From positions 12,034 to 76,033 of the forward strand of contig JBBTYP010000003.1 of assembly GCA_038061715.1 (NCBI GenBank): 64,000 nucleotides of DNA. The letters are read 5' to 3'. A model generated the notes under the pieces. The model was given only the letters and a program-made list of their open reading frames with translations. It did no database searches and was not told the origin of the DNA. The position numbers and the translations under genes were made by a program. This DNA is from Patescibacteria group bacterium. GTDB taxonomy: Bacteria > Patescibacteriota > Minisyncoccia > Phycocordibacterales > UBA918. Below, piece by piece: positions 1 through 64,000 of the stretch. Within the stretch, counting starts at the first letter, position 1. Every line of letters starts with the position of its first letter.

Positions 1-123
1 TCTGCACCATTTTTAGTAACAAAACATGTTCGCATTGAGCATCCTGCTCTTTGCTCATCTAATAATACCCCACTCCCCTCCTCCACAATAAAAGATTTCA
101 ACAGGGTCTCTCCAGACAGAAAT

Positions 124-160
124 AAAACAGGCCGGAAGCAACGCTTCCGGCCTGTTTTGT
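124..160. terminator. Intrinsic-terminator-like hairpin downstream of nrdA (16-bp perfect stem, A-run/T-run flanks)
   Basis: aaaacaggccggaagc-aacg-cttccggcctgtttt; lies just 3' of the minus-strand nrdA stop. Confidence 0.6.
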
Positions 161-321
161 TCTGTGAATTAAACTTTGTTAGCGTTTGACCAGTTCCAGG
201 AATTTGCCCTCGGAAATGGGCAAATTCGGAACTAAATGCACCCCAAGAGTACTTCCATTTTTATAGTCGACTTACGTCTCCTTAAAAATTAGGGCGCGCA
301 TAGTCGCTTGCGCTCGTTTGC

Positions 322-2043
322 TCATTTATTCTTCCCTTCGTTTTCAATCAGTTTCTTGCGGATCATTTGCTGGGCAGCGTTCATGGAGTGCTGATAGTAG
401 AGGCTTTTTACCCCTTGCTTCCAGGCTTGGATGTAGAGAGCGTTAATATCTTTCACTGGTGTGTCAGGAGCTACCATGATATTGAGTGATTGTGCTTGGT
501 CGATGTGCTTTTGTCTGTCTCCCGCTTGTTCGATTACTTTACTTTGATCAATCTCGGAGAAAGTACGATAAATCGCCTTCTCGTCGTCGGTTAGACAAGT
601 GAGATTTTGGACTGAGCCGTCGTTGTCACGAATACTGTCCCAAGTTACTTTGTCATCATGACCCTTCTCTTGAAGGAGTTTTTGTAAAGTAGGATTTTTG
701 ATAGTTACTTTCATCTTGGCGACGTCTTTCACATAACAGTTAGACCAAATCGGTTCGATACCTTGTGACACTTGTCCAAGAATGAAAGCCGAAGAAGTAG
801 TCGGTGCAATCGCAAGAAGGGTGGTGTTACGGCGACCATAACCCTTAAGCACTTCTGGTTCGCCTAGAGTCTTGGCTAGCTCAATAGTCGCAGCATCGGC
901 TTTGTCTTTAATAACTTTAAATACTTCGCGGTTGAGAGTAGCCGCTTCATCACTTTCAAAAGCCAGGCCTTTGGCTTGAAGTAGAGAGTGGTATCCAAGG
1001 ACACCAAGACCGAGAGCTCTATTTGATTTAGCGAAGTTGTACGCTCGCTGCATAAAGTCGAAGGCCCGACGCTTCTCCGGTTCGGTGTGATCGCGGAGAG
1101 TTTCGAGCTTAATGATAAATTCCTCCATCACAGCATCGAGGAAGGCCGTCATGGTTTCTACCAAGTCGGTGTCTTTCCAAGCATCGTAGTGAAGAAGATT
1201 GATAGATGACAAACAACACACGAATGACCAATCTTCTTTGCTTGGTAGCATGATTTCGCTACACATATTGCTAGCATGAATGCGAAGGTTTTTGTCTTTG
1301 TAGACATCAACAGTATTGTTGTTGGCGGTGTCGCTAAACATGATGTACGGATAGCCCATTTCACCTCGGCGTTGAATAATCCTGGCCCACACTTTACGTT
1401 TCTTCTCATCACCCGCAATCATTGCTTCCATCCAGTCGTCCCCTACCGTCACGCCGTGGGTAAGCTTCTGAATAGGGTTGCCTTCAGTACCGATATCAAG
1501 AAACTCCATGATGTCGTCGTGTTCCGCCGGCAAGTAGGGAGAGAAGTGCCCCCGGCGAACTGAACCTTGTGATACCACTACAACGAGAGTTTCAAACAGT
1601 TGCATGAAATGTACTGAGCCAGAAGAAAAACCATTGTCATTACCAATTGTGGCCCCTCGTGCTCGCAGAGCTCCGAAAAAACCCGAACAACCACCACCGT
1701 ACTTACTCATCATCCCTACTTCAGCATTGGTGTAGAGAATACTACCCATGTTGTCGTCGACATAAGAACCAAAACAACTAATCGGTAACCCTTTATCGTC
1801 GCCGAAGTTGGCCCAGACTGGCGAAGCCAACGATATCCAACCGCGCGACATGTAATCGACAAATTTATCAGCAAAACCTTCTTGCTTGAGGTACTTTTCC
1901 GCTGTTTCTGCAATCACACGAATGCGTTCTTCAGCAGTTTGTCCAGGGGCAAGATAACCTCGGGCTAGAAATCCGCGACTATTTTCGTTCAGCCAGTACC
2001 ATGGTTCCATATCAGTTGTTCGGTTATTAATTAATCGCGACAA
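322..2043 (-). CDS. nrdA: Ribonucleotide-diphosphate reductase class I alpha subunit, no N-terminal ATP-cone
   Basis: 573 aa; PISCFGSYVDDNM...KYGGGCSGFF and NMCSEIMLPS active-site-region motifs typical of class I R1; short N-terminus. Confidence 0.85.
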   Translation of the reverse strand: MSRLINNRTTDMEPWYWLNENSRGFLARGYLAPGQTAEERIRVIAETAEKYLKQEGFADKFVDYMSRGWISLASPVWANFGDDKGLPISCFGSYVDDNMGSILYTNAEVGMMSKYGGGCSGFFGALRARGATIGNDNGFSSGSVHFMQLFETLVVVVSQGSVRRGHFSPYLPAEHDDIMEFLDIGTEGNPIQKLTHGVTVGDDWMEAMIAGDEKKRKVWARIIQRRGEMGYPYIMFSDTANNNTVDVYKDKNLRIHASNMCSEIMLPSKEDWSFVCCLSSINLLHYDAWKDTDLVETMTAFLDAVMEEFIIKLETLRDHTEPEKRRAFDFMQRAYNFAKSNRALGLGVLGYHSLLQAKGLAFESDEAATLNREVFKVIKDKADAATIELAKTLGEPEVLKGYGRRNTTLLAIAPTTSSAFILGQVSQGIEPIWSNCYVKDVAKMKVTIKNPTLQKLLQEKGHDDKVTWDSIRDNDGSVQNLTCLTDDEKAIYRTFSEIDQSKVIEQAGDRQKHIDQAQSLNIMVAPDTPVKDINALYIQAWKQGVKSLYYQHSMNAAQQMIRKKLIENEGKNK

Positions 2044-2170
2044 TTATACTTTATCTTAATGACTTGTCTCTAAAAGTGCAGATTTCAAGGCGTGCTAGAG
2101 GTGGGTCGTGAGCCATACTGGACGTATGGTGAACGTCACACTTCGACGCACAACGCTGAAATATGTGCTT

Positions 2171-3484
2171 TTAGAACAAGTCGTCACTGGTGACACTAGC
2201 GGAACGCTTATTGTAGTTGATTGAACGCTTTTGAAAGAAGTCGACATGCTTAGTGGCAATCACTTCGGCGTCAAACCAATCGGTCTCCTCTAAGAGAGCG
2301 TCACTGACTTCGAAGATGCGCGGCATTCCAATAGAAGCCAATGAGTTGTTAAAGCGATGTTTAATGAACTCTTTTACGTTCGCCGCTGGCATGAAGCTGA
2401 GCTCGCCCGCCTCGTAAATCCAGTCAACAATACTACTCTCCGCTTCGTAGGCTTCCCTACAAGCAGTAACGACCCGGTCGCGACAGTCTTGATCAAACCA
2501 TTCGGGATGCTCTTCCTTAATGATGTTGATGACGTCAATCCCAAACATCCCGTGAAGGTTTTCTTCTTTTGAGGTAGCCTCTACCGCATTTGAAATACCC
2601 TTGAAGAGATTTCGGTGTTTGTTAAATGACATTATGATCAAAAACTGAGAAAAGAGTGACACGTGCTCGACAAATAGAGAGAAGAGCATGACTGATTGGA
2701 AATAATCCTTATTTTCTTGGGTTCGGGAGAGTTCAATCACCTTTTCTAAGTAGTCCATTCGTTGCTGAATGACTGGTATGTCTTTGATCTTTTTGAATTC
2801 GTCATTGAGGCCCAAGATCTCCAGCAAGTGGGCGTAGGCATCGGCGTGACGCACCTCCGATTCAGAGAAAGTGGCTCCGACGGCACCGATTTCTGGTTTT
2901 GGCATTTTTTTGTAGATGTCGCCCCAAAAAGTCTTCACTGCTACCTCAATCTGCGCAATCGCTAGCATAGCGTTTTTGATAGCGCCGCGCTCCGCTTCGT
3001 TTACATTAACGTGAAAGTCTTGCACGTCAGACGTGAAGTTAAACTCGGTATGTACCCAATATGAATGACGGATGGCGGTAGTATATTCATAGAGTTCTGG
3101 GTACTCGTAGGGCTTGAAGTTCTGGCGCTTGGCAAAGATATCACGCTCACGTAACTTCTTACGTTCGTTGCGATAGATGATGTAGGCCTTAGCCGTCATG
3201 AAAAAACCCTTCTCCATGAGAGCTTGTTCGACTAAGTCTTGAATTTCTTCCACCGCGGGACTTCCATCGATACATTTGTTGGCTAGTTCACTACCAGTTT
3301 CAGCTGTACCGGCTTGCACACACATGGCGACAACTTTTTTGTGGGCCAGTTCGGCTACTTCGATAGCTGCATCGCGATTGCCTTCGCCTGTTTCGGCCAG
3401 GGCTTTGGCGATGGCGTTCTCAATCTTCACGATATCAAAAGGCCGATGTGAGCCGTCACGCTTTCGAATAGTTTCGATGTTCAT
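2171..3484 (-). CDS. nrdB: Ribonucleotide reductase class I beta subunit (R2) with fused N-terminal ATP-cone domain
   Basis: N-terminus MNIETIRKRDGSHRPFDIVKIENAIAKA...AKAYIIYRNERKK matches ATP-cone (NrdR/NrdA-type); remainder has R2 diiron-site helices (FSESEVRHADAYAHLLE, FVEHVSLFSQF). Confidence 0.8.
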   Translation of the reverse strand: MNIETIRKRDGSHRPFDIVKIENAIAKALAETGEGNRDAAIEVAELAHKKVVAMCVQAGTAETGSELANKCIDGSPAVEEIQDLVEQALMEKGFFMTAKAYIIYRNERKKLRERDIFAKRQNFKPYEYPELYEYTTAIRHSYWVHTEFNFTSDVQDFHVNVNEAERGAIKNAMLAIAQIEVAVKTFWGDIYKKMPKPEIGAVGATFSESEVRHADAYAHLLEILGLNDEFKKIKDIPVIQQRMDYLEKVIELSRTQENKDYFQSVMLFSLFVEHVSLFSQFLIIMSFNKHRNLFKGISNAVEATSKEENLHGMFGIDVINIIKEEHPEWFDQDCRDRVVTACREAYEAESSIVDWIYEAGELSFMPAANVKEFIKHRFNNSLASIGMPRIFEVSDALLEETDWFDAEVIATKHVDFFQKRSINYNKRSASVTSDDLF

Positions 3485-3984
3485 ACCAATAAACTACGTT
3501 AGTAAAAGTAGGATCATCGCGCACGAACGTAATTGGTGGAAGACTGCTGTCTCTACTACAGGCAGCACAATTAGGTTCACAAGCGATGTGGTGAGCTAGC
3601 TAAATTTAATGAGTTGCGAAGAATCGGATGAAAATGACTTGGGTCGTACGATTTGTACGGCGAGGGTTATTTCACTGGACGATAACAAAGCAAATCGTAA
3701 ATTTATCTAGCGTAGGTCGCGACTAACACACCACCATAATGAAATATGGCGTTCTAAACTCGATAGGAGTTTGTGTGTCTTACCTCCGACACACGAGACC
3801 TCGTGTGGTTCCCTTACTATAGCACCGCTAGTTCCTGCTTGGCTATTTTTATGGGTGCCAAACGAGGGCTATTTTGCGTCAACGTATCCTCGAGTGTGTG
3901 GATAAGTTCGATCACCACTCCTATACAAAATAGTTTTGGTTTTTGCCTAGATTTTCAAGTCGCCGAAAGTGTTTCGTGGTATAG

Positions 3985-4022
3985 AAAGAGAGCAGCGAGC
4001 TTCGCTCGCTGCTCTCTTTTAC
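3985..4022. terminator. Hairpin terminator downstream of mscL
   Basis: aaagagagcagcgagc-ttc-gctcgctgctctcttt perfect 16-bp stem, T-run. Confidence 0.6.
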
Positions 4023-4412
4023 CTATCGACTAAGCCGATCGCGGATCTCGCGCAGGAGTAAGACTTCCTCGGAGGGACTCTTTGGCACTTCGGCTGCCAC
4101 TTCCTTTTTAACGACAGCTGCTTGTGCCTTATTAATACCTTTAACCACCATAAAGATAGCTAAAGCTACGATGATAAAATCGAGCACTGACTGAACGAAG
4201 ACACCGTAAGTCATGGTGGCATCGCCAAGCCGGTAGGCCAGACCAGAAAAGTTTATTCCTCCCATGAGCAGACCGATTAACGGAGTGATGATGTCGGTCA
4301 CTAGTGAAGACACTATCTTTCCAAATGCGCCGCCGATAACCACCGCCACCGCCAGGTCGAGGACATTGCCCTTCATCGCAAAGGCTTTAAATTCTGCAAC
4401 AAATGCTTTCAT
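4023..4412 (-). CDS. mscL: Large-conductance mechanosensitive channel
   Basis: 129 aa; N-terminal [27 protein letters not shown]... canonical MscL TM1 signature. Confidence 0.9.
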
Positions 4413-4463
4413 AACTACAAATTAGTACTTATCTCGTAAAATAGATAGGTAGAGTATAGCTTA

Positions 4464-5609
4464 TTAATGATGATGGTGGTGGTGAGGTAATGAATCAGAT
4501 TGACTGTCAACTTCATGCTTTTGGTAGTACCAGGCCGCGGCAGCAGTAGTAGCCGGCACCGCCATAATGAGTCCGATGCTACCAACAATAATGCGCGTGA
4601 GTTCGGCCGCCACCACTTCTTGATTGAAAATCGCGGACATATTACTCCCCGCTTTGGCATAAAGTAAAATTAGTGGCAACGAAACCCCGACATACGCGAG
4701 AGCGAGGGTATTTACGATTGAACCAATATGGTCGCGCCCTACTGCAATCGCGCGAGTATACAGTTCCTTAAAATTAAACAGTGGGTTGGCAGCCTTGAGT
4801 TGTGCGACCACAGAGGCTTGCGTAACTGCGACATCGTCAAGGATCCCTAAAATACCGATGATAATTCCTCCCAGTAGTAAACCCGCCAGATCAAGCGAGC
4901 CATTAGTCGCAAAGTTGAGATATACCGAGGCGTCATCACTAAAACCAGTCAATCGCATTCCCCTCACACATACATATGATAAGACGCAAGTAATAAGCAC
5001 CGCACTGAAAGTTCCAATAAACGAAATAGTCGAGCGGGCGTTAAACCCGTGTGTACCAAAGAGAGCAAAAGCTAAAATAATGGCGGCGATACCTAGGGTA
5101 GTTAGCGCTGGATCATATCCTGCTAAAAGCGCTGGGACTAGCACGAAGATAATCGCAGCAACGCTAATTGCTAGCGAGAGCAGTGCCCGCACCCCTTGCC
5201 ACTTGGAGATACAAAGTAGCATTGCTACAAAGAGTGCAAAAATACCAAGGAGCATCGGCCGTCTTTCATAAGTTGAGAAAGTGATGTACTCATCGCCATT
5301 GATAGTCACAACTCGATTAACAAAAACCTTATCGTCCACCTCAAGCTTTATCATCTCAACGGTCATTGGTACGACTTCCCCTTTCTTTTCACCTTCCTCT
5401 AGCAGTACCCTGACCTCTTGTACGCTGGTGGTGGTGTCGGTGCCAGTCACCTCCCGTTCTTCACTACTTACAATTTCAAGCACAGTCCCTGAGACCGTTT
5501 CTTTTACATCTTGATGGATCGTCTCCGCTAGAGAAAGAGCGGGAGAAAATAAAGCCAGGCTAGCGATAACACAAACCCTAGAAAATAAGCCGCGCAACAT
5601 AAAATCCAA
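4464..5609 (-). CDS. YibE/F-family multi-pass membrane protein with natural C-terminal His6 tail
   Basis: 381 aa; signal/TM N-terminus, ~6 TM helices, general YibE/F-like architecture; ends ...SLPHHHHHH. Confidence 0.55.
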   Translation of the reverse strand: MDFMLRGLFSRVCVIASLALFSPALSLAETIHQDVKETVSGTVLEIVSSEEREVTGTDTTTSVQEVRVLLEEGEKKGEVVPMTVEMIKLEVDDKVFVNRVVTINGDEYITFSTYERRPMLLGIFALFVAMLLCISKWQGVRALLSLAISVAAIIFVLVPALLAGYDPALTTLGIAAIILAFALFGTHGFNARSTISFIGTFSAVLITCVLSYVCVRGMRLTGFSDDASVYLNFATNGSLDLAGLLLGGIIIGILGILDDVAVTQASVVAQLKAANPLFNFKELYTRAIAVGRDHIGSIVNTLALAYVGVSLPLILLYAKAGSNMSAIFNQEVVAAELTRIIVGSIGLIMAVPATTAAAAWYYQKHEVDSQSDSLPHHHHHH

Positions 5610-5751
5610 CCCCAGCCGCTATCGCTAAAGTATAAAGCACCGTCAAAATAAATGATGGCTTATCCATTACCTTTAGTTTAGTGGAAAGTGGCACTATGAG
5701 CAAATGAAAACACAAAACACCGCGGCCAGTGGCCGCGGTGTTTTGTTAATT

Positions 5752-6108
5752 TTACTCTTTTGCCACAAATCCAGCGTACAAGGCTACAATTGCAACCAGG
5801 AGATGCAGGATGTTGTCTGCCCCATTAGTGTGGATGAGTCCGAGCACATCACCACCCATCGCAAAGCCGAGGATTGTCACAAGTGCGTACACCACACCGA
5901 ACACTTTGAAGAAAAGTTTCGCGTGAGCAAGCGAACATGCCGCCCAAATGGCAATCAGACCAGTCGCTAGGTGGATAATATTGTGCAAGGCATCGACCTC
6001 AAAGATACCGAGCAAGTGTCCATCGGTAGTTACTCCAGGCACAAACCCGAGTACTCCAATGAGCACAAACACGATTCCGAATAATTTAGCTAATTTCTGA
6101 ACGTTCAT
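5752..6108 (-). CDS. DUF4383-like small membrane protein
   Basis: 118 aa, 4 TM helices; FEVDALHNIIHLATG motif resembles DUF4383. Confidence 0.5.
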   Translation of the reverse strand: MNVQKLAKLFGIVFVLIGVLGFVPGVTTDGHLLGIFEVDALHNIIHLATGLIAIWAACSLAHAKLFFKVFGVVYALVTILGFAMGGDVLGLIHTNGADNILHLLVAIVALYAGFVAKE

Positions 6109-6260
6109 ACATTAATCTCTTAAATGATAAACCCTTCGCTTCTATATAAATTGTAGCAGTCCTGTTCTACTTGACTAGAGGGTTTAAGGACTATCTCGAC
6201 AAACCATCAAAAAACCATTAGTATGTCCCGCACGTGTCCTCGTGACACATATTATAGCAT

Positions 6261-6333
6261 GGCGGCTATAGTACAACGGTTAGTGCATCGGTTTGTGGTA
6301 CCGATAATTCGGGTTCGATTCCCGGTAGCCGCC
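6261..6333 (+). tRNA. tRNA-His (GTG) with genome-encoded G-1
   Basis: Cloverleaf folds with 8-bp acceptor (G-1:C73), D-stem GTAC/GTGC, anticodon stem TCGGT/ACCGA, loop TTGTGGT, T-arm TCGGG-TTCGATT-CCCGG; no CCA encoded. Confidence 0.85.
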
Positions 6334-6339
6334 CTCGTA

Positions 6340-6367
6340 GTAAGAATCCCCTCACGGGGATTCTTAC
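6340..6367. terminator. 12-bp perfect hairpin between tRNA-His and convergent minus-strand gene
   Basis: gtaagaatcccc-tcac-ggggattcttac; weak T-run, so terminator function is uncertain. Confidence 0.45.
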
Positions 6368-6379
6368 GTTCGTTGTCAT

Positions 6380-6853
6380 TTAAGACTCAAAATCGTTAAG
6401 TATTTTTAGGAAGCTTTGTTGTGTGGCTTTAGGAATTTGTGGATGGTTGAGCAATTCAATCTTTCCCTTGCGTTTAATGATTTCTTTTACCTCTCCGAAG
6501 TAAAACCCCTGAACAGTTGCCAGAAAAAGATAGGAAGGATTCCAGCTTTGACTCATGCGTTTTACGATACTGAGAACTTCACTATTTTTAAGTGTTTTTC
6601 GATATTTTACTTCGATCAGATGGACAACCTTTGTCTTGTTATTGATGACAGCGAAATCTGGTGCTGTTCGAAGAGCTTCCACCATCTCATCATTCTCGCC
6701 CTGCCCCCTACCTACCAACTCAGGAATTATCTTCTCATAGCCAAATTCCAGAACAGTAAACTGTCCAGTCGAACGAAGCATTTGAGCGAACACTGTCTCA
6801 GCAATTTTTCCTTTAACTAAATTCCTCGCAAAAGATACTTCGTTATTTTTCAT
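6380..6853 (-). CDS. Hypothetical protein with PD-(D/E)xK nuclease-fold-like motifs (YraN/Hjc-like), immediately downstream of the type IIG RM gene
   Basis: 157 aa; GKIAETVFAQML...PDFAV...HLIEVKYRK arrangement (E...D...E-x-K) reminiscent of restriction-endonuclease-like fold. Confidence 0.35.
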   Translation of the reverse strand: MKNNEVSFARNLVKGKIAETVFAQMLRSTGQFTVLEFGYEKIIPELVGRGQGENDEMVEALRTAPDFAVINNKTKVVHLIEVKYRKTLKNSEVLSIVKRMSQSWNPSYLFLATVQGFYFGEVKEIIKRKGKIELLNHPQIPKATQQSFLKILNDFES

Positions 6854-6872
6854 AGTATTTATTTATACTTTA

Positions 6873-9281
6873 TTACTTAAGAAAACCTAAGTCGAATACT
6901 TGCGGTCTTATCTTCTCAGACAACGACTTATACGCTAGCTCAAAATCTTCAAACGATGCTTCTGGTAAACTCGCAGTCTCATTACGTTTTTTAAGTGCAT
7001 TTCGAATCTGATACCATCCTACATCTGGACGATTGAGCTTAAGGGCTTCTCGCACAGTATAGGGGTCAGTGTGCTCAAAATAAGCAGACCAAAGTTTCCG
7101 ACCCTCCTCAAGTACCACTTTGGATTCTACTGACAAATTTTTATCTTTAAGATACTTAACCATAAAATCACTCTCGAAGCGCTCTGATGTTCCCACTTCA
7201 CTTTCAGTGAAAGGAATAAAGTGATTCACTATGCTCCATTTTTTTCCGTTCCATTCCAAATCATTTGCACTTGCAGTAAGGTTACTACCATTAAATAGCA
7301 TCCAAATTAAACAGTCATTTTTAAACTCTTCACTCAAATCTTCTGTCGGTTGCAAAAACTGGTCTCTGTCATTTTGCCAAGTTGGCTTAATGATGCGTCT
7401 AACGGTAAACATTACAGCCGCCTTCCACAAGTCTGTTGGTGTAACAAAAATCGTACCAGCACTTCCAAAACCAGAAGAATATATAGATGTTGTTTTGGAA
7501 TGTTGCACATCACTACCTTGGAATACTAAACATGCAATGGCATCGTTAGCCCACTTAGTACCGCGCAAATCCTTTGTGACAGTTGCTGGTGATACAGCAT
7601 TTTTAAGGGGTATAACTTCTAAATCATTTGCCTTCGGTCGAACTATCCAATTGCCCAATAAACTTTCCTTGGGCGCATTGTAAAAAATCTTCTTCCCAAT
7701 TGGTCGAGCGTCATTATCTAAGACTTCAGTAGAAATTTCTTCAAACTGACTTATTTGACCATCTCCATGACTAGTACGCCAAATAAGGAAACCAATCGGG
7801 AACACACCTTTAATCCCGTCGAAAGATTTACTAGGAACAATGAAGCCACCCATATAATCTGCATCCCACTGTTGGCGAAAATCTTCAAAATTTGGAGAAT
7901 TTACATATTTAAGTTTACTGAACATTGCTAATGTCGCATTTGGTAGTTCTTTAGCAAACCGCACCATAAACTGCACAAAAAGCTCGCGAGCTGCGTAACC
8001 TTGCTCATCCATCAATTCTGCAACTTTTGTTTTAGAAACATTTTTCTTTGACTCTGAACGTTCATTATCTGAAATGTTTTCTGCATTCATTGCTTCGGCA
8101 TATGGAGGATTTATCAGTACTAAAATTTTCTTACCACTTTTAATAGCTCGACGAAGTGACTCCGGCAGCTTATTTGTTAGAGTGTAATCAATTTCTCCTG
8201 AATCAGAAATATCATCATTTAGATAATCATACTGAAAACGTTCAGCTGCGACACATGTCTTAGTAGCCTTCATAACATCTATATCAGCTTGATCGAGCGT
8301 ACTCATATAGATATTACGATGGTTACTATGCTTTACCTCGAGGTTTCCTACCCCGCAACACATATCCCATACAATGTATTCATCTTGCCATCCCTCCCCA
8401 AGAGTCTCGGTGAGTTTATTGTACGCAGCATCTACAACATGGAGCGGGGTGTAATAAGCACCCTTAAAGCTACGCTCATCGAGAGGAATAAGACTATCTC
8501 GTCTCTCTAGAAGATAAGTACGGTACTGCTCTTTTGGTGGCTTGTGATAAATAGCCCAAAAGCGTCGGTATCCTTCTTTGTTACTCAATTCGTATAACTT
8601 TCCATTGAGCGAGAAGACCGGCATTCCATCCTTATGAAGAAGCTCAGCAGGCATATCCTTGATTGAGGAAACCGTACCGTCATGCATTATGTCTGCAAAA
8701 AACAAAAGAGCGTAGTCTTCTTCCTGAACCCCAGCCAGCTCACGACCAATCATTTCAACCCAACGATCAAACACTTGTTTTAGATTGCTTGGAGTAATCT
8801 GAGTTCGGACAATCTCTCCTTCCTGAATAGCATTTTTAACAGCATCAATGAATTCCTGTTCGTGTGTCTTTATATTAAATGACACCATATAGGTACCTAT
8901 GTGCGCTGATACAGCTGCAAGTGCCTCTGGAGTTACATCACTAGCTGACTTACCCCATTTAATATCTTTCCGCTCCAAGACAGGTAAAGCGTCGATAGTC
9001 TTCATGATTGCTGCCTTATTCGTATCAATAACAGCTAAAAAAGGTGGCAGCTCTTCTCCATGATTTAGCCACTCTTTTGCGTAGTGCAAAAGTTGAGTAA
9101 ACATTGAAAAGCTACTGCAGGCACTACCAGCTTTTGCTTCAAACCATATTTCCTTAGTTTGAATATCAATTAAGCCCTTTTGATAGGCTTTTAGTCCCAG
9201 CGCTTTAATATAAAAATCCTTAACGTCCTCTTCACTACTGGCATTCTGAAGCTTTTCGTATAAAGTCATACTGAAAAGCAT
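6873..9281 (-). CDS. Fused type IIG/IIL restriction endonuclease plus N6-adenine methyltransferase (MmeI-like)
   Basis: 802 aa; N-terminal D-x9-E-x-K (LIDIQTKEIWFEAKAG) as in MmeI nuclease; methyltransferase motif I VWDMCCGVGNLE, GAYYTP, motif IV LVLINPPYAEA; C-terminal ~300 aa putative TRD. Confidence 0.75.
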   Translation of the reverse strand: MLFSMTLYEKLQNASSEEDVKDFYIKALGLKAYQKGLIDIQTKEIWFEAKAGSACSSFSMFTQLLHYAKEWLNHGEELPPFLAVIDTNKAAIMKTIDALPVLERKDIKWGKSASDVTPEALAAVSAHIGTYMVSFNIKTHEQEFIDAVKNAIQEGEIVRTQITPSNLKQVFDRWVEMIGRELAGVQEEDYALLFFADIMHDGTVSSIKDMPAELLHKDGMPVFSLNGKLYELSNKEGYRRFWAIYHKPPKEQYRTYLLERRDSLIPLDERSFKGAYYTPLHVVDAAYNKLTETLGEGWQDEYIVWDMCCGVGNLEVKHSNHRNIYMSTLDQADIDVMKATKTCVAAERFQYDYLNDDISDSGEIDYTLTNKLPESLRRAIKSGKKILVLINPPYAEAMNAENISDNERSESKKNVSKTKVAELMDEQGYAARELFVQFMVRFAKELPNATLAMFSKLKYVNSPNFEDFRQQWDADYMGGFIVPSKSFDGIKGVFPIGFLIWRTSHGDGQISQFEEISTEVLDNDARPIGKKIFYNAPKESLLGNWIVRPKANDLEVIPLKNAVSPATVTKDLRGTKWANDAIACLVFQGSDVQHSKTTSIYSSGFGSAGTIFVTPTDLWKAAVMFTVRRIIKPTWQNDRDQFLQPTEDLSEEFKNDCLIWMLFNGSNLTASANDLEWNGKKWSIVNHFIPFTESEVGTSERFESDFMVKYLKDKNLSVESKVVLEEGRKLWSAYFEHTDPYTVREALKLNRPDVGWYQIRNALKKRNETASLPEASFEDFELAYKSLSEKIRPQVFDLGFLK

Positions 9282-9312
9282 AGCATAAACTAGAAATGCT
9301 GGTTATTTTAAG

Positions 9313-9768
9313 TTAGATAGCAGCTGACTCAAGACGGGCTTTGAATAAGCTTATGATTCCACTTTTCTCTAATTTATAATTCTTGCCGTTGAAAGCTATT
9401 GAAGTCCCCTCCTCTTTGGCTAAATAAACTAAAATTGGTACATATCTTACTGGTCCATCTTTACCGAAAAAAATTGCAGCTATTATCCTTAAGCCCCCTG
9501 ATTTATCGGATTTTGGTTTTGTAGTTACTTGTCGAAACTTACACACCTGCACTCTCCCGCCAGTCTCATCCACTTCTTCAAGTAAAACAGTTTTTGAGGT
9601 TGGCACATGGAATCTAGGGCTATTTCTTAATTCCCAAAACTTACCCACCAAAAATTTATGATGTGCTTTTACGTCGAGCTTAAGACTCTTTATCTTTTTT
9701 AAACGTTTTTCATCCAGCTTCAGGAACGGTCCTTCTGCAAATTCCATAAATTTAAGCAGCAAGCGCAA
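9313..9768 (-). CDS. Hypothetical protein, putative toxin partner (RelE/ParE-superfamily-like C-terminus), overlaps upstream gene by 17 nt
   Basis: 151 aa; GGLRIIAAIFFGKDGPVRYVPILVYLAK resembles RelE/HigB-type core; translational coupling with Panacea-like gene. Confidence 0.3.
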   Translation of the reverse strand: MRLLLKFMEFAEGPFLKLDEKRLKKIKSLKLDVKAHHKFLVGKFWELRNSPRFHVPTSKTVLLEEVDETGGRVQVCKFRQVTTKPKSDKSGGLRIIAAIFFGKDGPVRYVPILVYLAKEEGTSIAFNGKNYKLEKSGIISLFKARLESAAI

Positions 9769-10276
9769 ACAAACCTGTTTTCTGCAGTTTATTCAGAGAA
9801 ACCTCTTCGGGCTCCTCAGCAACATCCTCTTCATTAGAACGATATTGTGCGTTCTCAAAATCAACAAGGTGATGGTAATCAGCCATCAAATAAACTGGAT
9901 CCTGGTGAGCAAGGTGTACGATTTGATTAACATTCAATTCTGAATAGCGTAAACATGTATTTTCAATTGATTGAATTTTCTTTGCATCCAAAAACTTTAG
10001 CTCCATTTCTCCAGCACCTATAAAATTTCCATCTGTAATGGTGAGAAGATTCTCAGAAACTAACTCCTCGATTGCCTTTTGAGCAATTTTGTTTATTGGG
10101 GTTGGACCGAAGGTATTTTTAATATATGAAACACTAGTGAGTCTTTCATTAAATTTCTCAAAGTAATCAGCTTCACTGAAAAAGCACAATTTCCAAAGTT
10201 TTGTTTCTTTCAACATCCTTGGATGATTTGCTGCTATATACCAAATTAACTCTTTAAATTCTTCTTTCTTGCTCAT
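9752..10276 (-). CDS. Panacea-domain (DUF4065/SocA-like) putative antitoxin
   Basis: 174 aa; KLWKLCFFSEADYFEKFNERLTSVSYIKNTFGPTP matches KLqKLlYfa...GPv core of DUF4065. Confidence 0.45.
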   Translation of the reverse strand: MSKKEEFKELIWYIAANHPRMLKETKLWKLCFFSEADYFEKFNERLTSVSYIKNTFGPTPINKIAQKAIEELVSENLLTITDGNFIGAGEMELKFLDAKKIQSIENTCLRYSELNVNQIVHLAHQDPVYLMADYHHLVDFENAQYRSNEEDVAEEPEEVSLNKLQKTGLFALAA

Positions 10277-10452
10277 AGTTTTATTATACGCTAAATACTT
10301 AATAAGTTTTCAGCTTCTCCTGTTGACCCAACAGTACCATATAATTCATATTTGTCTAAGAAAAGCTTGGTATGTAGAGAGTTGGGTCATTTCTGTGCTC
10401 AAACATAGTTCTAACTTCCTCTGCACCGTCGTCCAACCTGGTGGTATGTTAT

Positions 10453-10491
10453 AAAAATACGGCCCCGTTCTCACAGGGCCGTTTTAGTTTA
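10453..10491. terminator. Bidirectional intrinsic terminator downstream of ParB-like gene
   Basis: aaaaat-acggccc-cgttctcaca-gggccgt-tttagttt. Confidence 0.6.
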
Positions 10492-10506
10492 AGATCAGGT
10501 TCCGAA

Positions 10507-11649
10507 TTACCTGGCGGCTCGTATGATACGAGCCGAGCGAGCAAGAATGGAAGCTATCCGCTCAAGATCGTCAGCGACAACTGCACCGTGTTGGATCGTA
10601 AGTTGTTTCAGATCACCGGTTATATTTTCGAGACTGAACAACGCTGTCACTCGTTGGGCTCGTTCGTCCAGGGTTAAGATCAAGCTTTTGCCCTGATCCC
10701 AGGAATCAGAAGGTTTCTTCTGCCTTGAAATACCTGAGGCTCGACGATGGTGACCAGCCCGGGCCATGAGTTTTTGAACTCCCAGATTACCTTTCTTGTA
10801 ATCAATAAATGCTTGTACTTGCTCTTCATCAGGGAGATCAGCGACTTGTTTGATGATCGAAAACGGAATTGATGGATTATCGGCAACATGTTCAAGAGCA
10901 TGTTGACACAATCGTTCGCCAGCAATTTTTCGATTCGATAACCACACCGAATTGTTTTGCCCCAGACTCTCGGACACCTGCGCCTGTGTAAAACGGACGC
11001 CAGTATCTGGACAGGGTTCAAGCAGCCGTCTTGCCAGATCGATTTCTTCCCAAGGAGTATGTCCTTCTCGATTGAAATTGGCCACTGCCGATGTGAGCAG
11101 AGCCTCGTTGCGACCCTTGTCCTTAGACGTCTGCACTGTCGCCCGGAAAGGAACGCCAGCGATCTTACAGGCTCGAAGCCGTCGTTCGCCATCTCGCAGC
11201 TCATACTTCCAATCAAGATCGGGAGTTTCAACAACCAAACCGGGTTGAACCTGCCCCCGATGTCTGATCGAATCTGCCAAGGCATTGATACGCTCCTGAT
11301 CAAAATGTTTCCGCGGCTGATCTGGCAGTGGTGCGATTTGATCAACGGGGATCTCCAGCACTCGATCACCAAGAGTGATGTGCTGAAGCGGCGTCTCCAC
11401 CTCCTCTATAACGACACCTCCATGGAATTCACATAAACCAGTTTCATAATCTAACTGACCTTTGCTCCGATCATTTTCAGGGAGCAATAAACACCTTCGA
11501 CACAAACGCCATTTTGATTTGCATTTGCTGCGGCAGCAACCGTCCTGGTTTTTAGAGACAATGCTTGTTAGTTGACGACAAATATCCAAAGTCGCCGGTA
11601 CATGTGTAAACACGCACTTATGTGTCTCAATAACTCTCTGTTCAGACAT
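10507..11649 (-). CDS. Stand-alone ParB-like nuclease-domain (ParB/Srx) protein with Cys-rich N-terminal region; gene is GC-rich relative to flanks
   Basis: 380 aa; IPVDQIAPLPDQPRKHFDQERINALADSIRHRGQVQPGLVV...LRDGERRLRACKIAG is the ParB N-terminal domain signature (GERRxRA); N-terminal ~90 aa has many Cys (CCRSKCKSKWRLCRRC). Confidence 0.7.
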   Translation of the reverse strand: MSEQRVIETHKCVFTHVPATLDICRQLTSIVSKNQDGCCRSKCKSKWRLCRRCLLLPENDRSKGQLDYETGLCEFHGGVVIEEVETPLQHITLGDRVLEIPVDQIAPLPDQPRKHFDQERINALADSIRHRGQVQPGLVVETPDLDWKYELRDGERRLRACKIAGVPFRATVQTSKDKGRNEALLTSAVANFNREGHTPWEEIDLARRLLEPCPDTGVRFTQAQVSESLGQNNSVWLSNRKIAGERLCQHALEHVADNPSIPFSIIKQVADLPDEEQVQAFIDYKKGNLGVQKLMARAGHHRRASGISRQKKPSDSWDQGKSLILTLDERAQRVTALFSLENITGDLKQLTIQHGAVVADDLERIASILARSARIIRAAR

Positions 11650-11809
11650 GTCAGCTCCTTTCGATTTGCTATTCCAGAGATACTTATACTCCCATCAATA
11701 TAGCGTGTCAACGTAACAGTAAACTAGTACTTAATTATTGCTTTAGCGCCAGTGGTAATGTTTGTTATCCAACCATACACTTCTGACAACCTCGTTGTAT
11801 ACTTTCACT

Positions 11810-12913
11810 ATGGAAAGATCCCGATTATTATTCCCGTTAGTAATTCTGAGCACCGTGGCCTTGCTCATGGGTGCTACAGTATATTTTTACTTCGAAGGCT
11901 TGGTCGAGCCAGCACCTACTCTAGAAGCTGTTCCCGTTCCATCATTAGAACTAAAAAAGCCTGGTGATTTAGATCTCGGCGGACTCTTTATGATTGGGCA
12001 CTGGGCTAACACACCAGTTGCGAGCACTACTGCTCTTATTAAAGAGCATCATTTTGGAGGAGTGATTATTATGAGCGGCCCAGGAGATCCACTGGAAATT
12101 GCAGAGTGGGTCAAGGAATGGAAGGCGGCAAGTGAGAGACCACTTATAATCGCTATTGACCAAGAGGGCGGCCCAGTTAGTCGACTTAAAGGGACTGGTT
12201 TTATCACAACTGGACAACGAGATATTGAAACGACTAAGGAAGCTTACCAAGTCGGGTTTAAGCGCGGGCAGGAGTTAGCCTCGCTTGGAATCAATATGAA
12301 CTTTGCTCCCGTGCTTGATACCGCTAAGAATCCTGATTCTTTTATGTTTGAGCGGGTGTTCCCAGACGGCAGCGAAGCTGCCGCCCTCGCCGTCGCCATG
12401 GGTAAAGGTATGGAAGATGCAGGAGTGACCCCCGTTGCCAAACACTTCCCCGGCCATGACGACACTACCGATGATTCTCACTTCACCCTACCAACCGTCT
12501 CGATTTCAAAAAACGAACTGCCAGATTTCACAACGAACTTCACCGACTATTTAAAAACTGAACCTTTGGCTCTAATGACGGCGCATGTACTTTTCCCCCA
12601 GATTGATAGCTACCCCGCCACTCTGTCTCACTTCTTTCTCACCGATTATCTGCGGGGTGAACTAAAATTCGCGGGTGTAATTGTGACAGACGACATGAGC
12701 ATGAACGCTATCGATAGTACGTGGTCAACCGACCAAGCTGCCTTAATTTCACTTCAGGCCGGCGCTGATCTTATCCTATTTGCGGCGGAGCCAAACTCGG
12801 CCCTAACCGCGCTGAAACGCCTTGAGTTTGCCGTCGCAACGGGCGAGCTAACGGCAGCTGACGCGGAAGCTAAAAACACTCGAATTGACTCTTTGCGTCA
12901 GCCTTTGGATTGA
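11810..12913 (+). CDS. nagZ: Beta-N-acetylhexosaminidase, glycoside hydrolase family 3 N-terminal domain (NagZ-like), membrane-anchored
   Basis: KHFPGHDDTTDDSH and VIVTDDMSM motifs of GH3/NagZ; start placed at in-frame ATG (MERSRLLFPL...) rather than upstream TTG at 11762. Confidence 0.75.
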   Translation: MERSRLLFPLVILSTVALLMGATVYFYFEGLVEPAPTLEAVPVPSLELKKPGDLDLGGLFMIGHWANTPVASTTALIKEHHFGGVIIMSGPGDPLEIAEWVKEWKAASERPLIIAIDQEGGPVSRLKGTGFITTGQRDIETTKEAYQVGFKRGQELASLGINMNFAPVLDTAKNPDSFMFERVFPDGSEAAALAVAMGKGMEDAGVTPVAKHFPGHDDTTDDSHFTLPTVSISKNELPDFTTNFTDYLKTEPLALMTAHVLFPQIDSYPATLSHFFLTDYLRGELKFAGVIVTDDMSMNAIDSTWSTDQAALISLQAGADLILFAAEPNSALTALKRLEFAVATGELTAADAEAKNTRIDSLRQPLD

Positions 12914-12985
12914 TCCTCCCATCTGGTGCTTAAAATCTAGAAAAAACAAAAGGCCCTAACAGGCCCCTTGTTTAGGTAGGCAAAC

Positions 12986-13192
12986 CTACTTACACATTGT
13001 GCAGCTCTTCTTGTGTGTGAGTAGTTCGTAAACAGCTGAGAGACCGACCAAAATGTAAATGGCTTTGGTAAGGTTACCTTCACCAAAAATAGTTGTGACT
13101 AGATTCAATTCGAATGCTCCGACCAGGAGCCAGTTAAGACCTCCCACCACCAACAGAATAAACGTTACCATGTGTAGAGCTTTACTATTCAT
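12986..13192 (-). CDS. DUF378-family small membrane protein
   Basis: 68 aa; VVGGLNWLLVGAF...IYILVGLSAVYEL typical of DUF378. Confidence 0.6.
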   Translation of the reverse strand: MNSKALHMVTFILLVVGGLNWLLVGAFELNLVTTIFGEGNLTKAIYILVGLSAVYELLTHKKSCTMCK

Positions 13193-13259
13193 AGATTATT
13201 ATTATCTAATTAAAGTCTGGTAAGACATATTAATTATACTCCTGGTCTAAAATAAAACA

Positions 13260-13733
13260 CTACTCCTGGTGCGTTTCCGTTAGAGGGAAGACTCTCCTAC
13301 CAAGCAGTACCGCCCTAACTTCAGCCAAAACCTGCTTGGAATTTTGGTGTGTAACTAGATCTTCAGCCTCACTAAGAGAGCACCAACGTAACTCCTTAAT
13401 TTCACGGGGTTGGGAAATATGAGTCTTTTGGTTTCGACAATAACCTAGATAATATTTGACGGTCTTTTCAATCTTTACCCCTTCGTGAATGAAAGAATAA
13501 CTGATGATATGGCTGCTTCCTTCGTCAAGAAGAATTTCAATCAGACCAGTTTCTTCTTGGAGTTCCCGCCTGGCGGCCTCGACCGGAGTTTCGTTTTCTT
13601 CGGCATGCCCTTTGGGGAAAATCCAAAAGTCATCGCCCCGATAAGACACTTGATGTACCAAGAGGACTTCCCAAACCCCGTCTTTTTCAAAGACTGGCAC
13701 TACGCCATAGGAGTTATCGATTTTAATTTCCAT
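13260..13733 (-). CDS. NUDIX hydrolase
   Basis: Nudix box GHAEENETPVEAARRELQEETGL (Gx5Ex7REUxEExGU). Confidence 0.85.
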   Translation of the reverse strand: MEIKIDNSYGVVPVFEKDGVWEVLLVHQVSYRGDDFWIFPKGHAEENETPVEAARRELQEETGLIEILLDEGSSHIISYSFIHEGVKIEKTVKYYLGYCRNQKTHISQPREIKELRWCSLSEAEDLVTHQNSKQVLAEVRAVLLGRRVFPLTETHQE

Positions 13734-13849
13734 CAGGTAAGTATAGCTGTTTTATTTTGTGGGGGTAAGTAACTAAGCGGAGATGGAGTTGGTCACGAAT
13801 CACTAAGTATATTTGTTCGGCTCCGCCTCCAAATCTACTAAGTGTTCTC

Positions 13850-13951
13850 GAATCTTACAGATTCTGTACACCTTGTCGCTATTTTATTTCTCCTCACTCA
13901 TAAAATTGCTGGCAAGGTCTTGCGAAATGGGTCCCACCCCATTTCTCACCC
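13850..13951. repeat. Copy 1 of a ~90-100 bp intergenic repeat family: palindrome GAATCTTACAGATTC, core ACAAAATAGCTGGCAAGG..CTTGCGAAA, second hairpin, terminal TCACCC
   Basis: Shares order and conserved blocks with 23498-23585 and 23905-23994; hairpin 2 here aaatggg-tcccac-cccattt. Confidence 0.7.
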
Positions 13952-14077
13952 AGCTCGTCTGTTCACTATCGCTCACATGACTGCGCTTTTCAACTCCAGC
14001 CGAACGACGCGCAGGCGTCGTTCTTCCTGGACACCATTAAAACAAAAGCCGCACATACGTGCGACTGATGTTTTATA

Positions 14078-14164
14078 TGGTGTCCAGGACTGGAGTTGAA
14101 CCAGCATGCCCGTGAAGGCGCTACCACCTCAAGGTAGTGCGTCTACCAATTTCGCCACCTGGAC
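14078..14164 (-). tRNA. tRNA-Leu (GAG), type II with long variable arm, CCA encoded
   Basis: RC folds: acceptor GTCCAGG/CCTGGAC, D-arm GCG-AAATTGGTAGA-CGC, anticodon stem CTACC/GGTAG loop TTGAGGT, T-loop TTCAACT. Confidence 0.85.
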
Positions 14165-14272
14165 ATTGGTACCTCTTTTCGAAGTGGCGCCATTATGGAC
14201 TACTATTTCAAATATTTCAACCTAAAATATTAAAAGCGGCGACCCTAAGAGTCGCCGCTTTTAATTAAGGTA

Positions 14273-14869
14273 TTAGTCCTTCTTCTCTTCTTCGGTTGTC
14301 TCTGGAGTTTCGATTACTTCAGTAGCTTCAGCTACTTCAGTTGTAAGTTCTTCAACTGCAGCTGCGGCTTCAGCCGCCTTAGCTTCTTCTGCTGCTAGCT
14401 TTGCTGCAGCGGCCTCTTCTGCTTCCTTAGCAGCGGCTGCAGCTTTCTTGGTTTCTTCGGCAGCACGAGCAGTTGACTCGATACCTGATTCGGTCGACAT
14501 TGAGACTAAACTCATACGACGCATTTGTCGTTTCACTTCACGCGCTACCTTCTCACGAATGTAGTAGAGCTTGGCACGACGTACCTTGGCGCGCTTGACA
14601 ATTTCTAGCTTGTCAATCATTGGTGAGTAAAGTGGATAGATCTTTTCGATTCCAATTCCACCCGACATTTTACGAACAGTAAAAGTGGCCCCTGGCTCAT
14701 CACCATGCTTGCGTGCCAATACGAGACCTTCAAAAATCTGAATGCGGGTCTTACCCTTATCTTGAATCTTTTGGTGCACTCGAACAGTATCTCCCGCGCG
14801 GAGGCCGAGAGATTGTCGCTCTTCCATATTTACCGGTGACACTGCCACCCCTTCCATGACTGCTTTCAT
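14273..14869 (-). CDS. rplS: 50S ribosomal protein L19 with C-terminal Ala/Glu-rich low-complexity extension
   Basis: GDTVRVHQKIQDKGKTRIQIFEGLVLARKH...TFTVRKMSGGIGIEKIYPLYSPMIDKLEIVKRAKVRRAKLYY is the L19 signature; ~80-aa acidic/alanine tail. Confidence 0.85.
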   Translation of the reverse strand: MKAVMEGVAVSPVNMEERQSLGLRAGDTVRVHQKIQDKGKTRIQIFEGLVLARKHGDEPGATFTVRKMSGGIGIEKIYPLYSPMIDKLEIVKRAKVRRAKLYYIREKVAREVKRQMRRMSLVSMSTESGIESTARAAEETKKAAAAAKEAEEAAAAKLAAEEAKAAEAAAAVEELTTEVAEATEVIETPETTEEEKKD

Positions 14870-14925
14870 AATAATAATTTAATCAATAGGTCCTTTAAAC
14901 GTGCCACAATCTACCACAAAGGACC

Positions 14926-15687
14926 TTATTCTGCAATACGCTCAGCAGCTTCCTCAAAAGCTTGAGGAACGGGGGCGATGAAGCGTTCGCTTTGACCGTT
15001 CGGGAGTGTTAATTCTAGCTGGTGGGCATGGAGCGCCATCCGCGACAACCCTAAATTGTTAGATTTTTCTATGACATGGGTGGCATACAGTTCATCTTGT
15101 ACAATTGGTCGGTCAATAGCACGTAAGTGCACTCGGAGCTGGTGGGTTCTCCCTGTTTTAGGAATCAATTTCAGGTACGAAAATGCCTCGCCTTCGTATT
15201 CACCCATGCCAATCCGTTCAATGTCAGTAATAGCTTCTCGCAACATGCCCTTGGCGCCCTTCATGGCGGAGCGCAAACGGTGATCCTTGGTACTGCGACC
15301 AATCGGACGATTAATTGTTCCCCAACGATCGTGAATCCGACCGTAAACAAAGGCTCTATATTCTTTATAGACATTCCTGTCTTTGAATTGCTGCTTTAGA
15401 AAAGTGTAGGCCGCTTGGTGTTTAGCCAAAATAAGCACGCCTGAAGTCTCACGATCGAGTCGGTGTACGATCCCCGAGCGGTCTAGAATTTCTCCCTTTA
15501 CTGAATAACCCGGTTCACCAACTCCAGCTGCTGCTGGCTCGCGACACAAAAACCACTCCACTACAGTGGGTGTATTTTCTGTCTTTCCGTCCCCATGCAC
15601 CATCCAGCCTTCGGGCTTATTGATAACCAGGACGTCGTTGTCTTCATATAAAATAGCTGGCTCTTTCATGATTGCCAGTATACGCAT
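14926..15687 (-). CDS. RluA-family pseudouridine synthase
   Basis: HRLDRETSGVLILAK catalytic-Asp motif of RluA/RluD family. Confidence 0.8.
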   Translation of the reverse strand: MRILAIMKEPAILYEDNDVLVINKPEGWMVHGDGKTENTPTVVEWFLCREPAAAGVGEPGYSVKGEILDRSGIVHRLDRETSGVLILAKHQAAYTFLKQQFKDRNVYKEYRAFVYGRIHDRWGTINRPIGRSTKDHRLRSAMKGAKGMLREAITDIERIGMGEYEGEAFSYLKLIPKTGRTHQLRVHLRAIDRPIVQDELYATHVIEKSNNLGLSRMALHAHQLELTLPNGQSERFIAPVPQAFEEAAERIAE

Positions 15688-15705
15688 TATTTTGTATTTG
15701 TCAGG

Positions 15706-15978
15706 TTAATGTCTTACCGAAAATTCAGAGTGAGTCCCGGACACACTACACCAATCAATCCCCACGCTCTCTACGTGAGCCAATGATGAGCCTTCGTTTA
15801 GATATTCCACAAACTCTTTTAAAACATCAGGCAGACCTTGGGCCAAGACGAACACCGTTCCGTCAGTATTATTTTTGACGTACCCCACTAGAGCCAGGTT
15901 GGTGGCCGCCTCTTGCACATAAGCTCGATAAGCTACTCCTTGAACCTTCCCTATAACTACCGCCTGTAATTCAATCAT
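15706..15978 (-). CDS. acyP: Acylphosphatase
   Basis: 90 aa; VIGKVQGVAYRAYV...GYVKNNTDGTV matches acylphosphatase signatures. Confidence 0.8.
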   Translation of the reverse strand: MIELQAVVIGKVQGVAYRAYVQEAATNLALVGYVKNNTDGTVFVLAQGLPDVLKEFVEYLNEGSSLAHVESVGIDWCSVSGTHSEFSVRH

Positions 15979-16330
15979 ATGAAGGTTAGTATAACCCTCG
16001 ACGAAATTTAATACAGAGTTCGGCCTTGCATTTTGCTTGAAACCGAACTATAAAAGATAAGGAGCCACCAGGGAGTACCAAAATGCAATACAATCCTCAT
16101 CTAGAGGTTATGTATCCTAGCCGCAAGGCTAAACGGGCAGAGCGGCGGCAGTTTCTCAAACAGCCTCCCCACCCCAGTCCACAATCCGATCGGCCTTGCA
16201 CACTACCAAACATTTCTCGCTCTTCTCGCTAAGAACTCGATCTTTTACGGCCGGTCCCTCCAGGATCGGCCGTCGCTATTGAATTATTTTTAAAAACCAG
16301 TACTATATTGCCACGCAAATACATTTATTT

Positions 16331-16403
16331 GCGCGATTAGCTCAGTTGGTAGAGCAGCGCATTTACACTGCGAAGGTCGGGAGTTCGAGCCTCTCATCGC
16401 GCA
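16331..16403 (+). tRNA. tRNA-Val (TAC)
   Basis: Acceptor GCGCGAT/ATCGCGC, D-arm GCTC-AGTTGGTA-GAGC, anticodon loop TTTACAC, T-arm GGGAG-TTCGAGC-CTCTC; one G-A mismatch at 27-43. Confidence 0.8.
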
Positions 16404-16410
16404 CTTCTAG

Positions 16411-16446
16411 AAAACAGTCGCGGGCCTTAGCCCGCGACTGTTTTCG
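16411..16446. terminator. Intrinsic terminator after tRNA-Val
   Basis: aaaacagtcgcgggc-ctta-gcccgcgactgtttt. Confidence 0.7.
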
Positions 16447-16479
16447 TTTTGTAACTTTTTTTGGTATGGTTATCCCACT

Positions 16480-16551
16480 GCTTCCATAGTTCAATGGATA
16501 GAACAGGAGACTTCTAAGCTCTTGATGTAGGTTCGATTCCTACTGGAAGCA
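16480..16551 (+). tRNA. tRNA-Arg (TCT)
   Basis: Acceptor GCTTCCA/TGGAAGC, D-arm GTTC-AATGGATA-GAAC, anticodon loop CTTCTAA, T-arm GTAGG-TTCGATT-CCTAC. Confidence 0.8.
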
Positions 16552-16604
16552 CAGTCTAGCGAGACCTACTGAGAGGCTACAAGGCCTCGTAAACAGCGAT
16601 ATGT

Positions 16605-16652
16605 CTACAAAACAAAACCGAACGCAGATTTGCGTTCGGTTTTGTTTTGTAG
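16605..16652. terminator. 22-bp perfect inverted repeat hairpin between convergent tRNA cluster and minus-strand cassette
   Basis: ctacaaaacaaaaccgaacgca-gattt-tgcgttcggttttgttttgtag. Confidence 0.55.
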
Positions 16653-16739
16653 ATGTCAGTCTATTGGTAAGTCTGAATAAAGTCCCAAACATCTTTGTTC
16701 ATCCAACCATGACGCAACCCCTCTAGAGAGGAGGGTTTG

Positions 16740-17513
16740 TTACCAAAGAATCCTTACAATTTCTCCCAGTAACACATCCATATCTTGAGAAAAATTTACT
16801 TGTGTTTTTGTTGGCAAAACCTCCTTCTTTTGAATTGTTGTGTGAAGGTGACCATCAGCTATTTTCCGTGAGGAATTTTGAAGGTGATTAAATGTTTCCT
16901 TAATACTTTTTGCAGTTTTGAAATTGTTTGCTACTTTAGTAAAAGTCTGATACCCAAATATCGGAGCAACATGGTCTAACACGGTTCGTACCAGAAGTAT
17001 CGTGGAAATGTAATTCTTGTTTGCATAGTTAAAATTAATTTCTTCGCAAATTCGAACTAAGCGACTCAAATCGAAATCGTTACTTTTTACTACCTTAAGT
17101 TGGTTAATACGCTCTGGATCAATATAAATAGAGTTGTGATCTGGTGTTTGTTTTTGGGTGAGTGACTTAGCTGCTTCTGGTCTAGCTAATTTTGCGGCAT
17201 CACAATCAGAAAGCGCTAACTCAATTTCAATTAATCGGAGCCTGTCCGTTGGGATCATCCACGTGTCCTTCCGTACCAATCGTACTCGGGTGTCTTTCTT
17301 TAAAGTTGCACGAACAAAATCACTACGGATATTACCCAGTCCAGCAGAGGCGTATGCAAATTTCAAATCTTTGAGTGCAGCGTTACCACCACCGTACTTC
17401 GAAAAAAAATACAAAAAGCAAAGAATGCGTTTAGCTCGAGTATCGACATACTCGAGTGCGCATTTTGTAAACTCTGCCAAATCGTAACTATCTTCCATAA
17501 AGCATGTTCTCAA
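16740..17513 (-). CDS. Hypothetical protein, possible HEPN-like C-terminal domain (Rx4H motif RTVLDH); last gene of 4-gene cassette
   Basis: 257 aa; no recognisable family; ...ISTILLVRTVLDHVAPIFG... fits HEPN Rx4-6H; overlaps upstream gene by 26 nt. Confidence 0.3.
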   Translation of the reverse strand: MRTCFMEDSYDLAEFTKCALEYVDTRAKRILCFLYFFSKYGGGNAALKDLKFAYASAGLGNIRSDFVRATLKKDTRVRLVRKDTWMIPTDRLRLIEIELALSDCDAAKLARPEAAKSLTQKQTPDHNSIYIDPERINQLKVVKSNDFDLSRLVRICEEINFNYANKNYISTILLVRTVLDHVAPIFGYQTFTKVANNFKTAKSIKETFNHLQNSSRKIADGHLHTTIQKKEVLPTKTQVNFSQDMDVLLGEIVRILW

Positions 17514-17964
17514 AGTATTTTATTCCCTGCCTGTTTAAACGATATGGGGTTGGCAGACCATTTTTCCTTACTTTTGCACTTTCAAGGTAGGATCGAAGTT
17601 CCTTGAGCTTAGTCGAAGCGTTGGATGATTTAACTTTTATGCCCAGCTCAGAGGTGATGTGCTCTATATTGCCACTAGTTAGCCATATGTTGTTGAAGTA
17701 TTTATGCGAAATGTATAAACACATTAAGACCTTGGCCTCCATACTTTTAGCATCCAACACCTTCTGTTGCAGTAACTCGCTCTCTTCACAGTCGTTCACT
17801 CTGTTTGCAATTGCCAGAGTCATGTCTTGTTCATCCCGGTTTTCTGTGTCGTCTTTATTTATTGCTGGTGTTGTAGAAGAAAGTCCTCCCTCGAGAAGAC
17901 TTACTCGTTGTTCAAGGTCTTCAAGTCGTTGAAGAAAATCTGCTGGGGTAGTCATAACTTTCAC
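17488..17964 (-). CDS. Hypothetical protein (N-terminal coiled coil, C-terminal winged-helix-like region)
   Basis: 158 aa; translationally coupled within cassette. Confidence 0.3.
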   Translation of the reverse strand: MKVMTTPADFLQRLEDLEQRVSLLEGGLSSTTPAINKDDTENRDEQDMTLAIANRVNDCEESELLQQKVLDAKSMEAKVLMCLYISHKYFNNIWLTSGNIEHITSELGIKVKSSNASTKLKELRSYLESAKVRKNGLPTPYRLNRQGIKYFENMLYGR

Positions 17965-17966
17965 AA

Positions 17967-18533
17967 TTACCCAAACAACGCGACGATTTCGTCACGAATC
18001 TTATCAATACCTCCGGGCGCAAGGGAGAACACTGGTTTTTTTCCTTTACCCACACCTTTAGCCTGAATACCCTTAGCTTCTTTTAGATTTCGGCCAAGAT
18101 TGGAATCCCGGATACCCCATTCATCAGCTGCAACAGTAAATACCGTAATGGGTACTTCTTTTATATCAAGTCCAAATTTATATCCGGCAATTAACGCGTA
18201 GGCGAGATTACGTTGTTGGTCAGCAACTCCTCTGCCGACGGGTTTTATCGCGACATGAAGTTCGTCACCCTTCATTTCGTACAACTCATTGACCTGTTCT
18301 ACTGAGATTCCTAGCTGCGTTGCTAAGCGTCCCGAATCAAGAGCGGAACCTGGTAACGACTCCACTTTTGACAGACCTCCTACAGCAACACCACTGCTCG
18401 ATGTCGAGCTTTGAGCTTTAAGGAGATGTTCAAGCACGACTTCAAAAGCCTTTTCCTTTAACTCGGGTGAAGCGACTCCAGCGGCGTTCTGCGCTGCAGT
18501 AATTGCTTCTTCTAGATATTTGCGATCATCCAT
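17967..18533 (-). CDS. Hypothetical protein
   Basis: 188 aa; 2-nt gap to downstream gene; no recognisable motifs. Confidence 0.3.
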   Translation of the reverse strand: MDDRKYLEEAITAAQNAAGVASPELKEKAFEVVLEHLLKAQSSTSSSGVAVGGLSKVESLPGSALDSGRLATQLGISVEQVNELYEMKGDELHVAIKPVGRGVADQQRNLAYALIAGYKFGLDIKEVPITVFTVAADEWGIRDSNLGRNLKEAKGIQAKGVGKGKKPVFSLAPGGIDKIRDEIVALFG

Positions 18534-18544
18534 ATTTTTAGATC

Positions 18545-18991
18545 TTATTTATTAAGTAATACTTCAAAAAAATCCTCGCCCGATTGAGTAAGATCGTAGG
18601 TATTTTTACCTTTTTGTCTGACTAATCCGTCCTTGATGGCACGACTAAGGTACACCGGAGCATATGCTCCGTGGAACTTACCTTCCTTCCAACCCTGCTG
18701 AATATCACTAACCTGCACGTCAGTTTTAATAAGGATTTTTTCGTTATAGCCTACGATTGCCGCTACACGCTCCTGACCGTTTTCTAATGAGTTATTTCTG
18801 GCTAATTCAGGCAGTGTGATTTTTTTCTGCGTCTGCCGTATTGTAGGGGTTGGAGACAAAGATTGTTCGCTCCCAGACGTGAGTGCGTCAATCTTTACAT
18901 GCAGTGCTTGTAAAGAGGCTTTTATTTCCTTAAGTGTTTGATTGATATTCTCCATACTGTTTTGTAATACTAGGTTTATAGGGTCCGACAT
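18545..18991 (-). CDS. Hypothetical protein (N-terminal coiled coil), first gene of cassette
   Basis: 148 aa; preceded by 458-bp non-coding region. Confidence 0.3.
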   Translation of the reverse strand: MSDPINLVLQNSMENINQTLKEIKASLQALHVKIDALTSGSEQSLSPTPTIRQTQKKITLPELARNNSLENGQERVAAIVGYNEKILIKTDVQVSDIQQGWKEGKFHGAYAPVYLSRAIKDGLVRQKGKNTYDLTQSGEDFFEVLLNK

Positions 18992-19450
18992 CGTGGATAT
19001 CTGTTCGATATATTCCTATTATATTCTTTTGTTTATGGTTGTAAAGTGCTACAAATTTTACTTACGATGTGGAAGGAGTGGATAACTTCGGACATAACAG
19101 AATTAAGCTCGATAATAACTTTAAAAATAAGGGTTTTTAATACTAGTTGTCTGTTCGTATTGTACCGCTTACTCCCCACTTCGCAAACAACTTATCTAGC
19201 TAAGGTACTGACTAATAGCCCCGTTTAGCCTATTATTGACGACACAATACCTAACCAGAGAGTAATCTCTAGCGTGGTTTGAAGAATTCTTTCGCCAACG
19301 CGAACTGGTAATTGGTCGTTAGACGTCAGATTTGTAACATTTCGTTTAAATTGACACTACCGAGAGGCCTTAATTGGTACAGCGAAAAGTCGCCAAGAAA
19401 CCCTTGTGGAGCTTGATGGCACAAATTCCGATACTGAGAGGGAGCACAAC

Positions 19451-19852
19451 TTACTCCGATATTAATGTGGTGGCATCTAGCGCAGTTTCCAAATCCGTAG
19501 AACTAGCAGTCACTTCGGTTTCGCTAACCTCTACTGGCGCATAATTTTTATTTAAGGAATTGAGCTTATCTTGACGCTGTTTAATAATCTCGAGCACTTG
19601 ATTGACCAAGGTTTCTCGGTACACGACCTCTGCTGTATCATCAGCCGCCACCGAGACATCGATGGCTTGATTTTTAAAGTAAATATAAACACTTATAAAA
19701 GTAGCGAAAATAAATAATCCTAGAGAAACCACTAACCCGATTACCCACTCGCGTTGCGGGTGCATTAGCTGTGGATCACGAAGCGAAACTCTCTTTTTAG
19801 ATAGTTTCTTGAGAACATTCTTAATGTGCAGCCTATTTTTCATAATTAGCAA
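19451..19852 (-). CDS. Membrane-anchored hypothetical protein in pilMNO operon (PilP-position)
   Basis: 133 aa; single N-terminal TM; overlaps pilO by 20 nt. Confidence 0.4.
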   Translation of the reverse strand: MLIMKNRLHIKNVLKKLSKKRVSLRDPQLMHPQREWVIGLVVSLGLFIFATFISVYIYFKNQAIDVSVAADDTAEVVYRETLVNQVLEIIKQRQDKLNSLNKNYAPVEVSETEVTASSTDLETALDATTLISE

Positions 19853-20360
19853 TAAACACTCTAATCGTCACCTTGGCTTCCCAATTATTTTCTGAACGAT
19901 CTGTCATCTGCAATGAAGTTATCTCCGAAACGTAAGGGAGGTTTTCGAGAATAGTAACGAATCGATCGACATCACTTTGCGTACCAGAAAGTGTGAACTG
20001 GGCATTGACCCATTTATCTTTAGTTTTTTTGTCACTTCCTTCCTCAAGAGCGTCGGTCTTTAGCGTAATTCCGTTTTGTGGAGCCAAGGCTTCAACCTGA
20101 TTAAGGAAAGTGATGCTTTCACTCACTTGGGGTAAAAAGTAGTTATTTAATTGTTCGCGATCTGATTTTGAATCTTCGGAAATCTTTTGCAGATGATGGT
20201 AGGTTTTCTCAAGTTCGTTGCCAATTTTGATGGCGGCTAGTTGTGTTTTGAGGGTTTCCTCTTTGTCACTTATCATTTTGTAGCTAAAGCCAGACACTCC
20301 TACAGTAGTAAGGAGACAGACTGAAGCGATCAAAAAATTTCTAAGGGTACTACGGCTCAT
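19833..20360 (-). CDS. pilO: Type IV pilus assembly protein PilO-like
   Basis: 175 aa; N-terminal TM plus coiled coil; position after pilN; overlaps neighbours by 4 nt. Confidence 0.55.
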   Translation of the reverse strand: MSRSTLRNFLIASVCLLTTVGVSGFSYKMISDKEETLKTQLAAIKIGNELEKTYHHLQKISEDSKSDREQLNNYFLPQVSESITFLNQVEALAPQNGITLKTDALEEGSDKKTKDKWVNAQFTLSGTQSDVDRFVTILENLPYVSEITSLQMTDRSENNWEAKVTIRVFIANYEK

Positions 20361-20902
20361 AGATTTTTTTCTTTAGCCATTGTGATGCTGAGATCAAATG
20401 GTATATCGCGATCTTTGGCTAAATTAGAAATTGGTAAATCTACCGTTTCGATCCTTTCATCATCGAGCATACGAGTGCGAAAAGCCGCAAGCGTACGCCT
20501 GTCTTCTGCTGTACCCGCTACTTTTACTTCTTTGATACCCGTTTCATCCCGTCGAAGAGAAATCTGTGTAATGCGTAGACTGTTTGATTCAAAACCACGA
20601 AACAGCGAAACGTACTCGGTCATTGACGGATGTGCAAATCGATCAGATAAGGCAACCGCGGTCTGGCTGGCTCGTTCAAGCTCCTTGGCTACGTTTTCGA
20701 AGCTGGCGTTTTTCTCGTCCGCTGTTTCGGCTGAGGCTGTGTATGCTTTTACCTGAAGATTGATGAGCACGTACGATGGTATTAAAATAACGATACCTAG
20801 TAGCAATACAAAAGACCAGAGGAAGAACCAGACTGTCACCGAACGAAGCCAGTACTCATGGACTAAATGCTTTTTTGCCTCAAAAGGAATTAAGTTAATC
20901 AT
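20357..20902 (-). CDS. pilN: Type IV pilus assembly protein PilN
   Basis: MINLIPFEAKK... (INLLP-type start), single TM, fimbrial assembly family architecture. Confidence 0.65.
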   Translation of the reverse strand: MINLIPFEAKKHLVHEYWLRSVTVWFFLWSFVLLLGIVILIPSYVLINLQVKAYTASAETADEKNASFENVAKELERASQTAVALSDRFAHPSMTEYVSLFRGFESNSLRITQISLRRDETGIKEVKVAGTAEDRRTLAAFRTRMLDDERIETVDLPISNLAKDRDIPFDLSITMAKEKNL

Positions 20903-20904
20903 AG

Positions 20905-21993
20905 TTAAATAATACTCTTTAGGGCGAGTCCTATCGCTCCAGCATATCCATACGAGTACCTTCTACCAATTGGCGGGACGGTTTCCTCCAACGAAAAAGC
21001 ATTCTCCCAGACATTACCACGCACAGTCGGAATGTTGAGGGTTTCGCTTAGATAATCGGGTAAGCCTTTTAAATTAGCGCTCCCCCCACAAAGGACGACT
21101 GTTGTGATCCTTCTGGCTTCATCGTTGTCACTCTTCAAGTGCCAATACTGCATGCGGGTAGCGATCTCATCCTTCACCACCGATAGGGTGGAGATAAGGG
21201 CATCGCGTACCAATGAAGAATCTGTCCCTCGGACCAGGCCAATTGTATTTTTGATTTTAGTTAGTTCTGGTTCTGGCTTGTCACCGAGAGCCTTACGTAG
21301 TACTTGAGACAGTTGTTCGCCTCCAATATCTACGGTCGAAGTATAGAGCAATGCCCCTTTATGAACGATACCGATTCCAGCACGGGTCTTTCCAAAGTCA
21401 ACCAACATCGCCGCTCCCGATAAATTTTTTGGGATAACGGCTCGGGCCATAGCTTGGGCCTCGATCTCAAAGGAAACTGGTCGCAAGTCTGCTTCTAGAC
21501 ACGCTTCGTAATAAGACTGTATGGTCTGCCGCGGATACGCTACCACTGACACATCAACATTAACCGCCTCTTCCTTTGCTGGCAGTATGGAGTAATCGAA
21601 GAATACTTCCCGAGCAGGAATAGGAACGTTTTCTTCCAGTTTAAATTCCAGCAGTCCCCTAATTTCTTTATGGGGTGTGTTATTTTTGATGGTTGTCTCA
21701 AATAGATACGCTTTCTCTTCCGGTAACGACAATCGTACAAACTCGGCCTTGGTTTTTTCTTTAAATTCTTTTAAGACAGAGGCCAACTGCTTAGCATCGG
21801 TCACTTCGCCCCTTGTCACCACTCCACTGGGGATTGTGATGTCGCCCCACTGTTCTATCTGACGCGTGTCGTTATCAAAAATAGTTGGTTTGAAGGAGAG
21901 ATACTTGAGAGAGGTATCAGAAATATCAACGCCAATACAGGGCATTGTTAGATAGGTTGGTGGTGGCACAATACGAAATAAACCCGAAAGCAT
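20905..21993 (-). CDS. pilM: Type IV pilus assembly ATPase-fold protein PilM (actin-like)
   Basis: 362 aa; IGVDISDTSLKYL N-terminus and actin-like fold blocks typical of PilM. Confidence 0.75.
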   Translation of the reverse strand: MLSGLFRIVPPPTYLTMPCIGVDISDTSLKYLSFKPTIFDNDTRQIEQWGDITIPSGVVTRGEVTDAKQLASVLKEFKEKTKAEFVRLSLPEEKAYLFETTIKNNTPHKEIRGLLEFKLEENVPIPAREVFFDYSILPAKEEAVNVDVSVVAYPRQTIQSYYEACLEADLRPVSFEIEAQAMARAVIPKNLSGAAMLVDFGKTRAGIGIVHKGALLYTSTVDIGGEQLSQVLRKALGDKPEPELTKIKNTIGLVRGTDSSLVRDALISTLSVVKDEIATRMQYWHLKSDNDEARRITTVVLCGGSANLKGLPDYLSETLNIPTVRGNVWENAFSLEETVPPIGRRYSYGYAGAIGLALKSII

Positions 21994-22048
21994 AGCTATC
22001 TAAGTATACCGTGCTTGGGTGCAAAAATATTTGCGCGAACTCACACGT

Positions 22049-22669
22049 TTAAAATGTAAGTAAGTAGGCTACGTACGCGAGTACTGCCAAAAAGGCAACT
22101 AGTGATATCTTTTTGAGGTGTTTTTTGGCTATTTCTAGCGCACTTTCTCCGAAGGTGTGCGTTAGGTATGCCACCACTCCAAAGCGTACTCCTCGTCCGG
22201 CTAGCGATCCGAGAATGAACATGAAAATATTTCCCTTCAACACACCCGCTGCGATTACTACAAATCCGTACGGAATTGGTGTAAAAGCGCCGAGAAAAGT
22301 AATCATGAAAGTACCTTGATCAAAATGTTTTACTATACTATTAAAGGCGACGGTTGATTCTGGTGAAAGCAGGGCCAGTAGTTGGTCAGTGAAGAAAGTT
22401 GCAAACAGATACAACATTACCCCACCAAGGACAGAGGCTGAAGTAGCGACCGCAAAACCTAGCCAAGCCCGTGAGCGATTGGCTATGATGTAGGCGGCCA
22501 AAAATGGATCGACTGGACCAGGAAAAGCCACCGCTGAGTCGACAAAACTAATCGCTCCCAGCACCCATAAGCCAAACTTCGAACGCAAAAGCTGCCCTGT
22601 CTTTTCGACAATACCGGCCACTTCTTTCTCATATTGCTCTTCGAGCTGATGTATTTCTTCTCTAATCAT
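22049..22669 (-). CDS. DedA/YqaA-family membrane protein
   Basis: 206 aa; multi-TM with G-rich re-entrant loop (GSLAGRGVRFG). Confidence 0.5.
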   Translation of the reverse strand: MIREEIHQLEEQYEKEVAGIVEKTGQLLRSKFGLWVLGAISFVDSAVAFPGPVDPFLAAYIIANRSRAWLGFAVATSASVLGGVMLYLFATFFTDQLLALLSPESTVAFNSIVKHFDQGTFMITFLGAFTPIPYGFVVIAAGVLKGNIFMFILGSLAGRGVRFGVVAYLTHTFGESALEIAKKHLKKISLVAFLAVLAYVAYLLTF

Positions 22670-22998
22670 TTTAATTTAGTTCCGTTTTTAAGTGGCACAC
22701 TGGGGTGAAGCAGAGCAAACGCTGCTTCAGTGTTGGCAGCCAGAATCATGCCGTTACTTTCTAGACCTCTAATCGTACGCGGTGCGAGGTTGGTCACAAA
22801 TGGACATTGTTTACCTACCAAAATTTGTGGATCTTCGTAGTATTCACGTATACCCGATAGGATTTGGCGTGGTGTTTCCTCTCCAAAATCAACTTCCAGT
22901 CGCAGAAGTTTATCTGCATCAGGCACTACCTCTACCGACAAAATAGTGCCAAGTGAAATTTCTATTTTCGCAAAGTCAGTGTAGCTAATTTTTTCCAT
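22666..22998 (-). CDS. tRNA-binding protein (CsaA/Trbp111/EMAP-like OB-fold domain)
   Basis: 110 aa; KIEISLGTILSVEVVPDADKLLRLEVDFGEE...ILSGIREYY typical of tRNA-binding domain. Confidence 0.7.
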   Translation of the reverse strand: MEKISYTDFAKIEISLGTILSVEVVPDADKLLRLEVDFGEETPRQILSGIREYYEDPQILVGKQCPFVTNLAPRTIRGLESNGMILAANTEAAFALLHPSVPLKNGTKLK

Positions 22999-22999
22999 A

Positions 23000-23401
23000 C
23001 TACTTTTTTCGAGTGATAAAACTATCTAAAATAATAGCGGCGGCGGCGGCATCGGTCTGTGCATTCCTCCCTTGAATTCTGATTGCCTGCTGGGTTGAAT
23101 ACTGCTCGGGTTCAAGGTGAATCGGAATACCTTCTGCTAAGGTAAGGTCTGCTATAAATTCTTCCACTGCAGTGTGAATCTTGTTGGCCTGACCAGTATA
23201 GCCAACCGAATGTCCGATGACGACTTCCTGTACGTTCCTCTCGATAATCAAAGACGTTATAGTTTCTAATAACTTACTGTCATTTTTTATCACCCCATGC
23301 GGAAAAGCCATACTGCCTGACTCGTCAGAGAAAGCAATACCAACGTTTTTATGACCATAATCAATACCCATTAATCGCATGTATATGTGACAGCATAGCA
23401 T
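23000..23401 (-). CDS. ruvX: Holliday-junction-resolvase-like YqgF/RuvX
   Basis: MGIDYGHKNVGIAFSD... RNase H-like YqgF signature; true start may be the internal Met (MRLMGIDYG, ~23380). Confidence 0.75.
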   Translation of the reverse strand: MLCCHIYMRLMGIDYGHKNVGIAFSDESGSMAFPHGVIKNDSKLLETITSLIIERNVQEVVIGHSVGYTGQANKIHTAVEEFIADLTLAEGIPIHLEPEQYSTQQAIRIQGRNAQTDAAAAAIILDSFITRKK

Positions 23402-23497
23402 GAAAACAGGCGCACAAAGTATGCATTTTTACGCTCACTTGCCGCATAATACATATGTGATTTTGTATCCTTACGTCACAAACTATCTCATTCGCTC

Positions 23498-23585
23498 GAA
23501 TCTTACAGATTCAGTTCAGGTTGTCGCCATTTTTACAAAATAGCTGGCAACCTCTTGCGAAATGATATTAAGTCATTTCTCACCC
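23498..23585. repeat. Copy 2 of intergenic repeat family (GAATCTTACAGATTC ... ACAAAATAGCTGGCAACCTCTTGCGAAA ... hairpin gaaatga-tattaag-tcatttc ... TCACCC)
   Basis: Conserved blocks identical to copy 1; both hairpins retained through compensatory changes. Confidence 0.7.
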
Positions 23586-23711
23586 CACTCGTTGCGGTCC
23601 TCGGCTACATTTCATTTCGCCTGCGGGCTTCGCCGCGACTCGGTTCAAATCCTATTAAAAGCTACAACGGCAAAGACCCAGAAAGAATGCTCTTTCTGGG
23701 TCTGCCATTGT

Positions 23712-23783
23712 GCTCTCACCAGGAATCGGACCTGGATCACCAATTCCGCAAACTGGTATTCTATCCATTAAACTATGAGAGCG
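23712..23783 (-). tRNA. tRNA-Arg-like with anticodon GCG and non-canonical T-loop (TCCGATT); possibly a pseudogene or unusual isoacceptor
   Basis: RC folds: acceptor GCTCTCA/TGAGAGC, D-arm GTTT-AATGGATA-GAAT (paralogous to tRNA-Arg TCT at 16480), anticodon stem CCAGT/ATTGG loop TTGCGGA; C at position 55. Confidence 0.5.
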
Positions 23784-23904
23784 ATGGGAGGGATGTTACC
23801 ACAAGAAATAAGGCGCGTCACCCCCTTACTTAGACAAATCAGTACTTATATGGAAGCCAGCTTATATGTATAGTGCGAATGCAGTTTAAGGATGTTTACA
23901 TACA

Positions 23905-23994
23905 GGGGGCAAGTACACCTTGTCGCTATGTTTGTTCGTAAACTCACAAAATAGCTGGCAAGGCCTTGCGAAAGTCTCCCAGACTTTCTCACCC
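23905..23994. repeat. Copy 3 of intergenic repeat family (lacks 5' palindrome; GTACACCTTGTCGCTATG ... ACAAAATAGCTGGCAAGGCCTTGCGAAA ... hairpin gaaagtc-tccca-gactttc ... TCACCC)
   Basis: Abuts stop codon of minus-strand gene 23994-24464. Confidence 0.65.
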
Positions 23995-24464
23995 TAGAAA
24001 CCGAATAATTCAAGCACCTTCAAAAACAAAGGTTCATGAATGACTTCTTCAGGCAGGCGCTGCTCTAAGATACTTTCCACGTCATCAATGTGTTCGGGTG
24101 GGATTGGTAATACTAAAAGTGGTATGGATTTGCGGTGAGTGCGAATTAAGAGTTGCGGCCCACGCGGATCTTCCTCATCAAGGTGGTAAGCGTCGAGAGT
24201 TGAATAAGGAAACAGCTCATCCTCTACCTTCACTCCTCGCACACTAACACCATAGGGCACAATCGACGGTCTTTGCGCTGCCGACATCCCTAACACTCCG
24301 CCGGCGAGTCCTAATAAAAGGGCAAACATAACATTATCAAGTAGAATCGCAGTAACGACACAAGCGATTACAACTACTGCCAACGCCAAAAACCAGTCGT
24401 TGCCTTTTTCGACATGGTGATGTTGCGGTGCTTCCCAAAATATTCCCCGAACAGCTGGTTCCAT
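23994..24464 (-). CDS. Hypothetical membrane protein (2 TM helices plus possible bacterial PH-like domain)
   Basis: Start moved to internal ATG (MEPAVRG...) because the longer ORF would run up to the tRNA-Ser gene; TATTAT box directly upstream. Confidence 0.4.
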   Translation of the reverse strand: MEPAVRGIFWEAPQHHHVEKGNDWFLALAVVVIACVVTAILLDNVMFALLLGLAGGVLGMSAAQRPSIVPYGVSVRGVKVEDELFPYSTLDAYHLDEEDPRGPQLLIRTHRKSIPLLVLPIPPEHIDDVESILEQRLPEEVIHEPLFLKVLELFGF

Positions 24465-24565
24465 TTGTTTTATAATATCACAAAGCCAGTGTACATTTTG
24501 ACCAAGTTCTGTTACTATCTCGCGACAAACGACCGCCAGCAACCACTGCTGTCGGAAGCACATAC

Positions 24566-24652
24566 GGAGGGATGGCTGAGTGGTTGAAGGCGGCGGTCTT
24601 GAAAACCGTTAAGGGTGAAAGCTCTTCGAGGGTTCGAATCCCTCTCCCTCCG
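24566..24652 (+). tRNA. tRNA-Ser (TGA), type II
   Basis: Acceptor GGAGGGA/TCCCTCC, D-arm GCT-GAGTGGTTGAA-GGC, anticodon loop CTTGAAA, long variable arm, T-arm GAGGG-TTCGAAT-CCCTC. Confidence 0.85.
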
Positions 24653-24837
24653 CGAGTACAAAATAGCGCCTTTAGGTGCTTTTTTGTTCGCGGAGGGAGG
24701 CCTAGCTTTTCTCTAGAAAAGTGTCAGGCGGATTCGAAAAGGTTGCCAGCCCGGTTATGAACGAAGTGAAATAACCGAGCGACAACCTGTACTGAACATG
24801 TAATGTTCGAATCCTGGACAGGCCGTGAGTACAAAAT

Positions 24838-24861
24838 AGCGCCCGTATGGGCGCTTTTTTG
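24838..24861. terminator. Bidirectional intrinsic terminator (agcgccc-gtat-gggcgct-tttttt) preceded by motif gagtacaaaatagcgcc that also occurs at 24655
   Basis: Perfect 7-bp GC stem with T6 on plus strand and A-tract on the other side. Confidence 0.65.
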
Positions 24862-24880
24862 TTTGCTTGTTTGAGCTGAA

Positions 24881-27529
24881 CTACTTTTGGTAAATTGTCA
24901 TTGTGCCAGCACTAGGAGCAGTGGTGGTGAGAATTTCGCCCGTCTTAATGGTTACATCAGATAGGTTTCCAGCTGTGACGGAAGCGGTTGAGTAAGAAAT
25001 TCCGTAGGTTCCAGCGGGAAGGTTCCCGACTGTGAAACTTCCTGATCCAGTTGTCTTGACCACAACCACATACTTACCGTCTTTGTTAATAAAGGCTATC
25101 GCTTGTTTACCACTATTAGTAGTAGTGGCTCCGATGCGAACGGCTCCTTTGCGCACGTACTTAAATACTTGGGCAAGTTGTGGGGTTGCGTTAGCTAGCG
25201 TAATAATCGCATTTTGTGGATTCGCAATATTTGCTCTTAGGTAGTAACCCCCGTTGTCTTGGAGCGTAGTTTTTTGGGCTAGACCCCATTGTTGCCAAGA
25301 AGAAACGTTACCGATTGTGAGATCCTCCCATAGCTGATCAATACCAGCTCCGACTTTTTCTAACATCGCTGTTTTTAAGTTACTTGCCTTAGCAGTATTA
25401 GCAATACTCTGAATAGTCGAAACCTGTTGTGAGCCGTAACGGTGATACGCCAGTACGTCGAGCGATGAGATAATCCCTGCCACCTTTATCATGTCGTTAA
25501 AATACGGCAAGGTGTTCGCTTCGTTGGTGACGGACGGAGCGATGTACTCTGGATTAAATCCATTCGCACTCAATTTGCTTTTTACTGCCATCATTCCGTC
25601 ACCGAGTTGTTTACCTCTCCAACTCAAACTGTTTTCTGGTTCAAGATTGACTTCAAACGCATCGGGGGTAATTCCATATTTGTCGCGCATGTGGATGAAG
25701 AAGGCGAGGATTAATTCTGCAAACTCGTTTGGGTTGTTGGCGTGACTCAAAGAACCTTGTGAGCCCGTACCAAAATCAACATAGTTAATGTTTACATAAG
25801 GTTTCTCACCCTGCTTAGCCAATTCAGTCTTCATTGGTAACAGCAGATGTTCTACTTGGTAATCAAAGTATGAGAACTGGATCCCTGCCGCCGAAAGTGA
25901 ATTTGGATCGTTGTTATCATTAATTTTTTCGTAGTAACGGCCTTGAGTCTCTGTGTATGTCATTTGACCGTTAACAAAGCGGGGCCAGTAATCAACTGGG
26001 TTCTCCATTCCGCTGGTTATCTCTAATCGAACTCCGTTGAGGCCAGCCTTATTTACGAGCGCTGCTGCTACTGCTGTGTCATTCGCTATTCGAGAACCAT
26101 CGTAACGGTTATTTGCTTTGTCGATATCCCAACCTCGGTTCATTACCATCCAGGTGTCTATGGTTTGGAATTTACTACTTGGATTTATGTTAATAGTGGC
26201 AGAAGTCGGAGTTGGTGTTGGGGTAGGTGTAGGGGTAGGTGTTGGTGTTGGTGTTGGAGTCGGTACTGGTGCAGGCGGAGTTGTGTTCCCTCCCGAGACC
26301 CGGGTGAGAAACTCTTCCGCACTCCAACCATCAAGTCCGGCAGCGTAGTCGATTTTCCACCACCAAATATTGTTGGCGTACGATGGGCCTCCAACTACTG
26401 TTCCTGTCGAGCCCTTTGGTTGATATCCGAGCCATTGTCCATAAGCAAGAGTACGAACCGAAAGCTGATTACTAGTTACGGTAACCTTGTCTTGAAGAGT
26501 AAACTTGGTACTCAAAGGAACTCTATCTGATGTTTGTGGGCTTTCTAACACTAAGGAAAGGAAGTTCTCGGCGCTCCAACCATCTGCTCCCGAATCGTAA
26601 TCGACTTTTCGCCACCATAGGTTGTTGGTGTAAGTTGGACCACCAACAATAGTTCCTCGCATATGCCGATTTTGAGATCCGATTTGATTACCGTTGGCCG
26701 CGTCACGCACCAAGAGCGGTGCGTCTACCGTGACCGCACGGTCGTTAAGTTGAAATTTACTGCTCCCGACTGGTGTAGTTGATGGTGGGGTATCAATAAC
26801 AGGGGGTAGTGTTGTCGGTGTTGGTTTTGGAGTTGGGGTTGGAGTTGGGGTTGGGGATGGGGTCTCTACTGGTACTGGTAATGGTGTCGGTTCTGGTGTC
26901 GGTTTCGGGGTTGGGGTCTCTGTTGGGGTTGGCGTAGCGGTAGGGCTAGGAGCTGGAGTTGTTTCTCCGATCTTTTCAAAGCGTACAGCATCAACCGACA
27001 CATTGGACATAGTGCCAGTTAAGGCCGTAAAGCTAACGCTGGCTTCCTTAGTAGCCGAAAAAGTGTAGTCGCCGTGGAGTATCCACTGCCCACCTCCACT
27101 GCGCTCTGAGAAGTTTTTTTCTGCCACACCGTTGGCGTGAGTCACTGAAACCGGCACTTTATCAGCATATTTTTCGTTGCTCACGTAACGTACCGATACT
27201 CGGTAAAGACCGTCGCTTGGAAGGGTGGTGAAGAAAGTAAAGTTCCGCGTTGGGTTACTTCCAACCCACTCGGTATAAAAGTCGGAACCATAGTAACCCG
27301 AGGAAGGGGTATCATTACTCTCCCATTTCCCACCGTCTCTTCTAGTGTGAGCGGTATCGTTGTTATCAATAACAATGGGTGAGGATTGAGAATTAGAAAC
27401 GGCAGCCGCCTGGGTATTTGTGTCATCGGTAACAGTCAGCGGCGCTGTGTCAGTCTTAAAGAAGACATAGGCTCCGACCGCAATCAGAACGAGAACAAAT
27501 AATAATAGGCTGATGGTTTTTTTACTCAT
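24881..27529 (-). CDS. Large secreted multi-domain protein: N-terminal beta-rich domain, PT-rich linkers, two SH3-like ~45-aa repeats, C-terminal GH-A clan glycoside-hydrolase-like domain (NEP motif)
   Basis: 882 aa; signal peptide; repeats GTIVGGPTYTNNLWWRKVDYDSGADGWSAENFL and GTVVGGPSYANNIWWWKIDYAAGLDGWSAEEFL; PTPTPT linkers; FEVNLEPENS. Confidence 0.5.
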   Translation of the reverse strand: MSKKTISLLLFVLVLIAVGAYVFFKTDTAPLTVTDDTNTQAAAVSNSQSSPIVIDNNDTAHTRRDGGKWESNDTPSSGYYGSDFYTEWVGSNPTRNFTFFTTLPSDGLYRVSVRYVSNEKYADKVPVSVTHANGVAEKNFSERSGGGQWILHGDYTFSATKEASVSFTALTGTMSNVSVDAVRFEKIGETTPAPSPTATPTPTETPTPKPTPEPTPLPVPVETPSPTPTPTPTPKPTPTTLPPVIDTPPSTTPVGSSKFQLNDRAVTVDAPLLVRDAANGNQIGSQNRHMRGTIVGGPTYTNNLWWRKVDYDSGADGWSAENFLSLVLESPQTSDRVPLSTKFTLQDKVTVTSNQLSVRTLAYGQWLGYQPKGSTGTVVGGPSYANNIWWWKIDYAAGLDGWSAEEFLTRVSGGNTTPPAPVPTPTPTPTPTPTPTPTPTPTSATININPSSKFQTIDTWMVMNRGWDIDKANNRYDGSRIANDTAVAAALVNKAGLNGVRLEITSGMENPVDYWPRFVNGQMTYTETQGRYYEKINDNNDPNSLSAAGIQFSYFDYQVEHLLLPMKTELAKQGEKPYVNINYVDFGTGSQGSLSHANNPNEFAELILAFFIHMRDKYGITPDAFEVNLEPENSLSWRGKQLGDGMMAVKSKLSANGFNPEYIAPSVTNEANTLPYFNDMIKVAGIISSLDVLAYHRYGSQQVSTIQSIANTAKASNLKTAMLEKVGAGIDQLWEDLTIGNVSSWQQWGLAQKTTLQDNGGYYLRANIANPQNAIITLANATPQLAQVFKYVRKGAVRIGATTTNSGKQAIAFINKDGKYVVVVKTTGSGSFTVGNLPAGTYGISYSTASVTAGNLSDVTIKTGEILTTTAPSAGTMTIYQK
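26821..26960. repeat. Tandem imperfect hexanucleotide repeats (ggtgtt/ggggtt units) encoding PT linker; similar tract at 26207-26268
   Basis: Direct reading of sequence; encodes PTPTPTP on minus strand. Confidence 0.8.
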
Positions 27530-27644
27530 AAGTAAGGTGCGAAAATTAATAGTGGGCTTTTTATAAGGTACTTTACTATTGTATCAGCTCAATATAGCAC
27601 CAAAACTGAGTCTGTGAGCAACAGCCGCCCCCTTACTTTAATCT

Positions 27645-28409
27645 TTACTGACTTTTCGCCTCAAAGTGGCTGATAGTACCGTCACTATGGGTAAGCGTAA
27701 GTGTGGCACCTAAGTGGGTCACGCTCAGAGTACCTACAAACTGTTGGGTAAACTCCATCTCTTGCGAACCTTCACAAAACATTTTGGTCATGGCTAGAGC
27801 ACCAATCGAAATTGTCCCATCAGTCTCGGTATAATTGCCTTTAAAGCCATTGCAGTCAGTAGCGCCGCTAATGGTGCCATCGGTAAAAGTGACCGCGAAC
27901 ACACCTGGCTGCTTGGGTGTTAGGCTATGGTCTTCTTTAATTGTTTCAATCCAAACATAGGTACCTGACAAACTACCCACTGGGGTGGTAGTGGACATTT
28001 CCAGTGTCGAGCTGGCAGCGTCACTTGGTAGATAAATTTCTTGATTCTGGCCAACAAAAAGTGTTCTTCGGCCGCGTTGTAATGTCACTTCATCGCCTTT
28101 GTTCCAAAGCGAGAGATTTTCGCTTTGGTTTTCATACTTAGCGCCAGAAGCGGCTTCAACTTGCATAAATAACAAGTTGCTGTAACCCTTACCATTTAGG
28201 AGCGCCGTGCTAGTACCGAAGGTCACAAATATAGAATCGCCAGTTTCGGTAGAAATGAACGCCACCGGAGTCGGAGAAATAGCTGGCGGAGCTGCTATTT
28301 CTTGTTCGCTTAAGTCCTGTATGTTTGGTCTGGTGATTAACCAGGCAACACAGATAGTCCCAAAGAGTAGCAGGCCTCCTAATACTGTTGCTTTTACGAA
28401 ACTGCTCAT
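27645..28409 (-). CDS. Secreted protein with MliC-like and META/HslJ-like (DUF306) domains
   Basis: 254 aa; signal anchor; GATDCNGFKGNYTETDGTISIGALAMTKMFC resembles the META-domain GCN...G...M.C pattern. Confidence 0.4.
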   Translation of the reverse strand: MSSFVKATVLGGLLLFGTICVAWLITRPNIQDLSEQEIAAPPAISPTPVAFISTETGDSIFVTFGTSTALLNGKGYSNLLFMQVEAASGAKYENQSENLSLWNKGDEVTLQRGRRTLFVGQNQEIYLPSDAASSTLEMSTTTPVGSLSGTYVWIETIKEDHSLTPKQPGVFAVTFTDGTISGATDCNGFKGNYTETDGTISIGALAMTKMFCEGSQEMEFTQQFVGTLSVTHLGATLTLTHSDGTISHFEAKSQ

Positions 28410-28554
28410 ACCTGAATAATGGCCTATTTTAAGTAATTTTCCAAGTTCAATTATGCCTATTTATTGACTTTTTGTCTAAAATATGATATCATTCAAAGTT
28501 GGGAGAATACTTATATGGCGATCAAAATGACGCCGTTCAACAATAAGGGGTACC

Positions 28555-30066
28555 TTGAAAATGAACCATATAATCAAACGTCCCCGGCTATCGCTGTGGG
28601 ACAAAGTCAAGGCTGCCACCCGTTGGTGCCTTGTCCCTCCAATCCCTGAAGAGGTGTTAGTCCGTGAAGCCGACTATCGTCGCGGCCTGGATAACTTCGG
28701 CCCAATCTACGGCCGATGGCTCGCTCTGCGAGCAGTCGTAGAAGCTGAAATCGAAGCTTTTTTGAGTGCGATCTACGTCCGCCGGCAATATCAGCCGGTG
28801 CGACACGTCTTGTTCGCACGAGAACGCAGGCTATTTGTAGTTCTCATCGGCACAGTTGTGCTGATATTTGCTGCTAATGCCAACGCGGAAAAGCGGCTGC
28901 TGCCGCAATTCTCCGTCTCGATTGATGAGTTGTCGGCTTCGGTGACTGATTTCCTAATCAAACCAGACAATTGGCTGAGTGGTCCGGCTTCCCTCACGGG
29001 CAGTCGAGCCTCCGTCCTCGGTGCGTTTCATTACGCTAAAGAGGCTCGCTATGCTTTTGCTGCCAATAATGCTGAACGCGACCGCTTGGTCGCCAACGGC
29101 ACTTTGGTAAAGCTTGAGGGTCCATACCTTGAGCTGATTGACGTGTCGAGCCCTTACGTCTTGCCGGTGGTGGCGAAATCCACCAATCGACTCGGACAGC
29201 AATACGCTGAGCAGGGTTGTGGCAAATTGAAAGTTTCAAGCGGCATGAGACCGCTCGATTTTCAAAAGACAATCAAACACGGCTCCAGCCTATCGGTTCA
29301 TCCGACTGGTATGGCGGTTGACTTGCGTCGAATCGTCCCCGAGAACAAAGAGCAAATCACTTGCCTTAACTGGCTCGCGAAAACGCTCCAAGCCATCGAG
29401 GCCGACGGTCGAGTCGACGCCACAGCCGAGACAAGACCGGAGCGACACTTTCATGTGGTCGCCGTGCCGCATGTCTACGAAGCCTGGCTGGCGACTTTAC
29501 CGCCACAACTCGATCCTGACGTGAAATGGTTGGCAACGACGCTTCATTTTGAAGCCGCACCAAACGAACTAACGGAAGGCTATCGGGCCATCGCGTGGGT
29601 AATCCGCAATCGGGTGCGTTCGAGCGAATTCCCCAACACCACCATCGAGGTGGTAGCTGAGGGAGCCGCTGGTCTTAGTACCGGTGGTTGCCAGTTCAGC
29701 TTCATGTGTGACGGTAAGCAGGAGGATATCTATGAACCCTGCAAGACGCCGAACCCGCTCATGACGCGGTATTGGTTAAATAAATGCGCTGAACGTTGGG
29801 AGGTGGTGGTCAACATCGCCAAACAAGTTCTCGCTGAACCAGAAACCAATGACCCGACTGGGGGTGCGGTATTGTATTACGCCGCATCCATGCCAAAGGC
29901 ACCCGCTTGGTCAATGCGGAGGGTTGAGACAAGGAGGCGTGAAGACGGTTCCAAGTATCAAATCGCGCTTGCTAATGGGGACTTGAAAACAGGAACCATC
30001 AAGCAAATCGGTAGCCATATTTTTGGCTGCTCGATTTTCCGTGGCAAAGACGCCTGTCGATCATAA
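28555..30066 (+). CDS. Membrane-anchored two-domain peptidoglycan hydrolase: peptidase M15 (VanY-like) plus SleB-like cell-wall hydrolase domain; GC-rich (~58%) gene
   Basis: 503 aa; SSGMRPLDFQKTIKHGSSLSVHPTGMAVDLRR (SxHxxGxAxD zinc-site pattern of M15); C-terminal YRAIAWVIRNRVRSSEFPNTTIEVV...QFSFMCDG...GGAVLYY matches SleB family blocks. Confidence 0.65.
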   Translation: MKMNHIIKRPRLSLWDKVKAATRWCLVPPIPEEVLVREADYRRGLDNFGPIYGRWLALRAVVEAEIEAFLSAIYVRRQYQPVRHVLFARERRLFVVLIGTVVLIFAANANAEKRLLPQFSVSIDELSASVTDFLIKPDNWLSGPASLTGSRASVLGAFHYAKEARYAFAANNAERDRLVANGTLVKLEGPYLELIDVSSPYVLPVVAKSTNRLGQQYAEQGCGKLKVSSGMRPLDFQKTIKHGSSLSVHPTGMAVDLRRIVPENKEQITCLNWLAKTLQAIEADGRVDATAETRPERHFHVVAVPHVYEAWLATLPPQLDPDVKWLATTLHFEAAPNELTEGYRAIAWVIRNRVRSSEFPNTTIEVVAEGAAGLSTGGCQFSFMCDGKQEDIYEPCKTPNPLMTRYWLNKCAERWEVVVNIAKQVLAEPETNDPTGGAVLYYAASMPKAPAWSMRRVETRRREDGSKYQIALANGDLKTGTIKQIGSHIFGCSIFRGKDACRS

Positions 30067-30077
30067 GGAGAAGGAGT

Positions 30078-30767
30078 ATGAAGAAGCAGTTCCTCATCAT
30101 TGCTGGTGTTTTTTTCGCTGGCGTGGGAGCTATCCCAACCTACCAGCACCTGACCACCCCATTGGTGGTGCCAGTGCCGGTTTTCACCCCGAATGAAAAA
30201 CCAATCTTGGTCTCGGCCGAGGAAATCGCGGCGGCGGTGCGGGCGGATGCCTTCTTGGTGTCATCCCGCAGCAAAGCCACTGCGGTGGCGGTGGTGAAGT
30301 CGGGTGTCGACATCAGTTCCGACACTCCGACTGACGGCTGGGGGGCTTGGTTGCGACAATGGTGGAATTACCACACTACGCGCGACCGATTGACGGCTGA
30401 AGTGAGTGGTGAGGTGCTGGCGGGTTTCGACCTCAAGCAAATCACTGCCGCCAATGTCGTCAAAAATACCGACGACGAGGTGGTCTTCAATCTGGGTACG
30501 CCAGAATTCATGGGCGTGCTCAACGACGAGATGGCCACCAAGACCATCAAGCGGGAGACCGGTTGGTTTCGTCTCAAGGATGAGACCCTGCTGCTGGCCG
30601 CCCAGGCTTTGGGTGAACCAGCACTGCAGTCAAGCGCCTGCCACGACGGTGCTCTTCGCACCGCCGGTGAGTCGGGGACGGAAGTCGTGCGACGCATCAA
30701 CAATTATTTGCGTTTGCGAGGCTCTCGCCGAAGCGTTCAAGTGATCTTTACGCCACGCTCATGCTAA
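30078..30767 (+). CDS. Hypothetical exported protein co-located with the GC-rich hydrolase (same atypical composition)
   Basis: 229 aa; N-terminal TM/signal; 12-nt gap to upstream gene. Confidence 0.35.
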   Translation: MKKQFLIIAGVFFAGVGAIPTYQHLTTPLVVPVPVFTPNEKPILVSAEEIAAAVRADAFLVSSRSKATAVAVVKSGVDISSDTPTDGWGAWLRQWWNYHTTRDRLTAEVSGEVLAGFDLKQITAANVVKNTDDEVVFNLGTPEFMGVLNDEMATKTIKRETGWFRLKDETLLLAAQALGEPALQSSACHDGALRTAGESGTEVVRRINNYLRLRGSRRSVQVIFTPRSC

Positions 30768-30786
30768 ATGGGCTGGCGAAACTTTC

Positions 30787-30840
30787 AAGGGCTCCGCCTC
30801 GACTTTATGTCGTGCGGAGCCCTTTCTTTTATGTTTTCTA
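30787..30840. terminator. Intrinsic terminator after GC-rich two-gene unit
   Basis: aagggctccgc ... gcggagccctt followed by tcttttatgtttt. Confidence 0.65.
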
Positions 30841-30850
30841 TAGGACCTTC

Positions 30851-30872
30851 TCACTATCATATATGATAGTGA
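30851..30872. promoter_or_regulatory. 22-bp perfect palindrome TCACTATCATATATGATAGTGA (copy A); putative operator or recombination site
   Basis: 20-bp core repeated exactly at 38265-38284. Confidence 0.5.
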
Positions 30873-30882
30873 CCGATTATTT

Positions 30883-31377
30883 TTATTTCAGATAACTGTC
30901 GAAATAGATTGCATGGCAAGTATACCCTCCCGCATTTTTTTGCAAGTAATCCTGGTGGTAATCTTCAGCTGGCCAAAAGCGAGTTAATGGTTCTAGGGTA
31001 GTCACGACTGGACCTTGCCACCGCTCTGATTCGTTTACAATCTCTATCATCTCTTCCGCTGTTTTTTTCTCTTCATCGTTGGCATAGAAAATGGCCGACC
31101 GATATGAAGTTCCTTTGTCGTTTCCTTGTTGATTGAAAGTAGTTGGATTATGAATCTGAAAAAAGAAATCCAGAAGATTTTTGTATGAAGTTACTGTCGG
31201 GTCATAGGTAATCTCCACTGCCTCGGCGTGCCCAGGATGAAATTCGTAAGTTGGGTTTTCATTTTTCCCTCCGGCGTAGCCAGCTTCCGTGTCGATGACC
31301 CCGGGTTGGGTGCGAAGGAGATCTTCGAGTCCCCAGAAGCAGCCGCCAGCCAGTACAGCTTTTTTGAGTTCAGTCAT
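30883..31377 (-). CDS. msrA: Peptide methionine sulfoxide reductase A
   Basis: [15 protein letters not shown] active-site motif. Confidence 0.9.
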
Positions 31378-31380
31378 AAC

Positions 31381-31785
31381 TTATTTATTATTCATTTCTA
31401 GAGAAATACCGTTAATGCAGTAGCGGTCGTGTCGACCAAAATCGCGTTCGCCTTCACCCTTCCGCTCTGGTCCATCAGGGAACACGTGTCCGAGATGAGC
31501 TTTGCAATTGGCACAACGTACTTCGGTACGACGCATACCGTGACTGCTGTCATGAACCAAAATCACCGCCTTTTTGTCTACCGGGTCGGTAAATGACGGC
31601 CAGCCCGAGCCGGAGTCAAACTTTGTATCAGAATCAAATAGCACCGCCTGACAGATCGCACAATGAAACATCCCTTCATCGTCAATGTGGAGTAAGTCAC
31701 TGGAGTGCGGAGCCTCTGTACCACCCTCCCTAGCCACGCGATATAACTCTGGATTGTCTTTCTTCAATTGTTCATCTGTCTTCAT
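31381..31785 (-). CDS. msrB: Peptide methionine sulfoxide reductase B
   Basis: CxxC...CxxC zinc site and RCANCKAHLGHVFPDGP catalytic motif. Confidence 0.9.
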   Translation of the reverse strand: MKTDEQLKKDNPELYRVAREGGTEAPHSSDLLHIDDEGMFHCAICQAVLFDSDTKFDSGSGWPSFTDPVDKKAVILVHDSSHGMRRTEVRCANCKAHLGHVFPDGPERKGEGERDFGRHDRYCINGISLEMNNK

Positions 31786-31854
31786 AGATATGTATAATTA
31801 GATGTTAAGTCGACTTTACTACGAATAGTTTACATCTTTATTTCAAATTGACAA

Positions 31855-31886
31855 AGAAAAAGTCCCCTAGCGGGGACTTTTTCTTT
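31855..31886. terminator. Bidirectional terminator downstream of rpsT
   Basis: aaaaagtcccc-tagc-ggggactttttc. Confidence 0.7.
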
Positions 31887-31890
31887 GGTT

Positions 31891-32154
31891 TTATTGAGCT
31901 TTCTTAATACGAGCGCTGAGACGAGACTTTTTGCGAGCGGCAGTGTTGTCCTTGATGACGCCCCGCTTGGCGGCCTTGTCGATGGCTTTGTAGGCGGCTG
32001 GAAGAAGTTCCTTAGCCTTGGTAACATCACCAGCTACCACCGCTTTGTTGATGTCCTTGGTTACATCTTTCATGGCAGTCTTGCGGCGAAGGTTGAACAC
32101 CTGCTTGCGCTTAGACCCTCGTAGTGCTTTTTCTGCTCCTTTAGTGATTGGCAT
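31891..32154 (-). CDS. rpsT: 30S ribosomal protein S20
   Basis: 87 aa, basic, KAIDKAAKRGVIKDNTAARKKSRL typical of S20. Confidence 0.85.
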   Translation of the reverse strand: MPITKGAEKALRGSKRKQVFNLRRKTAMKDVTKDINKAVVAGDVTKAKELLPAAYKAIDKAAKRGVIKDNTAARKKSRLSARIKKAQ

Positions 32155-32247
32155 AATAATTTAAATTTGAAGTGGGCATACTGTACCCCAGGACCAGAAA
32201 AATGGCAAGTATTCGCCTATTCCCTTTTTGGCTTGTACAATACTCAC

Positions 32248-32820
32248 ATGATTCGAATGTTAGTGGGGGAAATTGTGGTGGTGGCTGATGGATATGTCAC
32301 GGTGCTGGTGGGAGGGGTGGGATATCTTGTCGGAACCAATACTAAAGGAGTGGCGTTTCGCGTCGGCGACCCTGTCACTCTGCACACTCACCTAGCCGTC
32401 CGCGAAACAGCGCTCGACCTTTATGGATTCGTATCGATTTCTGAACTCGATATTTTCGAACTCCTTATGCAGGTACCAAAGATTGGTCCGAAGTCATCAC
32501 TGCAGATAATGAATCAGGCAAGCCCGACCCTTCTACTTGAAGCGATTGGCAAAAAGGACGCCGCTTATCTGCACAAGTTGTCTGGTATTGGAAAGAAAAC
32601 CTGTGAAAACATTGTGCAGTTCCTGCATGACAAGGTAGAGGGAATGGCCTTTGCTATGGACCTTGATGTCACTAGTGGCCTGACTGAAGCCCAAACCGAC
32701 GCGATTGATGCGCTGGTTTCACTCGGCTACGATCTGACCTCAGCCCGGACTTCAGTGAAGGATCTAGCTGGTGAAACCGCAAACGACCTCATCAGACAAG
32801 CTCTCAAACAAATGCCTTAA
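32248..32820 (+). CDS. ruvA: Holliday junction DNA helicase subunit RuvA
   Basis: MIRMLVGEIVVV...VLVGGVGYLV N-terminus and HhH motifs; start chosen at internal ATG (ORF-track start 32167 gives a non-conserved 27-aa extension). Confidence 0.8.
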   Translation: MIRMLVGEIVVVADGYVTVLVGGVGYLVGTNTKGVAFRVGDPVTLHTHLAVRETALDLYGFVSISELDIFELLMQVPKIGPKSSLQIMNQASPTLLLEAIGKKDAAYLHKLSGIGKKTCENIVQFLHDKVEGMAFAMDLDVTSGLTEAQTDAIDALVSLGYDLTSARTSVKDLAGETANDLIRQALKQMP

Positions 32821-32947
32821 CCCTTCCTTACCTTGTCATACAGGTTCTGCAAACTTCGGTTTCTAGATTAATAAATGACATAAGGCTCACACTGCCTAGT
32901 TATTTTCAAACGCTGCCCATCATATAATAAAAGGACCGTTTTATTTT

Positions 32948-34222
32948 ATGGACAACATTCGAACTTTCATCAAAAAATATTTACCTGTTTCACTTTTTCG
33001 AGTACTCCAGCCACACTACCATCTGGCGTTAGCTTGGTGGGGCGCAGTGAAGTACAATCACCCTTCACGACAAATCACTGTCATTGCAATAACTGGCACT
33101 AAAGGCAAATCCACTACTACCGAACTCATCGCTCACATTCTTCGTGGTAGTGGAAAGAAAGTTGCTTCCCTCTCAACTATTCAATTTGTGATTGGCGACT
33201 CCGCGTCCCGCAATCTGTTTAAGATGACAACCCCTGGCCGCTTTTTCGTGCAGAAGTTTTTGCGACAAGCAGTTACGGCTGGCTGTACGTATGCGGTGCT
33301 CGAAATGTCCTCTGAAGGTGCTCGGCAGTTCAGGCACAGATTCATCGACTTTGATGCGTTAGTGTTTACCAACCTCTCACCTGAGCACATCGAATCCCAC
33401 GGCTCATTTGAAAAATACAAAGCGGCCAAGCTCTCGATTGCACACGCAGTATCACAATCAACCAAACGACCGCGTATCATCGTCTCTAACGTTGACGATG
33501 TACATGGAGACGATTTTCTTAATCTTGAAGCCGAAAAGAAAATTCCTTATGCCCTGGCAAATCTATCGCTACACACACTACACAAAGACAGTGTTAGTCT
33601 GGTTCTTGATGGCGTAACTATTCGGGTACCGATTGTTGGTCTATTTAATGTCTACAACACTCTAGCCGCTATTAAGCTCGCTCGAGCTTTGGGGGTTACG
33701 CTCGAAGCTGCGGCCGAAATCCTACGTACTATCCCTCCGATTAAAGGCCGGGTTGAACAATTTGAAAGTGGTAAGGATAAGTCGAAGCAACTAACTGCGG
33801 TCGTCGATTATGCCCATACGGTCGACTCACTTGAAAAGCTCTATCAGGCCTTTCCCGACCAACCGAAGGTGTGTGTCCTTGGTAACACTGGCGGCGGGCG
33901 CGACACTTGGAAGCGCCCCGAGATGGCAGCGGTAGCGGAAAAGTATTGTGACCATGTAATCCTTACCAATGAAGACCCTTACGATGAAGACCCGAAAAAA
34001 ATTATTGATGACATGGTCAAGGGGATGTCGAGTACAGAGAAACTAACCATTATCATGGACCGTCGTGAAGCCATCAAAAAAGCGCTTGAGCTGGCTCCTC
34101 CAGGTGGTTACGTCCTGGTCTCTGGCAAGGGCACCGACCCCTACATTATGGAAGCCGGGGGCAAGAAGACTCCTTGGAGTGATGCGGAAGTAGTGAAAGA
34201 ATTATTGGCTGAATTAAAGTAA
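32948..34222 (+). CDS. Mur-ligase family protein (MurE/MurF-like, short form)
   Basis: ITGTKGKSTT P-loop of Mur ligases; VVDYAHTVDSL block; 424 aa without a clear N-terminal domain. Confidence 0.65.
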   Translation: MDNIRTFIKKYLPVSLFRVLQPHYHLALAWWGAVKYNHPSRQITVIAITGTKGKSTTTELIAHILRGSGKKVASLSTIQFVIGDSASRNLFKMTTPGRFFVQKFLRQAVTAGCTYAVLEMSSEGARQFRHRFIDFDALVFTNLSPEHIESHGSFEKYKAAKLSIAHAVSQSTKRPRIIVSNVDDVHGDDFLNLEAEKKIPYALANLSLHTLHKDSVSLVLDGVTIRVPIVGLFNVYNTLAAIKLARALGVTLEAAAEILRTIPPIKGRVEQFESGKDKSKQLTAVVDYAHTVDSLEKLYQAFPDQPKVCVLGNTGGGRDTWKRPEMAAVAEKYCDHVILTNEDPYDEDPKKIIDDMVKGMSSTEKLTIIMDRREAIKKALELAPPGGYVLVSGKGTDPYIMEAGGKKTPWSDAEVVKELLAELK

Positions 34223-34295
34223 ATTACCGAGCAACAAGTTGACGAGGTCTTCTGAACAAACGAGCAAAGAACGGCGGCCTTCGGCTGCCGTTCTT

Positions 34296-34844
34296 TTAAG
34301 TTATCCCATGGTAGAGAACAATCCCTGCCGTTACCGACACATTTAGCGACTCCTTTTGACCAAGCATTGGCAACTCTATGATCACATCAGCCAACTCAAG
34401 GGTCTCTTTTGAAACACCTTCAATTTCGTTGCCGACAATGTAGGCAACATGTTCTGGCTCTTTAAAGTCCTTGAGTAATATACTCCCCTTTGCTAGCTCG
34501 ACAGCTGCCACGGTTACACCGCTTATTTGTAGCTTCTCTATCACTTCCTTTGTGGTCGCCATCTGCTCCCACAGCATGGTTTCGCTGGCACCAAGCGACG
34601 TCTTTTTAATTTCTGATTGCACTCGCCCAAATCTATCTATTGGCGTTGGTGTATAGCCCACCAAAAATATCTTCGCCACTCCGGCGGCATCGGCAGTCCG
34701 AAAAATCGCTCCGACATTGTACGCACTTCTGATGTCTTCGAGGATTATGTATTTCACAATGGTAGCGTAGCAAAGAAAAATAACTTTTACGAGATGTTTG
34801 ATTTTTAAGACTAAAATGTTATAGTTTTGCCACTTTGGAAACAA
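34296..34844 (-). CDS. SpoU/TrmH-family RNA 2'-O-methyltransferase
   Basis: NVGAIFRTADAAGV and IVGNEIEGVS motifs of SPOUT methyltransferases. Confidence 0.75.
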   Translation of the reverse strand: MFPKWQNYNILVLKIKHLVKVIFLCYATIVKYIILEDIRSAYNVGAIFRTADAAGVAKIFLVGYTPTPIDRFGRVQSEIKKTSLGASETMLWEQMATTKEVIEKLQISGVTVAAVELAKGSILLKDFKEPEHVAYIVGNEIEGVSKETLELADVIIELPMLGQKESLNVSVTAGIVLYHGIT

Positions 34845-34866
34845 AGAATTAACCGAGCAAAAATAT

Positions 34867-34940
34867 CCGCCCTTAGCTCAGTCGGTAGCTTGGGGAGCAT
34901 CCCATGCTTCCCAACCCTTGATTAAGGAGATGGGTCGATA
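34867..34940 (+). pseudogene. Truncated/rearranged copy of tRNA-Lys 5' half (22 nt identical to tRNA-Lys 5' end, 26-nt hairpin insertion, retained anticodon-loop segment, no T-arm)
   Basis: ccgcccttagctcagtcggtag + cttggggagcatcccatgcttcccaa + cccttgattaaggagatgg, compared with the intact gene 27 bp downstream. Confidence 0.6.
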
Positions 34941-34960
34941 TAAATTAAGGAAGAATATTT

Positions 34961-35033
34961 CCGCCCTTAGCTCAGTCGGTAGAGCGGCTCCCTTTTAAGG
35001 AGATGGTCCCAGGTTCGAGCCCTGGAGGGCGGA
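34961..35033 (+). tRNA. tRNA-Lys (TTT)
   Basis: Acceptor CCGCCCT/AGGGCGG (C1-G72), D-arm GCTC-AGTCGGTA-GAGC, anticodon loop CTTTTAA, T-arm CCAGG-TTCGAGC-CCTGG. Confidence 0.8.
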
Positions 35034-35050
35034 CAAGTGAAAAGCCCCAG

Positions 35051-35087
35051 ACTTATGTCTGGGGCTTTTCTTTTTTCGTCCCCCTTA
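35051..35087. terminator. Intrinsic terminator after tRNA-Lys
   Basis: aaagccccagac-ttat-gtctggggcttt-tcttttttc. Confidence 0.75.
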
Positions 35088-35108
35088 GTAACAAGAGGTG
35101 AGTTTGAG

Positions 35109-37655
35109 CTACGGATTACTTGGTACTGGAACCAGTCTTGGGTTCGCTAACCAAGAGAAGCTAGAATACATTCTGATCTGTTGGCCGTTTCCTAGATCAC
35201 CGCCCGAACAATTGAGCAAATTATCGATGCAATTTTTACTCCATATATCCATCACGGTATGATCCCAGGCGCCAAACCAATCGGAGTGTAAGGTAGATCC
35301 TGGCGTCATCATGGTTCCGTTGGACATTTTGTCAGAAGACAGATACCAGCTTGGCAGATTGGCATCACTGGTATACCAGGCACCCAGGGTGAAGGTTGGA
35401 ATTACGTAAGGGTGGGTTGATGGACACTGGGCATAACCCTGACCAATGTAGCTTGAGTAGGCGACGTGAGAACGGTGGTTAGCACTATCGAGGTTTTTAC
35501 CGTCCCAACATTCTGGTGCGCTCAGTACCGCACCGATCTGGCTTCCAACGGGGCAGTTAAGTCTAGCTTTGTCGAGATCCGCATAGTGTCCTGACACCGC
35601 ACCGTTACCAATACAATTGAAGTAGCCAGCTCCTGTTGGTTTGGTGCCGCTGACCATGTCGTATCCGAAGACAAAACGTAGTCCACGAGGCAGGTCTACA
35701 CAACCCATCGCTCCAATCTTGGTACAAAGGGGATCAGTCTTAGGTCGTCGTTTGTAGTAAATACTGATGTAATCAGGTTTTACTACATTACCCTTACCAT
35801 CAAGCATGGCCGGCATCCAGTAGGCTGACCGGTTGAGTGGACTCATACAGGTACTATTACCAGTTCTCCGCAAGCTGTCATAAGTTGAGTTTGCATTGGC
35901 CAGAGTATTACCAAAGAATTGATGTAGGTGTGACTTACCGGGTTGTCCAGGGTAGACAATTGGATCATCGTAAATGAGTTGTCCAGCATTACAGATAAAA
36001 CGGAAGGCTCCAACTACGTCTGGTTTTGCGCTGGCTGGGATAGCTCCCGTTCCCCAAGAGGGGACCAGTTCAGAGCTCACGGTAAAGTTACTAGCAATTG
36101 CTGCCAGCTCAACCCCAGGAGGGATTCCACTAGGAGTTGGCGTCGGAGTAGGGGTTGGGGTTGGGGTGGGTTCTGGTGTCGGGGCTGGGATTGGGGTTGG
36201 GGTAGGAGTTGGAATTGGAGTACCCGCCAACAAGGCGTCAATGACTGGCTTGTAGACACGTGAGAGTTTTACCTGACCTCCTTCACCAACTCCTTGGGTA
36301 CTGTCAGTCGGATGAACTCCATCTTGGTAGAGGGTCTTATCTGCTGCCGCCACATCTGGTCCCATCGGGGTAGTACCGCCAAAATCAATAACGGCATCAA
36401 TCTTTTTTCCAACTTGGGCTTTCAGCAAAAGATTGACCTCGGCTCTCCTTTTATTAAAATTGGTATTGTTTAGAGTATTGTTTGTCCCTGGGACAGCTTG
36501 TGGCAATACTGTTCCCACGGCCACCTTGGCCCCTCCAGTCTTAATCGGTTCGATGTATGTAAGGAGTGCGTCAACGTAGGCTTGTGCGCTGGAATAGTTA
36601 AGTAATCCGTTGGCACCGACCAAAACCGAGAATACCTTGGGTTTCGCATTAAGAACTAGTTGCCGTCTGGCAGTCATAGCATTTATATCCGAACCGCCGA
36701 CAGCCAGTCCTTTGAAGGTGATGTCAGTTCGGGAACTAGAGTAAATCCCCGTGTAATTACCTCCCCAAAAAACCGATATACTGTCACCTTCCGCTACCAC
36801 TACTGGCTTACCAGAAGTAGTCGGGGCTGGTTCTGGAGCTGGAGCTGGAGTCGGGGTAGGAGTTGGAGTTGGATCTGGGTCCGGATTAGGTAGTGGGGTC
36901 GGTGTAGGGGCTGGTTTTGAGGAGCCTCCTCCTCCGCCGCCTGTACTAGTGCTGTCATTTGTTACCGTCACCTTGGTTGACCTAACTACAGTAGTGCCTT
37001 TAGCCAGACAACTTAGAGTATAAGTGAAAGTGCCCACTCTTCGCGCCTTGATTGTTTTGCTGCCGCTTTTAGGTTGGGTTCTGGACCAACTTCCAGAAGC
37101 CTTGCAAGAACTTACATTGAAGGCATTCCAACGTAGGACGAAGTTTTTACCTTTCTGAACGGTAGCTGGTGAAGCATATATTACAATTAAGGGCTCAGCT
37201 GTAATCCCGGCCGTCAAGGCTCTCATGGAGGCACTGTACGGTACGTTATAGGCTTGATCTGGAGATTTCGCCAAGTATTGGGAGTGTTCTTGGGTTAAGA
37301 AAAAAGCTGTTTGCTCATCAATAGCTCCTGACACCCTAATATTGTTATCGGTTTGGAACTTACGGACAGCGGCTTCGGTAAGTGGGCCGAAGTACCCCGT
37401 CGGAGAAACTCTTAGATAGTCCAAGTTGTGGAGAAACAACTGCATTCGAGCCACCTCAGTCGTTTCAAAACCAAAGGAAATCGGAAGTGCTTGTATGCCT
37501 TCAGATGTATCAAGTGCAACCGGTTCGGTGTGAACCACGCCGTTGTGGGCAAACGCAACCGAACTAGTAAGGAAGGACAAAAGAACAAAAGTTACAATCC
37601 TATTACTTAGAGTCTTCATGTAAATAAGCTTTATTTTAATAGTAATTAACAGCAT
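35109..37655 (-). CDS. Large secreted multi-domain protein: peptidoglycan-binding domain, SGNH/GDSL-type hydrolase domain, PT linkers, Cys/Trp-rich C-terminal domain of unknown function
   Basis: 848 aa; signal peptide; PG_binding_1-like [27 protein letters not shown]; [15 protein letters not shown] (GDS block I of SGNH hydrolases); PTPTPT linkers. Confidence 0.5.
36133..36225. repeat. Tandem imperfect hexanucleotide repeats encoding PT linker (second tract at 36828-36950)
   Basis: ggggttggggttggggtgggttctggtgtcggggctggga... direct reading. Confidence 0.8.
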
Positions 37656-37674
37656 TATACCCTTTTATCCACAG

Positions 37675-38367
37675 CTAAATCCCCAATATCCACTCCTCCA
37701 GCGCCCCGTCCAAATCCCGCTTCCCTTGGTGGGCTAGGTGGTAGAGTTCAAGCAGTGACCGTGACAAGGCCTCGACTTCCCCATCTTTAAAATTACGGAG
37801 CGACTGAGTAGCCTTTTTGTAGGGGTAGTCTTTCATACCAGCCTCCTTTGCACTTCTGCTTAACTTCGCTAGTCGAAGCGATTTGAGCTGCCACCAGAGC
37901 AGGCCGATGGTTTCTTCGTCGCGGACTCCGGCCGCACGAGCTTCCTGGAGCAAGACCCATAGTTGTTTTTTGTCCTTCTTCGCCAGAGCTTCGGTGATAG
38001 CAAAGCGATTGAAATCAGTGGCCTTCGTGGCGGTAAATTCTTCAATCTCAGTGGCCTGCTTGGAATACTTCTTTTTTTTGTCGGCGAGAAGCGGACCTTC
38101 AAGGACGATGAAGATATTATGTGAAGCAGCCAGCTCGGCCAGGGTGCCAAAAATCTCTGATTCAAAATCCTCATCACCAGATGGTGTGTCGAGCAAAAAA
38201 CACTCCTTACCGCCAAACAGCGAACTGGCGCCCACCGCGCTTGCCACCAAGCCTAGTTTATATTCACTATCATATATGATAGTGGGAGATACTTCGAATT
38301 TATCTATCTCGGTTTGAGCTCTGTCCCTAATTGCCCTTCTGTCTGTTCCGTAAAAAACTGCGAGCAT
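37675..38367 (-). CDS. holA: Putative DNA polymerase III delta subunit (HolA-like, short)
   Basis: N-terminus MLAVFYGTDRRAIRDRA... resembles HolA LYLLYGEE... start; located 1 nt after polA stop; only 230 aa. Confidence 0.4.
   Translation of the reverse strand: MLAVFYGTDRRAIRDRAQTEIDKFEVSPTIIYDSEYKLGLVASAVGASSLFGGKECFLLDTPSGDEDFESEIFGTLAELAASHNIFIVLEGPLLADKKKKYSKQATEIEEFTATKATDFNRFAITEALAKKDKKQLWVLLQEARAAGVRDEETIGLLWWQLKSLRLAKLSRSAKEAGMKDYPYKKATQSLRNFKDGEVEALSRSLLELYHLAHQGKRDLDGALEEWILGI
38264..38284. promoter_or_regulatory. Second copy of palindrome TCACTATCATATATGATAGTG, inside holA N-terminal coding region
   Basis: Exact 21-nt match to 30851-30871. Confidence 0.5.
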
Positions 38368-38368
38368 A

Positions 38369-40756
38369 CTATATTCTTACTTTCAACTTCTCCATGTCGC
38401 GCCAATTTTGACCGACTTTTACTTCGGCTACAATTGGCACTTCGAAAGTCTCTTTACCCTCTAATACTCCTTCCATAATTGAGAGTAAGATTGGTACTTG
38501 TTTATCTACTTCTCCCTTCTTAATTTCAAACACCAGTTCGTCGTGAATCTGCAAGAGCAAGTGTACTCTCTCTTCGAGTTTATTTTTCTTTAAATGCTCA
38601 GCAATGCGCACCATCGCAATGCGCACAATGTCAGCTGCCGTACCTTGAATCGGAGCATTGATAGCCATACGTTCGGCAGCAGCACGAATAAACGGCACGC
38701 TTGAAGCAATACCGGCAAAGTGCCTACGACGACCAAAAAGAGTTTCGGTGTACCCGAGCTTGCGCGCTTGAGTCTTCGTATCTTCTAGGTATTCCGCCAA
38801 GCGGGTGAAGGTTTGGAAATAAGCATTGAGGAAAGCTTGAGCGTCTTCACGAGTAGTATCTTCACCGAGATTGGTACGTAAGGCATTGACTCCCATGCCG
38901 TAAAGAATCCCGAAGTTAATCACCTTGGCCTTGCGGCGCATACTAGGCGTCACCTCCTCGCTCTCCACTCCAAAAACTCTCATCGCTACCCCGTGGTGAA
39001 CATCCTCCGCTTTACGGAAAATTTCAATCATGTTTTTGTCTTGCGACATTATCGCAGCAATCCGTAGCTCAATTTGAGAATAGTCGATAGCCACGAGCTC
39101 GTAGCCAGATGAGGCGGTAAAGGCCGCCCGAATGGCCATCCCCTCGGTACTCTTTACTGGAATGTTTTGAATGTTTGGGTCTTTACTTCCCATGCGACCA
39201 GTGACGGTTCCAGTTTGCAAAAAGGTGGTGTGGATCTTGCCGTCGTCTTTAACCAACGTCGGCAACGTATCAATATAGGTGGAGACGAGTTTTTGTAATT
39301 CACGATAACGAAGAATTTCTTCAATAATTGGATGTTCGCCTTTGAGCTTTTCGAGTTCCGACTCTTTAGTGGAGCGTTGCCCGCCAGCAGTCTTTTTGGC
39401 ATTTTTCACCTTAAGGCCCAGGGTATCAAACAAGATGTCGCCCAGCTGTTTGGGTGAGTTGATGTTAAATTCTACTCCTGCCTGTTTGTAGATGCGTTTT
39501 TCAAGTCCAGTCAATTCTTTGTGAAAATCTTTTGAAAGGGTTGCTAAGTATTTCACATCAAGAGTAATGCCTGTCTGTTGCATTGTTTCAATCACAGGAA
39601 TTAGTGGCTGTTCGATATCGGTAAAGATAGGCTCTAGACCGGTGTGGATTACTTTTTCGCGCAAAGCCTTTACCGTTTCGTCCCACCCGTTCACTTTAAG
39701 GAAAGACCGTCCGTAGTCGACAATATCGTCGTACGAAGCGTTGGTGCGTTCACTTTCAAGGAGCCAGAGTAAAATGGCTGCTTCCTTGAGCGCCTGTGGC
39801 GACACCTCTGATTCGTCGCCGCCACCTTCTTCAGCTTTAAGTTCAAACAGCTTTCGCACACGGTCAGTGACGGTACGAAAACCAAATTCTGAGAAAAGAT
39901 TAAGAATAGCGGTGGTATCAGCTCGCTCCCGCCACTTGGTACCTGTCACATCAAATGAATCGAGTGCGTCAGTGCGAATCGTAGCGAGCATTTTAGAAAA
40001 CTCAGCTTCTTCTTTTCCGTCTTTCAAAAGACCGATAATGCGCGGAGAGAGGCCAAGTTCTTTAAACTGCGTTTCATCTTTTTGTAGGGCCTTATACATC
40101 TTTTCAATCGTGCCAAATTTTGAAATTAGAGTGGTGCCAGTTTTTTCTCCAATGCCGACAATCCCGGGAATATTATCTGAGGTATCACCCCGCAAGCCTT
40201 TATAGTCTGGTACAGAGGTCGGCGAAAATCCAAATCGCTCTTTCACCATCGCTTCATCATACAAAATAGTATCCTTGATACCCTTTTTAAGCGTATAAAC
40301 CTGTACGCGTTTTTTATCGACACACTGAAGGGTATCCATATCGCCCGAAGCAATAATGACCCGCACGTGTGAGTGCTCTTTCATGTAGTGAGCGATACTT
40401 CCGAGCATGTCGTCAGCTTCAAAACCGGGCTTCTCAAAAATCGGAATACCAAACGCCGCAAAGATATCGCGCGAGCGTTCAATCTGGGCTACTAGTGCAT
40501 CGTCAGTCTTTTTACGTCCTGATTTGTATCCGTCAAAAGCAGTATGGCGATAGGTTGGCTCTGGTAAGTCAAAACACGCCACCATATAATCTGGACGAAA
40601 ATCTTCGATGATCTTTAGCAACATCGTTACCACTCCATAGAGAGCACCAGTCGGTTCGCCAGTCGGTGAAGAAAAATCTGGTAGGGCGTGAAAAGCGCGG
40701 TGCAAAATCGCATGAGCGTCGAGAATGACTAGAGTTTCTTCTGTTTGCTTGGTCAT
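38369..40756 (-). CDS. polA: DNA polymerase I (5'-3' exonuclease plus family-A polymerase; reduced 3'-5' exonuclease region)
   Basis: 795 aa; DYSQIELR (motif A), RRKAKVINFGILYGMG (motif B), LLQIHDELVFE (motif C); N-terminal FEN-like domain. Confidence 0.9.
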   Translation of the reverse strand: MTKQTEETLVILDAHAILHRAFHALPDFSSPTGEPTGALYGVVTMLLKIIEDFRPDYMVACFDLPEPTYRHTAFDGYKSGRKKTDDALVAQIERSRDIFAAFGIPIFEKPGFEADDMLGSIAHYMKEHSHVRVIIASGDMDTLQCVDKKRVQVYTLKKGIKDTILYDEAMVKERFGFSPTSVPDYKGLRGDTSDNIPGIVGIGEKTGTTLISKFGTIEKMYKALQKDETQFKELGLSPRIIGLLKDGKEEAEFSKMLATIRTDALDSFDVTGTKWRERADTTAILNLFSEFGFRTVTDRVRKLFELKAEEGGGDESEVSPQALKEAAILLWLLESERTNASYDDIVDYGRSFLKVNGWDETVKALREKVIHTGLEPIFTDIEQPLIPVIETMQQTGITLDVKYLATLSKDFHKELTGLEKRIYKQAGVEFNINSPKQLGDILFDTLGLKVKNAKKTAGGQRSTKESELEKLKGEHPIIEEILRYRELQKLVSTYIDTLPTLVKDDGKIHTTFLQTGTVTGRMGSKDPNIQNIPVKSTEGMAIRAAFTASSGYELVAIDYSQIELRIAAIMSQDKNMIEIFRKAEDVHHGVAMRVFGVESEEVTPSMRRKAKVINFGILYGMGVNALRTNLGEDTTREDAQAFLNAYFQTFTRLAEYLEDTKTQARKLGYTETLFGRRRHFAGIASSVPFIRAAAERMAINAPIQGTAADIVRIAMVRIAEHLKKNKLEERVHLLLQIHDELVFEIKKGEVDKQVPILLSIMEGVLEGKETFEVPIVAEVKVGQNWRDMEKLKVRI

Positions 40757-40802
40757 AAGTTCCAGTATATCGCGAAACGAAGCGCTGCCCTATGTACAAA
40801 CT

Positions 40803-41273
40803 CTAGTCTATTTGCACAGTACGAGTTGTTTGGTCTTTAATAGAAAAAGTGAGGTGGAGCGCCTCAGGCGGAAGAGCCCCTTTTACTAGTTCCGCCCACT
40901 CCACTACCACTAAAGTTTGGGGGTTCTTTAGAATTTCTTTAAAGTGTAAAGGAATGAGCTCTTCTTCGCTCTCAATACGATAAGCATCCATATGAATAAG
41001 TTGGGTGAAAGTGTCATCAAACGTTTCGTAACTTTTCATAATTGTGAAAGTGGGGCTAGTGATGTTTTCGTTGATATGCAAGCATCGACCAAGCGCTTGG
41101 GTAAAGGTGGTCTTGCCTGAGCCAAGATCACCATAAAGTGCCAGTGTCGTGGCGCTCGTAGACAATTTAGCTTTGAGTAAAACAAGTACCTCTCCCGCAA
41201 AGGTGTCGAGTTCGTCCTTATTGATATCGCGCACCACTCTTTCAGTCATGCCATGACTGTACCAAACCTCCAT
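40803..41273 (-). CDS. tsaE: tRNA t6A37 biosynthesis ATPase TsaE (YjeE)
   Basis: ALYGDLGSGKTTFTQAL P-loop and SPTFTIMKSYE block. Confidence 0.8.
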   Translation of the reverse strand: MEVWYSHGMTERVVRDINKDELDTFAGEVLVLLKAKLSTSATTLALYGDLGSGKTTFTQALGRCLHINENITSPTFTIMKSYETFDDTFTQLIHMDAYRIESEEELIPLHFKEILKNPQTLVVVEWAELVKGALPPEALHLTFSIKDQTTRTVQID

Positions 41274-41308
41274 CCTCCTGAAAAGGTACGTGTTATCATT
41301 TTCATATC

Positions 41309-43045
41309 ATGGTCCAGTTCAACGATGTGTTTGGCGGTAATCGCGCGGTTGATATGCGTGCGGGAGAAGAAGAACGTTACGTGCAAGCCATGGCACCACG
41401 TTTTGGTTTCCCTTACATCTATCTCCGCGGCTACACCATTAATCCTGAAGCCCTCTTACTGGTGCCAGAACAAACCTCCAGAGCGGCCGAGGCGGTGTGT
41501 TTTGAGATACGACAGAAAGTCGTATCTCTGGCGTCCAAAAACCCAACTACCCCGGCGGTCACGACTCTAATCGAAAACTTAGTAAAACGAAAATACACCG
41601 TACAGCTTTACCTCTGTTCCACTCAGAGTCTCGAACATGTCTGGGCTCGGTACAAAGACGTTGTGGCTTCGACTACCGAGCGAAAGGGTGTTTTTGAAAT
41701 CAGCCCAGAAGACATTCTCAAACTGAAGGAGACAATAAAAGTAAAAGAAGACATTCCGGCTCTCATGGCCGCTATTAGCACCGCTAATAATATCCGCCGC
41801 ATTTCGGCCCCCCTCGAACTTATCTTTGCCGGGGCTCTCGCATTAAGAGTTTCTGATATTCATATTGAGCCTGAAGAATCTGGTATTCGCCTACGCTATC
41901 GCTTCGATGGTGTCCTACATGATATTGTCGACCTCGACTCATATATATATCAACGCCTGATGTCACGCTTGAAGCTACTCTCAGGTATGACCCTAAACGC
42001 CAAGAAGATTGCCCAAGACGGCCGCTTCACCTTTGACACCGGTGAGAAAGAAGTGGAAATCCGCTCTTCGATTATTCCTGGGGCAGTTGGCGAATCAATT
42101 GTGATGCGAATTCTCGATCCGAGTGTGGCCAGTTTTACAATGGAAAACCTTCGTCTCAATGAATACATCAAAGCTGCTATCTGCCAGCAAATAAAAAAAC
42201 CAAATGGTCTCATTGTTACTACCGGTCCAACTGGCTCAGGAAAGACGACTGCCCTCTACGCTTTCTTACGCGAAGCACACAACGAAGGGGTAAAAATCAT
42301 CACTATAGAAAACCCAGTGGAGTATAGACTCGATGGTATCGTTCAGACCCAAGTAGAAGGCGATTATACTTTTGCTACTGGACTAAGAGCGGTTCTTCGC
42401 CAAGACCCTGACATAATTATGATTGGTGAAATGCGCGACTTGGAAGTAGCCGAAACTGCTATCCACGCCGCTCAGACCGGCCACTTAGTATTTACTACCC
42501 TTCACACTAATAGTGCGGCGGCGGGCTTTTCTCGCTTAATGGACATGGGTATTGATCCGCGTTCATTTGGCACTTCGATAAATATTTTGCTGGGACAACG
42601 CCTGGTTCGCATTTTGTGTAGTGAATGTAGAGAAGCGTATACTCCAAGTGCAGATGAGGTTAAAGTAATGAAAGCTGCCCTGATTAATCATCCCCATCAA
42701 TTAGCCGTCCCCGAAGGAGCCACCATTTACCGAGCTACTGGCTGTGTGTTATGTGGTGGCACAGGCTATAAAGGTCGAGCTGGGATCTTCGAAGGTATTA
42801 TTATGGATGAGTCGGTGGAAGAAGCTGTCTTACGCGACCCTCGTGAACATGTGATTCTAGAGGCCGCCAAACCCCAGCGGATTCCTTCTATACTGGAGGA
42901 CGGGATCGAAAAAGTCATTCTTGGCATCACTTCCCTAGCTGAGCTTGCGCGTGTGGTGGAGCTACCGCCACCACACGCACTGGATAAAGTGGCTACAAAA
43001 AAACCCGAACTTTCTGAAGATGATTTCAATTCTCATATCGTGTAA
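41309..43045 (+). CDS. pilB: Type IV pilus / type II secretion assembly ATPase (PilB/GspE family)
   Basis: TGPTGSGKTT Walker A, VLRQDPDIIMIGEMRD, HLVFTTLHTN His box, C-terminal CxxC...CxxC zinc motif. Confidence 0.85.
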   Translation: MVQFNDVFGGNRAVDMRAGEEERYVQAMAPRFGFPYIYLRGYTINPEALLLVPEQTSRAAEAVCFEIRQKVVSLASKNPTTPAVTTLIENLVKRKYTVQLYLCSTQSLEHVWARYKDVVASTTERKGVFEISPEDILKLKETIKVKEDIPALMAAISTANNIRRISAPLELIFAGALALRVSDIHIEPEESGIRLRYRFDGVLHDIVDLDSYIYQRLMSRLKLLSGMTLNAKKIAQDGRFTFDTGEKEVEIRSSIIPGAVGESIVMRILDPSVASFTMENLRLNEYIKAAICQQIKKPNGLIVTTGPTGSGKTTALYAFLREAHNEGVKIITIENPVEYRLDGIVQTQVEGDYTFATGLRAVLRQDPDIIMIGEMRDLEVAETAIHAAQTGHLVFTTLHTNSAAAGFSRLMDMGIDPRSFGTSINILLGQRLVRILCSECREAYTPSADEVKVMKAALINHPHQLAVPEGATIYRATGCVLCGGTGYKGRAGIFEGIIMDESVEEAVLRDPREHVILEAAKPQRIPSILEDGIEKVILGITSLAELARVVELPPPHALDKVATKKPELSEDDFNSHIV

Positions 43046-43064
43046 TCGCTAGAACACGCAAACT

Positions 43065-43105
43065 AAAAAACGTCACTTGCAAAATACTGCAAGTGACGTT
43101 TTTTG
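43065..43105. terminator. Intrinsic terminator after pilB
   Basis: aaaaaacgtcacttgc-aaaatact-gcaagtgacgttttttg. Confidence 0.75.
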
Positions 43106-43171
43106 TTGGGTCAATATAACAAAAAAAATATTTGTGTTATTTTTGAAAAAGTTCCCGGTACTTTCCAGACT

Positions 43172-43296
43172 ATAACTCTCTAAGCAAGGCTTCCGCATTG
43201 AAAGTGAATGCCGCGCTAAGGTAACCTTTCGCACTCCCATTCCAGGATGGGCGCCAAAAATCCCTCGCAACGCATCCAAGTTGCTTAGAGAGTTAT
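43172..43296. repeat. 125-bp element closed by a 16-bp perfect inverted repeat (ATAACTCTCTAAGCAA ... TTGCTTAGAGAGTTAT); candidate structured ncRNA or MITE-like element
   Basis: Direct reading; internal sub-hairpin gcatt-gaaagtg-aatgc; lies in 390-bp intergenic gap between pilB and ruvB. Confidence 0.5.
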
Positions 43297-43437
43297 ATTC
43301 TTGAAGTAATTGTAAAAGCGTGGGGCACCAACCAAGTTGGCGCAAGAGGAACGTAACGGGTACATACTAGCATATCTAAACTATTTGTCAACCCCACTCT
43401 AGGCCTTATTTAATGGCTTTTTTGCTATAATTACCTC

Positions 43438-44424
43438 ATGACAAAGACTCCATCGATTACTCGTGAGGAAGCAACCAATGGGCTGGACCGGACTTTACGG
43501 CCTCAGACTTGGGATGAATATGTGGGGCAGCGTAAAATCAAGGAGAATTTACGGATTCTCCTTACCGCTGCGCGCGAGCGGGGACATGCAGCCGAACACA
43601 TCCTTCTCTACGGCCCCCCCGGACTAGGTAAGACGACTCTGGCGAACTTGGTCGCCAAGACTCTTGGCACCAACATGAAGGTGACTTCTGGTCCAGCGAT
43701 TGAGCGGGTCGGGGATCTCGCCGCGATTCTAACCAACCTATCTCCAGGCGATGTTCTCTTCATCGATGAGATTCACCGTCTCTCTAAAAGTATTGAGGAA
43801 GTGCTCTACCCAGCGATGGAGTCGGGTGTGCTTGATATCATCATCGGTAAGGGTCCGTCAGCGCGCACTGTCCAGCTTGAACTCCCGCCGTTTACAATGG
43901 TGGCCGCTACCACTCGCATTTCTCTACTCTCTTCCCCTTTACGCTCACGCTTTTCGGGTGGAACTTTCCGTTTAGAGTTTTATGCTGATGACGAAATCGC
44001 GACTATTCTAGAACGCTCCGCTTCACTGCTTGGCGTATCCACTAACCGCGAAATCCTAGAACGCATCGCCAAGCGCTGTCGCGCCACTCCTCGTACCGCC
44101 AACTATCTTCTCAAGCGTTGCCGCGACTTAGCCCAACTTGAGGGTGGGGAACTCACGAGTGAAATTGTCGACAAGACTTTTGCTCTGCTTGAAATTGATA
44201 ACCTAGGCCTAAGTGCTCCTGATCGCGCCGTGCTCGAAGCCATCATTCACAAGTTCAACGGTGGCCCCGTCGGACTAAACACTATTGCGGCCGCCACTGG
44301 CGAAGAACCCTCGACTATCGAGGATGTAATTGAGCCTTATCTCATTCGCCACGGCCTCCTCGAACGTACTCCCCGCGGCCGCACCGTCAGCCACAACGCT
44401 TATGAGCATATTAAAAATCTGTAA
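43438..44424 (+). CDS. ruvB: Holliday junction DNA helicase RuvB
   Basis: LLYGPPGLGKTTLANLVA Walker A, LFIDEIHRL sensor region. Confidence 0.9.
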   Translation: MTKTPSITREEATNGLDRTLRPQTWDEYVGQRKIKENLRILLTAARERGHAAEHILLYGPPGLGKTTLANLVAKTLGTNMKVTSGPAIERVGDLAAILTNLSPGDVLFIDEIHRLSKSIEEVLYPAMESGVLDIIIGKGPSARTVQLELPPFTMVAATTRISLLSSPLRSRFSGGTFRLEFYADDEIATILERSASLLGVSTNREILERIAKRCRATPRTANYLLKRCRDLAQLEGGELTSEIVDKTFALLEIDNLGLSAPDRAVLEAIIHKFNGGPVGLNTIAAATGEEPSTIEDVIEPYLIRHGLLERTPRGRTVSHNAYEHIKNL

Positions 44425-44432
44425 TCACTACT

Positions 44433-44981
44433 ATGTCCGGACATAATAAATGGTCAAAAATTAAACATAAGAAAGCAGCGACTGACGCGCAGAAGAGTAA
44501 GCTATTTTCTAAACATGCCATGATGATTACCATGGAGGCCCGTAAAGCGGCTGGGGATGCCACCTCAGCGGGGGTGCTGGCAGCGATTGAACGAGCCAAG
44601 AAAGACTCCATGCCAAAGGAGAATATTGACCGAGCGGTAGCTAAAGGTTCAGGCGCTGGAGCGGCAGCTCTTGAAGAAGTCATCTTCGAAGCTTTCGGCC
44701 CAGGTGGAGTCGGAATAATTATTACTGCCGTCACCGACAACAACAATCGCACCTCGCCCGAAATAAAACACATTTTTCATAAAGCTGGTCTACAGCTCGG
44801 TGCTCCCGGCTCCGCCATGTGGGCCTTTACCAAAACCGTCGACGGCTATACACCACAGAACCCTTTAGAAATTAGTGATGCTGACGGTGAGAAGCTAGCC
44901 AACTTGATAGAAGCCCTAGAAGACCAAGATGACGTCCAAGAAATCTTCACCACAACCGACACGCAAGAGGAGGTAGAATAA
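44433..44981 (+). CDS. yebC: YebC/PmpR(TACO1)-family probable transcriptional regulator (short)
   Basis: MSGHNKWSKIKHKKAATDAQKSKLFSK N-terminus characteristic of YebC family. Confidence 0.75.
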   Translation: MSGHNKWSKIKHKKAATDAQKSKLFSKHAMMITMEARKAAGDATSAGVLAAIERAKKDSMPKENIDRAVAKGSGAGAAALEEVIFEAFGPGGVGIIITAVTDNNNRTSPEIKHIFHKAGLQLGAPGSAMWAFTKTVDGYTPQNPLEISDADGEKLANLIEALEDQDDVQEIFTTTDTQEEVE

Positions 44982-44984
44982 AGT

Positions 44985-45464
44985 ATGAGAGTTATTGCAG
45001 TAGATCCTGGTTACGACCGTTTGGGGGTAGCGATTATGGAAAACTCTTCCGGTGCAGAAGTACTGCTGCACTCTTGCTGTATTGAATCCAGCCGTACCAA
45101 CTACTTGCCTGACCGATTATTGACTATCGGCACTGAATTTGAGCGACTCCTTGATGAATACAAACCCGATGCCATGGGTATCGAGACGTTATTTTTTAAT
45201 AAAAATATCAAAACTGCAATCGGAGTTGCCCAGGCACGCGGCATCCTGCTTTACCTGGCGAAGCAAGCGAGCTGCGCTGTATATGAGTTTGGTCCTCAAG
45301 AAATTAAGTCGGCGGTCACTGGGTATGGCAAAAGCGATAAACAATCAGTGATTGACATGATCATGCGTCTCGTAAAAAATGCTCCCGTCCAAGCTCTTGA
45401 CGACGAGTACGATGCAATTGCTGTTGGGGTTACTTGCCTTGCAACCTATGGCAGAACTCGGTAA
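44985..45464 (+). CDS. ruvC: Crossover junction endodeoxyribonuclease RuvC
   Basis: MRVIAVDPGYDRLGVAIME RNase H-like start; 159 aa. Confidence 0.8.
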   Translation: MRVIAVDPGYDRLGVAIMENSSGAEVLLHSCCIESSRTNYLPDRLLTIGTEFERLLDEYKPDAMGIETLFFNKNIKTAIGVAQARGILLYLAKQASCAVYEFGPQEIKSAVTGYGKSDKQSVIDMIMRLVKNAPVQALDDEYDAIAVGVTCLATYGRTR

Positions 45465-45541
45465 AATCCCCACGTAAAGAAGCGAGAGGGTTGAATAAAT
45501 CGCATTTCTTTGTTAAAAAATAAATGTAATTTTAATATAGT

Positions 45542-45805
45542 ATGACTTACATCAACGATGATATTGAAGGAGAGGAAGAGGAAATAGAAGATGACGATAC
45601 CGTCTCTCTTGCCGACGATGTCCTAGATGAAGTTGATGGTGACGACGATGAGCTAGCGGCGGATATGGAAGGATTTGGTCTCCTAGAAGAGGTAGCCGAA
45701 AAGGAAGAAGTGGAGGAAGAGGAAGATTTAGATGGAGACGAGAGTTTGGAGGAGGACGCAGAAGATGTCGACTACGACAGCTTCGATGACATTGACGAAA
45801 TGTAA
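45542..45805 (+). CDS. Extremely acidic small protein (87 aa, ~55% Asp/Glu)
   Basis: Composition only; AT-rich putative promoter upstream, hairpin terminator downstream. Confidence 0.4.
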   Translation: MTYINDDIEGEEEEIEDDDTVSLADDVLDEVDGDDDELAADMEGFGLLEEVAEKEEVEEEEDLDGDESLEEDAEDVDYDSFDDIDEM

Positions 45806-45810
45806 GACTT

Positions 45811-45838
45811 TTTAAAAAACTCCCTAAAGGAGTTTTTT
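45811..45838. terminator. Bidirectional hairpin terminator between acidic-protein gene and tyrS
   Basis: aaaactcc-ctaaa-ggagtttt. Confidence 0.6.
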
Positions 45839-45841
45839 AAA

Positions 45842-47080
45842 TCACATCTTTAAAATACACAACTGTTTCTTGCCGCGCCTTAAAATGGCCAAACCATTTT
45901 CAAATTGCAGCGGTTGCAATACAGTTTCTATGTCCATTACTTTAGACCCATCAAGGTTGACTGCTCCGCTTACAATGAACTCTCTAGCCTCTCGCTTACT
46001 AGCAGCTAGGCCAGCTTGAACCAAGACTTCAACCAAGAGGGTATCTTCCTTCACAATTTGAAGGGGCGCGTTATTTAGCACAAGCGCTCGTGCTGTCTCA
46101 TCAAGATTTCCTAATTTGCCTTCCCCAAACAGTACATCTGATGCCGTCTTTACCGCCATAGCCACCGTCGATCCATGAACAATCTCAGTAACAGCAGCCG
46201 CTAGTTTCTTCTGAGCTAAACGCTCGTTAGGGCTTTGCTTGAAAGCAGTTTCAATCTCAGCAATTTGCTCTAAGCTGTAAAGAGTGAAAATTTTCAAGTA
46301 GTCAACCGCATTTTCATCACTGGTATTTAGCCAAAACTGATAAAAAGCAAAGGGAGATGTTTTATGCGCATCGAGCCAGACTGAATTACCCTCACTCTTA
46401 CCCAATTTCCTGCCTGTCGATTTATCTACAATTAGTGGAATCGTGATGGCATGCACGGTCTTTTGTTCTTTCTTTCGAATCAACTCTACTCCAGCAATAA
46501 TGTTGCCCCATTGGTCTGAGCCTCCCACCTGCACATCGCAGCCAAATTTTTTGTTAAGTTCAAGGTAGTCGTAACCTTGTAAAAGCGGATAAGCAAACTC
46601 TGTGTAAGAAATACCATTTTCACTTGAAAGCCGCGTTGCGATTGCCTCCTTTTTGATAAGTTCATTGACTGTGAAATGCTTACCAATGTCGCGCAAGAAG
46701 TCAATTAATTTGAGTTCACCCAACCAGTCGTGGTTATTAACAAAAGTCACCTCTGCCCCAAGCAACCGTTTGGCTTGAGCTTGGAGCTTAATCACTCGCG
46801 CCGCCACCTCCTCTGGTGGTGTTAGAGGGCGCTCGACATCAGGCTTTGGATCACCAATCATGCCAGTACCGCCGCCAATAAGAAGTATGATGGTGTGCCC
46901 TGCCTCCTTAAGATGCCGCAAAAGCATCCAGGCGGCAAAGTTGCCCGCCTGAATTGAATCCGCACTCGGGTCAACGCCATGATAAATTACCCTTTTCTCC
47001 CCATCGAGAATTTCCCCTAGGTTTTCAGCAGAAATTTGATGGATAAATCCCCTATTTTTAAGCTCATCTGATAACTTCAT
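45842..47080 (-). CDS. tyrS: Tyrosine--tRNA ligase
   Basis: Class I synthetase; KLGKSEGN (KMSKS-type); C-terminal S4-like domain. Confidence 0.9.
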   Translation of the reverse strand: MKLSDELKNRGFIHQISAENLGEILDGEKRVIYHGVDPSADSIQAGNFAAWMLLRHLKEAGHTIILLIGGGTGMIGDPKPDVERPLTPPEEVAARVIKLQAQAKRLLGAEVTFVNNHDWLGELKLIDFLRDIGKHFTVNELIKKEAIATRLSSENGISYTEFAYPLLQGYDYLELNKKFGCDVQVGGSDQWGNIIAGVELIRKKEQKTVHAITIPLIVDKSTGRKLGKSEGNSVWLDAHKTSPFAFYQFWLNTSDENAVDYLKIFTLYSLEQIAEIETAFKQSPNERLAQKKLAAAVTEIVHGSTVAMAVKTASDVLFGEGKLGNLDETARALVLNNAPLQIVKEDTLLVEVLVQAGLAASKREAREFIVSGAVNLDGSKVMDIETVLQPLQFENGLAILRRGKKQLCILKM

Positions 47081-47153
47081 AATGAAATAACTTTAGCACA
47101 TATTCGTATTAAATCGTCTAGACAAGCCATGCTACTATTGGCTATATACTGGT

Positions 47154-49394
47154 ATGAAAAAACGATTATCACTGAAGCGAAATCCGCGCGAAATTTTAGT
47201 TGATGTCCTTATTTTTGGATTTGCTGGCTTAATATTGCTCATGGCAGCCGTACTAACCTGGCTCTCAACCCTAGAAATACCAGATCTATCCTCATTTGAA
47301 GAAAGGCGTGTTCAACAATCGACCAAAATTTACGATAAGACTGGAGAAATAATGCTTTACGACCTCCACCAAGATGTCCGCCGAACTGTTGTTCCTTTCG
47401 ATCAAATTTCCCATCACGTGAAAAATGCGACAGTAGCGATCGAAGACGAGCAGTTTTATGACCACTTTGGAGTTGATGTAAAGGCAATCATCAGAGCGGC
47501 TATTTCAAATGTACAGGAGGGGGGCCTTGGTCAGGGTGGTTCTACTATTACTCAACAAGTAATTAAAAACTCTGTGCTTCAGCGTGAAAAAACCTTTACA
47601 CGAAAAGCCAAAGAGGCCATTCTTGCACTCAAGCTAGAACAACTAAAAACCAAGGACGAAATTTTAGAAATCTATCTCAACGAGTCGCCATATGGTGGGA
47701 CCATCTACGGAGTTGAGGAAGCTTCGCAAGCGTTCTTCCGTACCGCAGCGAAAGACCTAACTATTGGCGAGGCTGCCTACCTGGCTGCCATTCCCCAGGC
47801 TCCCACCTACCTATCACCGTACGGCAACAATCGCGCCGACTTGGATGCACGCCAAAAACTTGTGCTTGATAAAATGCGCAACAACGGCTATCTCACAGTG
47901 GAAGAATACGAAGCAGCCAAAAATGAAGTGGTGGAGTTTGAACCCCAAATTGTTAGTGGTATCAAAGCCCCTCACTTTGTGATGTATGTCCGTGAACTGT
48001 TGGCCGAGAAATACGGTGAGGAAGCGTTAGCGGAACGTGGTTTTAAAGTTATATCTACCCTAGACTATGAACTTCAAGCGGAGGCCGAAAGAATCGTGTC
48101 TGAAAAAGTGGCCATTAACACAGAAAAATTCAACGCTTCGAACGCTGGCTTGGTGGCCACGGACCCAAAAACCGGAGATCTTTTGGTGATGGTTGGTTCG
48201 CGAGACTACTTCAGTACCGAAGTTGAGGGTAATTTCAATATCGCTTTAGCCAACCGCCAGCCTGGTTCTTCAATCAAACCTTTTGTCTATGCTGCTGCTT
48301 GGCGCGACGGTTACCTCCCCACGACTATTCTTTATGACGTACAAACTCAATTCTCAACTAGTTGTGAGCCGAATGACTTTAGTAACGAGTCACCCTGCTA
48401 CGCCCCCAACAACCACAACAACAAATTCCTAGGGCCAGTTAGTATGCGTAATGCTCTAGCCCAATCACTAAACATTCCAGCGGTAAAAACACTTTACTTA
48501 GTTGGGATTCGTGACGCCTTAAAATTGGCGGCTGACATGGGGCTCACCACCCTTAGCAACCCCGACCGCTACGGACTAACCCTGGTGCTTGGTGGTGGTG
48601 AAGTGAAGCTACTTGATATGACTAATGCCTACGGTGTATTTGCCAATAAGGGTGTCCGCGCCGAACCAAGGGCCATCCTACGGATTGAAGACAGTCAAGG
48701 CAACGTCGTCGAAGAAACCCCAGTTAAAGAGGAGCGTATTCTTGACGAGAATACAGCCAATATGATCAGTGACGTTCTTTCCGACAACGTAGCTCGTACA
48801 CCGCTCTGGGGAGCCAACAACCAGCTCTACTTCCCTGACCGCGATGTAGCTGGTAAGTCTGGTAGTACCAACAACTTCAGAGATGCTTGGATTATGGGCT
48901 ACGCACCAAACATCGCTGTGGGTGCTTGGTGTGGCAACAATGACAACTCTACAATGAAAGGGCTCTCTGGTCTCATTACCACCCCGATGTGGCGTGAATT
49001 TATGGATTTGGCCTTGTCTAAGCTTCCCGAGGAGTCATTTACCCAACCTTACATTCCAACCGACGTAAAACCGGTATTGGCTGGAGCCTACACCGATGCC
49101 TACACTTTGGAATTAGCCCTCGCTTCCTCCAGCGATCCCGCCACTGAATTCAACAATGCTTATAACGGAATTCATAGTATTCTCCATTATGTAAACAAAA
49201 ATGACCCGCGTGGGCCCTATCCAGAAAATCCTGGTTCTGATGAACAATACCGTTTCTGGGAATATGGCGTTCAATTATGGAAACAGAGTACCCTTGGTAT
49301 CTACGCCTCCAGTTCCCTTATTACCAGCTCGTCTACTGACGAGGATGAGAACGACGAAAATCCAAAACCCCGTAATCGTCGCACTAGAAACTAA
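47154..49394 (+). CDS. Class A penicillin-binding protein (glycosyltransferase GT51 plus transpeptidase), PBP1A-like
   Basis: IEDEQFYDHFGVDVKAI (GT51 motif), SGSSIKPF (SxxK), AGKSGST (KTG-type). Confidence 0.85.
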   Translation: MKKRLSLKRNPREILVDVLIFGFAGLILLMAAVLTWLSTLEIPDLSSFEERRVQQSTKIYDKTGEIMLYDLHQDVRRTVVPFDQISHHVKNATVAIEDEQFYDHFGVDVKAIIRAAISNVQEGGLGQGGSTITQQVIKNSVLQREKTFTRKAKEAILALKLEQLKTKDEILEIYLNESPYGGTIYGVEEASQAFFRTAAKDLTIGEAAYLAAIPQAPTYLSPYGNNRADLDARQKLVLDKMRNNGYLTVEEYEAAKNEVVEFEPQIVSGIKAPHFVMYVRELLAEKYGEEALAERGFKVISTLDYELQAEAERIVSEKVAINTEKFNASNAGLVATDPKTGDLLVMVGSRDYFSTEVEGNFNIALANRQPGSSIKPFVYAAAWRDGYLPTTILYDVQTQFSTSCEPNDFSNESPCYAPNNHNNKFLGPVSMRNALAQSLNIPAVKTLYLVGIRDALKLAADMGLTTLSNPDRYGLTLVLGGGEVKLLDMTNAYGVFANKGVRAEPRAILRIEDSQGNVVEETPVKEERILDENTANMISDVLSDNVARTPLWGANNQLYFPDRDVAGKSGSTNNFRDAWIMGYAPNIAVGAWCGNNDNSTMKGLSGLITTPMWREFMDLALSKLPEESFTQPYIPTDVKPVLAGAYTDAYTLELALASSSDPATEFNNAYNGIHSILHYVNKNDPRGPYPENPGSDEQYRFWEYGVQLWKQSTLGIYASSSLITSSSTDEDENDENPKPRNRRTRN

Positions 49395-49397
49395 CCG

Positions 49398-49709
49398 TTA
49401 GATAAATTCCACCGGGTGATTTTTTTCACCCAACCGCTCCTTGAGCGCCGCAATGATGATTGTTTTATTTTTAATGATTTCAGTTCGCAAAAGACTGGAG
49501 GTTTTTATATAAACTGTCTTTGAGGAGACGTTATATGTGAACTGCGAAGAAATTACTCCCACTCCTACCACCTTACCAACCACCTCAACCACCTCATTTA
49601 TTACAGATTGTTGGGGTGGTTTTATTAGTTTCTTATAGCGCAGTAGAAGATTGCCTAGTTGTTGATTGTTGTGTGTTGGATCTTTTTTCTTCATACAAGA
49701 CTTGTGCAA
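49398..49709 (-). CDS. DUF721-like small protein downstream of dnaN (candidate DciA-type helicase operator)
   Basis: 103 aa; genomic position typical for DUF721/DciA; sequence-level assignment is weak. Confidence 0.4.
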   Translation of the reverse strand: MHKSCMKKKDPTHNNQQLGNLLLRYKKLIKPPQQSVINEVVEVVGKVVGVGVISSQFTYNVSSKTVYIKTSSLLRTEIIKNKTIIIAALKERLGEKNHPVEFI

Positions 49710-49824
49710 ATGGCACCCTTCTTCGTTGTCCGGCGCAAAATACTCCTCAATGTACCAATGTACACCTCGTCGTATTTTGCTTGTACGCCTCGAATTGCAC
49801 TCATTTGTACAAGTCTCGTCATAC

Positions 49825-50919
49825 CTATTTATTCATCGGCATCACCAGATAGCGGAGTGATTTGTCAGACAAACCCTCAAGCACCAACGCTCTCCCTATC
49901 CCAGCAAAATGTAGCAAGATCGAATCATCTTCTATGTGTTGGAGAGGATCCATAACATATTGTTGGTTGAAATTAAGTGCTAGCTCGTCACCATCAACTT
50001 CAGCCTTGATGGTGTCGGTAGTGTGTCCGATTTCATTGTTGTTTGAGGCGATTGTGAGGTTAGTATCAGTGATTGTTAGGGTTACTTGTCTGAATTTGTT
50101 TAAGAATATGTTAGTCCTCTTAAACGAGCGAATGAGGTCTTCTTTTAGAACTGTCACATGAGAGACATATTCTTTAGGTATAATCTGCGCGTAGTCTGGG
50201 AAATTTCCTGTCACCAAACGGGATGACATATAGAGCCCGTTCTCAAATTTAAGAGCACAGTGGTTTTCTGTCACAATTAGTTTAGCTTTGCCTCCAACCG
50301 CATCACTTACGCGCGCCAACTCAACAGCATTCTTACTTGGAATCATAAAAGACTGATCAAGGGTGAAACTTTTTTGGGCTACTGTTTTTTCCATCAAACG
50401 AAACGAGTCGGTAGCGACAAAGGTGATGGTGTGCTCCTTTTTTTGTTGTACAAAAACACTCCCTAGTTCTGGTTTAATTGAAGTTACTGACGCAGCAAAA
50501 GCGACACTTTTAATACCGTAGGAGAATGTTTCTGGGTTGATTGAAATTTCCTCACCTTGAATTTGATGAAGAGTAGGAAAATCATCAACTGGAAAAAGTT
50601 TTATAGAAGTGTTTGATGTACTGGTTTCAATTAAAAGTACTTGATCTTCGGTTCTAAGAGTTATTTCTTTTTGTGATAGAAATTGAATGCTTTGTAAGAG
50701 GGTTTGAGCTGGCACTGCCACTACTCCTGGTTCAACCACTACACCTGTTAGTGGTGTCATTACACTTATCTCCAAGTTGGTGGCCTGTAGGGTAATGCCT
50801 GTATCGTTAGCTTCGATACGAACGCATTGAAGTACTGGCAAGGTGGCGCTTTTTGTACTTGTTTTACTAACAAGTTCTAGTGTTTGAAGTAAGCTGTTGT
50901 GTGGAATTAATATTTCCAT
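49825..50919 (-). CDS. dnaN: DNA polymerase III beta subunit (sliding clamp)
   Basis: 364 aa; three-domain clamp architecture, position next to dnaA. Confidence 0.85.
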   Translation of the reverse strand: MEILIPHNSLLQTLELVSKTSTKSATLPVLQCVRIEANDTGITLQATNLEISVMTPLTGVVVEPGVVAVPAQTLLQSIQFLSQKEITLRTEDQVLLIETSTSNTSIKLFPVDDFPTLHQIQGEEISINPETFSYGIKSVAFAASVTSIKPELGSVFVQQKKEHTITFVATDSFRLMEKTVAQKSFTLDQSFMIPSKNAVELARVSDAVGGKAKLIVTENHCALKFENGLYMSSRLVTGNFPDYAQIIPKEYVSHVTVLKEDLIRSFKRTNIFLNKFRQVTLTITDTNLTIASNNNEIGHTTDTIKAEVDGDELALNFNQQYVMDPLQHIEDDSILLHFAGIGRALVLEGLSDKSLRYLVMPMNK

Positions 50920-51236
50920 ATTTTTTATTTATACACTATTTTAGTCTTTATTATTAGGGGTGTGGAAGTGTGCAAAAGACAATTCTATGCTCTATTTTTA
51001 CTACTATTTTATTAACAATTAATTCTTAAACATAGGGACGACACACTTATATTGTGGGCATAAGTTGTGTTTAGTATACAAGTTGAAATTTTGGGTGGGT
51101 ATAAGTCGAATTTAAATCCCCAGTTTAATGCCCTTACCACCAATTATTTACAGGTTTATTTATACCTGATACACAACCTATACATAAGTTTTCCTCTCGG
51201 TTTGAAAGAAATAAAAAATGCCCAACTGGGCATTTT
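50920..51236. promoter_or_regulatory. dnaA-dnaN intergenic region, candidate oriC (AT-rich tracts plus DnaA-box-like TGTGGAA/TTGTGGG/TACACAA motifs)
   Basis: Conserved dnaA-dnaN context; motif GGGTGTGGAAGTGTGC at 50957-50978 recurs upstream of dnaA. Confidence 0.5.
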
Positions 51237-52640
51237 TTATTTCAACAACATTCTTACTTGGGTAATCTCTTCTTCAATCTCTCCTCCTCTTTTAATCTCC
51301 CCTTTAATTTTCTCACAAGAGTGGATAACAGTGGTGTGGTCTCGTCCACCCAGCTTCTTACCAATAGCGGGGTAAGAAATTTGGAAATCCTCTCGCAAAA
51401 TATACATAATTATTTGGCGTGGCTTCACCACCTCTTTACGACGTGTCTTTTCGTAGATACTAGTTGGTTCTATATCGTAGTAACGAGCAATTTTATCAAC
51501 CACATCAGTAATAGCCAATGTTTTGCGTGGCCTAGAGCTGTTTTTGATAATTAAACGCACTTCCTCAACAGTAAGGGTCTTACCCAAAAGTTGTGATTGG
51601 CACATGATGGTGTTGAGAGCCCCCTCCAATTCACGCACATTACCCTCAATACTTTGGGCGAGATAATCAACCACATCATCGTAAAGTACGATACTATTTT
51701 GAGCTGCCTTCGCTCTCAAAATAGCAGCCCGGGACTCCAGGTCTGGCGCGGGTAGGTCAACAATCATTCCTTGCCCAAAGCGAGACTGTAAACGTTCCTC
51801 TAAACCAGAGAGAAGGGCGGGATGAATATCGCTTGAGAAGACAATTTGTTTGTTGTTGTCATGGAGGGCATTGAAAAGGTGGAATAGTTCCTCCTGAGTC
51901 TTTTCTTTTGAAGCTAAAAATTGAACGTCGTCCATCACAAGAACGTCATACTGACGGTATTTATCTTTAAAACTATTAGCAGTGCCGTTTTGGAGTGAGT
52001 TAAAATAATCTACAGCAAAACGTTCACTAGTGACATAAAAAACTTTTTTACCAGTTTTTTTAATCTGATTGCCTACCGCCTGTATGAGGTGGGTTTTACC
52101 ATGGCCAGTTTTTCCATAGATAAAGAGAGGGTTGTAGGTAATGCCGGGCTTTTCACTAACCGTTCTCGCCGCCGCGTGTGCCAGTGCGTTGTAAGGACCA
52201 ACCACAAAGTTCTCAAAAGAATATTTAGGGTTAAGATTGTCGCTTTTGTTGACGTAGTAATCCTCAAGTGGAAGAGCGGCGTTGATGGTTTGGTTTTTGT
52301 TGGCCTCTTGCTTCTTTTCATTTCGTTGCACTACAACATACTCGATGCTGCGGATGTGTGGGGTGAGGTCACGCAAGGTCTTCAAGATCATGGTTTGAAA
52401 TTTATCCTGAAGCCAATCTTTTACAAATACACTGGGGACTCCAATGGTAGAAGTTCCGTCTTCGATTGAGACAATATGAGTGTCGCGAAACCAAGTTTTA
52501 AAGTTAGCAGCGGTTATAGATAATTCAATTTTGACGAGAGCGTCATCCCAGAGCTGTTTTACATCAATTTGTTTGGTTTGTAAGATGCGGTTTTGAGTAG
52601 TTTGGTGTGAAGCGATATTCATAAGATGTACGGAATGCAT
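51237..52640 (-). CDS. dnaA: Chromosomal replication initiator protein DnaA
   Basis: AAA+ Walker A GKTGHGKTHL, VLVMDDVQFL box, C-terminal DnaA-box-binding helix; start set at internal ATG (52640 or 52622) because the upstream ORF extension is non-conserved and contains a DnaA-box-like motif. Confidence 0.85.
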   Translation of the reverse strand: MHSVHLMNIASHQTTQNRILQTKQIDVKQLWDDALVKIELSITAANFKTWFRDTHIVSIEDGTSTIGVPSVFVKDWLQDKFQTMILKTLRDLTPHIRSIEYVVVQRNEKKQEANKNQTINAALPLEDYYVNKSDNLNPKYSFENFVVGPYNALAHAAARTVSEKPGITYNPLFIYGKTGHGKTHLIQAVGNQIKKTGKKVFYVTSERFAVDYFNSLQNGTANSFKDKYRQYDVLVMDDVQFLASKEKTQEELFHLFNALHDNNKQIVFSSDIHPALLSGLEERLQSRFGQGMIVDLPAPDLESRAAILRAKAAQNSIVLYDDVVDYLAQSIEGNVRELEGALNTIMCQSQLLGKTLTVEEVRLIIKNSSRPRKTLAITDVVDKIARYYDIEPTSIYEKTRRKEVVKPRQIIMYILREDFQISYPAIGKKLGGRDHTTVIHSCEKIKGEIKRGGEIEEEITQVRMLLK

Positions 52641-52875
52641 GACGTAACAAGCATTATACCTGGGTGTGGAAAAGTGTAAATAAGTTCGGAAAATCAGGGG
52701 AATTTTCAGTACCAAATTTTGATTCAAAAAACGCAACTGTGCACAAGCTGTGTATAAGAGTGCGTAACTTTTGCACCACTCCAAGGGTGAGTTTGGTGGG
52801 AGGGGCTACCCAGCCGGGCCCCTTAAGCCAGACACTATTGAAATATTTTTGAGTTCATGTATAGTAGTGCCACTT

Positions 52876-53025
52876 ATGTCAAAACGAACGTACCAACCAA
52901 GTAAGCGCAAGCGAGCCACTACTCACGGGTTTTTGGTTCGTACCGCTACTACTTCGGGCAAGAAAATCATCCAAGCCCGCCGCCGCAAAGGTCGAGCACA
53001 ACTGACTGTAAAAAAAGCTCGCTAG
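52876..53025 (+). CDS. rpmH: 50S ribosomal protein L34
   Basis: [19 protein letters not shown]... canonical L34. Confidence 0.9.
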
Positions 53026-53052
53026 AGCTTTTTTTGTTATTATTACCCTACT

Positions 53053-53382
53053 ATGTTAAAGCGAGCAGAGAGACTTAGTCGAGAACAGTTTGCGTACTAT
53101 GGCAAAGCGGGGAAGAAGCTGCACGGCGAACATGCCTCAATCAACCGCAGTCATTCCCCCACCTTTCATGCCTCCGTGGTAGTGAGTAAAAAAGTAGCCA
53201 AGTCGGCGGTGGTTCGCAACACTTTGCGCCGCTTGGTGTACGCCCAACTCTATGCCCTAAAGGTTACTGGAGAAACTGGAGTGTTTATCATATTCTTAAA
53301 ACCGGGAGCGGCGGCTATTTCCAAAGCAGCACTTCGTGTTGCAGTAGCAGAACTGATTGAACGAACGCTAAAAGCTGCGTAG
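53053..53382 (+). CDS. rnpA: Ribonuclease P protein component
   Basis: 109 aa basic protein; RNTLRRLV (RNR motif region); rpmH-rnpA-yidC synteny. Confidence 0.8.
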   Translation: MLKRAERLSREQFAYYGKAGKKLHGEHASINRSHSPTFHASVVVSKKVAKSAVVRNTLRRLVYAQLYALKVTGETGVFIIFLKPGAAAISKAALRVAVAELIERTLKAA

Positions 53383-53404
53383 AATAGGCCCATCATTTAT
53401 ATTT

Positions 53405-54133
53405 ATGTTTTCTTACATCTGGCACACCATTTTCTTTGATCCAATTTACAACGCCCTTATCTTTTTTGTCGACACCGTCAGGGGAGGCGATGTGGGATTA
53501 GCGATTATTGCGACGGTGGTGGTGGTGAAATTGCTATTACTACCACTTTCTATCAAAGCCGCCAAAACGCAAAAAATCATGCGTGATATTGAGCCGAAGT
53601 TACGGGAGATTAAAGAAAAGCATAAAGACGATCGTCAAGCCCAAGCCCAAGCGATGCTGACAGTTTATAAAGATTACAAACTCAATCCGTTTGCCAGCAT
53701 TTTCCTTATTTTTTTACAGATTCCGATCGTCTTCGCCCTCTACTTCGCTGTCTATAAAGGCGGCGGTATTCCTCTCCCTGAGGTCAACACGGCTTTGCTT
53801 TATAGTTTTGTGGCTGTGCCAGTGCAGGTTTCTACCATGTTCCTCGGTATTGTTGATGTAACCGGCCGGAGTATTCTCTTGGCGCTGGGAGCCGGTGTGA
53901 CACAGTACATCTATACCAATATGACCTTACCCAAATTAGCGGCGCGTGACCCAGAAGCGACACCAAGTTTCAAAGATGACTTCGCGCGCAACATGCATAT
54001 CCAAATGAAGTACGTCATGCCGGTATTAATTGTCTTCATCGCCTACACAATCTCCGCCGCTATCGCCCTTTACTTCTTCGTTAGCAACCTAATCATGGTC
54101 GCCCAAGAGTTTTACGTTCGTAAGCATCGTTAG
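53405..54133 (+). CDS. yidC: Membrane protein insertase YidC (short, Gram-positive-type)
   Basis: 242 aa; LLLLPLSIKAAKTQKIM...LNPFASIFLIFLQIPIVFALYFAV conserved YidC/Oxa1 core. Confidence 0.8.
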   Translation: MFSYIWHTIFFDPIYNALIFFVDTVRGGDVGLAIIATVVVVKLLLLPLSIKAAKTQKIMRDIEPKLREIKEKHKDDRQAQAQAMLTVYKDYKLNPFASIFLIFLQIPIVFALYFAVYKGGGIPLPEVNTALLYSFVAVPVQVSTMFLGIVDVTGRSILLALGAGVTQYIYTNMTLPKLAARDPEATPSFKDDFARNMHIQMKYVMPVLIVFIAYTISAAIALYFFVSNLIMVAQEFYVRKHR

Positions 54134-55231
54134 TTATTTGAAGAATAAACAAGTATTATCCGTTCCATTCTCATCATAGAAAGTGCCACCGGCGTACCTT
54201 TCACACAGTTCTTCTTCTTGTGAAAGGCCAAGCTTGCTGAAGGTGTCGTATTTTCTACTAGGGTCTGCGGCCTTATAAGCCTCGAAGGCATCCGTAAGTT
54301 CTGAGACTGGTTTCTTTGTGTCGGGTAGTTGGCAGGTTACAGCATTGGTATTGGATCCAGTGTAATTACCGTATTTAGATGAGCACTCAGATTTTATACT
54401 ACCTAGTAAATTAGTCATACATATACTATGTTGACCTTTCTGGCTTTCAGCGGGTAAATCTTTAACATTATTATCACACGCGCCTGCTACATTTGTCGTA
54501 ATAGTTGCCCCTGATTGCCCCACATATAGAGCACCAACTGGTTGGGTGGTATTAATTATTTTTTTATTTGCTATTGAATTGGCAAGTGAGGCGGCCTCAG
54601 CGGCTCCTTCTGAAAGAAAGCCACAACCAGCAATTAGATTATTTCTTTGACCAAACTGTATGGATCCTTTGGCGGCATTACATTTTCTAACAAAGTCACC
54701 CAGCGCAGCAGACGGGTCATCACATATGGTCGCATCGAGAATCACTGTTGAGCCTCCTCCAGTTTTTGTTTCGGATCTTTTTCCGCAACCTGTCTGAAGC
54801 TCGTTAATGTTTTTTTGGACAGCCACAGCCAATATCGGTGCCTGTAAGTCCGGACGTTTCCGTAGTTCGTCAAATTTTATTTCTTTATTAATTAGTTCAG
54901 GATTAATTAGTTCTAGGATTATTACCGCACTGAGAATGAGGAGAAGGCCGAGGACGGCGCCTTGGATGTCTTTGATGGCCTCGCTCTTGTTGCTGATTAT
55001 ATCGCTCAACATGTACTTAGTTCCAGCGATGATAATTTTGATGACCGCTAAGAGGGCGGCGACGGCAATGGACATACCGTAAAGGAAGTTGATGTAGCCT
55101 TCAAATGTTTGAACGTCATTTCCCGCCCCAGCGTTACTGAGGTCAACTAGCGGCGAATACACCTTGCCTTGCGCAAAGACAAATATCGGTAGTGACAGAA
55201 AAGTGATGAGGGGGAGTAAGAGTAATTTCAT
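54134..55231 (-). CDS. Putative VirB2/TrbC-like pilin fused to a ~230-aa Cys-rich extracellular domain
   Basis: 365 aa; signal peptide plus two hydrophobic helices (FLYGMSIAVAALLAVIKIIIAGTKYML, AVLGLLLILSAVIILELI) typical of T4SS pilins; 14 Cys in C-terminal part. Confidence 0.35.
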   Translation of the reverse strand: MKLLLLPLITFLSLPIFVFAQGKVYSPLVDLSNAGAGNDVQTFEGYINFLYGMSIAVAALLAVIKIIIAGTKYMLSDIISNKSEAIKDIQGAVLGLLLILSAVIILELINPELINKEIKFDELRKRPDLQAPILAVAVQKNINELQTGCGKRSETKTGGGSTVILDATICDDPSAALGDFVRKCNAAKGSIQFGQRNNLIAGCGFLSEGAAEAASLANSIANKKIINTTQPVGALYVGQSGATITTNVAGACDNNVKDLPAESQKGQHSICMTNLLGSIKSECSSKYGNYTGSNTNAVTCQLPDTKKPVSELTDAFEAYKAADPSRKYDTFSKLGLSQEEELCERYAGGTFYDENGTDNTCLFFK

Positions 55232-55234
55232 AGG

Positions 55235-56401
55235 CTAATTATCAGGGAGAGCTACTGTAAAGTCACGGTCATACACCCACAAACTGCTATCATTGTGGTT
55301 CACAAAGTATAGTACTTGAGACTTGGTTGTAAGCAGTGTCGCGTCAAGACTTCGGCCAGCGGTTTCGCTTAACGGTTCAATTTGAGTGGTGAATTTTGTA
55401 TCAGGTTTAGTGTACCAAAGTGCGTCGCTGAAGATGGTTTCACCGCGGTACCAGCTTTCAACACTACCGCTATAAATCGAAGCTACATCAGTGGCGCAGC
55501 TGATACCACTGTCAACCACAAGGCACTTTTCTGGAATAAATAGAAAATTAACCGGCGCTGTTTCACTCGAGGCCTTATTGTAAGTGTAACTCTTGTATAC
55601 GCCATTTTCGGTTATTGAATAAATTATTGATGTATCGTTAGCGATTGCGGATAGACCAAAACCAGAGACAGGTAACCGAGCCAGCGTGTCAGATTTTATC
55701 TCATAGAGATAGCCTTCTAAGTCGGCGGCGGTTTTAGGATAGGTGTAGTGGGTTCCAGCCACTGTGTCTCCCCAGAGAACTACCGCTTCACGAAAGGGCA
55801 CAATGAAAATGTTAGTCGTATCAGTAGTTTTTAGGTTGTAGGAATAACCACGAACCGACCGACCTTCTTTCACCGCATACAAAAGGGTGTCGTCAGAAGT
55901 GAATGAAGTACTAATCGGGTTTATATTTAACACCCTTGAAGACAGAGTCGTACTACCACTTGGTAGAGTGATTACAGTTACTAACTCGCTCCCGACTGAT
56001 ATTGCAGCGTAGGCTCCATCTCTAGACAGGACAGCAGTTTCGGCTGAGGGTACGGTGATATTGGAAAGTCGCTCTTCAGTACCGTCTTCAACATTTACAC
56101 TATAGACGTGACCAGTACCGGCCTCTACAAAGCGGACCGTGCGTGGCGTACTACTACTAGCATCAAGCGCCACGTACCCAATAGTCTGTCGAAGCGATAA
56201 TTGTCTCAAGTAAGGTGAGGTAGAAGTAGCTTGATCGTCGAAGACATCACCTAAGTCAAACTGTAGTTCGTCGCCGACTAGACCAAACGTATTGTAAAGG
56301 TCTTCCTTGGCTTCATCGCCCCCAAAGAATAGATAAAGCCATAACCCGATTAGAGTAATTAATATTATTGCCGCCAGAATTAGTAGCCAAGGTTTTTTCA
56401 T
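55235..56401 (-). CDS. Membrane-anchored hypothetical protein in T4SS-like cluster
   Basis: 388 aa; N-terminal TM; beta-rich, Ser/Thr-rich. Confidence 0.3.
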   Translation of the reverse strand: MKKPWLLILAAIILITLIGLWLYLFFGGDEAKEDLYNTFGLVGDELQFDLGDVFDDQATSTSPYLRQLSLRQTIGYVALDASSSTPRTVRFVEAGTGHVYSVNVEDGTEERLSNITVPSAETAVLSRDGAYAAISVGSELVTVITLPSGSTTLSSRVLNINPISTSFTSDDTLLYAVKEGRSVRGYSYNLKTTDTTNIFIVPFREAVVLWGDTVAGTHYTYPKTAADLEGYLYEIKSDTLARLPVSGFGLSAIANDTSIIYSITENGVYKSYTYNKASSETAPVNFLFIPEKCLVVDSGISCATDVASIYSGSVESWYRGETIFSDALWYTKPDTKFTTQIEPLSETAGRSLDATLLTTKSQVLYFVNHNDSSLWVYDRDFTVALPDN

Positions 56402-57378
56402 ATAACATCAATGGTGAGCTCCCCTTTAGTGCCTTGTAGTAATTTCTGGGTACTCTGAACGCGGAAAACAACATCCACCAGTCCGGTCTGTTCGGTCCGT
56501 TCCAAAGTTATATCGTAGGGGTTGTTACCACTGGGGGCATTTATGGTAGCTATATTCCAAGCTGTTACACTGGGACTATTAAATACTTCAGAGTCGAGAT
56601 AATAAGGCTCAGCCCGCAGAGTCGTGCTGTTACTCAAAAAAACAAAAGGACTCGTAAGTGCCCGAGGGACTACGCCGTAGAGTGTACTTACTTCATAAAA
56701 TAAAAGTCTCGGAGCGGCGACAGGGAGCGCGAGGGTACGTTTGGCCACCACGGAACCATCAAGCTTGGTGACAGTGAGAGAAAGTATCGAAGAACTATCT
56801 TGAGGCATAGTGAAGGAAACACGATTACCACCACGCAGTGGGCCCCCCTGTAATACCGTGTTATTGAGACGCCAGGTATATAGGTATTCATTAGAAAGAA
56901 TGACAGCGGTACTTAAAAGTGCGGTGGCATTGACGGTACTGTCTGGAGTCGCCAGCGCGCGACCCTTATAAAAAGCCGGAACATGAGTTTGGGGTTCGAA
57001 TATAATATCGAGATAAATCGGAGTGATGATTCTAGATACGGTTTCGCTTGAGCCGCTTGGCTTGCTGAGCAGGACTTTTACCACCGCACTCTCACCAGCG
57101 TCAGGGGAGACAAGGGTTATAGAACGCTGGTTGTACGCCCAGTCCATTTTAGTGTCGTTGTAGTACCAATCGATAGTGGCACCAAAGGCCCCTCCGGCGT
57201 AGTCGTTGAGGTCAATTGTGAACGATTGGTTTGGTGAGGGGTAGCTGGGGGAGAGCTCCAGTGAGAGGTTGGTATTTAAAAAATCTTCACCGCTCGTTTG
57301 AGCACCAGAAAAGCCGGGTGTTAGTAGTAGGAGTAAGCCAAAAAGAAATAGCCGCATACTAGTATGATACCAGACCAA
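56398..57378 (-). CDS. Secreted hypothetical protein in T4SS-like cluster
   Basis: 326 aa; signal peptide MRLFLFGLLLLLTPGFSGAQ. Confidence 0.3.
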   Translation of the reverse strand: MVWYHTSMRLFLFGLLLLLTPGFSGAQTSGEDFLNTNLSLELSPSYPSPNQSFTIDLNDYAGGAFGATIDWYYNDTKMDWAYNQRSITLVSPDAGESAVVKVLLSKPSGSSETVSRIITPIYLDIIFEPQTHVPAFYKGRALATPDSTVNATALLSTAVILSNEYLYTWRLNNTVLQGGPLRGGNRVSFTMPQDSSSILSLTVTKLDGSVVAKRTLALPVAAPRLLFYEVSTLYGVVPRALTSPFVFLSNSTTLRAEPYYLDSEVFNSPSVTAWNIATINAPSGNNPYDITLERTEQTGLVDVVFRVQSTQKLLQGTKGELTIDVI

Positions 57379-57396
57379 AAGAGCTAGAATCAGCGG

Positions 57397-58236
57397 TTAT
57401 TTGGGATAGCGCCAGACCACAATCCCCCACAAGATAAACCAAGGAAGAATGTTAAGAACAGGCATTAAATAACCAAGTAAGGCAAAGATAAAAGTTCCTG
57501 ATTTAATTACAGCATGTTTGCCCATAAAACAATGCACTCCAGAGAGGATATACATAGCTGCCATAAAGCCAAGGGTAAAGATACCAATAAAGAATACAAG
57601 CATAGTGAGCCCACTAAATAGAGCATTACTAAAACCAGTCCAGCTCTCTATAACATTTAAATTTACACCAGATACAGCTTCGATAACGTTAGTGGCGGCA
57701 TCATAGATGCCATAGATGATCGCTGTGAACCTACCTTTCATAAGAGTTTCGGCGACCCCTTCCCCAGCTCCAGCGAGACCCAGTGCCACAATTGCCATTA
57801 GTGCTAGTGGTAATTGTAAGCTAAACCAAATGGGAGTAGCGAAAGATAAAACAGTAATATTTACTCGGGTGGCCGAGATGGTGCCTTTAATACTTTTGCT
57901 AAGATCTTTAACGCCACTAGCACGTAACAACTTCTTACCCTCAGTTGCAGCTCCACCCACGCTTCGCATCGCCGCGCTAGTCGCCATCATTGGAACACCC
58001 GCTACTGCTCCAGCACCAGTTCGACTCAGTACCGCGCCAGTTCTCATTACTTTACCGCCAGACCTTTTAAGGCCTCCTCCTTTGCGCAAACTTATACTTG
58101 TCACTCTAGTAGCGGCACTGCCAAATTGACGAGCGCCTTCAAGGGGAATTTGCTCGCGTTCTCCCGTCGACGGCTGTAAGCCAGCGCCTGCATATGCGCG
58201 TTCATTGAACTCTTCGTCTGTGGTCGGGTACGCCAT
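57397..58236 (-). CDS. Hypothetical polytopic membrane protein in T4SS-like cluster
   Basis: 279 aa; Gly/Ala-rich N-terminal region, 4-5 C-terminal TM helices. Confidence 0.3.
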   Translation of the reverse strand: MAYPTTDEEFNERAYAGAGLQPSTGEREQIPLEGARQFGSAATRVTSISLRKGGGLKRSGGKVMRTGAVLSRTGAGAVAGVPMMATSAAMRSVGGAATEGKKLLRASGVKDLSKSIKGTISATRVNITVLSFATPIWFSLQLPLALMAIVALGLAGAGEGVAETLMKGRFTAIIYGIYDAATNVIEAVSGVNLNVIESWTGFSNALFSGLTMLVFFIGIFTLGFMAAMYILSGVHCFMGKHAVIKSGTFIFALLGYLMPVLNILPWFILWGIVVWRYPK

Positions 58237-58250
58237 GTACCCCGATTATA

Positions 58251-60041
58251 CTATACGCGGGTGGCTTGAAGTTCGGCCCTAGCTTGGCGGATTTGGAGGA
58301 GTTGGGACGGGTCGGAAGTAATAATTTGGTCTTCAGTGTAGGAAGCGATGACCTTGATCGCAACATGTTTAAGGCCGACGAAAAATATACCCTCACCAAC
58401 ATTTGATTCAAGCAATAGGAACTTTTCCTCGTCAGTTAGATTGAAGGTCCGTTGTATATTATCAATCGCCGTTGGCGACTGCTTCATCAGAAGCTGGATG
58501 GAAGAGTTGGTTATCATTGGAACTCCGTAAGGAGAACGAAGGAAGTCGTCCACATCTTGGGTTATGGTCGCGATTCCTAAATAGTATTTACGTCCTCGCT
58601 TGGCTAGACTAAAAAGGAAAGAGGCGGTGTCTTCACTCTTCATCATCCACCAGGCTTCATCGATAACGAGTAGCCGCTTGGCCAGACGGCGCCTAACTGA
58701 ACCCCAAATAAAGTTGGTCACAATATACATGGCGACAGTTTTGAGCTCGTCTTCCATATCACGTAGCGAGAACACCACAAACTTCTGATTGATGTCGACA
58801 TTCGACGGCTTATTCATAAAACCCGACCAAGTACCACCAGTGTACTTCTGGAGACGATTGATAAGCGACTGACTACCCTCCATTCCCGCTAACACCATTT
58901 CAAAGTCAGACAAAAGTGGTGGTTCAAGATCAGCAAAGTTTGTGTCGCCAGTAATGTCTTTTAGGGCGTAAGTTTCTTGGATGGCAATGTCGATGAGTGT
59001 TTCTTCTTCAGGTGCTAGGCCACCAAGCATAAGCCTAAAGAGACCAACTAGCTCAATGATGTGGGTCCTAAGAACGTCTTTAGGGTCCTCGTCACTTTGT
59101 GGCGCAGGCAAATCAAACGGGTTAATGTGGTGACTGGAAGAAAGAGAGATATTAAAGAAACGCCCACCGGTGGCTTCAGCTAAGTATTCGTATTCACGCT
59201 CTGGGTCAATCACAATCACCTCAGTACCAAACATGAGTGAGCGTAGAATCTCCAGTTTAAGGCCATATGATTTTCCAGCCCCCGAGGTAGCGAAAGTGAC
59301 GGAGTTGTAGTTGGTAAGTGAGTAACGGTCGAAAAGGACGAGGGAGGAGTTATGACGGTTGATACCGTAGAGAATCCCAGTGTCGGAAGTGAGATCAAAA
59401 GAAGTGAAGGGGAAGAAGCTAGAAAGCGGTGAAGAATTAAACTTACTGTGTACCAAAAGCTCATCATTTCCAAGGGGAATCATGCTTTTAAAACCTTGTT
59501 CCTGTTGAAAGAGCGCCGGCTTCATGGAAATCATTCGGGAGTCAAGAATACCCCTAATATCGTTCTCAGCTTTGTTGATGTGAGCCTCGTCTTCGCCGTA
59601 AATTGCTAGATAGAACCCGACATCAAACAGTTTTTCTTCGGCTTGTTGCAGCTTGTCGCGCAGATCTTCCAGGTTCATGTACGCGGCTTCGAGCTGTGGA
59701 TCACGCACTTCGCCACGCTCTTCCTTGATGTTAATTTGGCTCTGGACTTCCGCTACTTTCTTTTGAAATTTCTTCAGAGTATCGGCTGTATCAATCGGAT
59801 GAATAAAGATAGAAACATCAATTTCGCGAGCCAGGTTTAAGACTGGTTCGAGCCAGCCGTCATTTAGGTAGCGCGGATAAGAAACAGCGTAGTATACGCG
59901 CGCATTAACACCACTGATGTTAATGCTGCGCGGTGAAATACTCACCGCCGAAGGAGCGATGACATCGGTCAAGGTCATCAACTGTTCCTTGAAGGAAATA
60001 CCGGTTGGTTTTTTTGGCTGTAGTGCGTCTAGTATTCCCAT
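58251..60041 (-). CDS. VirB4/TrbE-family T4SS ATPase, C-terminal ~600 aa (ATPase domain)
   Basis: FATSGAGKSY Walker A, LLVIDEAWWMM Walker B; start codon 1 nt after stop of upstream ORF encoding the VirB4 N-terminal domain. Confidence 0.8.
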   Translation of the reverse strand: MGILDALQPKKPTGISFKEQLMTLTDVIAPSAVSISPRSINISGVNARVYYAVSYPRYLNDGWLEPVLNLAREIDVSIFIHPIDTADTLKKFQKKVAEVQSQINIKEERGEVRDPQLEAAYMNLEDLRDKLQQAEEKLFDVGFYLAIYGEDEAHINKAENDIRGILDSRMISMKPALFQQEQGFKSMIPLGNDELLVHSKFNSSPLSSFFPFTSFDLTSDTGILYGINRHNSSLVLFDRYSLTNYNSVTFATSGAGKSYGLKLEILRSLMFGTEVIVIDPEREYEYLAEATGGRFFNISLSSSHHINPFDLPAPQSDEDPKDVLRTHIIELVGLFRLMLGGLAPEEETLIDIAIQETYALKDITGDTNFADLEPPLLSDFEMVLAGMEGSQSLINRLQKYTGGTWSGFMNKPSNVDINQKFVVFSLRDMEDELKTVAMYIVTNFIWGSVRRRLAKRLLVIDEAWWMMKSEDTASFLFSLAKRGRKYYLGIATITQDVDDFLRSPYGVPMITNSSIQLLMKQSPTAIDNIQRTFNLTDEEKFLLLESNVGEGIFFVGLKHVAIKVIASYTEDQIITSDPSQLLQIRQARAELQATRV

Positions 60042-60042
60042 A

Positions 60043-60684
60043 TTAATTTGTTTCTTCGGTTAAGGGAGCAAAGCCAGTCGGGTCGTTTGGATTATAGGTA
60101 TGGTAGAAAAGTTCGACCAATTCATCCTTCCCGAGCGTGACCGTCTTGACCCCGATTCGAGCCAGACCTTCTGTCACTAAGGAGACCCGTTGTTCGAGCT
60201 GAGTCCGCTCTTCTTCAAAGATACCGTCACTAATAGTGGCTGCACCACTCTTGGCCCGAAAAAGGCCACTAAGACCACGGGTAATATTGACCTTGGTTGG
60301 ACTGTACGACACAATCACGAAGAAATTCTTGCTCATAACATCAACCTGAGCGGTAAAGGTACGAATGAACTCCACATATTCCCTAAGTTGTATTCGCATT
60401 AGATCATTATCCTGCTTGTCTTCAAGAGTGCCAAGCACAGCTAAGTAGGGTTCGATATTTAGTCGCCGCGAACGTAGTTGGATTTGAATCGAAAAATCCA
60501 GCGTATTAAGGAATTGTTGAAATTGCTGCAAAATAGCGCGCTGCTCATCATATGATTTAAGTGCGAAGTTGATAGACGAAGCCAAGACCACCATTGTCAT
60601 CTGGCCACTTTTTTGAATCACCACATTATCTCTAATGTCGCGTACGGCTACAAAGTTTTGACTGGCGGCGTGGTTTGGTGTCAT
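60043..60684 (-). CDS. VirB4-family N-terminal domain as a separate 213-aa ORF (split virB4)
   Basis: VAVRDIRDNVVIQKSGQMTMVVLASSINFALKSYDEQRAILQQFQQFLNTLDFSIQIQLRS matches N-terminal region of Gram-positive-type VirB4 (PrgJ/TraE-like); 213+596 aa equals typical VirB4 length. Confidence 0.55.
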   Translation of the reverse strand: MTPNHAASQNFVAVRDIRDNVVIQKSGQMTMVVLASSINFALKSYDEQRAILQQFQQFLNTLDFSIQIQLRSRRLNIEPYLAVLGTLEDKQDNDLMRIQLREYVEFIRTFTAQVDVMSKNFFVIVSYSPTKVNITRGLSGLFRAKSGAATISDGIFEEERTQLEQRVSLVTEGLARIGVKTVTLGKDELVELFYHTYNPNDPTGFAPLTEETN

Positions 60685-61094
60685 GATTTTTTCTCGATAG
60701 CTTGTAACTCTAGTCGGCGCGCAAGAGATGATAAGTCACCGTTCCTCTTTGTGCGAATGTGTGGTTCAAATAATTCAGGAGTGTTGAGTTTATCCTCGGG
60801 GATTTTGTAAAGCATTTCTTCTTTGCGCCATAAATAGAGACGTTTGCCAGAGAAATAGTTAACAATTGCTTCCAAAAAGTATGAGAAAGGCCGGCTGTTG
60901 ACTGGGTAAAAGGCCAAAGCACCTGCGAATACTGCTAGCGGTATACCAAAAGCGACAAACAAAAGAAACGGTAAGCGCAAGAAAAGTACCACTGCCATAC
61001 CAATACCACCACCGAGGTACAAAAATTGTCTCCAGGTTAAAGGGCCGAAAATTTTGTCTTCGATTTCGATAAATTGAGGCACCTCAAACCGCAT
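60681..61094 (-). CDS. PrgI/VirB3-like small two-TM T4SS protein
   Basis: 137 aa; MRFEVPQFIEIEDKIFGPLTWRQFLYLGGGIGMAVVLF... pattern of PrgI family; overlaps virB4-N by 4 nt. Confidence 0.45.
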   Translation of the reverse strand: MRFEVPQFIEIEDKIFGPLTWRQFLYLGGGIGMAVVLFLRLPFLLFVAFGIPLAVFAGALAFYPVNSRPFSYFLEAIVNYFSGKRLYLWRKEEMLYKIPEDKLNTPELFEPHIRTKRNGDLSSLARRLELQAIEKKS

Positions 61095-61145
61095 ACTCTA
61101 CCATTATACACAAAGAAAATGGCCGCTTTCGCGGCACATCCCCTA

Positions 61146-62009
61146 CTATTTTGTTTCGCTGTCCCATTGCGGAGATGGAGGCGCCGCACTTACCGCCTCC
61201 GCATGTACTATCAAGTCTTCTTTCTGCAAAATGTCAGCCTGACTACTAGCTTGATAAACCACATCCGACCCAGGTTTAATCGCCGCCATATCATGCGACA
61301 TGGTACGTACAGTTTGCAACGAAGCCAGTTCATTTTCCGCTGTTGAAATTTCTGAAAAGATATTTTGAGCAGTAAAGGCAGGTAGAACCGCCGCCTGACT
61401 ATCAGGGTAGATAAATTCATATAAGTGACTTTCTATGTCATTTTGTTCATACGGACCAGAAATTTTTAGGTTGTGATATAGGAATGGAATAAAATCTGTT
61501 GGTTTGTATATACCTAAATTAATATCACCGCAGAACTCAGCAATTGTTATACAAGATATTTCTTCAAGTCCCAGTCCCCGGGCCTTTCTTACAGCACCTA
61601 CTTTAAGCTCAATGTAATTTATAAGCTCATCTTTGGTCAACGATTCTAAAACGGTGTTTCTTTGCATGGCCTCAATTGAATGGCTCATTTCCTTGTAGGC
61701 TGTTCCAATGGAGGTCCTTATGTCAGTAGGGGTTGATTCAAGTATACTCAAAACACAAGTTACTGCTGCGTAGGCAGGCACGGAGCATTCGGTGGCTATA
61801 AACTCCATTAGCTCAAATTCATTTATGAAAAGAAACAAATACATTGTGTATCCGTTTGCAAAGACACCTTTCTGGTCTTCGTCAAGTAATAACAAGTCAG
61901 CATAAATAGCTATTGTCGTAGATGGCATGTCACCTAACACAAAGTCCTGGTAGTCTGGTGTCAGCGTTAGTAGTCGTTCTTTAATTAGTGTGTCGCTTAT
62001 ATCAGGCAT
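61146..62009 (-). CDS. Hypothetical cytoplasmic protein in T4SS-like cluster
   Basis: 287 aa, no motifs recognised. Confidence 0.3.
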   Translation of the reverse strand: MPDISDTLIKERLLTLTPDYQDFVLGDMPSTTIAIYADLLLLDEDQKGVFANGYTMYLFLFINEFELMEFIATECSVPAYAAVTCVLSILESTPTDIRTSIGTAYKEMSHSIEAMQRNTVLESLTKDELINYIELKVGAVRKARGLGLEEISCITIAEFCGDINLGIYKPTDFIPFLYHNLKISGPYEQNDIESHLYEFIYPDSQAAVLPAFTAQNIFSEISTAENELASLQTVRTMSHDMAAIKPGSDVVYQASSQADILQKEDLIVHAEAVSAAPPSPQWDSETK

Positions 62010-62011
62010 AG

Positions 62012-63961
62012 CTATTCTTCTTTTTTCTTATCGTCGTCTTTCTTGTCATCGAGCTCTTTAAGCAATGCAGCTTGCTCCTTCATGGCGTCTTGTTCTTTTT
62101 TGGATTTTTTCTTTTTACTGCCATCAAAACCATACTTTTTCCGTAACTCTTTTACTACATTCTTATCTTTGTACCATTCACCACCCAAAGCACCAGCTAC
62201 TAGGACACCTCCCACGGCACCTGTTGTTCCGCCGATTGCCGCCGTGCCGATAATTCCCGTTGAAGCACCACCACCACCAGCCTCTGAACCTCTCAACCAT
62301 TTATTCTTCGTCTCCTTTTCTCTGCGATCCAAGTAAGAAAGCTGGTGTTTGTACTGAGCTTTCGTCGCATTTTTCTCTAGCAAATCCTCGGCTTCTTTTT
62401 TAGCTGCTGCATGAGCAGCTGCAAGTCTGTCAGTTTCTTCCTTCAGAGAATCTTCAATTGCCTTCATGGCCAGCTGTTGCTCTACAATTTTCTTAGCCAG
62501 AATTTGTCGCTTAGCGGCATCTGTTTCGCCTACAAGTTTAGTATTGAGTTTCTTAATTTCATCACGATAAGGTCTTCTGGCCGTGCTCAACCTTGTGTTA
62601 TGAGCATCGAGATTCGTTGCAGCTATATTCTGAGCGTCTTTCAGGTCTGTATACTCCTTCGTTCCCATCACCTCAGCTTTTGCTTCGTCTTCATTCTTTG
62701 TTCCTAGCGAGTCCATGAACTTCTCCTCGTCTTTCACCGCTGCTTTTTGCCTAGTTACAAACCCCCCCTTGCTACTTTCGCCAAGACCAAGTCCTTTGCC
62801 CACTCCTCCCACGTTTCGGACATCCCAGGTCGAGTCGGCCGCTTTTCCTGCGGCTTTGTACGCAAGTTTACCGAATCGGCTATTTACTGCCCTAGTCTTT
62901 CCAAATTCGGACTCAGTGTAACGATTCGCTAGTGCTCCGGCTGTGTTCCTTCCAATTCTCGCTCCGACTCCTAGAGTTCCACCACCTACTGCACCGCGGA
63001 CTTTTCTTTCAAACGACTTACCCAGACTCATCGCTTTTTTGCCGCCGTCAGCACCGAGTTTGTCAGCGGCCCAGACAGAGAGGCCAAGGAAAATACAGAC
63101 TAAGATAAAGAAAGGAAATGTTCCTAGTTGTCCGGCGGCTTTGCCGCCTACTACTGTCTGAGCTCCCTGGAAAGTTCCTGCCCAGTCAGGGTTGGCAAAA
63201 CCATTACCCTTTTCTCCCACACTTACTTGTAGTCCAGAAATAATTTGAAGTGAGAAATAAATAAAGAGTAAATAAATTGGCGCCACTAAGGCTCGACCTA
63301 TAAACATTGACCAAAATCTTTCGAAAGTGTCTTTGATTGCAGGAATAATCCAACTCAGAAACATAATTGGTGATAGCACCATAAAGAGGTTTAGGACAGC
63401 AAAGCGCATTATCAACATGATTCCGCCAGCTGCGAACACAAACATGGCAGTAAGCATAAGCATAGCGGTGCCAAAGATATAACCCCAACCTTTGCCGTCA
63501 ACCTGTCCGACAGTCAGTCCAAAAGAATTGTTTATTCCCAAGCGAGCCATGAACTCTGTGGCCAGATCAATTTGCTGCAGACCGTCTTTGGTAGTACAGC
63601 CCTCACAAGTTGATCCTAAGCCATTAATAGCGATTTGGGCGGCAAGCTGGTTACTCATGTCGATAGCAAACTTTACAACAAAAAGACTGAAATTGACCAA
63701 TAAGGCAGCTAAAATTATATTAACAAGCCAACGACGAGTATTAGAATCGGAGGAATTTAATATCATCTTGAAACCGATATAGACGAAACCGAAGATAAAG
63801 CCAAGGTTTACAAAATCACGGACAATAATCCAAGTGTTATCAACTGCCACTCCAATACCAGTGTTAACAAAAGCATCGCCAAAACCAAGTACAAAGCTGT
63901 TCACAGCAAAGCTAAGGAGCGAAGCAGCCAAGGCCACAAACAATCCAAGTATTCCCATCAC
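62012..63961 (-). CDS. VirB6/TrbL-like polytopic membrane protein with charged/coiled-coil C-terminal tail
   Basis: 649 aa; >=6 TM helices in N-terminal 320 aa, Gly-rich linker, Lys/Glu-rich C-terminus. Confidence 0.45.
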   Translation of the reverse strand: MMGILGLFVALAASLLSFAVNSFVLGFGDAFVNTGIGVAVDNTWIIVRDFVNLGFIFGFVYIGFKMILNSSDSNTRRWLVNIILAALLVNFSLFVVKFAIDMSNQLAAQIAINGLGSTCEGCTTKDGLQQIDLATEFMARLGINNSFGLTVGQVDGKGWGYIFGTAMLMLTAMFVFAAGGIMLIMRFAVLNLFMVLSPIMFLSWIIPAIKDTFERFWSMFIGRALVAPIYLLFIYFSLQIISGLQVSVGEKGNGFANPDWAGTFQGAQTVVGGKAAGQLGTFPFFILVCIFLGLSVWAADKLGADGGKKAMSLGKSFERKVRGAVGGGTLGVGARIGRNTAGALANRYTESEFGKTRAVNSRFGKLAYKAAGKAADSTWDVRNVGGVGKGLGLGESSKGGFVTRQKAAVKDEEKFMDSLGTKNEDEAKAEVMGTKEYTDLKDAQNIAATNLDAHNTRLSTARRPYRDEIKKLNTKLVGETDAAKRQILAKKIVEQQLAMKAIEDSLKEETDRLAAAHAAAKKEAEDLLEKNATKAQYKHQLSYLDRREKETKNKWLRGSEAGGGGASTGIIGTAAIGGTTGAVGGVLVAGALGGEWYKDKNVVKELRKKYGFDGSKKKKSKKEQDAMKEQAALLKELDDKKDDDKKKEE

Positions 63962-64000
63962 AATAGAGTAGACAACTTCTTGAGCGGCGCAATTTATCGT

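Follow-up and report, generated by a model that had tools for sequence, protein, structure and literature searches.

A widespread family of three-hairpin repeats in Patescibacteria, probably small non-autonomous insertion elements

Results

A repeat family with three hairpins

We describe a repeat family that is both real and widespread. Its core of ~97 nt forms three hairpins (P1, P2 and P3, in an alignment of 28 copies), and the features set out below make it probable that the family consists of small non-autonomous insertion elements of Patescibacteria (Paceibacteria/'Kaiserbacteria'-type genomes).

The window, by which we mean the whole 64 kb stretch of DNA that was analyzed, contains four copies. 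Three of these had been reported in a first-pass annotation, and all are found on the plus strand where it placed them; their shared block, GCTGGCAANNNCTTGCGAAA, is found three times in the window, where chance would give 0.16 occurrences. The fourth copy (24714–24812, minus strand) was absent from that annotation. Copy 1 (13852–13948, plus strand; covariance model score 86.8 bits) has the full core, with boundaries taken from the empty sites of relatives: P1 occupies 13850–13864, the outer GA being contributed by the flank, P2 13870–13918 and P3 13921–13948. Copy 2 (23500–23582, plus strand; 92.2 bits), delimited in like manner, also has the full core and represents a short-loop P2 subtype (CAGGTTG/CAACCT). 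Copy 3 (23893–23993, plus strand; 72.7 bits) retains an intact P2 and P3 with a decayed P1, and at its 3′-end it directly adjoins the stop codon (23994–23996) of a minus-strand ORF (23994–24563). Copy 4 (core 24721–24807, minus strand; model match 45 bits, E about 1e-7) is divergent and belongs to a form that we call type B: P1 (24807–24793) and P2 (24790 to about 24741) are kept, the upper stem of P2 being altered on both strands to GCTCGGTTAT/ATAACCGGGC, and P3 is swapped for a piece resembling a tRNA 3′-end, TTCGAATCCGCCTGACAC (24738–24721), which pairs with GGATTCGAA in the 5′-flank.

Three tRNA genes, each called by ARAGORN and Rfam, are convergent with copies: tRNA-Leu(GAG) (14078–14164, minus strand) with copy 1, tRNA-Arg(GCG) (23710–23782, minus strand), which lies 5′ of copy 3, with copy 2, and tRNA-Ser(UGA) (24566–24653, plus strand) with copy 4. 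Among the other genes of the window are further scattered tRNAs, ruvX, a gene for a tRNA-binding protein, pilMNO, rluD and rplS; the best relatives of its PilM are named Kaiserbacteria, Paceibacterota or Parcubacteria, and this protein is also encoded by a 322 kb contig from Hainich groundwater.

Covariation maintains the fold

P1 is a stem of 5–7 bp with a TAC loop inside CTTACAG. P2 has the form aCCTTG-tc-GCTATTTT…AAAATAGC-tgg-CAAGGt: a lower stem of 6 bp, an invariant TC/TGG internal loop, an 8 bp stem (GCTATTTT/AAAATAGC) and a terminal loop of 3–17 nt. P3 reads TG-C-GAAAnnn…nnnTTTC-T-CA. Changes are confined to the stems, where they compensate one another; the loops, the internal loop of P2 and the linkers (CTGTnCA and TC) are near-invariant. 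The core has no coding capacity.

Compensatory change is seen in all 14 P2 pairs of a 43-copy alignment and in 13 of the 14 in a 104-copy alignment. For the whole fold, 94 distinct copies give pairing in 96.3% of cells and compensatory change at 25 of 29 pairs, these counts being made on an alignment that was fitted to the covariance model. None of 500 shuffles matched the observed pairing values, and slid registers came nowhere near them. The proposal that structure is kept over sequence, made from the first three copies, is thus supported by covariation in additional copies. Two of the hairpins on which it rested are genuine. The palindrome GAATCTTACAGATTC is P1, with a covarying stem (for example CTTCT/AGAAG, CTCCT/AGGAG and CCGCT/AGCGG), and the hairpin with an ever-changing 7 bp stem is P3 (GAAAnnn…nnnTTTC), the inner pairs of which covary across the 94 distinct copies. 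The remaining one, GCAAGG/CCTTGC, has to be redrawn: it shows no compensatory pairs and is paired in 70% of cells, much like column shuffles. Its bases are really the 3′-strand of P2, and their partner is the upstream CCTTG/AGGTTG block.

In folded RNAs G·U pairs are usually far commoner than A·C mismatches. Here the two number 34 and 49, respectively, in 2659 cells (p = 0.12), and since G·U is no commoner than A·C neither strand is favored; the three hairpins form equally well on either.

Distribution and novelty

A scan for an exact pattern, using one genome per species, returned 45 loci. The rest of the element was present in ~31 of these, Patescibacteria MAGs or 'uncultured bacterium' bins throughout; the remaining loci (Chryseobacterium, Streptococcus and others) held the short pattern alone, within genes. 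A covariance model built from the 28-copy alignment found 39 further copies in genome loci and at least 79 in a metagenome sample. At E<1e-8 it gave 104 matches, 94 of them distinct. Additional copies therefore exist in related genomes, and they covary; among named genomes the true matches were Patescibacteria MAGs in every case.

Elsewhere the copies can be dense, with up to four in an 8 kb locus and up to six within 1.4 kb. The core is ~85–95% conserved between genomes in which PilM is just ~65–70% identical, and the two P2 subtypes (GG/CC vs CC/GG) are found together in many genomes. Strong conservation of the core and co-occurrence of subtypes would also be expected of a functional RNA or DNA site under selection.

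The first-pass annotation recognized no described family, and the searches agree. Against Rfam 15 only tRNAs reach the gathering score in the entire window, and permissive E-value scans over copies 1–4 gave chance-level matches of at most 21 bits on the elements. Literature searches, covering repeats, MITEs and sRNAs and including Saccharibacteria, turned up no account of such a repeat in Patescibacteria; the best 15 of 104 literature matches to the sequence blocks were all unrelated eukaryotic papers. The family, together with several companion modules, appears to be undescribed. As for a phage or plasmid origin, five pattern matches in viral contigs were due to chance and the covariance model had no match there.

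Copies are gained, lost and decayed

Four syntenic relatives of the window (L056–L059; PilM 72–84% identical) share its gene order (156-aa gene, tRNA-Arg, ruvX … rluD, rplS, tRNA-Leu … Nudix) and differ in the copies that they carry. Compared with these four, copies 1 and 4 occur in the window only; copy 2 is missing from L057 and L058, and copy 3 is common to the window and L057 and missing from L058 and L059.

Empty sites are base-exact for copies 1, 2 and 3, and none of these three filled/empty pairs shows a target duplication. For copy 1 the filled site, …GAGCTGGG|element|TCGAGAACAC…, corresponds in L056, L057 and L059 to …GAGCTGGGGG|TCGAGAACAC… with nothing between. The empty site of copy 2 (L058) is …GAGTGGGG|GTC|GAGCGAATGAG…, and at those of copy 3 TGTATTATTTGGCGCA (L058) or the near-identical GCTATTATTTGGCGCA (L059) comes immediately after the stop codon. 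The exactness of these sites defines the unit as P1 to …TCTCA and means that it brings no promoter. On the element strand, no promoter-like site was found upstream of copies 1–3.

Single copies also change after they have arisen. The orthologue of copy 3 in L057 has an intact P1, decayed in the window, and a different P3 stem; L059 carries an independent type-B insertion at another point of the same spacer. Other arrangements include tandem copies (L031, L045), head-to-head copies (L001, L017), copies truncated to P1 or to P1 and P2 (L041, L022) and nested copies. Gain and loss, decay, mixed orientation (see below), strand symmetry and the variety of arrangements together lead us to regard the family as an interspersed non-autonomous mobile repeat with its structure under selection.

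For copies 1 and 2 there is an additional consideration. Two short modules, X and Y, are contiguous at the empty sites, and both copies lie exactly at their junction, so that these copies could have spread by gene conversion between X/Y modules instead of by transposition. Module X (GGTCACGAATCACTAAGTATAT…ACTAAGTGTTCTCGA; 13791–13851, plus strand) forms the 5′-flank of copy 1 and module Y (CCnCTCG, a hairpin and CATGACTGCGG) follows at 13949–13988. Module X is present at the copy 1 empty sites of L056, L057 and L059, in L011 and L024, and in L058 between tRNA-Arg and ruvX (X/Y region about 4255–4460). Both modules also lie downstream of tRNA-Leu in L056, L057 and L059.

Footprints of insertion

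Of 112 testable copies, 26 have significant flanking direct repeats. Twelve full copies have a direct repeat of 19–89 bp that begins exactly at the P3 boundary (…TCTCA|), its partner ending 0–60 nt before P1; read on the opposite strand, most of these duplications repeat the beginning of the gene next after the element. Along the gene strand one then meets pseudo 5′-end, element, filler and true 5′-end, in that order. Examples come from an msrA-like gene (MxKKAVIAGGCFWG), where 35 of 35 bases are identical in L010 and a like arrangement is found in L003; a comparable arrangement with a diverged repeat, in L057, falls outside the 12. Duplicated starts were also found in GH1-like genes (MKKFPEGFYWG in L001, FPKDFLWG in L040), in a P-loop kinase-like gene (MIVGITGSLGGGK in L157) and in a gene that we read as RNase HII-like (VVGIDEA in L166), and the first 25 nt of tRNA-Lys are duplicated in L075 and L108.

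The msrA genes deserve a separate description. In three genomes (L010 3250–3450, L003 3540–3720 and L057 1290–1540) the element stands upstream of msrA, and upstream of the element in turn is a pseudo copy of the gene's first ~13 codons (…GGCFW). The upstream copy in L010 opens a 50-codon ORF that runs through the element and stops 10 nt before the true ATG.

The P3 end is set precisely against the target, often after a run of G; the P1 side varies. Among the 92 copies with the end …TCTCAC, the next bases are CC(A/C/G/T) in 24, TCG in 15 and GGT in 7, some of the flanks so counted being other repeat modules. The simplest reading of the duplications would be insertion with a long staggered duplication of variable length; those not spanning a gene start would have been lost to selection, such that only spanning events survive. 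Differences between the flanking repeats, judged by eye, are not concentrated at adenines, which disposes of a DGR target.

Type-B copies (copy 4 of the window, L013, L023, L045, L059 and an array in L075) retain P1 and P2, but where P3 would stand they have the 3′-end of the neighboring convergent tRNA, copied in sense orientation. The copied segment pairs with a reverse-complement fragment of the tRNA 3′-end on the 5′-flank, and direct repeats of the tRNA 3′-end enclose each copy. For copy 4 the repeat includes the trailer and terminator: positions 24804–24870 (plus strand) hold a pseudo tRNA 3′-end (GTTCGAATCCTGGACAGGCCG) and, after it, the tRNA-Ser trailer and terminator a second time, which together with the real tRNA-Ser trailer form a direct repeat around the element.

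No candidate for a mobilizing enzyme was found beside the copies. Among 402 ORFs within 3 kb there was no transposase, integrase or reverse transcriptase, clustering of these ORFs revealed no recurrent nuclease or transposase family, and no RAYT-like, TnpA, TnpB or Y1 (HUH) gene was seen in the 8–20 kb copy loci. Because such a gene is found neither near the copies nor in viral contigs, the mobilizing activity is hypothetical. L045 (734–1414, minus strand) and L059 (13618–14274, plus strand) encode homologous proteins of ~220 aa that are 26% identical and carry an HTH_23 domain at the N terminus, with a C-terminal part that we presume may resemble a LAGLIDADG-type motif; each gene adjoins a tRNA gene. 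As mobilizing genes these were set aside for want of a consistent link with copies.

Genomic context and a possible role in flanking transcripts

By a crude ORF call, 99 of 115 unique copies lie outside ORFs of at least 110 aa, and the genes that flank the copies are unrelated to one another. Both neighbors are antisense to the element in 39 cases and sense in 21. Of 106 downstream neighbors, 68 lie on the opposite strand and 38 on the same strand (p = 0.005), which means that the reverse complement of the element usually follows the 3′-end of a gene. Twenty-eight of the 115 copies are within 300 nt of a tRNA; in 19 of these the tRNA is downstream and convergent, and in L075 each of four tRNAs has one convergent copy.

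These biases speak for a reading in which the element is a cis-acting RNA module of flanking transcripts, its spread by recombination being secondary. Read on the opposite strand, it usually lies between one gene or tRNA and the next, where it would be part of the former's 3′ UTR and the latter's 5′ UTR; there the hairpins would serve to stop exonucleases, mark sites of processing or insulate neighboring transcripts, as do REP/BIME sequences in E. coli. The placement of copy 3 right at a stop codon and the strong conservation of sequence between genomes fit such a role as well as the convergent tRNAs do. However, one third of copies are oriented the other way, orthologous genes of close relatives lack the element, copies decay, no hairpin is followed by a U-tract on either strand and neither strand has an excess of G·U. 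On balance we hold this reading to be rather unlikely. The narrower suggestion of a cis-regulatory leader, offered in the first-pass annotation beside a small RNA and a REP/MITE-like element, fails on mixed orientation and unrelated flanking genes; of the three it is the REP/MITE-like element that is best supported.

Other explanations

Insertion might instead proceed by a template-directed, target-primed process: either as a SINE-like retroposon or by copy-choice at intermediates of replication or transcription. Copying from the …UCUCAC(CC) end of the element would be primed by a G-rich 3′-end within the first 20–45 nt of a transcribed gene (…TGGGG, …AAAGG, …GCCGG), resolution would take place near the gene start, and type-B copies would result from a like process at tRNA T-loops. 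If true, this would account for the precise junction, the variable filler and the 19–89 bp duplications from a start codon or tRNA 5′-end, and would amount to a form of mobility undescribed in bacteria. The likeness to SINE/LINE insertion extends to one precise junction (the P3 end) and another that is variable with filler, and to variable-length target duplications (19–89 bp) or small deletions; the element differs in having no A-rich tail, in having no known reverse transcriptase to draw on and in that its truncated copies keep the 5′-part (P1 or P1 and P2) and not the 3′-part. According to a survey from 2026, the 95 complete Patescibacteria genomes examined contain no group II introns (PMC13011429); this absence, together with the retention of the 5′-part in truncated copies, disfavors a route through reverse transcriptase. 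We think a target-primed process quite unlikely.

Multi-copy genes for a trans-acting small RNA, transcribed from the plus strand as P1-P2-P3 by a promoter just upstream of P1, are a very improbable explanation. Boxes resembling TAnnnT (TATAAT, TAATAAT, TATATA, CGTACTT) do lie 3–5 nt upstream of P1 in several copies, and three hairpins with invariant loops resemble a protein-binding RNA. Set against this, comparison of filled and empty sites puts the start of the insert at P1 and leaves the promoter out, the window copies have no promoter-like site upstream on that strand, there is no fixed terminator and G·U is not enriched over A·C; loss in close relatives would also be odd for a needed RNA.

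Just as improbable is a duplex DNA binding site, or array of sites, for a regulator or nucleoid protein, with the near-palindromic P2 (GCTATTTT…AAAATAGC) and P1 as operators. P1 and P2 are palindromic, invariant bases stand at defined positions and pairing is strand-symmetric, all as would be expected of such a site. Yet entire stem arms are exchanged for unrelated complementary sequence, as in the upper P2 arm of copy 4 and the varied stems of P3, and the P2 loop ranges from 3 to 17 nt. A protein that reads duplex DNA would not tolerate such changes, which points to an extruded hairpin.

Several further candidates can be dismissed. A sigma-54 promoter (TGGCA-N-TTGC in CTGGCAAGGCCTTGC) has its GG-to-GC spacing one base short and its bases in a covarying stem; an intrinsic terminator is excluded by the missing U-tract at all three hairpins, with both strands checked; and a short protein is incompatible with P2 loops of 3, 11, 14, 15, 16 and 17 nt, which are out of frame. 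ARAGORN finds no tRNA-like gene or tmRNA at the copies, the tRNA-like pieces being 3′-ends only, and remnants of group I introns do not fit the element. Nor does a TIGR (Tas-associated) array: TIGR guide arrays of CPR bacteria are tandem, with 36-nt processed RNAs and box C/D-like repeats (PMC12045711), a description that a dispersed 97-nt unit of three hairpins does not fit.

Discussion

Under the mobile-element reading that we prefer, the hairpins and invariant bases would be the recognition target of a hypothetical enzyme acting in trans, most likely on single-stranded DNA, as for elements of the IS200/IS605 or REP/RAYT type. The need for recognition would hold the sequence constant while single copies arise, decay and vanish. 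As observed, some insertions lack a duplication and others have a target duplication of 19–89 bp, which mostly rebuilds the start of the interrupted gene; the form truncated to P1 and P2 is fused to tRNA 3′-end copies beside tRNA genes that are convergent with it. A role in the cell, for instance in buffering convergent transcription or in stabilizing mRNA or pre-tRNA ends, would be secondary.

In its behavior the element seems most like REP/BIME sequences, miniature elements derived from IS200/IS605 (PATEs) and Rickettsia palindromic elements (RPEs), but at least one defining feature of each is absent or not clearly matched and for this reason we do not file it under any of them. Like REPs, BIMEs and REPINs it is extragenic and multi-copy, with hairpins that show compensatory stem changes; as with REP/BIME, copies are often at gene 3′-ends and between convergent genes, form mosaics with other short modules (here X, Y and the CTCGCAAAGACG block) and occasionally occur as head-to-head pairs. 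However, a REP is a single palindrome of 20–40 nt with a 5′ GTAG, whereas the element has ~97 nt, three different hairpins and no GTAG; REPINs are mobilized by RAYT, a relative of HUH Y1 transposases, whereas no RAYT-like gene was seen near the copies; and REP families are lineage-specific, whereas the core is near-constant across many lineages of Patescibacteria.

With PATEs the element shares the lack of terminal inverted repeats, different hairpins near its two ends, oriented insertion that may favor a short neighboring sequence, the absence of duplication at three well-defined sites and strand-symmetric conservation of hairpins, as expected of single-stranded DNA substrates. Peel-and-paste transposition does not, however, make long and variable flanking duplications such as those of 12 copies here, the flanking 'target' is inconstant (CCC, TCG or GGT after …TCTCAC) and neither TnpA nor TnpB was found nearby. 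RPEs are likewise structured repeats (~100–150 bp) in reduced genomes of host-dependent bacteria, inserted in or beside genes, RNA genes included, without destroying them. They do so in-frame, as part of the protein; the element lies outside the functional ORF and the gene is saved by duplication of its 5′-end.

Other systems are more distant. The ends of the element (…CTTACAG… on the P1 side, …TTTCTCAC on the P3 side) are not reverse complements, as those of a MITE would be, and in place of a short duplication of fixed length there is none at three sites and one of 19–89 bp in twelve copies. The consensus has no RYYYAAC…GTTRRRY boxes of an integron attC site and forms three separate hairpins rather than one long imperfect one, and its flanks are housekeeping genes in mixed orientation, not cassette arrays. 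A riboswitch or leader would precede genes on its own strand; here a same-strand downstream neighbor is the minority and the genes are unrelated. Given ends that are not inverted repeats and duplications that are inconstant in length and presence, no known transposition chemistry fits cleanly.

In Patescibacteria, whose genomes are small (~1 Mb) and leave little room between genes, dense, highly conserved structured repeats are nonetheless maintained. The covariance model lets annotators mask or label such regions, and the element accounts for spurious ORFs and for pseudo starts of genes, among them the repeated N-termini of msrA and a GH1-like gene and the repeated ends of tRNAs. For uncultured lineages it also provides a marker of recent genomic change. 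What raises the possibility of a new mechanism is the rebuilding of gene starts by variable duplications, along with the tRNA 3′-end chimeras; if the mobilizing mechanism is new, it would add a mode of mobility and an enzyme to a clade in which almost no mobile-element biology is known.

Companion modules and other features of the window

Copies abut other repeat modules: X, Y and TCGCAAAGACG…CGTCTTTGCGAGCG. Another repeat family, TCGC(A/G)AAGACG … CGTCTTTGCGAGCG, frequently with GGATTGC/GCAATCC blocks, often adjoins the P3 end and follows …TCTCAC in 15 of 115 copies; it was located in the element's 3′-flank in L029 (4380–4480), L045 (6795–6880), L096, L098, L085, L068 and L101.

Just past the intrinsic terminator of several tRNA genes, the 3′-end of the gene (T-loop to discriminator/CCA) is repeated in reverse complement, which places the terminator at the tip of a palindrome of ~50 bp. 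These inverted copies are sometimes split by a small hairpin and are kept in relatives that lack the element. Those of the window belong to tRNA-Leu (13989–14037, plus strand, just past the tRNA terminator) and tRNA-Ser (24686–24700); tRNA-Arg has one in L057 (8440–8460) and L058 (4255–4275). The tRNA-Leu copy consists of TTCAACTCCAG (13989–13999), a 27-nt insert with a small hairpin and CCTGGACACCA (14027–14037), and is found also in L056, L057 and L059, all of which are without copy 1. Its presence at empty sites rules out a product of insertion, so that inverted tRNA 3′-ends are a separate feature of these tRNA loci. In L056 and L059 a Y-X block is flanked by inverted and direct copies of the tRNA-Leu 3′-end.

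Elsewhere in the window, a partial and interrupted duplicate of the 5′-half of tRNA-Lys (34869–34935) lies upstream of the real tRNA-Lys (34961–35034). Four consecutive minus-strand ORFs (257, 158, 188 and 148 aa; 16740–18991) without a Pfam match adjoin tRNA-Val and tRNA-Arg(tct); syntenic relatives have different genes there, which marks the region as a variable island. Lastly, two minus-strand genes that lie close together, one antitoxin-like with a SocA/Panacea domain (9752–10276) and one encoding a ParB N-terminal domain and a Cys-rich N-terminus (10507–11649), may be part of a mobile or defense island.

Follow-up and report, generated by a model that had tools for sequence, protein, structure and literature searches.

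A four-gene cassette inserted beside tRNA-Arg in a groundwater Patescibacteria genome, a candidate toxin/anti-phage-type module with a predicted HEPN-fold effector

A cassette of four minus-strand genes forms an insertion of ~2.8 kb beside tRNA-Arg(tct) in a groundwater Patescibacteria genome. On balance we consider it a conflict module of the abortive-infection/toxin-antitoxin type that was acquired horizontally, and in which the protein encoded by the last gene, ORF4, would be an RNase effector with a HEPN fold. The original prediction for this part of the window (the whole stretch of 64,000 nucleotides that was analysed) was of a candidate novel defence or phage-related module, adjacent to tRNA genes and with a HEPN-like member. 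It is supported by the insertion, by the rarity of the family and by the restriction-modification, Gabija and phage-contig contexts in which the family occurs, from which we infer a role in defence. The genes of the cassette, in order of transcription, are as follows.

18545-18991, minus strand: ORF1, 148 aa
17967-18533, minus strand: ORF2, 188 aa
17488-17955, minus strand: ORF3, 155 aa from ATG (maximal frame 158 aa, from GTG at 17964)
16740-17498, minus strand: ORF4, 252 aa from ATG (maximal frame 257 aa, from TTG at 17513)

All four frames (148, 188, 158 and 257 aa in their maximal forms) lie where they were first reported. Homologues of matching length were found for each (415 for ORF4, 42 for ORF3, 49 cluster representatives for ORF2 and 19 for ORF1), so they are genes rather than chance open reading frames. 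Public gene calls and alignments of homologue N-termini favour the ATG starts of ORF3 (17955) and ORF4 (17498). The spacings first proposed (an 11-nt gap, a 2-nt gap and a 26-nt overlap) hold for the maximal frames but not with these ATG starts; the homologue-supported starts leave 11 nt between ORF1 and ORF2 and again between ORF2 and ORF3, and make ORF3 and ORF4 overlap by 11 nt. Searches of all four proteins against Pfam, NCBIfam, PADLOC and PHROGs gave nothing above noise, in keeping with the claim that none of them carries housekeeping motifs. No component HMM of the known PADLOC defence systems (AbiV, AbiJ, AbiU, Wadjet and others) was matched, the sole PADLOC match of the cassette proteins being that of ORF3 to a JetB/MukE-like protein (E 0.003, 15 bits). 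The GC content of the cassette (0.41-0.44) falls just short of the window mean, and composition is therefore uninformative on its origin.

The cassette is flanked by pil genes, tRNAs and an acylphosphatase gene, and the features on its borders are these.

16331-16404, plus strand: tRNA-Val(tac)
16480-16552, plus strand: tRNA-Arg(tct), 3' end towards the cassette
16553-19328: inserted segment, ~2.8 kb, limits approximate
16604-16653: perfect hairpin with 23-bp stem and 4-nt loop (arms 16604-16626 and 16631-16653), between the ORF4 stop and tRNA-Arg
19018-19045, minus strand: promoter-like site TTTACA-16-TATAAT (11/12 consensus), ~27 nt upstream of the ORF1 start

Relatives share an arrangement of pilMNO, tRNA-Arg(tct), tRNA-Val and acylphosphatase-rluA-rplS from which the cassette is missing. 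In three of them (L129, L109 and L102) tRNA-Arg(tct), tRNA-Val, acylphosphatase, rluA and rplS come after the pil block, and none of 13 related pil loci contains the cassette. As the same genes stand in the same order without it, the cassette is an insertion of ~2.8 kb, and the position of tRNA-Arg(tct) directly after the pil block in relatives marks the insertion site. One limit of the inserted segment is the 3' end of tRNA-Arg; the other is at 19329, where the similarity to the closest relative, L099, ends. In other Patescibacteria the same module is found elsewhere, after dnaG-rpoD in one locus (L006) and after dnaX in another (L008). Absence from the syntenic site in related genomes, together with presence at different sites in different genomes, indicates an insertion and not a core locus, as expected of accessory genes. 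Universal core-like conservation, which would have told against such a module, was not found, presence at the syntenic site being variable. Neither an integrase nor a clear att repeat that would explain the insertion was found, and looking for an att-like copy of the end of tRNA-Arg gave one marginal inverted match (16/18 nt) and nothing else. If the defence reading is right, these would be accessory immunity genes gained at a tRNA hotspot in a reduced Patescibacterium genome.

Because pilMNO stands immediately upstream of the cassette, tRNA genes lie beside it and ORF3 has its weak JetB/MukE-like match (E 0.003), the four genes might instead encode a lineage-specific housekeeping or nucleoid-associated complex of ScpB/MukE/JetB-like winged-helix proteins, tied to the pilus genes or to tRNA metabolism. 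Synteny and distribution largely refute this explanation and make it very improbable. A housekeeping or pilus-linked function was itself rejected on synteny.

Both tRNA genes are on the plus strand and so converge on the minus-strand cassette, as had been described. A perfect hairpin does separate them from the cassette, but its arms are of 23 nt rather than giving the 22-bp stem first reported; it probably serves as a terminator for both directions of transcription, at the right end of the inserted segment. The non-coding stretch before the cassette is also present, at 459 nt (18992-19450) rather than 458 bp, and ~120 nt of it (19329-19449) are conserved with the closest relative and are thus native flank. 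The promoter-like site lies inside the inserted segment. Rfam detected the two tRNAs and nothing else over 15500-20500. The upstream non-coding region has no inverted repeat or operator and its RNA stability is not unusual (z -1.28), so it bears no sign of an RNA antitoxin.

A structure model of ORF4 (pLDDT 89) has an N-terminal winged helix (residues 1-100, nt 17199-17498), a disordered linker (residues 103-120) and an alpha-helical bundle, the HEPN-like all-alpha C-terminal domain of ~125 aa (residues 122-252, nt 16743-17135). The bundle bears out the alpha-helical C-terminal region first described, whereas the N-terminal winged helix had been missed. From the model, the C-terminal domain is predicted to have the fold of HEPN RNase toxins, making ORF4 the candidate effector. 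Across homologues this domain is always C-terminal, behind varied N-termini. Foldseek searches of ORF4 against the PDB returned winged-helix matches only (best E 0.34) and no HEPN, a PDB sequence-profile search with the ORF4 family returned nothing, and no curated HEPN family in Pfam, NCBIfam or PADLOC was recovered for ORF4 of the window. Pfam searches of 100 ORF4 homologues at E up to 10 yielded no consistent family, HEPN included, and those of ten longer proteins with the C-terminal domain in fusion yielded no annotatable N-terminal domain; an ATPase domain was not seen in any ORF4 homologue scanned. The bundle could be HEPN-like without being an RNase, acting as a ligand, metal or nucleic-acid sensor or as another enzyme, with the cassette as a set of winged-helix transcription regulators of other genes; we regard this as quite unlikely. 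For the RNase reading, two pairs of residues in the C-terminal domain come into question as the active site.

16971-16988, minus strand: RTVLDH motif, R171-x4-H176 (numbering of the 252-aa protein)
16842-16868, minus strand: R211-KIADGHL-H219, within the invariant SSRKIADxxLH block

Six residues (R171, H176, E153, R211, D215 and H219) do not vary among 100 homologues. RTVLDH had been proposed as an HEPN-type Rx4H motif; it is present, and R171 and H176 are among the invariant residues, but it does not occupy the canonical HEPN position. It lies at the end of the helix 163-181, which is broken by Pro-Pro in most homologues, and thus on the helix preceding the canonical motif position instead of at the end of canonical helix 3. 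Furthermore, the residue after its R is T or A rather than the usual N, D or H. By topology, it is R211 and H219, at the end of the third long helix (197-218) and the start of a conserved loop, that appear to be in the canonical HEPN position. Their spacing is x7, and the protein of the window also has H217 (x5). A comparison of lengths with 7ae2 (R102/H107 in a protein of 141 aa, 101 residues aligned) likewise puts the canonical site near R211-H219. By analogy with AbiV, R171/H176 are plausible as a catalytic pair in a non-canonical position.

Three of the proteins had been described as having coiled-coil N-termini and winged-helix C-termini. This is the case for ORF3, which has an N-terminal helix (4-23), a disordered stretch (26-37), a PadR/MarR/HrcA-like winged helix (72-140) and a C-terminal helix, while for ORF1 and ORF2 the winged helix is graded probable. 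ORF2 has a helical N-terminus, a low-complexity linker and a C-terminal region of ~85 aa, which probably forms a winged helix of the same type as that of ORF3, judging from the hhalign comparison of the two families (E 5.4e-4, 81 collinear columns). ORF1 begins with an amphipathic helix of coiled-coil-like character and ends in a winged-helix-like region; its residues 113-143 gave weak matches to HTH_45, Mrr_N and Sso10a, and its profile matches the wing and C-terminal helix of ORF3 (E 1.5e-3). It is related to genes of 137-186 aa ('family B') that occupy the same position in other loci (hhalign probability 92%, E 8e-7). PDB sequence-profile searches with the ORF1 and ORF2 families gave nothing meaningful. 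ORF2 is present in only some modules (L006 and L013), and ORF1 and ORF2 are variable, interchangeable accessory genes that probably encode related winged-helix proteins. Paralogy of the ORF4 N-terminal winged helix with ORF1-3 was considered and is unsupported (hhalign E 0.15 or worse).

The conserved core of the module is the pair ORF3 and ORF4. A gene of the ORF3 family lies directly upstream of, or overlaps, that for ORF4 in 16/16 non-redundant full-length homologues, and the pair has the adjacent, co-transcribed small partner co-occurring with the toxin that characterizes type II toxin-antitoxin systems. ORF3 is predicted to be a regulator or antitoxin of ORF4. A purely selfish addiction module of type II would have ORF4 as toxin, ORF3 as DNA-binding antitoxin and autorepressor and ORF1 and ORF2 as extra autoregulators, acting by post-segregational killing with no dedicated anti-phage role. 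The 11-nt overlap of ORF3 and ORF4, their strict co-occurrence, the winged-helix nature of the upstream partner (as in many antitoxins) and a patchy distribution shaped by horizontal transfer, with multiple copies in two genomes (L025 and L030), are all compatible with it. However, 40% of the C-terminal-domain genes (33/82, of other architectures) have no adjacent operonic partner upstream, which argues against an obligate antitoxin. Three or four genes are atypical for type II systems, and the recurrent embedding between hsdM and hsdS, together with adjacency to Gabija, points to defence islands. An addiction module without a role in defence is unlikely. The addiction-module and defence readings can both hold.

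Homologues of the ORF4 C-terminal domain occur in 249/185,579 species genomes from > 20 phyla, including Bathyarchaeia, at about 50% identity. The family, conserved at about 50-60% identity between phyla, has at least 415 members, to which Pfam, NCBIfam, PADLOC and PHROGs are blind. Six IMG/VR contigs carry the domain, and genes for portal, capsid, terminase and integrase occur among these contigs. In three loci (L011, L040 and L042) hsdM and hsdS enclose an ORF4-type gene. HsdS and HsdM recur most often among the neighbours; the most frequent families comprise HsdS (5), type I/IIG MTases (6), AAA_15/AAA_21, ResIII and UvrD, and single loci have as neighbours Gabija (Marinimicrobium), DACNV with PIN (L058) and SIR2-STAND with PDDEXK (L010). 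Loci embedded in restriction-modification genes number about 5-6 of ~75 by raw count, and most neighbourhoods consist of ordinary genes. As an unannotated, horizontally scattered family often found inside restriction-modification loci, it is most likely a new module of toxin/anti-phage type.

In the conflict module that we favour, ORF4 would be the effector, its winged helix tethered by the flexible linker to the HEPN-fold domain. This domain may be a metal-independent endoribonuclease whose cutting of RNA would arrest the cell. ORF3, translationally coupled to ORF4, may bind ORF4 and/or operon DNA and silence the nuclease, and ORF1 and ORF2, as distantly related coiled-coil/winged-helix accessories, might join the complex as nucleic-acid-binding or sensing subunits. 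A trigger, for example phage DNA or loss of a partner, would then release the RNase. As a more tentative possibility, the cassette may encode an undescribed multi-subunit system in which two to three paralogous coiled-coil/winged-helix proteins and a winged-helix-HEPN-like effector form a nucleic-acid-sensing complex, the effector being either a new HEPN clade whose active site is a composite of two invariant R...H pairs or new chemistry on a HEPN scaffold, released by foreign DNA or by failure of restriction-modification. Were ORF4 an RNase effector, abortive-infection/toxin-antitoxin systems would gain a new HEPN clade whose catalytic geometry is unusual, as well as a new partner logic based on arrays of winged-helix proteins, and the unannotated gene that recurs in type I restriction-modification operons would be accounted for. 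Culturable Flavobacterium sp. NRK1 and Marinimicrobium agarilyticum DSM 16975 carry homologues, making the proposal testable.

HEPN genes within restriction-modification operons have been read as second-line suicide RNases (PMC3710099). The cassette gave no profile match to the HEPN toxins embedded in such operons (Abi2/AbiD/AbiF, ApeA, EC042_2821, pEK499_p136 and PrrC/RloC; Anantharaman et al. 2013, PMC3710099). PrrC/RloC have an N-terminal ABC/Rad50-like ATPase on the HEPN domain, where ORF4 has a winged helix of 100 aa, and EC042_2821 has a REase domain that ORF4 lacks. ORF4 also differs from these toxins in having its Rx4H on the preceding helix and R-x7-H at the canonical site, and the cassette in having dedicated multi-gene winged-helix partners. 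In HEPN-MNT (HepT-MntA) and RnlA-RnlB systems the partner is a nucleotidyltransferase antitoxin or RnlB-like protein; both are absent here, where the partner is a winged-helix protein and two or three partner genes precede that for the putative toxin, the last of the series.

AbiV has its motif placed similarly to RTVLDH of ORF4 and is a precedent for non-canonical placement of R and H. However, the cassette lacks a PADLOC match to AbiV, and AbiV is countered by an RNA antitoxin (abiV2) whereas the partners here are winged-helix proteins. ORF4 further stands apart from AbiV and the AF0298-like HEPN-T families by the added winged helix at its N-terminus and by a large number of extra invariant residues.

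Retron type IX (Retron-Kva2) needs a reverse transcriptase and ncRNA/msDNA, none of which was found in or near the cassette among the flanking genes or by Rfam, and no sequence similarity of the cassette to its proteins was detected. The winged-helix proteins are also built differently, with a coiled coil and PadR-like winged helix in the cassette versus HB1-HB2-HTH in the retron. The HEPN of type IX is a further precedent for non-canonical placement, having no canonical Rx4-6H and its R and H on different helices, and a separate winged-helix protein wraps the HEPN nuclease and caps its active site, keeping it silent until phage attack (bioRxiv 10.64898/2026.07.14.738597). We take this arrangement as a working model in which ORF3, perhaps together with ORF1 and ORF2, may control ORF4.

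The cassette and the two tRNA genes beside it are laid out as follows.

16331-16404, plus strand, tRNA-Val(tac)
16480-16552, plus strand, tRNA-Arg(tct)
16740-17513, minus strand, ORF4 (maximal ORF; 252 aa from the ATG at 17498)
17488-17964, minus strand, ORF3 (maximal ORF; 155 aa from the ATG at 17955)
17967-18533, minus strand, ORF2 (188 aa)
18545-18991, minus strand, ORF1 (148 aa)

The four ORFs lie exactly where they were originally predicted and, since both tRNA genes are on the plus strand, these converge on the cassette, also as predicted. The ATG starts of ORF3 and ORF4 match the N-termini of homologues and are used by public gene calls on identical contigs from Hainich groundwater metagenomes. 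With these starts, 11 nt separate ORF1 from ORF2 and ORF2 from ORF3, and ORF3 overlaps ORF4 by 11 nt, in place of the predicted 11-nt gap, 2-nt gap and 26-nt overlap. The perfect hairpin is present with arms of 23 nt (16604-16626 and 16631-16653) rather than 22 nt, and the long upstream non-coding region measures 459 nt rather than 458 nt. This stretch upstream of ORF1 contains a near-consensus promoter-like site (19045-19018) and gave no Rfam match, palindrome or unusual RNA fold.

All four are real, unannotated genes. Homologues of matching length were found for each: 19 proteins for ORF1, 49 cluster representatives among 1.84 billion for ORF2, 42 proteins for ORF3 and 415 (E of 1e-3 or better) for ORF4. 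These homologues carry neither Pfam domains nor informative names, and Pfam, PADLOC, PHROGs and NCBIfam gave only noise on the four cassette proteins.

Synteny reveals that the cassette was inserted. Of 37 loci encoding relatives of the neighbouring PilM, 13 had enough flank; all 13 keep the block ruvX, tRNA-binding gene, VTT gene, pilM, pilN, pilO and 130-aa gene, and none has cassette genes downstream of it. At three loci (L129, L109 and L102) tRNA-Arg(tct) comes straight after the last gene of the block, followed by tRNA-Val(tac), acylphosphatase, rluA, rplS and tRNA-Leu(gag), which is the window order minus the cassette. Nucleotide similarity to L099, the closest relative (PilM 88% identical), runs beyond the 133-aa gene up to window position 19329 and ends there; the inserted segment therefore spans roughly 16553-19328 (2.8 kb). 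It adjoins the 3' end of tRNA-Arg and, judged from its sequence, appears to bring its own promoter and terminator. No integrase or convincing att duplication was found at the insertion. A 16/18-nt inverted match between 16468-16486 (5' edge of tRNA-Arg(tct)) and approximately 19069-19086 (non-coding, upstream of ORF1) is of marginal significance, and its orientation differs from that expected of an att duplication.

The tRNA cluster looks like a recurrent hotspot of variable cargo, because relatives hold other, unrelated genes between tRNA-Arg(tct) and tRNA-Val(tac) (L102:8858-11515 and L109:12992-14717). In the window these tRNA genes are adjacent. Elsewhere in the window, ribosomal protein L19 (14273-14869) carries a C-terminal extension of about 70 residues rich in Ala, Glu and Lys. 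Within positions 6000-11650, a stretch starting at tRNA-His (6262-6334) has a GC content of 0.37-0.42 versus about 0.46 elsewhere and may be a second accessory island, encoding the following.

6873-9281, minus strand, 802-aa protein with only a weak MTase_II PADLOC match
within 6000-11650, minus strand, 144-aa protein
9752-10276, minus strand, 174-aa protein with a weak precomputed SocA_Panacea match
10507-11649, minus strand, ParB_N protein

The module travels as a unit. Other Patescibacteria carry the genes in this order at unrelated sites, after dnaG-rpoD (L006; 138, 187, 159 and 251 aa) and after dnaX and a GIY-YIG gene (L008; 131, 137, 161 and 239 aa). Pairwise comparison showed a conserved core of ORF3 (51-62% identity) and ORF4 (43-53%), with variable genes upstream of ORF3. 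According to an ORF3-family HMM, each full-length ORF4 homologue has a member of that family directly before it or overlapping it; these homologues come from 16 non-redundant loci (Patescibacteria, Verrucomicrobiota, Nitrospirota, Gammaproteobacteria and Poriferihabitaceae) and one IMG/VR contig. The accessory families are B (137-186 aa; related to ORF1, hhalign probability 92%, E 8e-7), C (113-115 aa), D (130-138 aa) and E (the ORF2 family). One gammaproteobacterial MAG (OZ257143.1) has the complete three-gene module twice, at sites far apart (L025 and L030).

The ORF4 model (100-sequence alignment, mean pLDDT 89) has a winged helix (1-100), a disordered linker (103-120) and an all-alpha domain with helices at 128-136, 145-159, 163-181, 186-192, 197-218 and 237-251. 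Named alongside this fold are Roquin, TT1696, AbiA, Csx1-Crn2, the sacsin HEPN domain, HepT, YutE, TTHA0636, ST0689 and the HEPN toxins 7ae2 and 8xdj. In profile-profile comparisons, the entire winged helix of ORF3 aligns to the last 85 residues of ORF2 (E 5.4e-4, 81 columns), and its wing and last helix to ORF1 (E 1.5e-3), which is suggestive, though not proof, that ORF1, ORF2 and ORF3 are distant paralogues.

R171 and H176 of RTVLDH, originally proposed as an HEPN-type motif, are invariant in 100 homologues, but the motif ends helix 2 (counting the long helices of the model), in most homologues before a Pro-Pro, rather than occupying the canonical position. Canonical Rx4-6H is found where helix 3 ends; helix 2 carries a conserved acidic residue, and inserts occur between these two helices (PMC3710099). 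At the canonical helix-3 end of ORF4 is an invariant block, SSR211-KIAD-xxL-H219. Two precedents keep RTVLDH plausible as a catalytic pair. The functional motif of AbiV (91-RNHKSKH-97) is mid-sequence, between helices. In HEPN-T proteins of the AF0298 type, a different His, supplied by the helix 2-helix 3 region, takes this role (PMC3710099). RTVLDH is thus a candidate catalytic pair, and either R171...H176 or R211...H219 could perform the chemistry. Also invariant are R130, D143, E153, R211, D215, H219, E226, Q233, D241, E246 and R249; 13 invariant polar residues exceed the need of an HEPN site, which is the argument for a rival reading, that the domain has a non-RNase function.

A scan of 185,579 genomes (one per species) found 249 relatives of the C-terminal domain, typically 45-57% identical, in many Patescibacteria lineages, more than 15 other bacterial phyla, Bathyarchaeia and the cultured Flavobacterium sp. 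NRK1 and Marinimicrobium agarilyticum DSM 16975. This rarity, together with the synteny, largely excludes a housekeeping complex. The domain also occurs on six IMG/VR contigs, among which portal, major capsid, terminase and integrase genes were detected. It is always C-terminal; the N-terminal part before it measures roughly 45 to 525 residues and could not be annotated in any case. An operonic upstream gene is present for 49 of 82 such genes and absent for 33. L059:5832-8708 and L064:4620-5736 each have two of them close together on the same strand, directly adjacent in the latter. At L041:7647-8411 the gene appears split into ORFs of 202 and 50 aa, which could be a frameshift, pseudogene or assembly error.

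Among 117 flanking proteins (raw counts), HsdS, type I/IIG methyltransferases and AAA_15/AAA_21 ATPases were commonest, followed by ResIII, UvrD and PD-(D/E)XK. One locus (L011) reads hsdM, DUF3800, two 115-aa coiled-coil/winged-helix genes, a winged-helix-plus-C-terminal-domain gene and hsdS; embedding is comparable at L040 (Bathyarchaeia) and L042. The L011 locus is of type I restriction-modification (L011:1762-7832), and a Fic protein is a further passenger among the several embedded within or beside its hsdM-hsdS interval. Other copies lie directly after a Gabija pair (AAA_15+OLD-TOPRIM, then UvrD; L078), after DACNV and PIN proteins (L058) or beside SIR2-STAND and PDDEXK_9 proteins (L010). 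Surroundings at many other loci are ordinary.

The most economical reading is that the cassette is a mobile conflict module. ORF4 would be the effector, its HEPN-fold C-terminal domain probably an RNase, controlled by its own winged helix and by the coupled coiled-coil/winged-helix ORF3, with ORF1 and ORF2 as exchangeable extra subunits. We infer the RNase activity of ORF4, its toxicity, its neutralisation and its trigger. A rival is a selfish toxin-antitoxin module and nothing more. The conflict-module reading fits two precedents: HEPN genes within restriction-modification operons, read as second-line suicide nucleases (PMC3710099), and retron type IX, in which a non-canonical HEPN nuclease stays silent in the wrap of a separate winged-helix protein and is released when a phage nuclease triggers it (bioRxiv 10.64898/2026.07.14.738597).

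The family is testable, broadly distributed 'dark matter', and would surprise defence-system specialists only if a multi-winged-helix sensing complex or new chemistry proved true. HEPN-based Abi, toxin-antitoxin and restriction-linked effectors are a known kind; new here are an ORF4 family missed by every curated library tested, the unusual arrangement of its conserved residues and its arrays of winged-helix partners.

Follow-up and report, generated by a model that had tools for sequence, protein, structure and literature searches.

What is the repeat that lies on either side of a tRNA-Arg gene in a Patescibacteria contig, and is the entity that has been copied the repeat itself or a larger module of which the tRNA forms part? 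The question arose from a sequence-only reading of the 64,000-nt stretch of DNA analysed here (hereafter the window), in which tRNA, spacer and repeat were taken to be duplicated together, with the repeat ending exactly 127 nt from the tRNA 3′ end.

A structured repeat of Patescibacteria genomes

The repeat copies near the tRNA-Arg gene are real; the window holds four in all, one more than had been noticed. The repeat – henceforth the element – is 77–103 nt long and without coding capacity of its own. One strand (the + strand in window copies 1–3) forms three hairpins. The first, P1, comprises 5–6 bp with a UAC-centred loop and is followed by a conserved junction, CUGUWCA; P2 is long, with a variable tip and an invariant internal motif (UUGUCGC/GCUGGCAA) that includes a U·G pair and a bulged U; in P3 the base is conserved, whereas the tip varies with compensating changes. 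The 3′ end is sharp and falls at ...UUUCUCAC. The stem sequence is free to covary except at a mismatch and a bulge that are fixed in P2 and a C/T mismatch that is fixed in P3. The tetranucleotide TYAC occurs twice, as TTAC in the loop of P1 and as TCAC at the 3′ end. Scored with R1, a covariance model of the element, the window copies are:

13850–13950, + strand: copy 1 (R1 85.1 bits, E 2e-19; fold z −6.26); P1 GAATC-TTACA-GATTC, P2 CCTTGTCGC...GCTGGCAAGG, P3 GCGAAATGGG...CCCATTTC, end ...TTTCTCAC
23498–23584, + strand: copy 2 (R1 85.0 bits; fold z −5.65); P2 base GG/CC-swapped (GGTTGTCGC...GCTGGCAACC), P2 tip short, P3 tip different
23895–23993, + strand: copy 3 (R1 68.1 bits; fold z −3.5); ...GATGTTTAC replaces the 5′ strand of P1, and the stop codon of a minus-strand ORF (23994–24563) lies directly at the 3′ end
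24722–24808, − strand: copy 4, diverged (R1 50.3 bits, E 1e-10; fold z −4.6); a "T-arm" variant with P1 (GAACA-TTACA-TGTTC) and P2 intact and the T-loop-like TTCGAATCC in place of P3

Evidence for the fold came firstly from the element alignment, in which 91.8% of cells are paired as against 37–50% in slid controls. Compensatory (double) changes were counted in 178 cells, compared with 48±6 in shuffles, none of 500 of which reached 178. All four window copies, moreover, out-fold their shuffles (z of −6.3, −5.7, −3.5 and −4.6), and in these four the z-scores favour the + orientation. Over 101 copies the strand preference by MFE is only 61:39, and G·U and A·C mismatches in the variable stems are equal in number (27:27), favouring neither strand.

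The core GCTGGCAANNNCTTGCGAAA occurs three times in the window against an expectation of 0.16. A search of species-representative genomes with the exact core pattern returned 100 stretches; among the matches listed, 76 of 80 are labelled Patescibacteria or unclassified. The core is common to MAGs labelled Kaiser-, Pacei-, Nomura-, Yonath- and Saccharibacteria. Searching 695 kb with R1 recovered 137 copies; density in Patescibacteria (CPR) genomes is roughly one copy per 15–20 kb, and by extrapolation from this density to an assumed genome of ~1 Mb these genomes appear to bear on the order of 50 copies. The element matches no family of Rfam 15: in the window as a whole only tRNAs pass the gathering threshold, and at E values up to 10 nothing credible falls on the element around any window copy. 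A search of 2.9 million viral contigs gave no match, and the element was not found in the searchable literature, by topic or by sequence. It is an uncatalogued component of Patescibacteria genomes.

Association with tRNA genes

The sequences that surround the window copies are arranged as follows:

13792–13849, + strand: conserved 5′ flank of a host unit ("family A"), GTCACGAATCACTAAGTATATT ... TCTACTAAGTGTTCTC, from multi-genome alignment
13951–13988, + strand: conserved 3′ flank of the host unit, CCAGCTCGTCTG-hairpin-ACATGACTGCGC
13989–14036, + strand: inverted partial copy of the tRNA-Leu 3′ half
13989–13999, + strand: T-loop/T-stem part of that copy, TTCAACTCCAG
14000–14024, + strand: GC hairpin with GCAG loop inserted in that copy
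14025–14036, + strand: acceptor 3′ end part of that copy, with CCA, TCCTGGACACCA
14047–14066, − strand: intrinsic terminator of tRNA-Leu, a hairpin then TTTGTTTT
14078–14164, − strand: tRNA-Leu(GAG), convergent with copy 1 (ARAGORN, Rfam)
23585–23709, + strand: spacer 3′ of copy 2, comprising diverged host-unit flank, the T-loop-like GGTTCAAATCC and a hairpin downstream of tRNA-Arg
23710–23782, − strand: tRNA-Arg(GCG), 60.8 bits
24566–24653, + strand: tRNA-Ser(TGA)
24689–24700: inverted copy of the tRNA-Ser 3′ end, past the tRNA-Ser terminator
24805–24866, + strand: partial tRNA 3′ fragment (T-loop to 3′ end) plus duplicated tRNA-Ser trailer/terminator, joined directly to copy 4

The tRNA-Arg(GCG) gene is orthologous to that of relatives and has the T-loop TCCGATT instead of TTCGATT.

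The exact distance of 127 nt did not prove robust. TCACCC ends at 13951 and 23585, and what follows depends on the tRNA caller: ARAGORN places the tRNA 3′ ends at 14078 and 23710, Rfam at 14081 and 23711, giving spacings of 127 or 130 nt for copy 1 and 125 or 126 nt for copy 2. Convergent element–tRNA spacers in other genomes range from 58 to 141 nt; the value of 127 nt is therefore a coincidence combined with a shared conserved flank. The two distances are nearly equal because copies 1 and 2 are placed alike within a second conserved unit, which is convergent to the tRNA genes.

The homology seen between the two spacers is weak in a pairwise comparison. Pairwise alignment gave a global z of 1.95, with 14 of 500 shuffles scoring as well, and no significant local match, but the first part of each spacer belongs to a conserved flank (CCnnCTCG...ACATnnCTnCG...), which at least 12 other genomes also have alongside the element. 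The family A 5′ flank, an exact 22-mer of which is unique in the window, also accompanies the element elsewhere. The T-loop-like block exists in both spacers: that of copy 1 is an exact copy of parts of the adjacent tRNA-Leu, split by the GC hairpin, whereas GGTTCAAATCC, that of copy 2, finds no match in the tRNA-Arg next to it. The distances to the next minus-strand gene start hold here (about 116, 96 and 112 nt) but are not constant in other genomes.

Across genomes, 31 of 131 copies (24%) lie within 400 nt of a tRNA gene, a four-fold enrichment over the 5.6% expected from sequence share, and 28 of these 31 are antisense to the tRNA. In 17 of the 131 the arrangement with the tRNA 3′ end is convergent, with distances that mostly fall within 59–141 nt. 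The remaining 100 have no tRNA within 400 nt. This, together with the differing identities of the adjacent tRNAs and the variable spacing, speaks against a duplicated module of tRNA, spacer and element at a fixed 127 nt. Elsewhere the element is found at the 5′ ends of protein genes, beside 5S rRNA, directly past a stop codon and once within coding sequence; its orientation relative to neighbouring genes is mixed, with co-oriented intergenic positions the commonest class.

Insertion and flanking duplicates

Aligned at the orthologous tRNA-Arg locus, the window and two relatives (L103, L104) possess copy 3, while the close relative L101 lacks it. Filled and empty paralogous host units also occur on one contig, and element-free versions of the host unit are present in L011, L040 and L060. 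Empty sites read ...TTGCGA|CCCCGG... (L011, L040, L060) and ...TTTTAGG|CTATT... (L101). Junctions favour pyrimidine-rich sites (YYYC|YC); the 5′ junction shares 1–5 nt of microhomology with the target and the 3′ end is precise. In the isoleucyl-tRNA synthetase (IleRS) gene of L092 – a single case, 1 of about 137 – the element is inserted in frame and accounts for about 28–31 codons, and the roughly 28 residues that it encodes are not present in solved IleRS homologues. L024 contains three tandem units of 160 nt.

In about one fifth of copies (20 of 98, against 0 of 98 controls) a duplicate begins exactly after CTCAC. Each duplicate comprises the end of the neighbouring gene, is 16–57 nt long and lies immediately 3′ of the element; the upstream copy does not abut the element. 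Some, in L082 and L062, run on past the probable start of transcription into a −10-like box. Among copies whose flanking duplicate has diverged by 15–17%, only 1.3–5.3% of conserved sites have changed and none of 40 P1 pairs is broken. Partial tRNA copies, either T-loop to 3′ end or the 5′ 23 nt, often accompany the element at junctions; the combination of the element with the antisense 5′ 23 nt of tRNA-Asn recurs in MAGs labelled as different classes. Direct repeats of tRNA 3′ parts are found beside the element in L075, L066 and at window copy 4, and most fragments are inverted or 5′. Taken together, insertion, enrichment near tRNA genes and partial tRNA copies bring the earlier suggestion of relics of tRNA-targeted integration close to the evidence, and the interpretation offered by the sequence-only reading is partly supported.

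The nature of the element

We favour, with modest confidence, the view that the element is a Patescibacteria-specific, non-coding, non-autonomous structured mobile repeat that belongs to the broad class of REP/REPIN sequences, Rickettsia palindromic elements (RPEs) and MITEs. Clustering of neighbouring proteins in the 8-kb loci and the 64-kb window revealed no recurrent transposase, RT or integrase, and neither terminal inverted repeats (101-copy alignment) nor a target duplication of fixed length (98 copies) was found. Spread would be by copy-and-paste as a folded single strand, which a trans-acting factor encoded elsewhere might recognise. From the precise 3′ end, the microhomologous 5′ junction and the pyrimidine-rich sites we infer template switching, as a candidate mechanism only: the element may join to YYYC|YC sites during DNA synthesis, whether by an RT or in the course of replication or repair. 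The T-loop, common to all tRNA genes, would be a frequent landing or switch point, and insertions into essential genes may survive only where the duplicated gene end leaves one copy intact. A simple model in which duplicates are RNA run-off cDNAs, and which would require them to stop where transcripts stop, is weakened by those duplicates that enter −10-like boxes (L082, L062).

Persistence of conserved sites and P1 pairing despite 15–17% divergence of the duplicates fits purifying selection in situ, and hence host function, at least as well as it fits selfish spread with homogenisation. Near-identical cores across MAGs labelled as different CPR classes are unusual for selfish repeats. A less likely alternative is a functional structured RNA kept by the host, or an RNA module present in several small RNAs (a protein-binding handle or a ribozyme, for example), with apparent mobility a by-product of how copies arise; the sequence that follows would give each copy its target, being antisense to the 5′ end of the neighbouring gene, tRNA or 5S rRNA, or mimicking a tRNA 3′ half. 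The conserved junctions and internal loops with covarying stems are as such an RNA would have them, as are the one strand that folds consistently better, the recurrence of the element with the antisense tRNA-Asn fragment across class labels, and, in family A copies, a common upstream box ending TATATT/TATAAT and a downstream terminator. Yet orientation to neighbouring genes is mixed, no positional −10 signal lies upstream on either strand and no promoter of sigma-70 type is called; the near-equality of G·U and A·C mismatches is unlike typical RNA-level selection; decayed or truncated copies occur (window copy 4, L103/L104, L047), presence varies among close relatives, and one copy lies within an ORF.

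It is conceivable, if improbable, that Patescibacteria possess a new RNA-based system of which the element forms the conserved core: either a small self-processing or retro-mobile RNA that copies itself beside the genes of abundant RNAs by template switching, or a protein-binding scaffold whose 3′ extension – the duplicated end of the neighbouring gene, tRNA or 5S rRNA – serves as an in-built antisense guide. On both versions one would understand why the ...CUCAC boundary is sharp, why duplicates start exactly at it, why the strands are asymmetric and why structure is conserved in situ.

The equal tolerance of G·T and A·C mismatches is to be expected of pairing at the level of DNA, and bears on a more doubtful proposal, that the element is a folded single-stranded DNA site for recombination or nicking, comparable to integron attC, the Xer-used CTX-phage attP(+), or the Y1 HUH hairpins and REPs of RAYTs, and recognised by its shape, an extrahelical base and a few conserved bases by a chromosomally encoded recombinase or nuclease. 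Imperfect palindromes with the fixed P2 mismatch and bulge and the fixed P3 C/T mismatch amid otherwise covarying stems, a sharp 3′ boundary just past a hairpin, the TYAC motifs in the P1 loop and at the 3′ end, and strand asymmetry all suit such a site; the empty sites, however, lack the TTAC needed by insertion of the IS200/IS605 type, there are no cassette arrays or R′/R″ boxes, no recombinase or HUH gene recurs nearby, and long variable flanking duplicates are not made by systems of this kind.

That the element is a dedicated tRNA-trailer processing or termination module at fixed distance, serving also the next minus-strand gene, is very unlikely: the copies convergent with tRNA 3′ ends, the window copies about 96–116 nt upstream of the next minus-strand gene and the co-oriented intergenic positions, as the commonest class, would accord with it. 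Against it, spacing varies, and a terminator of the tRNA itself, made of a hairpin plus a T-run, already separates each tRNA from the element. The element lacks a U-tract, and it is the strand antisense to the tRNA that folds better; of the 131 copies, 100 lie away from tRNAs, and the orthologous tRNA-Arg locus of L101 does without the element.

CPR genomes are very small and streamlined and their RNA biology is poorly understood, and the element marks tRNA loci within them as hotspots of small rearrangement, evident as inverted 3′ ends, nested hairpins and copies of tRNA parts. In-frame entry into essential genes is possible, and the fold is kept long after insertion. As an annotation feature it accounts for many pseudo-tRNA fragments and odd intergenic regions of CPR MAGs; it may serve as a marker for population genomics at the level of strains, and it is, within an uncultivated superphylum, a tractable candidate for either a new functional RNA or a new mechanism of mobile elements.

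Relationship to known systems

As a structured mobile repeat the element invites comparison with REPs and REPINs. All are short, non-coding, imperfectly palindromic intergenic repeats with tens of copies and compensating structure, and all are possibly long-lived in the host lineage. Where they have one palindrome or doublet, the element has three hairpins joined by conserved junctions; its core is common to MAGs of different class labels, whereas REPs are species-specific, and it occurs in association with tRNA genes and with gene ends that are duplicated in part. Among its recurrent neighbours in the 8-kb loci and the one 64-kb window there is no RAYT. The three-hairpin architecture and the lack of GTAG/CGTC-headed palindromes of 20–40 nt in inverted doublets speak against identity with REPs or REPINs.

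RPEs resemble the element in being structured repeats of ~100 nt in reduced genomes, found in intergenic space, beside or in RNA genes and in frame in protein genes, and in having neither transposase nor classical target duplication. In-frame insertion, a feature of RPEs, was seen for the element in the IleRS of L092, a single case among about 137. The comparison is one of features; the phyla are unrelated (Patescibacteria as against Rickettsiales), and flanking gene-end duplicates and antisense tRNA bias have, to our knowledge, not been described for RPEs. With MITEs (Correia, ERIC-like) the element shares small size, lack of autonomy, multiple copies and insertion polymorphism between relatives, but no cognate IS is present in the loci examined. 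Two observations count against a MITE of DDE type: the 101-copy alignment shows no reverse complementarity between the 5′ end (NCTTCTTACAG...) and the 3′ end (...CTTTCTCAC), and a flanking repeat, present in only 20 of 98 copies, is 16–57 nt long rather than a duplication of fixed length.

With IS200/IS605 ends, PATEs and TnpB RNA scaffolds the element has in common that it is strand-asymmetric, contains TTAC-like tetranucleotides and imperfect hairpins in subterminal position, and stops sharply just 3′ of a hairpin. In the element, by contrast, P1 with its TTAC lies within the inserted DNA and flanking duplicates occur; neither TnpA nor TnpB is encoded near it in the loci examined, and the empty sites without TTAC rule against an IS200/IS605 "TTAC" model. 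Relics of tRNA att sites (the rtT repeats of E. coli tyrT; the T-loop sublocation of integrases) likewise comprise partial tRNA 3′ copies, sometimes in tandem, beside an intact gene, but here a structured element of 90 nt interrupts the partial copies, no island of kb size is bounded, many partial copies are inverted relative to the tRNA, and protein-gene 5′ ends, tRNA-Asn and 5S rRNA are also involved. Retroposition by template switching, as in SINE-like elements, offers parallels in the precise 3′ end, the microhomologous 5′ junction, duplicates of variable length and abundant structured RNAs; it differs in that no RT is implicated, some duplicates hold promoter sequence and the element is inside the duplicated segment, not at its edge. 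We know of no bacterial precedent for it.

Further identities were considered and rejected. Integron attC is discounted by GGCAACC and GTTGTCG, which misfit the R″ and R′ boxes (RYYYAAC/GTTRRRY), and by the dispersal of copies beside housekeeping genes. An intrinsic terminator would need a U-tract, which is lacking, as P3 runs into CTCACYC on one strand and into CGCAAG on the other; the terminator scan found within the element one weak site (23908–23924, copy 3) against 1.7 expected by chance in the region, and the strong sites are tRNA terminators. For a sigma-54 promoter (TGGCAC-N5-TTGC) the sequence CTGGCAAGGNCTTGC (CTGGCAA-N-CTTGC) has in all copies one base too few between its GG and GC elements, which should lie exactly 10 nt apart, and for a minus-strand sigma-70 promoter or UP element there are no hexamers at constant spacing, no calls in the scan and no −10 enrichment. 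ARAGORN and Rfam identify no tRNA, tmRNA or tRNA-like gene on the + strand. Group I and group II introns are dismissed by the lack of an Rfam intron match, by a size (77–103 nt) that is too small and by the absence of a core; the reverse strand starts with GUGAG, but nothing resembles domain V. There is no U·G at the putative splice site, and the 3′ end is a base other than G. Separately, the tRNA-Asn of L005 contains a genuine IC3-like group I intron, unlike the element.

A structured repeat family of Patescibacteria

The repeat that the sequence-only reading had noticed is real: GCTGGCAANNNCTTGCGAAA occurs three times in the window against an expectation of 0.16, and the similarity spans about 100 nt. 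R1, a covariance model of the element built later, finds four copies in the 64 kb, among genes for NUDIX, ribosomal protein L19, an unannotated 189-aa ORF and RuvX. The source is a Patescibacteria-group MAG, its RuvX being 100% identical to NCBI 'MAG: RuvX/YqgF family protein [Patescibacteria group bacterium]'.

Element copies (R1 score) and neighbouring tRNA genes (ARAGORN, Rfam) in the window
13850-13950, plus strand: element copy 1, 85 bits
14078-14164, minus strand: tRNA-Leu(GAG)
23498-23584, plus strand: element copy 2, 85 bits
23710-23782, minus strand: tRNA-Arg(GCG)
23895-23993, plus strand: element copy 3, 68 bits
24566-24653, plus strand: tRNA-Ser(TGA)
24722-24808, minus strand: element copy 4, diverged, 50 bits

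A family scan with the exact pattern CTGGCAANNNCTTGCGAAAN{6,30}TTTCTCAC, using one genome per species, returned 100 stretches. Patescibacteria labels (Kaiserbacteria, Paceibacteria, Parcubacteria, Nomurabacteria, Saccharibacteria, Yonathbacteria, Elulimicrobium, 'Patescibacteria group') are carried by 71 of the 80 listed; five are unclassified and four bear other labels. The contigs labelled otherwise (L002, L035, L079 and L067, from MAGs labelled Acidimicrobiales, Azotimanducaceae and Patiriisocius) are probably mis-binned Patescibacteria; the first three have JGI Ga05356xx scaffold names. Several genomes contributed 4-8 loci apiece, and R1 recovers 137 copies in 695 kb or, setting aside the copy by which each locus was ascertained, about one per 19 kb. 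The element had no match among 2.9 M viral contigs, in Rfam, or in the literature searched by topic and by sequence. Elements of this kind (REP-, RPE- or MITE-like) are already known; the family itself appears undescribed, as do its gene-end duplicates, the core of three hairpins and the breadth over labelled CPR lineages.

Structure and folding strand

Alignments of 101 and 44 copies give the anatomy of the element, which is 77-103 nt long and runs 5' to 3' as hairpin P1, the junction CUGUWCA, P2, UCUU, P3 and a final C. P1 has 5-6 bp and a UAC-centred loop (commonly CUUC-UUACA-GAAG); at the base of P2, SS-UUGUCGC pairs with GCUGGCAA-SS, a U.G pair and a bulged U are included, and the tip varies in length; in P3, UGCGAAA pairs with UUUCUCA, with a C/U mismatch and a variable tip. 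Since the 24 positions of the search pattern are invariant by construction, claims of conservation rest on the others. Covariation is strong: the P2 base is swapped between GG:CC and CC:GG in about half of the copies, and both partners of P1 pairs have changed in 17-21 of 44 sequences. Paired cells make up 91.8% of the whole, as against 37-50% with partners slid by 1-3 columns, and double-change cells number 178 versus 48±6 in shuffles, a value reached by 0 of 500. Folding is good in all four window copies. The strand as written is probably the one that folds (fold z of -6.3, -5.7, -3.5 and -4.6 for window copies 1-4, versus -3.9, -3.8, -2.3 and -1.9 for the complement), but this is probable rather than proven, because the MFE preference over 101 copies is weaker (61:39) and G.U and A.C mismatches are equally common in the variable stems (about 27:27).

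The element as an insertion

The element behaves as an insertion. Gene order (tRNA-Ser, ORF, tRNA-Arg(GCG), with ruvX further along) is preserved in relatives whose RuvX is 78-84% identical to that of the window. In one of them, L101, the orthologous site is empty, with 50 nt between the ORF stop and the tRNA; in the window and two further relatives, L103 and L104, the element begins directly after the stop codon (alignment A4). Between tRNA-Arg and ruvX such relatives have a DHO_dh gene, where the window has copy 2 and its flank. At the same tRNA-Arg locus, L104 (~1300-1700) holds, between element and tRNA, three tandem units of ~115 nt (GCTCTTGTAAGAAG...CTTCTTTCGAGAGC...GTTCGGAACTTAAATGTAAGCA), another uncharacterised repeat family. 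Elsewhere, an isoleucyl-tRNA synthetase ORF of 1207 aa (L092) contains the element in reverse complement, its frame unbroken; about 28 residues are extra, since the alignment with solved IleRS structures stops after ...RDRLKG and picks up again at ...EDEDIQ. One locus (L024) carries a tandem array of three identical 160-nt units. No recurrent transposase, RT or integrase was found near the copies.

In the subfamily that includes copies 1 and 2, conservation extends into the flanks, which recur in at least 12 genomes, upstream as GTCACGAATCACTAAGTATATT...TCTACTAAGTG...CGA and downstream as CCGCCTCGnCTG-hairpin-ACATGnCTGCG. This host unit occurs element-free on the same contigs in L011, L040 and L060 (...TTGCGA followed by CCCCGGCTCG...), and it is because of it that the two window spacers are alike and similar in length. 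The sequence-only reading had made the spacers exactly 127 nt and homologous. They are near-equal rather than equal: from the TCACCC end at 13951 (copy 1) the distance is 127 or 130 nt, and from that at 23585 (copy 2) it is 125 or 126 nt, by the tRNA end used, ARAGORN and Rfam differing. Homology is marginal in global alignment (z=1.95; 14 of 500 shuffles as high) and not significant in local alignment. The T-loop-like block is genuine at copy 1, where it is copied from the adjacent tRNA-Leu, but GGTTCAAATCC at copy 2 does not come from the adjacent tRNA-Arg.

Features of the copy 1 spacer
13989-13999: copy of the T-loop/T-stem of the adjacent tRNA-Leu, 11 nt
14000-14024: GC hairpin, 25 nt
14025-14036: copy of the tRNA-Leu 3' end including CCA, 12 nt

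Because this partial copy is inverted relative to the real gene, the two bracket the terminator of tRNA-Leu (14047-14066).

Association with tRNA genes

Within 400 nt of a tRNA gene lie 31 of 131 copies; such sequence makes up 5.6% of the total. All but three of these (28/31) are antisense to the tRNA. Seventeen are convergent: their distance from the tRNA 3' end is 59-141 nt in 15 cases, and 247 and 314 nt in the other two. Another 11 lie 40-160 nt past the tRNA 5' end. Among convergent copies, the spacer as a rule duplicates part of the tRNA in question (T-loop, T-stem and acceptor 3' strand), and a small GC hairpin often interrupts the duplicate. The two window repeats on either side of tRNA-Arg(GCG) are thus a typical arrangement and no special module. 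This tRNA-Arg has the T-loop TCCGATT, as against TTCGATT in its L101, L103 and L104 orthologues, a change at the normally invariant U55 position in an otherwise normal cloverleaf (60.8 bits).

A variant that lacks P3 (L099, L094, L052, L075, L037 and window copy 4) lies between an antisense and a sense T-arm. Its P1, GAAC(C)-UUACA-(G)GUUC, is T-loop sequence, which suggests that the T-loop – common to all tRNA genes – is a favoured site of joining and, perhaps, that parts of the element evolved from it.

The hairpin at 14000-14024 has counterparts in L026, L094, L060, L009, L035, L068, L095 and L028. Together they make up another family of small repeats: GC-rich hairpins, with GCAG or ACTG as loop and CCGAA...TTCT as flanks, that have repeatedly been inserted into partial tRNA copies between the T-stem and the acceptor strand. 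Stem sequence varies from copy to copy, but pairing is kept.

Duplicated gene ends

In 20 of 98 copies the sequence starting exactly after ...TTTCTCAC repeats the segment just upstream of the element; distant segments, used as a control, gave 0/98. The duplicated segment is always the end of the neighbouring transcription unit.

Duplicated segments
Antisense of the first ~13 codons up to the ATG: msrA (L020, L024); GH1 glycosidase (L048, L062, L063); L093
Antisense of the first 23 nt of tRNA-Asn plus 7-8 nt: L004, L005, L031, L032, L082
Antisense of the 5S rRNA 5' end: L074
Sense tRNA 3' end from the T-loop: L075, L066

Homology to the target sequence just past the duplicate extends over the ~15 nt that precede the element (ATGAGAACGGGTG in L074, GGGGGCCTC(C)TTC in L093), so the arrangement reads as an intact gene end beside a partial copy of that end, the latter broken by the element. 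At the junction 1-5 nt are assignable to either partner; most copies are followed immediately by YC, and the bases that precede the element are rich in pyrimidines. The copy 4 region repeats the theme: tRNA-Ser, terminator, inverted 3'-end copy (24689-24700), reverse-strand element, tRNA 3' fragment and second trailer/terminator.

24805-24866: tRNA 3' fragment begun in the T-loop, then a second copy of the tRNA-Ser trailer and terminator

A pseudo-tRNA-Lys (34860-34953) directly upstream of the real tRNA-Lys (34961-35034) consists of positions 1-22 (CCGCCCTTAGCTCAGTCGGTAG), a 29-nt GC hairpin (CTTGGGGAGCATCCCATGCTTCCCAACCC) and an anticodon-loop/variable-region copy (TTGATTAAGGAGATGGGTC); its break after GGTAG is the site at which the element splits the tRNA-Asn pseudo-copies (L004, L005, L031, L032, L082). 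In L005 (3334-3597) the anticodon loop of tRNA-Asn(GUU) is split, between CTGT and TAACCGG, by a ~255-nt intron with GGTTCAGAGACTA that looks like an IC3-type group I intron; because of it ARAGORN misses this tRNA, and likewise those of L004 and L031.

Selfish or functional

Some copies have a flanking duplicate that is at least 8% diverged (mean 15-17%). In these, conserved element positions outside the search pattern are off consensus at only 1.3-5.3%, and broken P1 pairs number 0/40 without the aberrant L051 and 3/45 with it (Fisher p 5e-7 and 1e-4, respectively). Positions and pairs have thus been kept while the duplicates diverged, either through purifying selection on the fold in place or through homogenisation or replacement of copies. 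Turnover is favoured by a comparison of orthologues: the copies at this site in the window, L103 and L104 have unlike P3 tips and have decayed to different degrees.

The best-supported reading, to which we give slightly better than an even chance, is a non-autonomous, structured interspersed element. It would spread by copy-and-paste, landing preferentially at tRNA genes and the ends of other highly used transcription units, and would survive in essential genes only where the duplicated gene end leaves an intact copy. A folded single-strand intermediate, with template switching, may account for the precise 3' end and microhomologous 5' junction. It seems to us rather unlikely that the element is a functional RNA scaffold, perhaps one whose extensions provide a built-in antisense or tRNA mimic; orientation to neighbouring genes is mixed (antisense to both 32, sense to both 21, convergent 16, divergent 11), and no promoter signal was found with the element. 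A folded-ssDNA site of recombination or nicking is a decidedly doubtful reading, and the trailer-processing or termination module first proposed is more improbable still.

Other features of the window

Repeats of 12-nt period (GTTGGGGTTGGx) at 26193-26963 and 36130-36921, inside large minus-strand ORFs (one an 882-aa Golvesin_C/GH30C protein, 24881-27529), probably encode Pro/Thr/Asn-rich linkers. A TATACT-like -10 box stands 6-12 nt upstream of the ATG at window 13733 and 23380, and in L020 and L093; this proximity, with the Shine-Dalgarno absent, suggests leaderless or near-leaderless mRNAs. RuvX more likely starts at ATG 23380 (MRLMGIDYG...) than at 23401. The palindrome TCACTATCATATATGATAGTGA stands at 30851-30888 and 38264-38301 (79% identity), and a third, weaker copy at 32914; it might act as an operator-like site.
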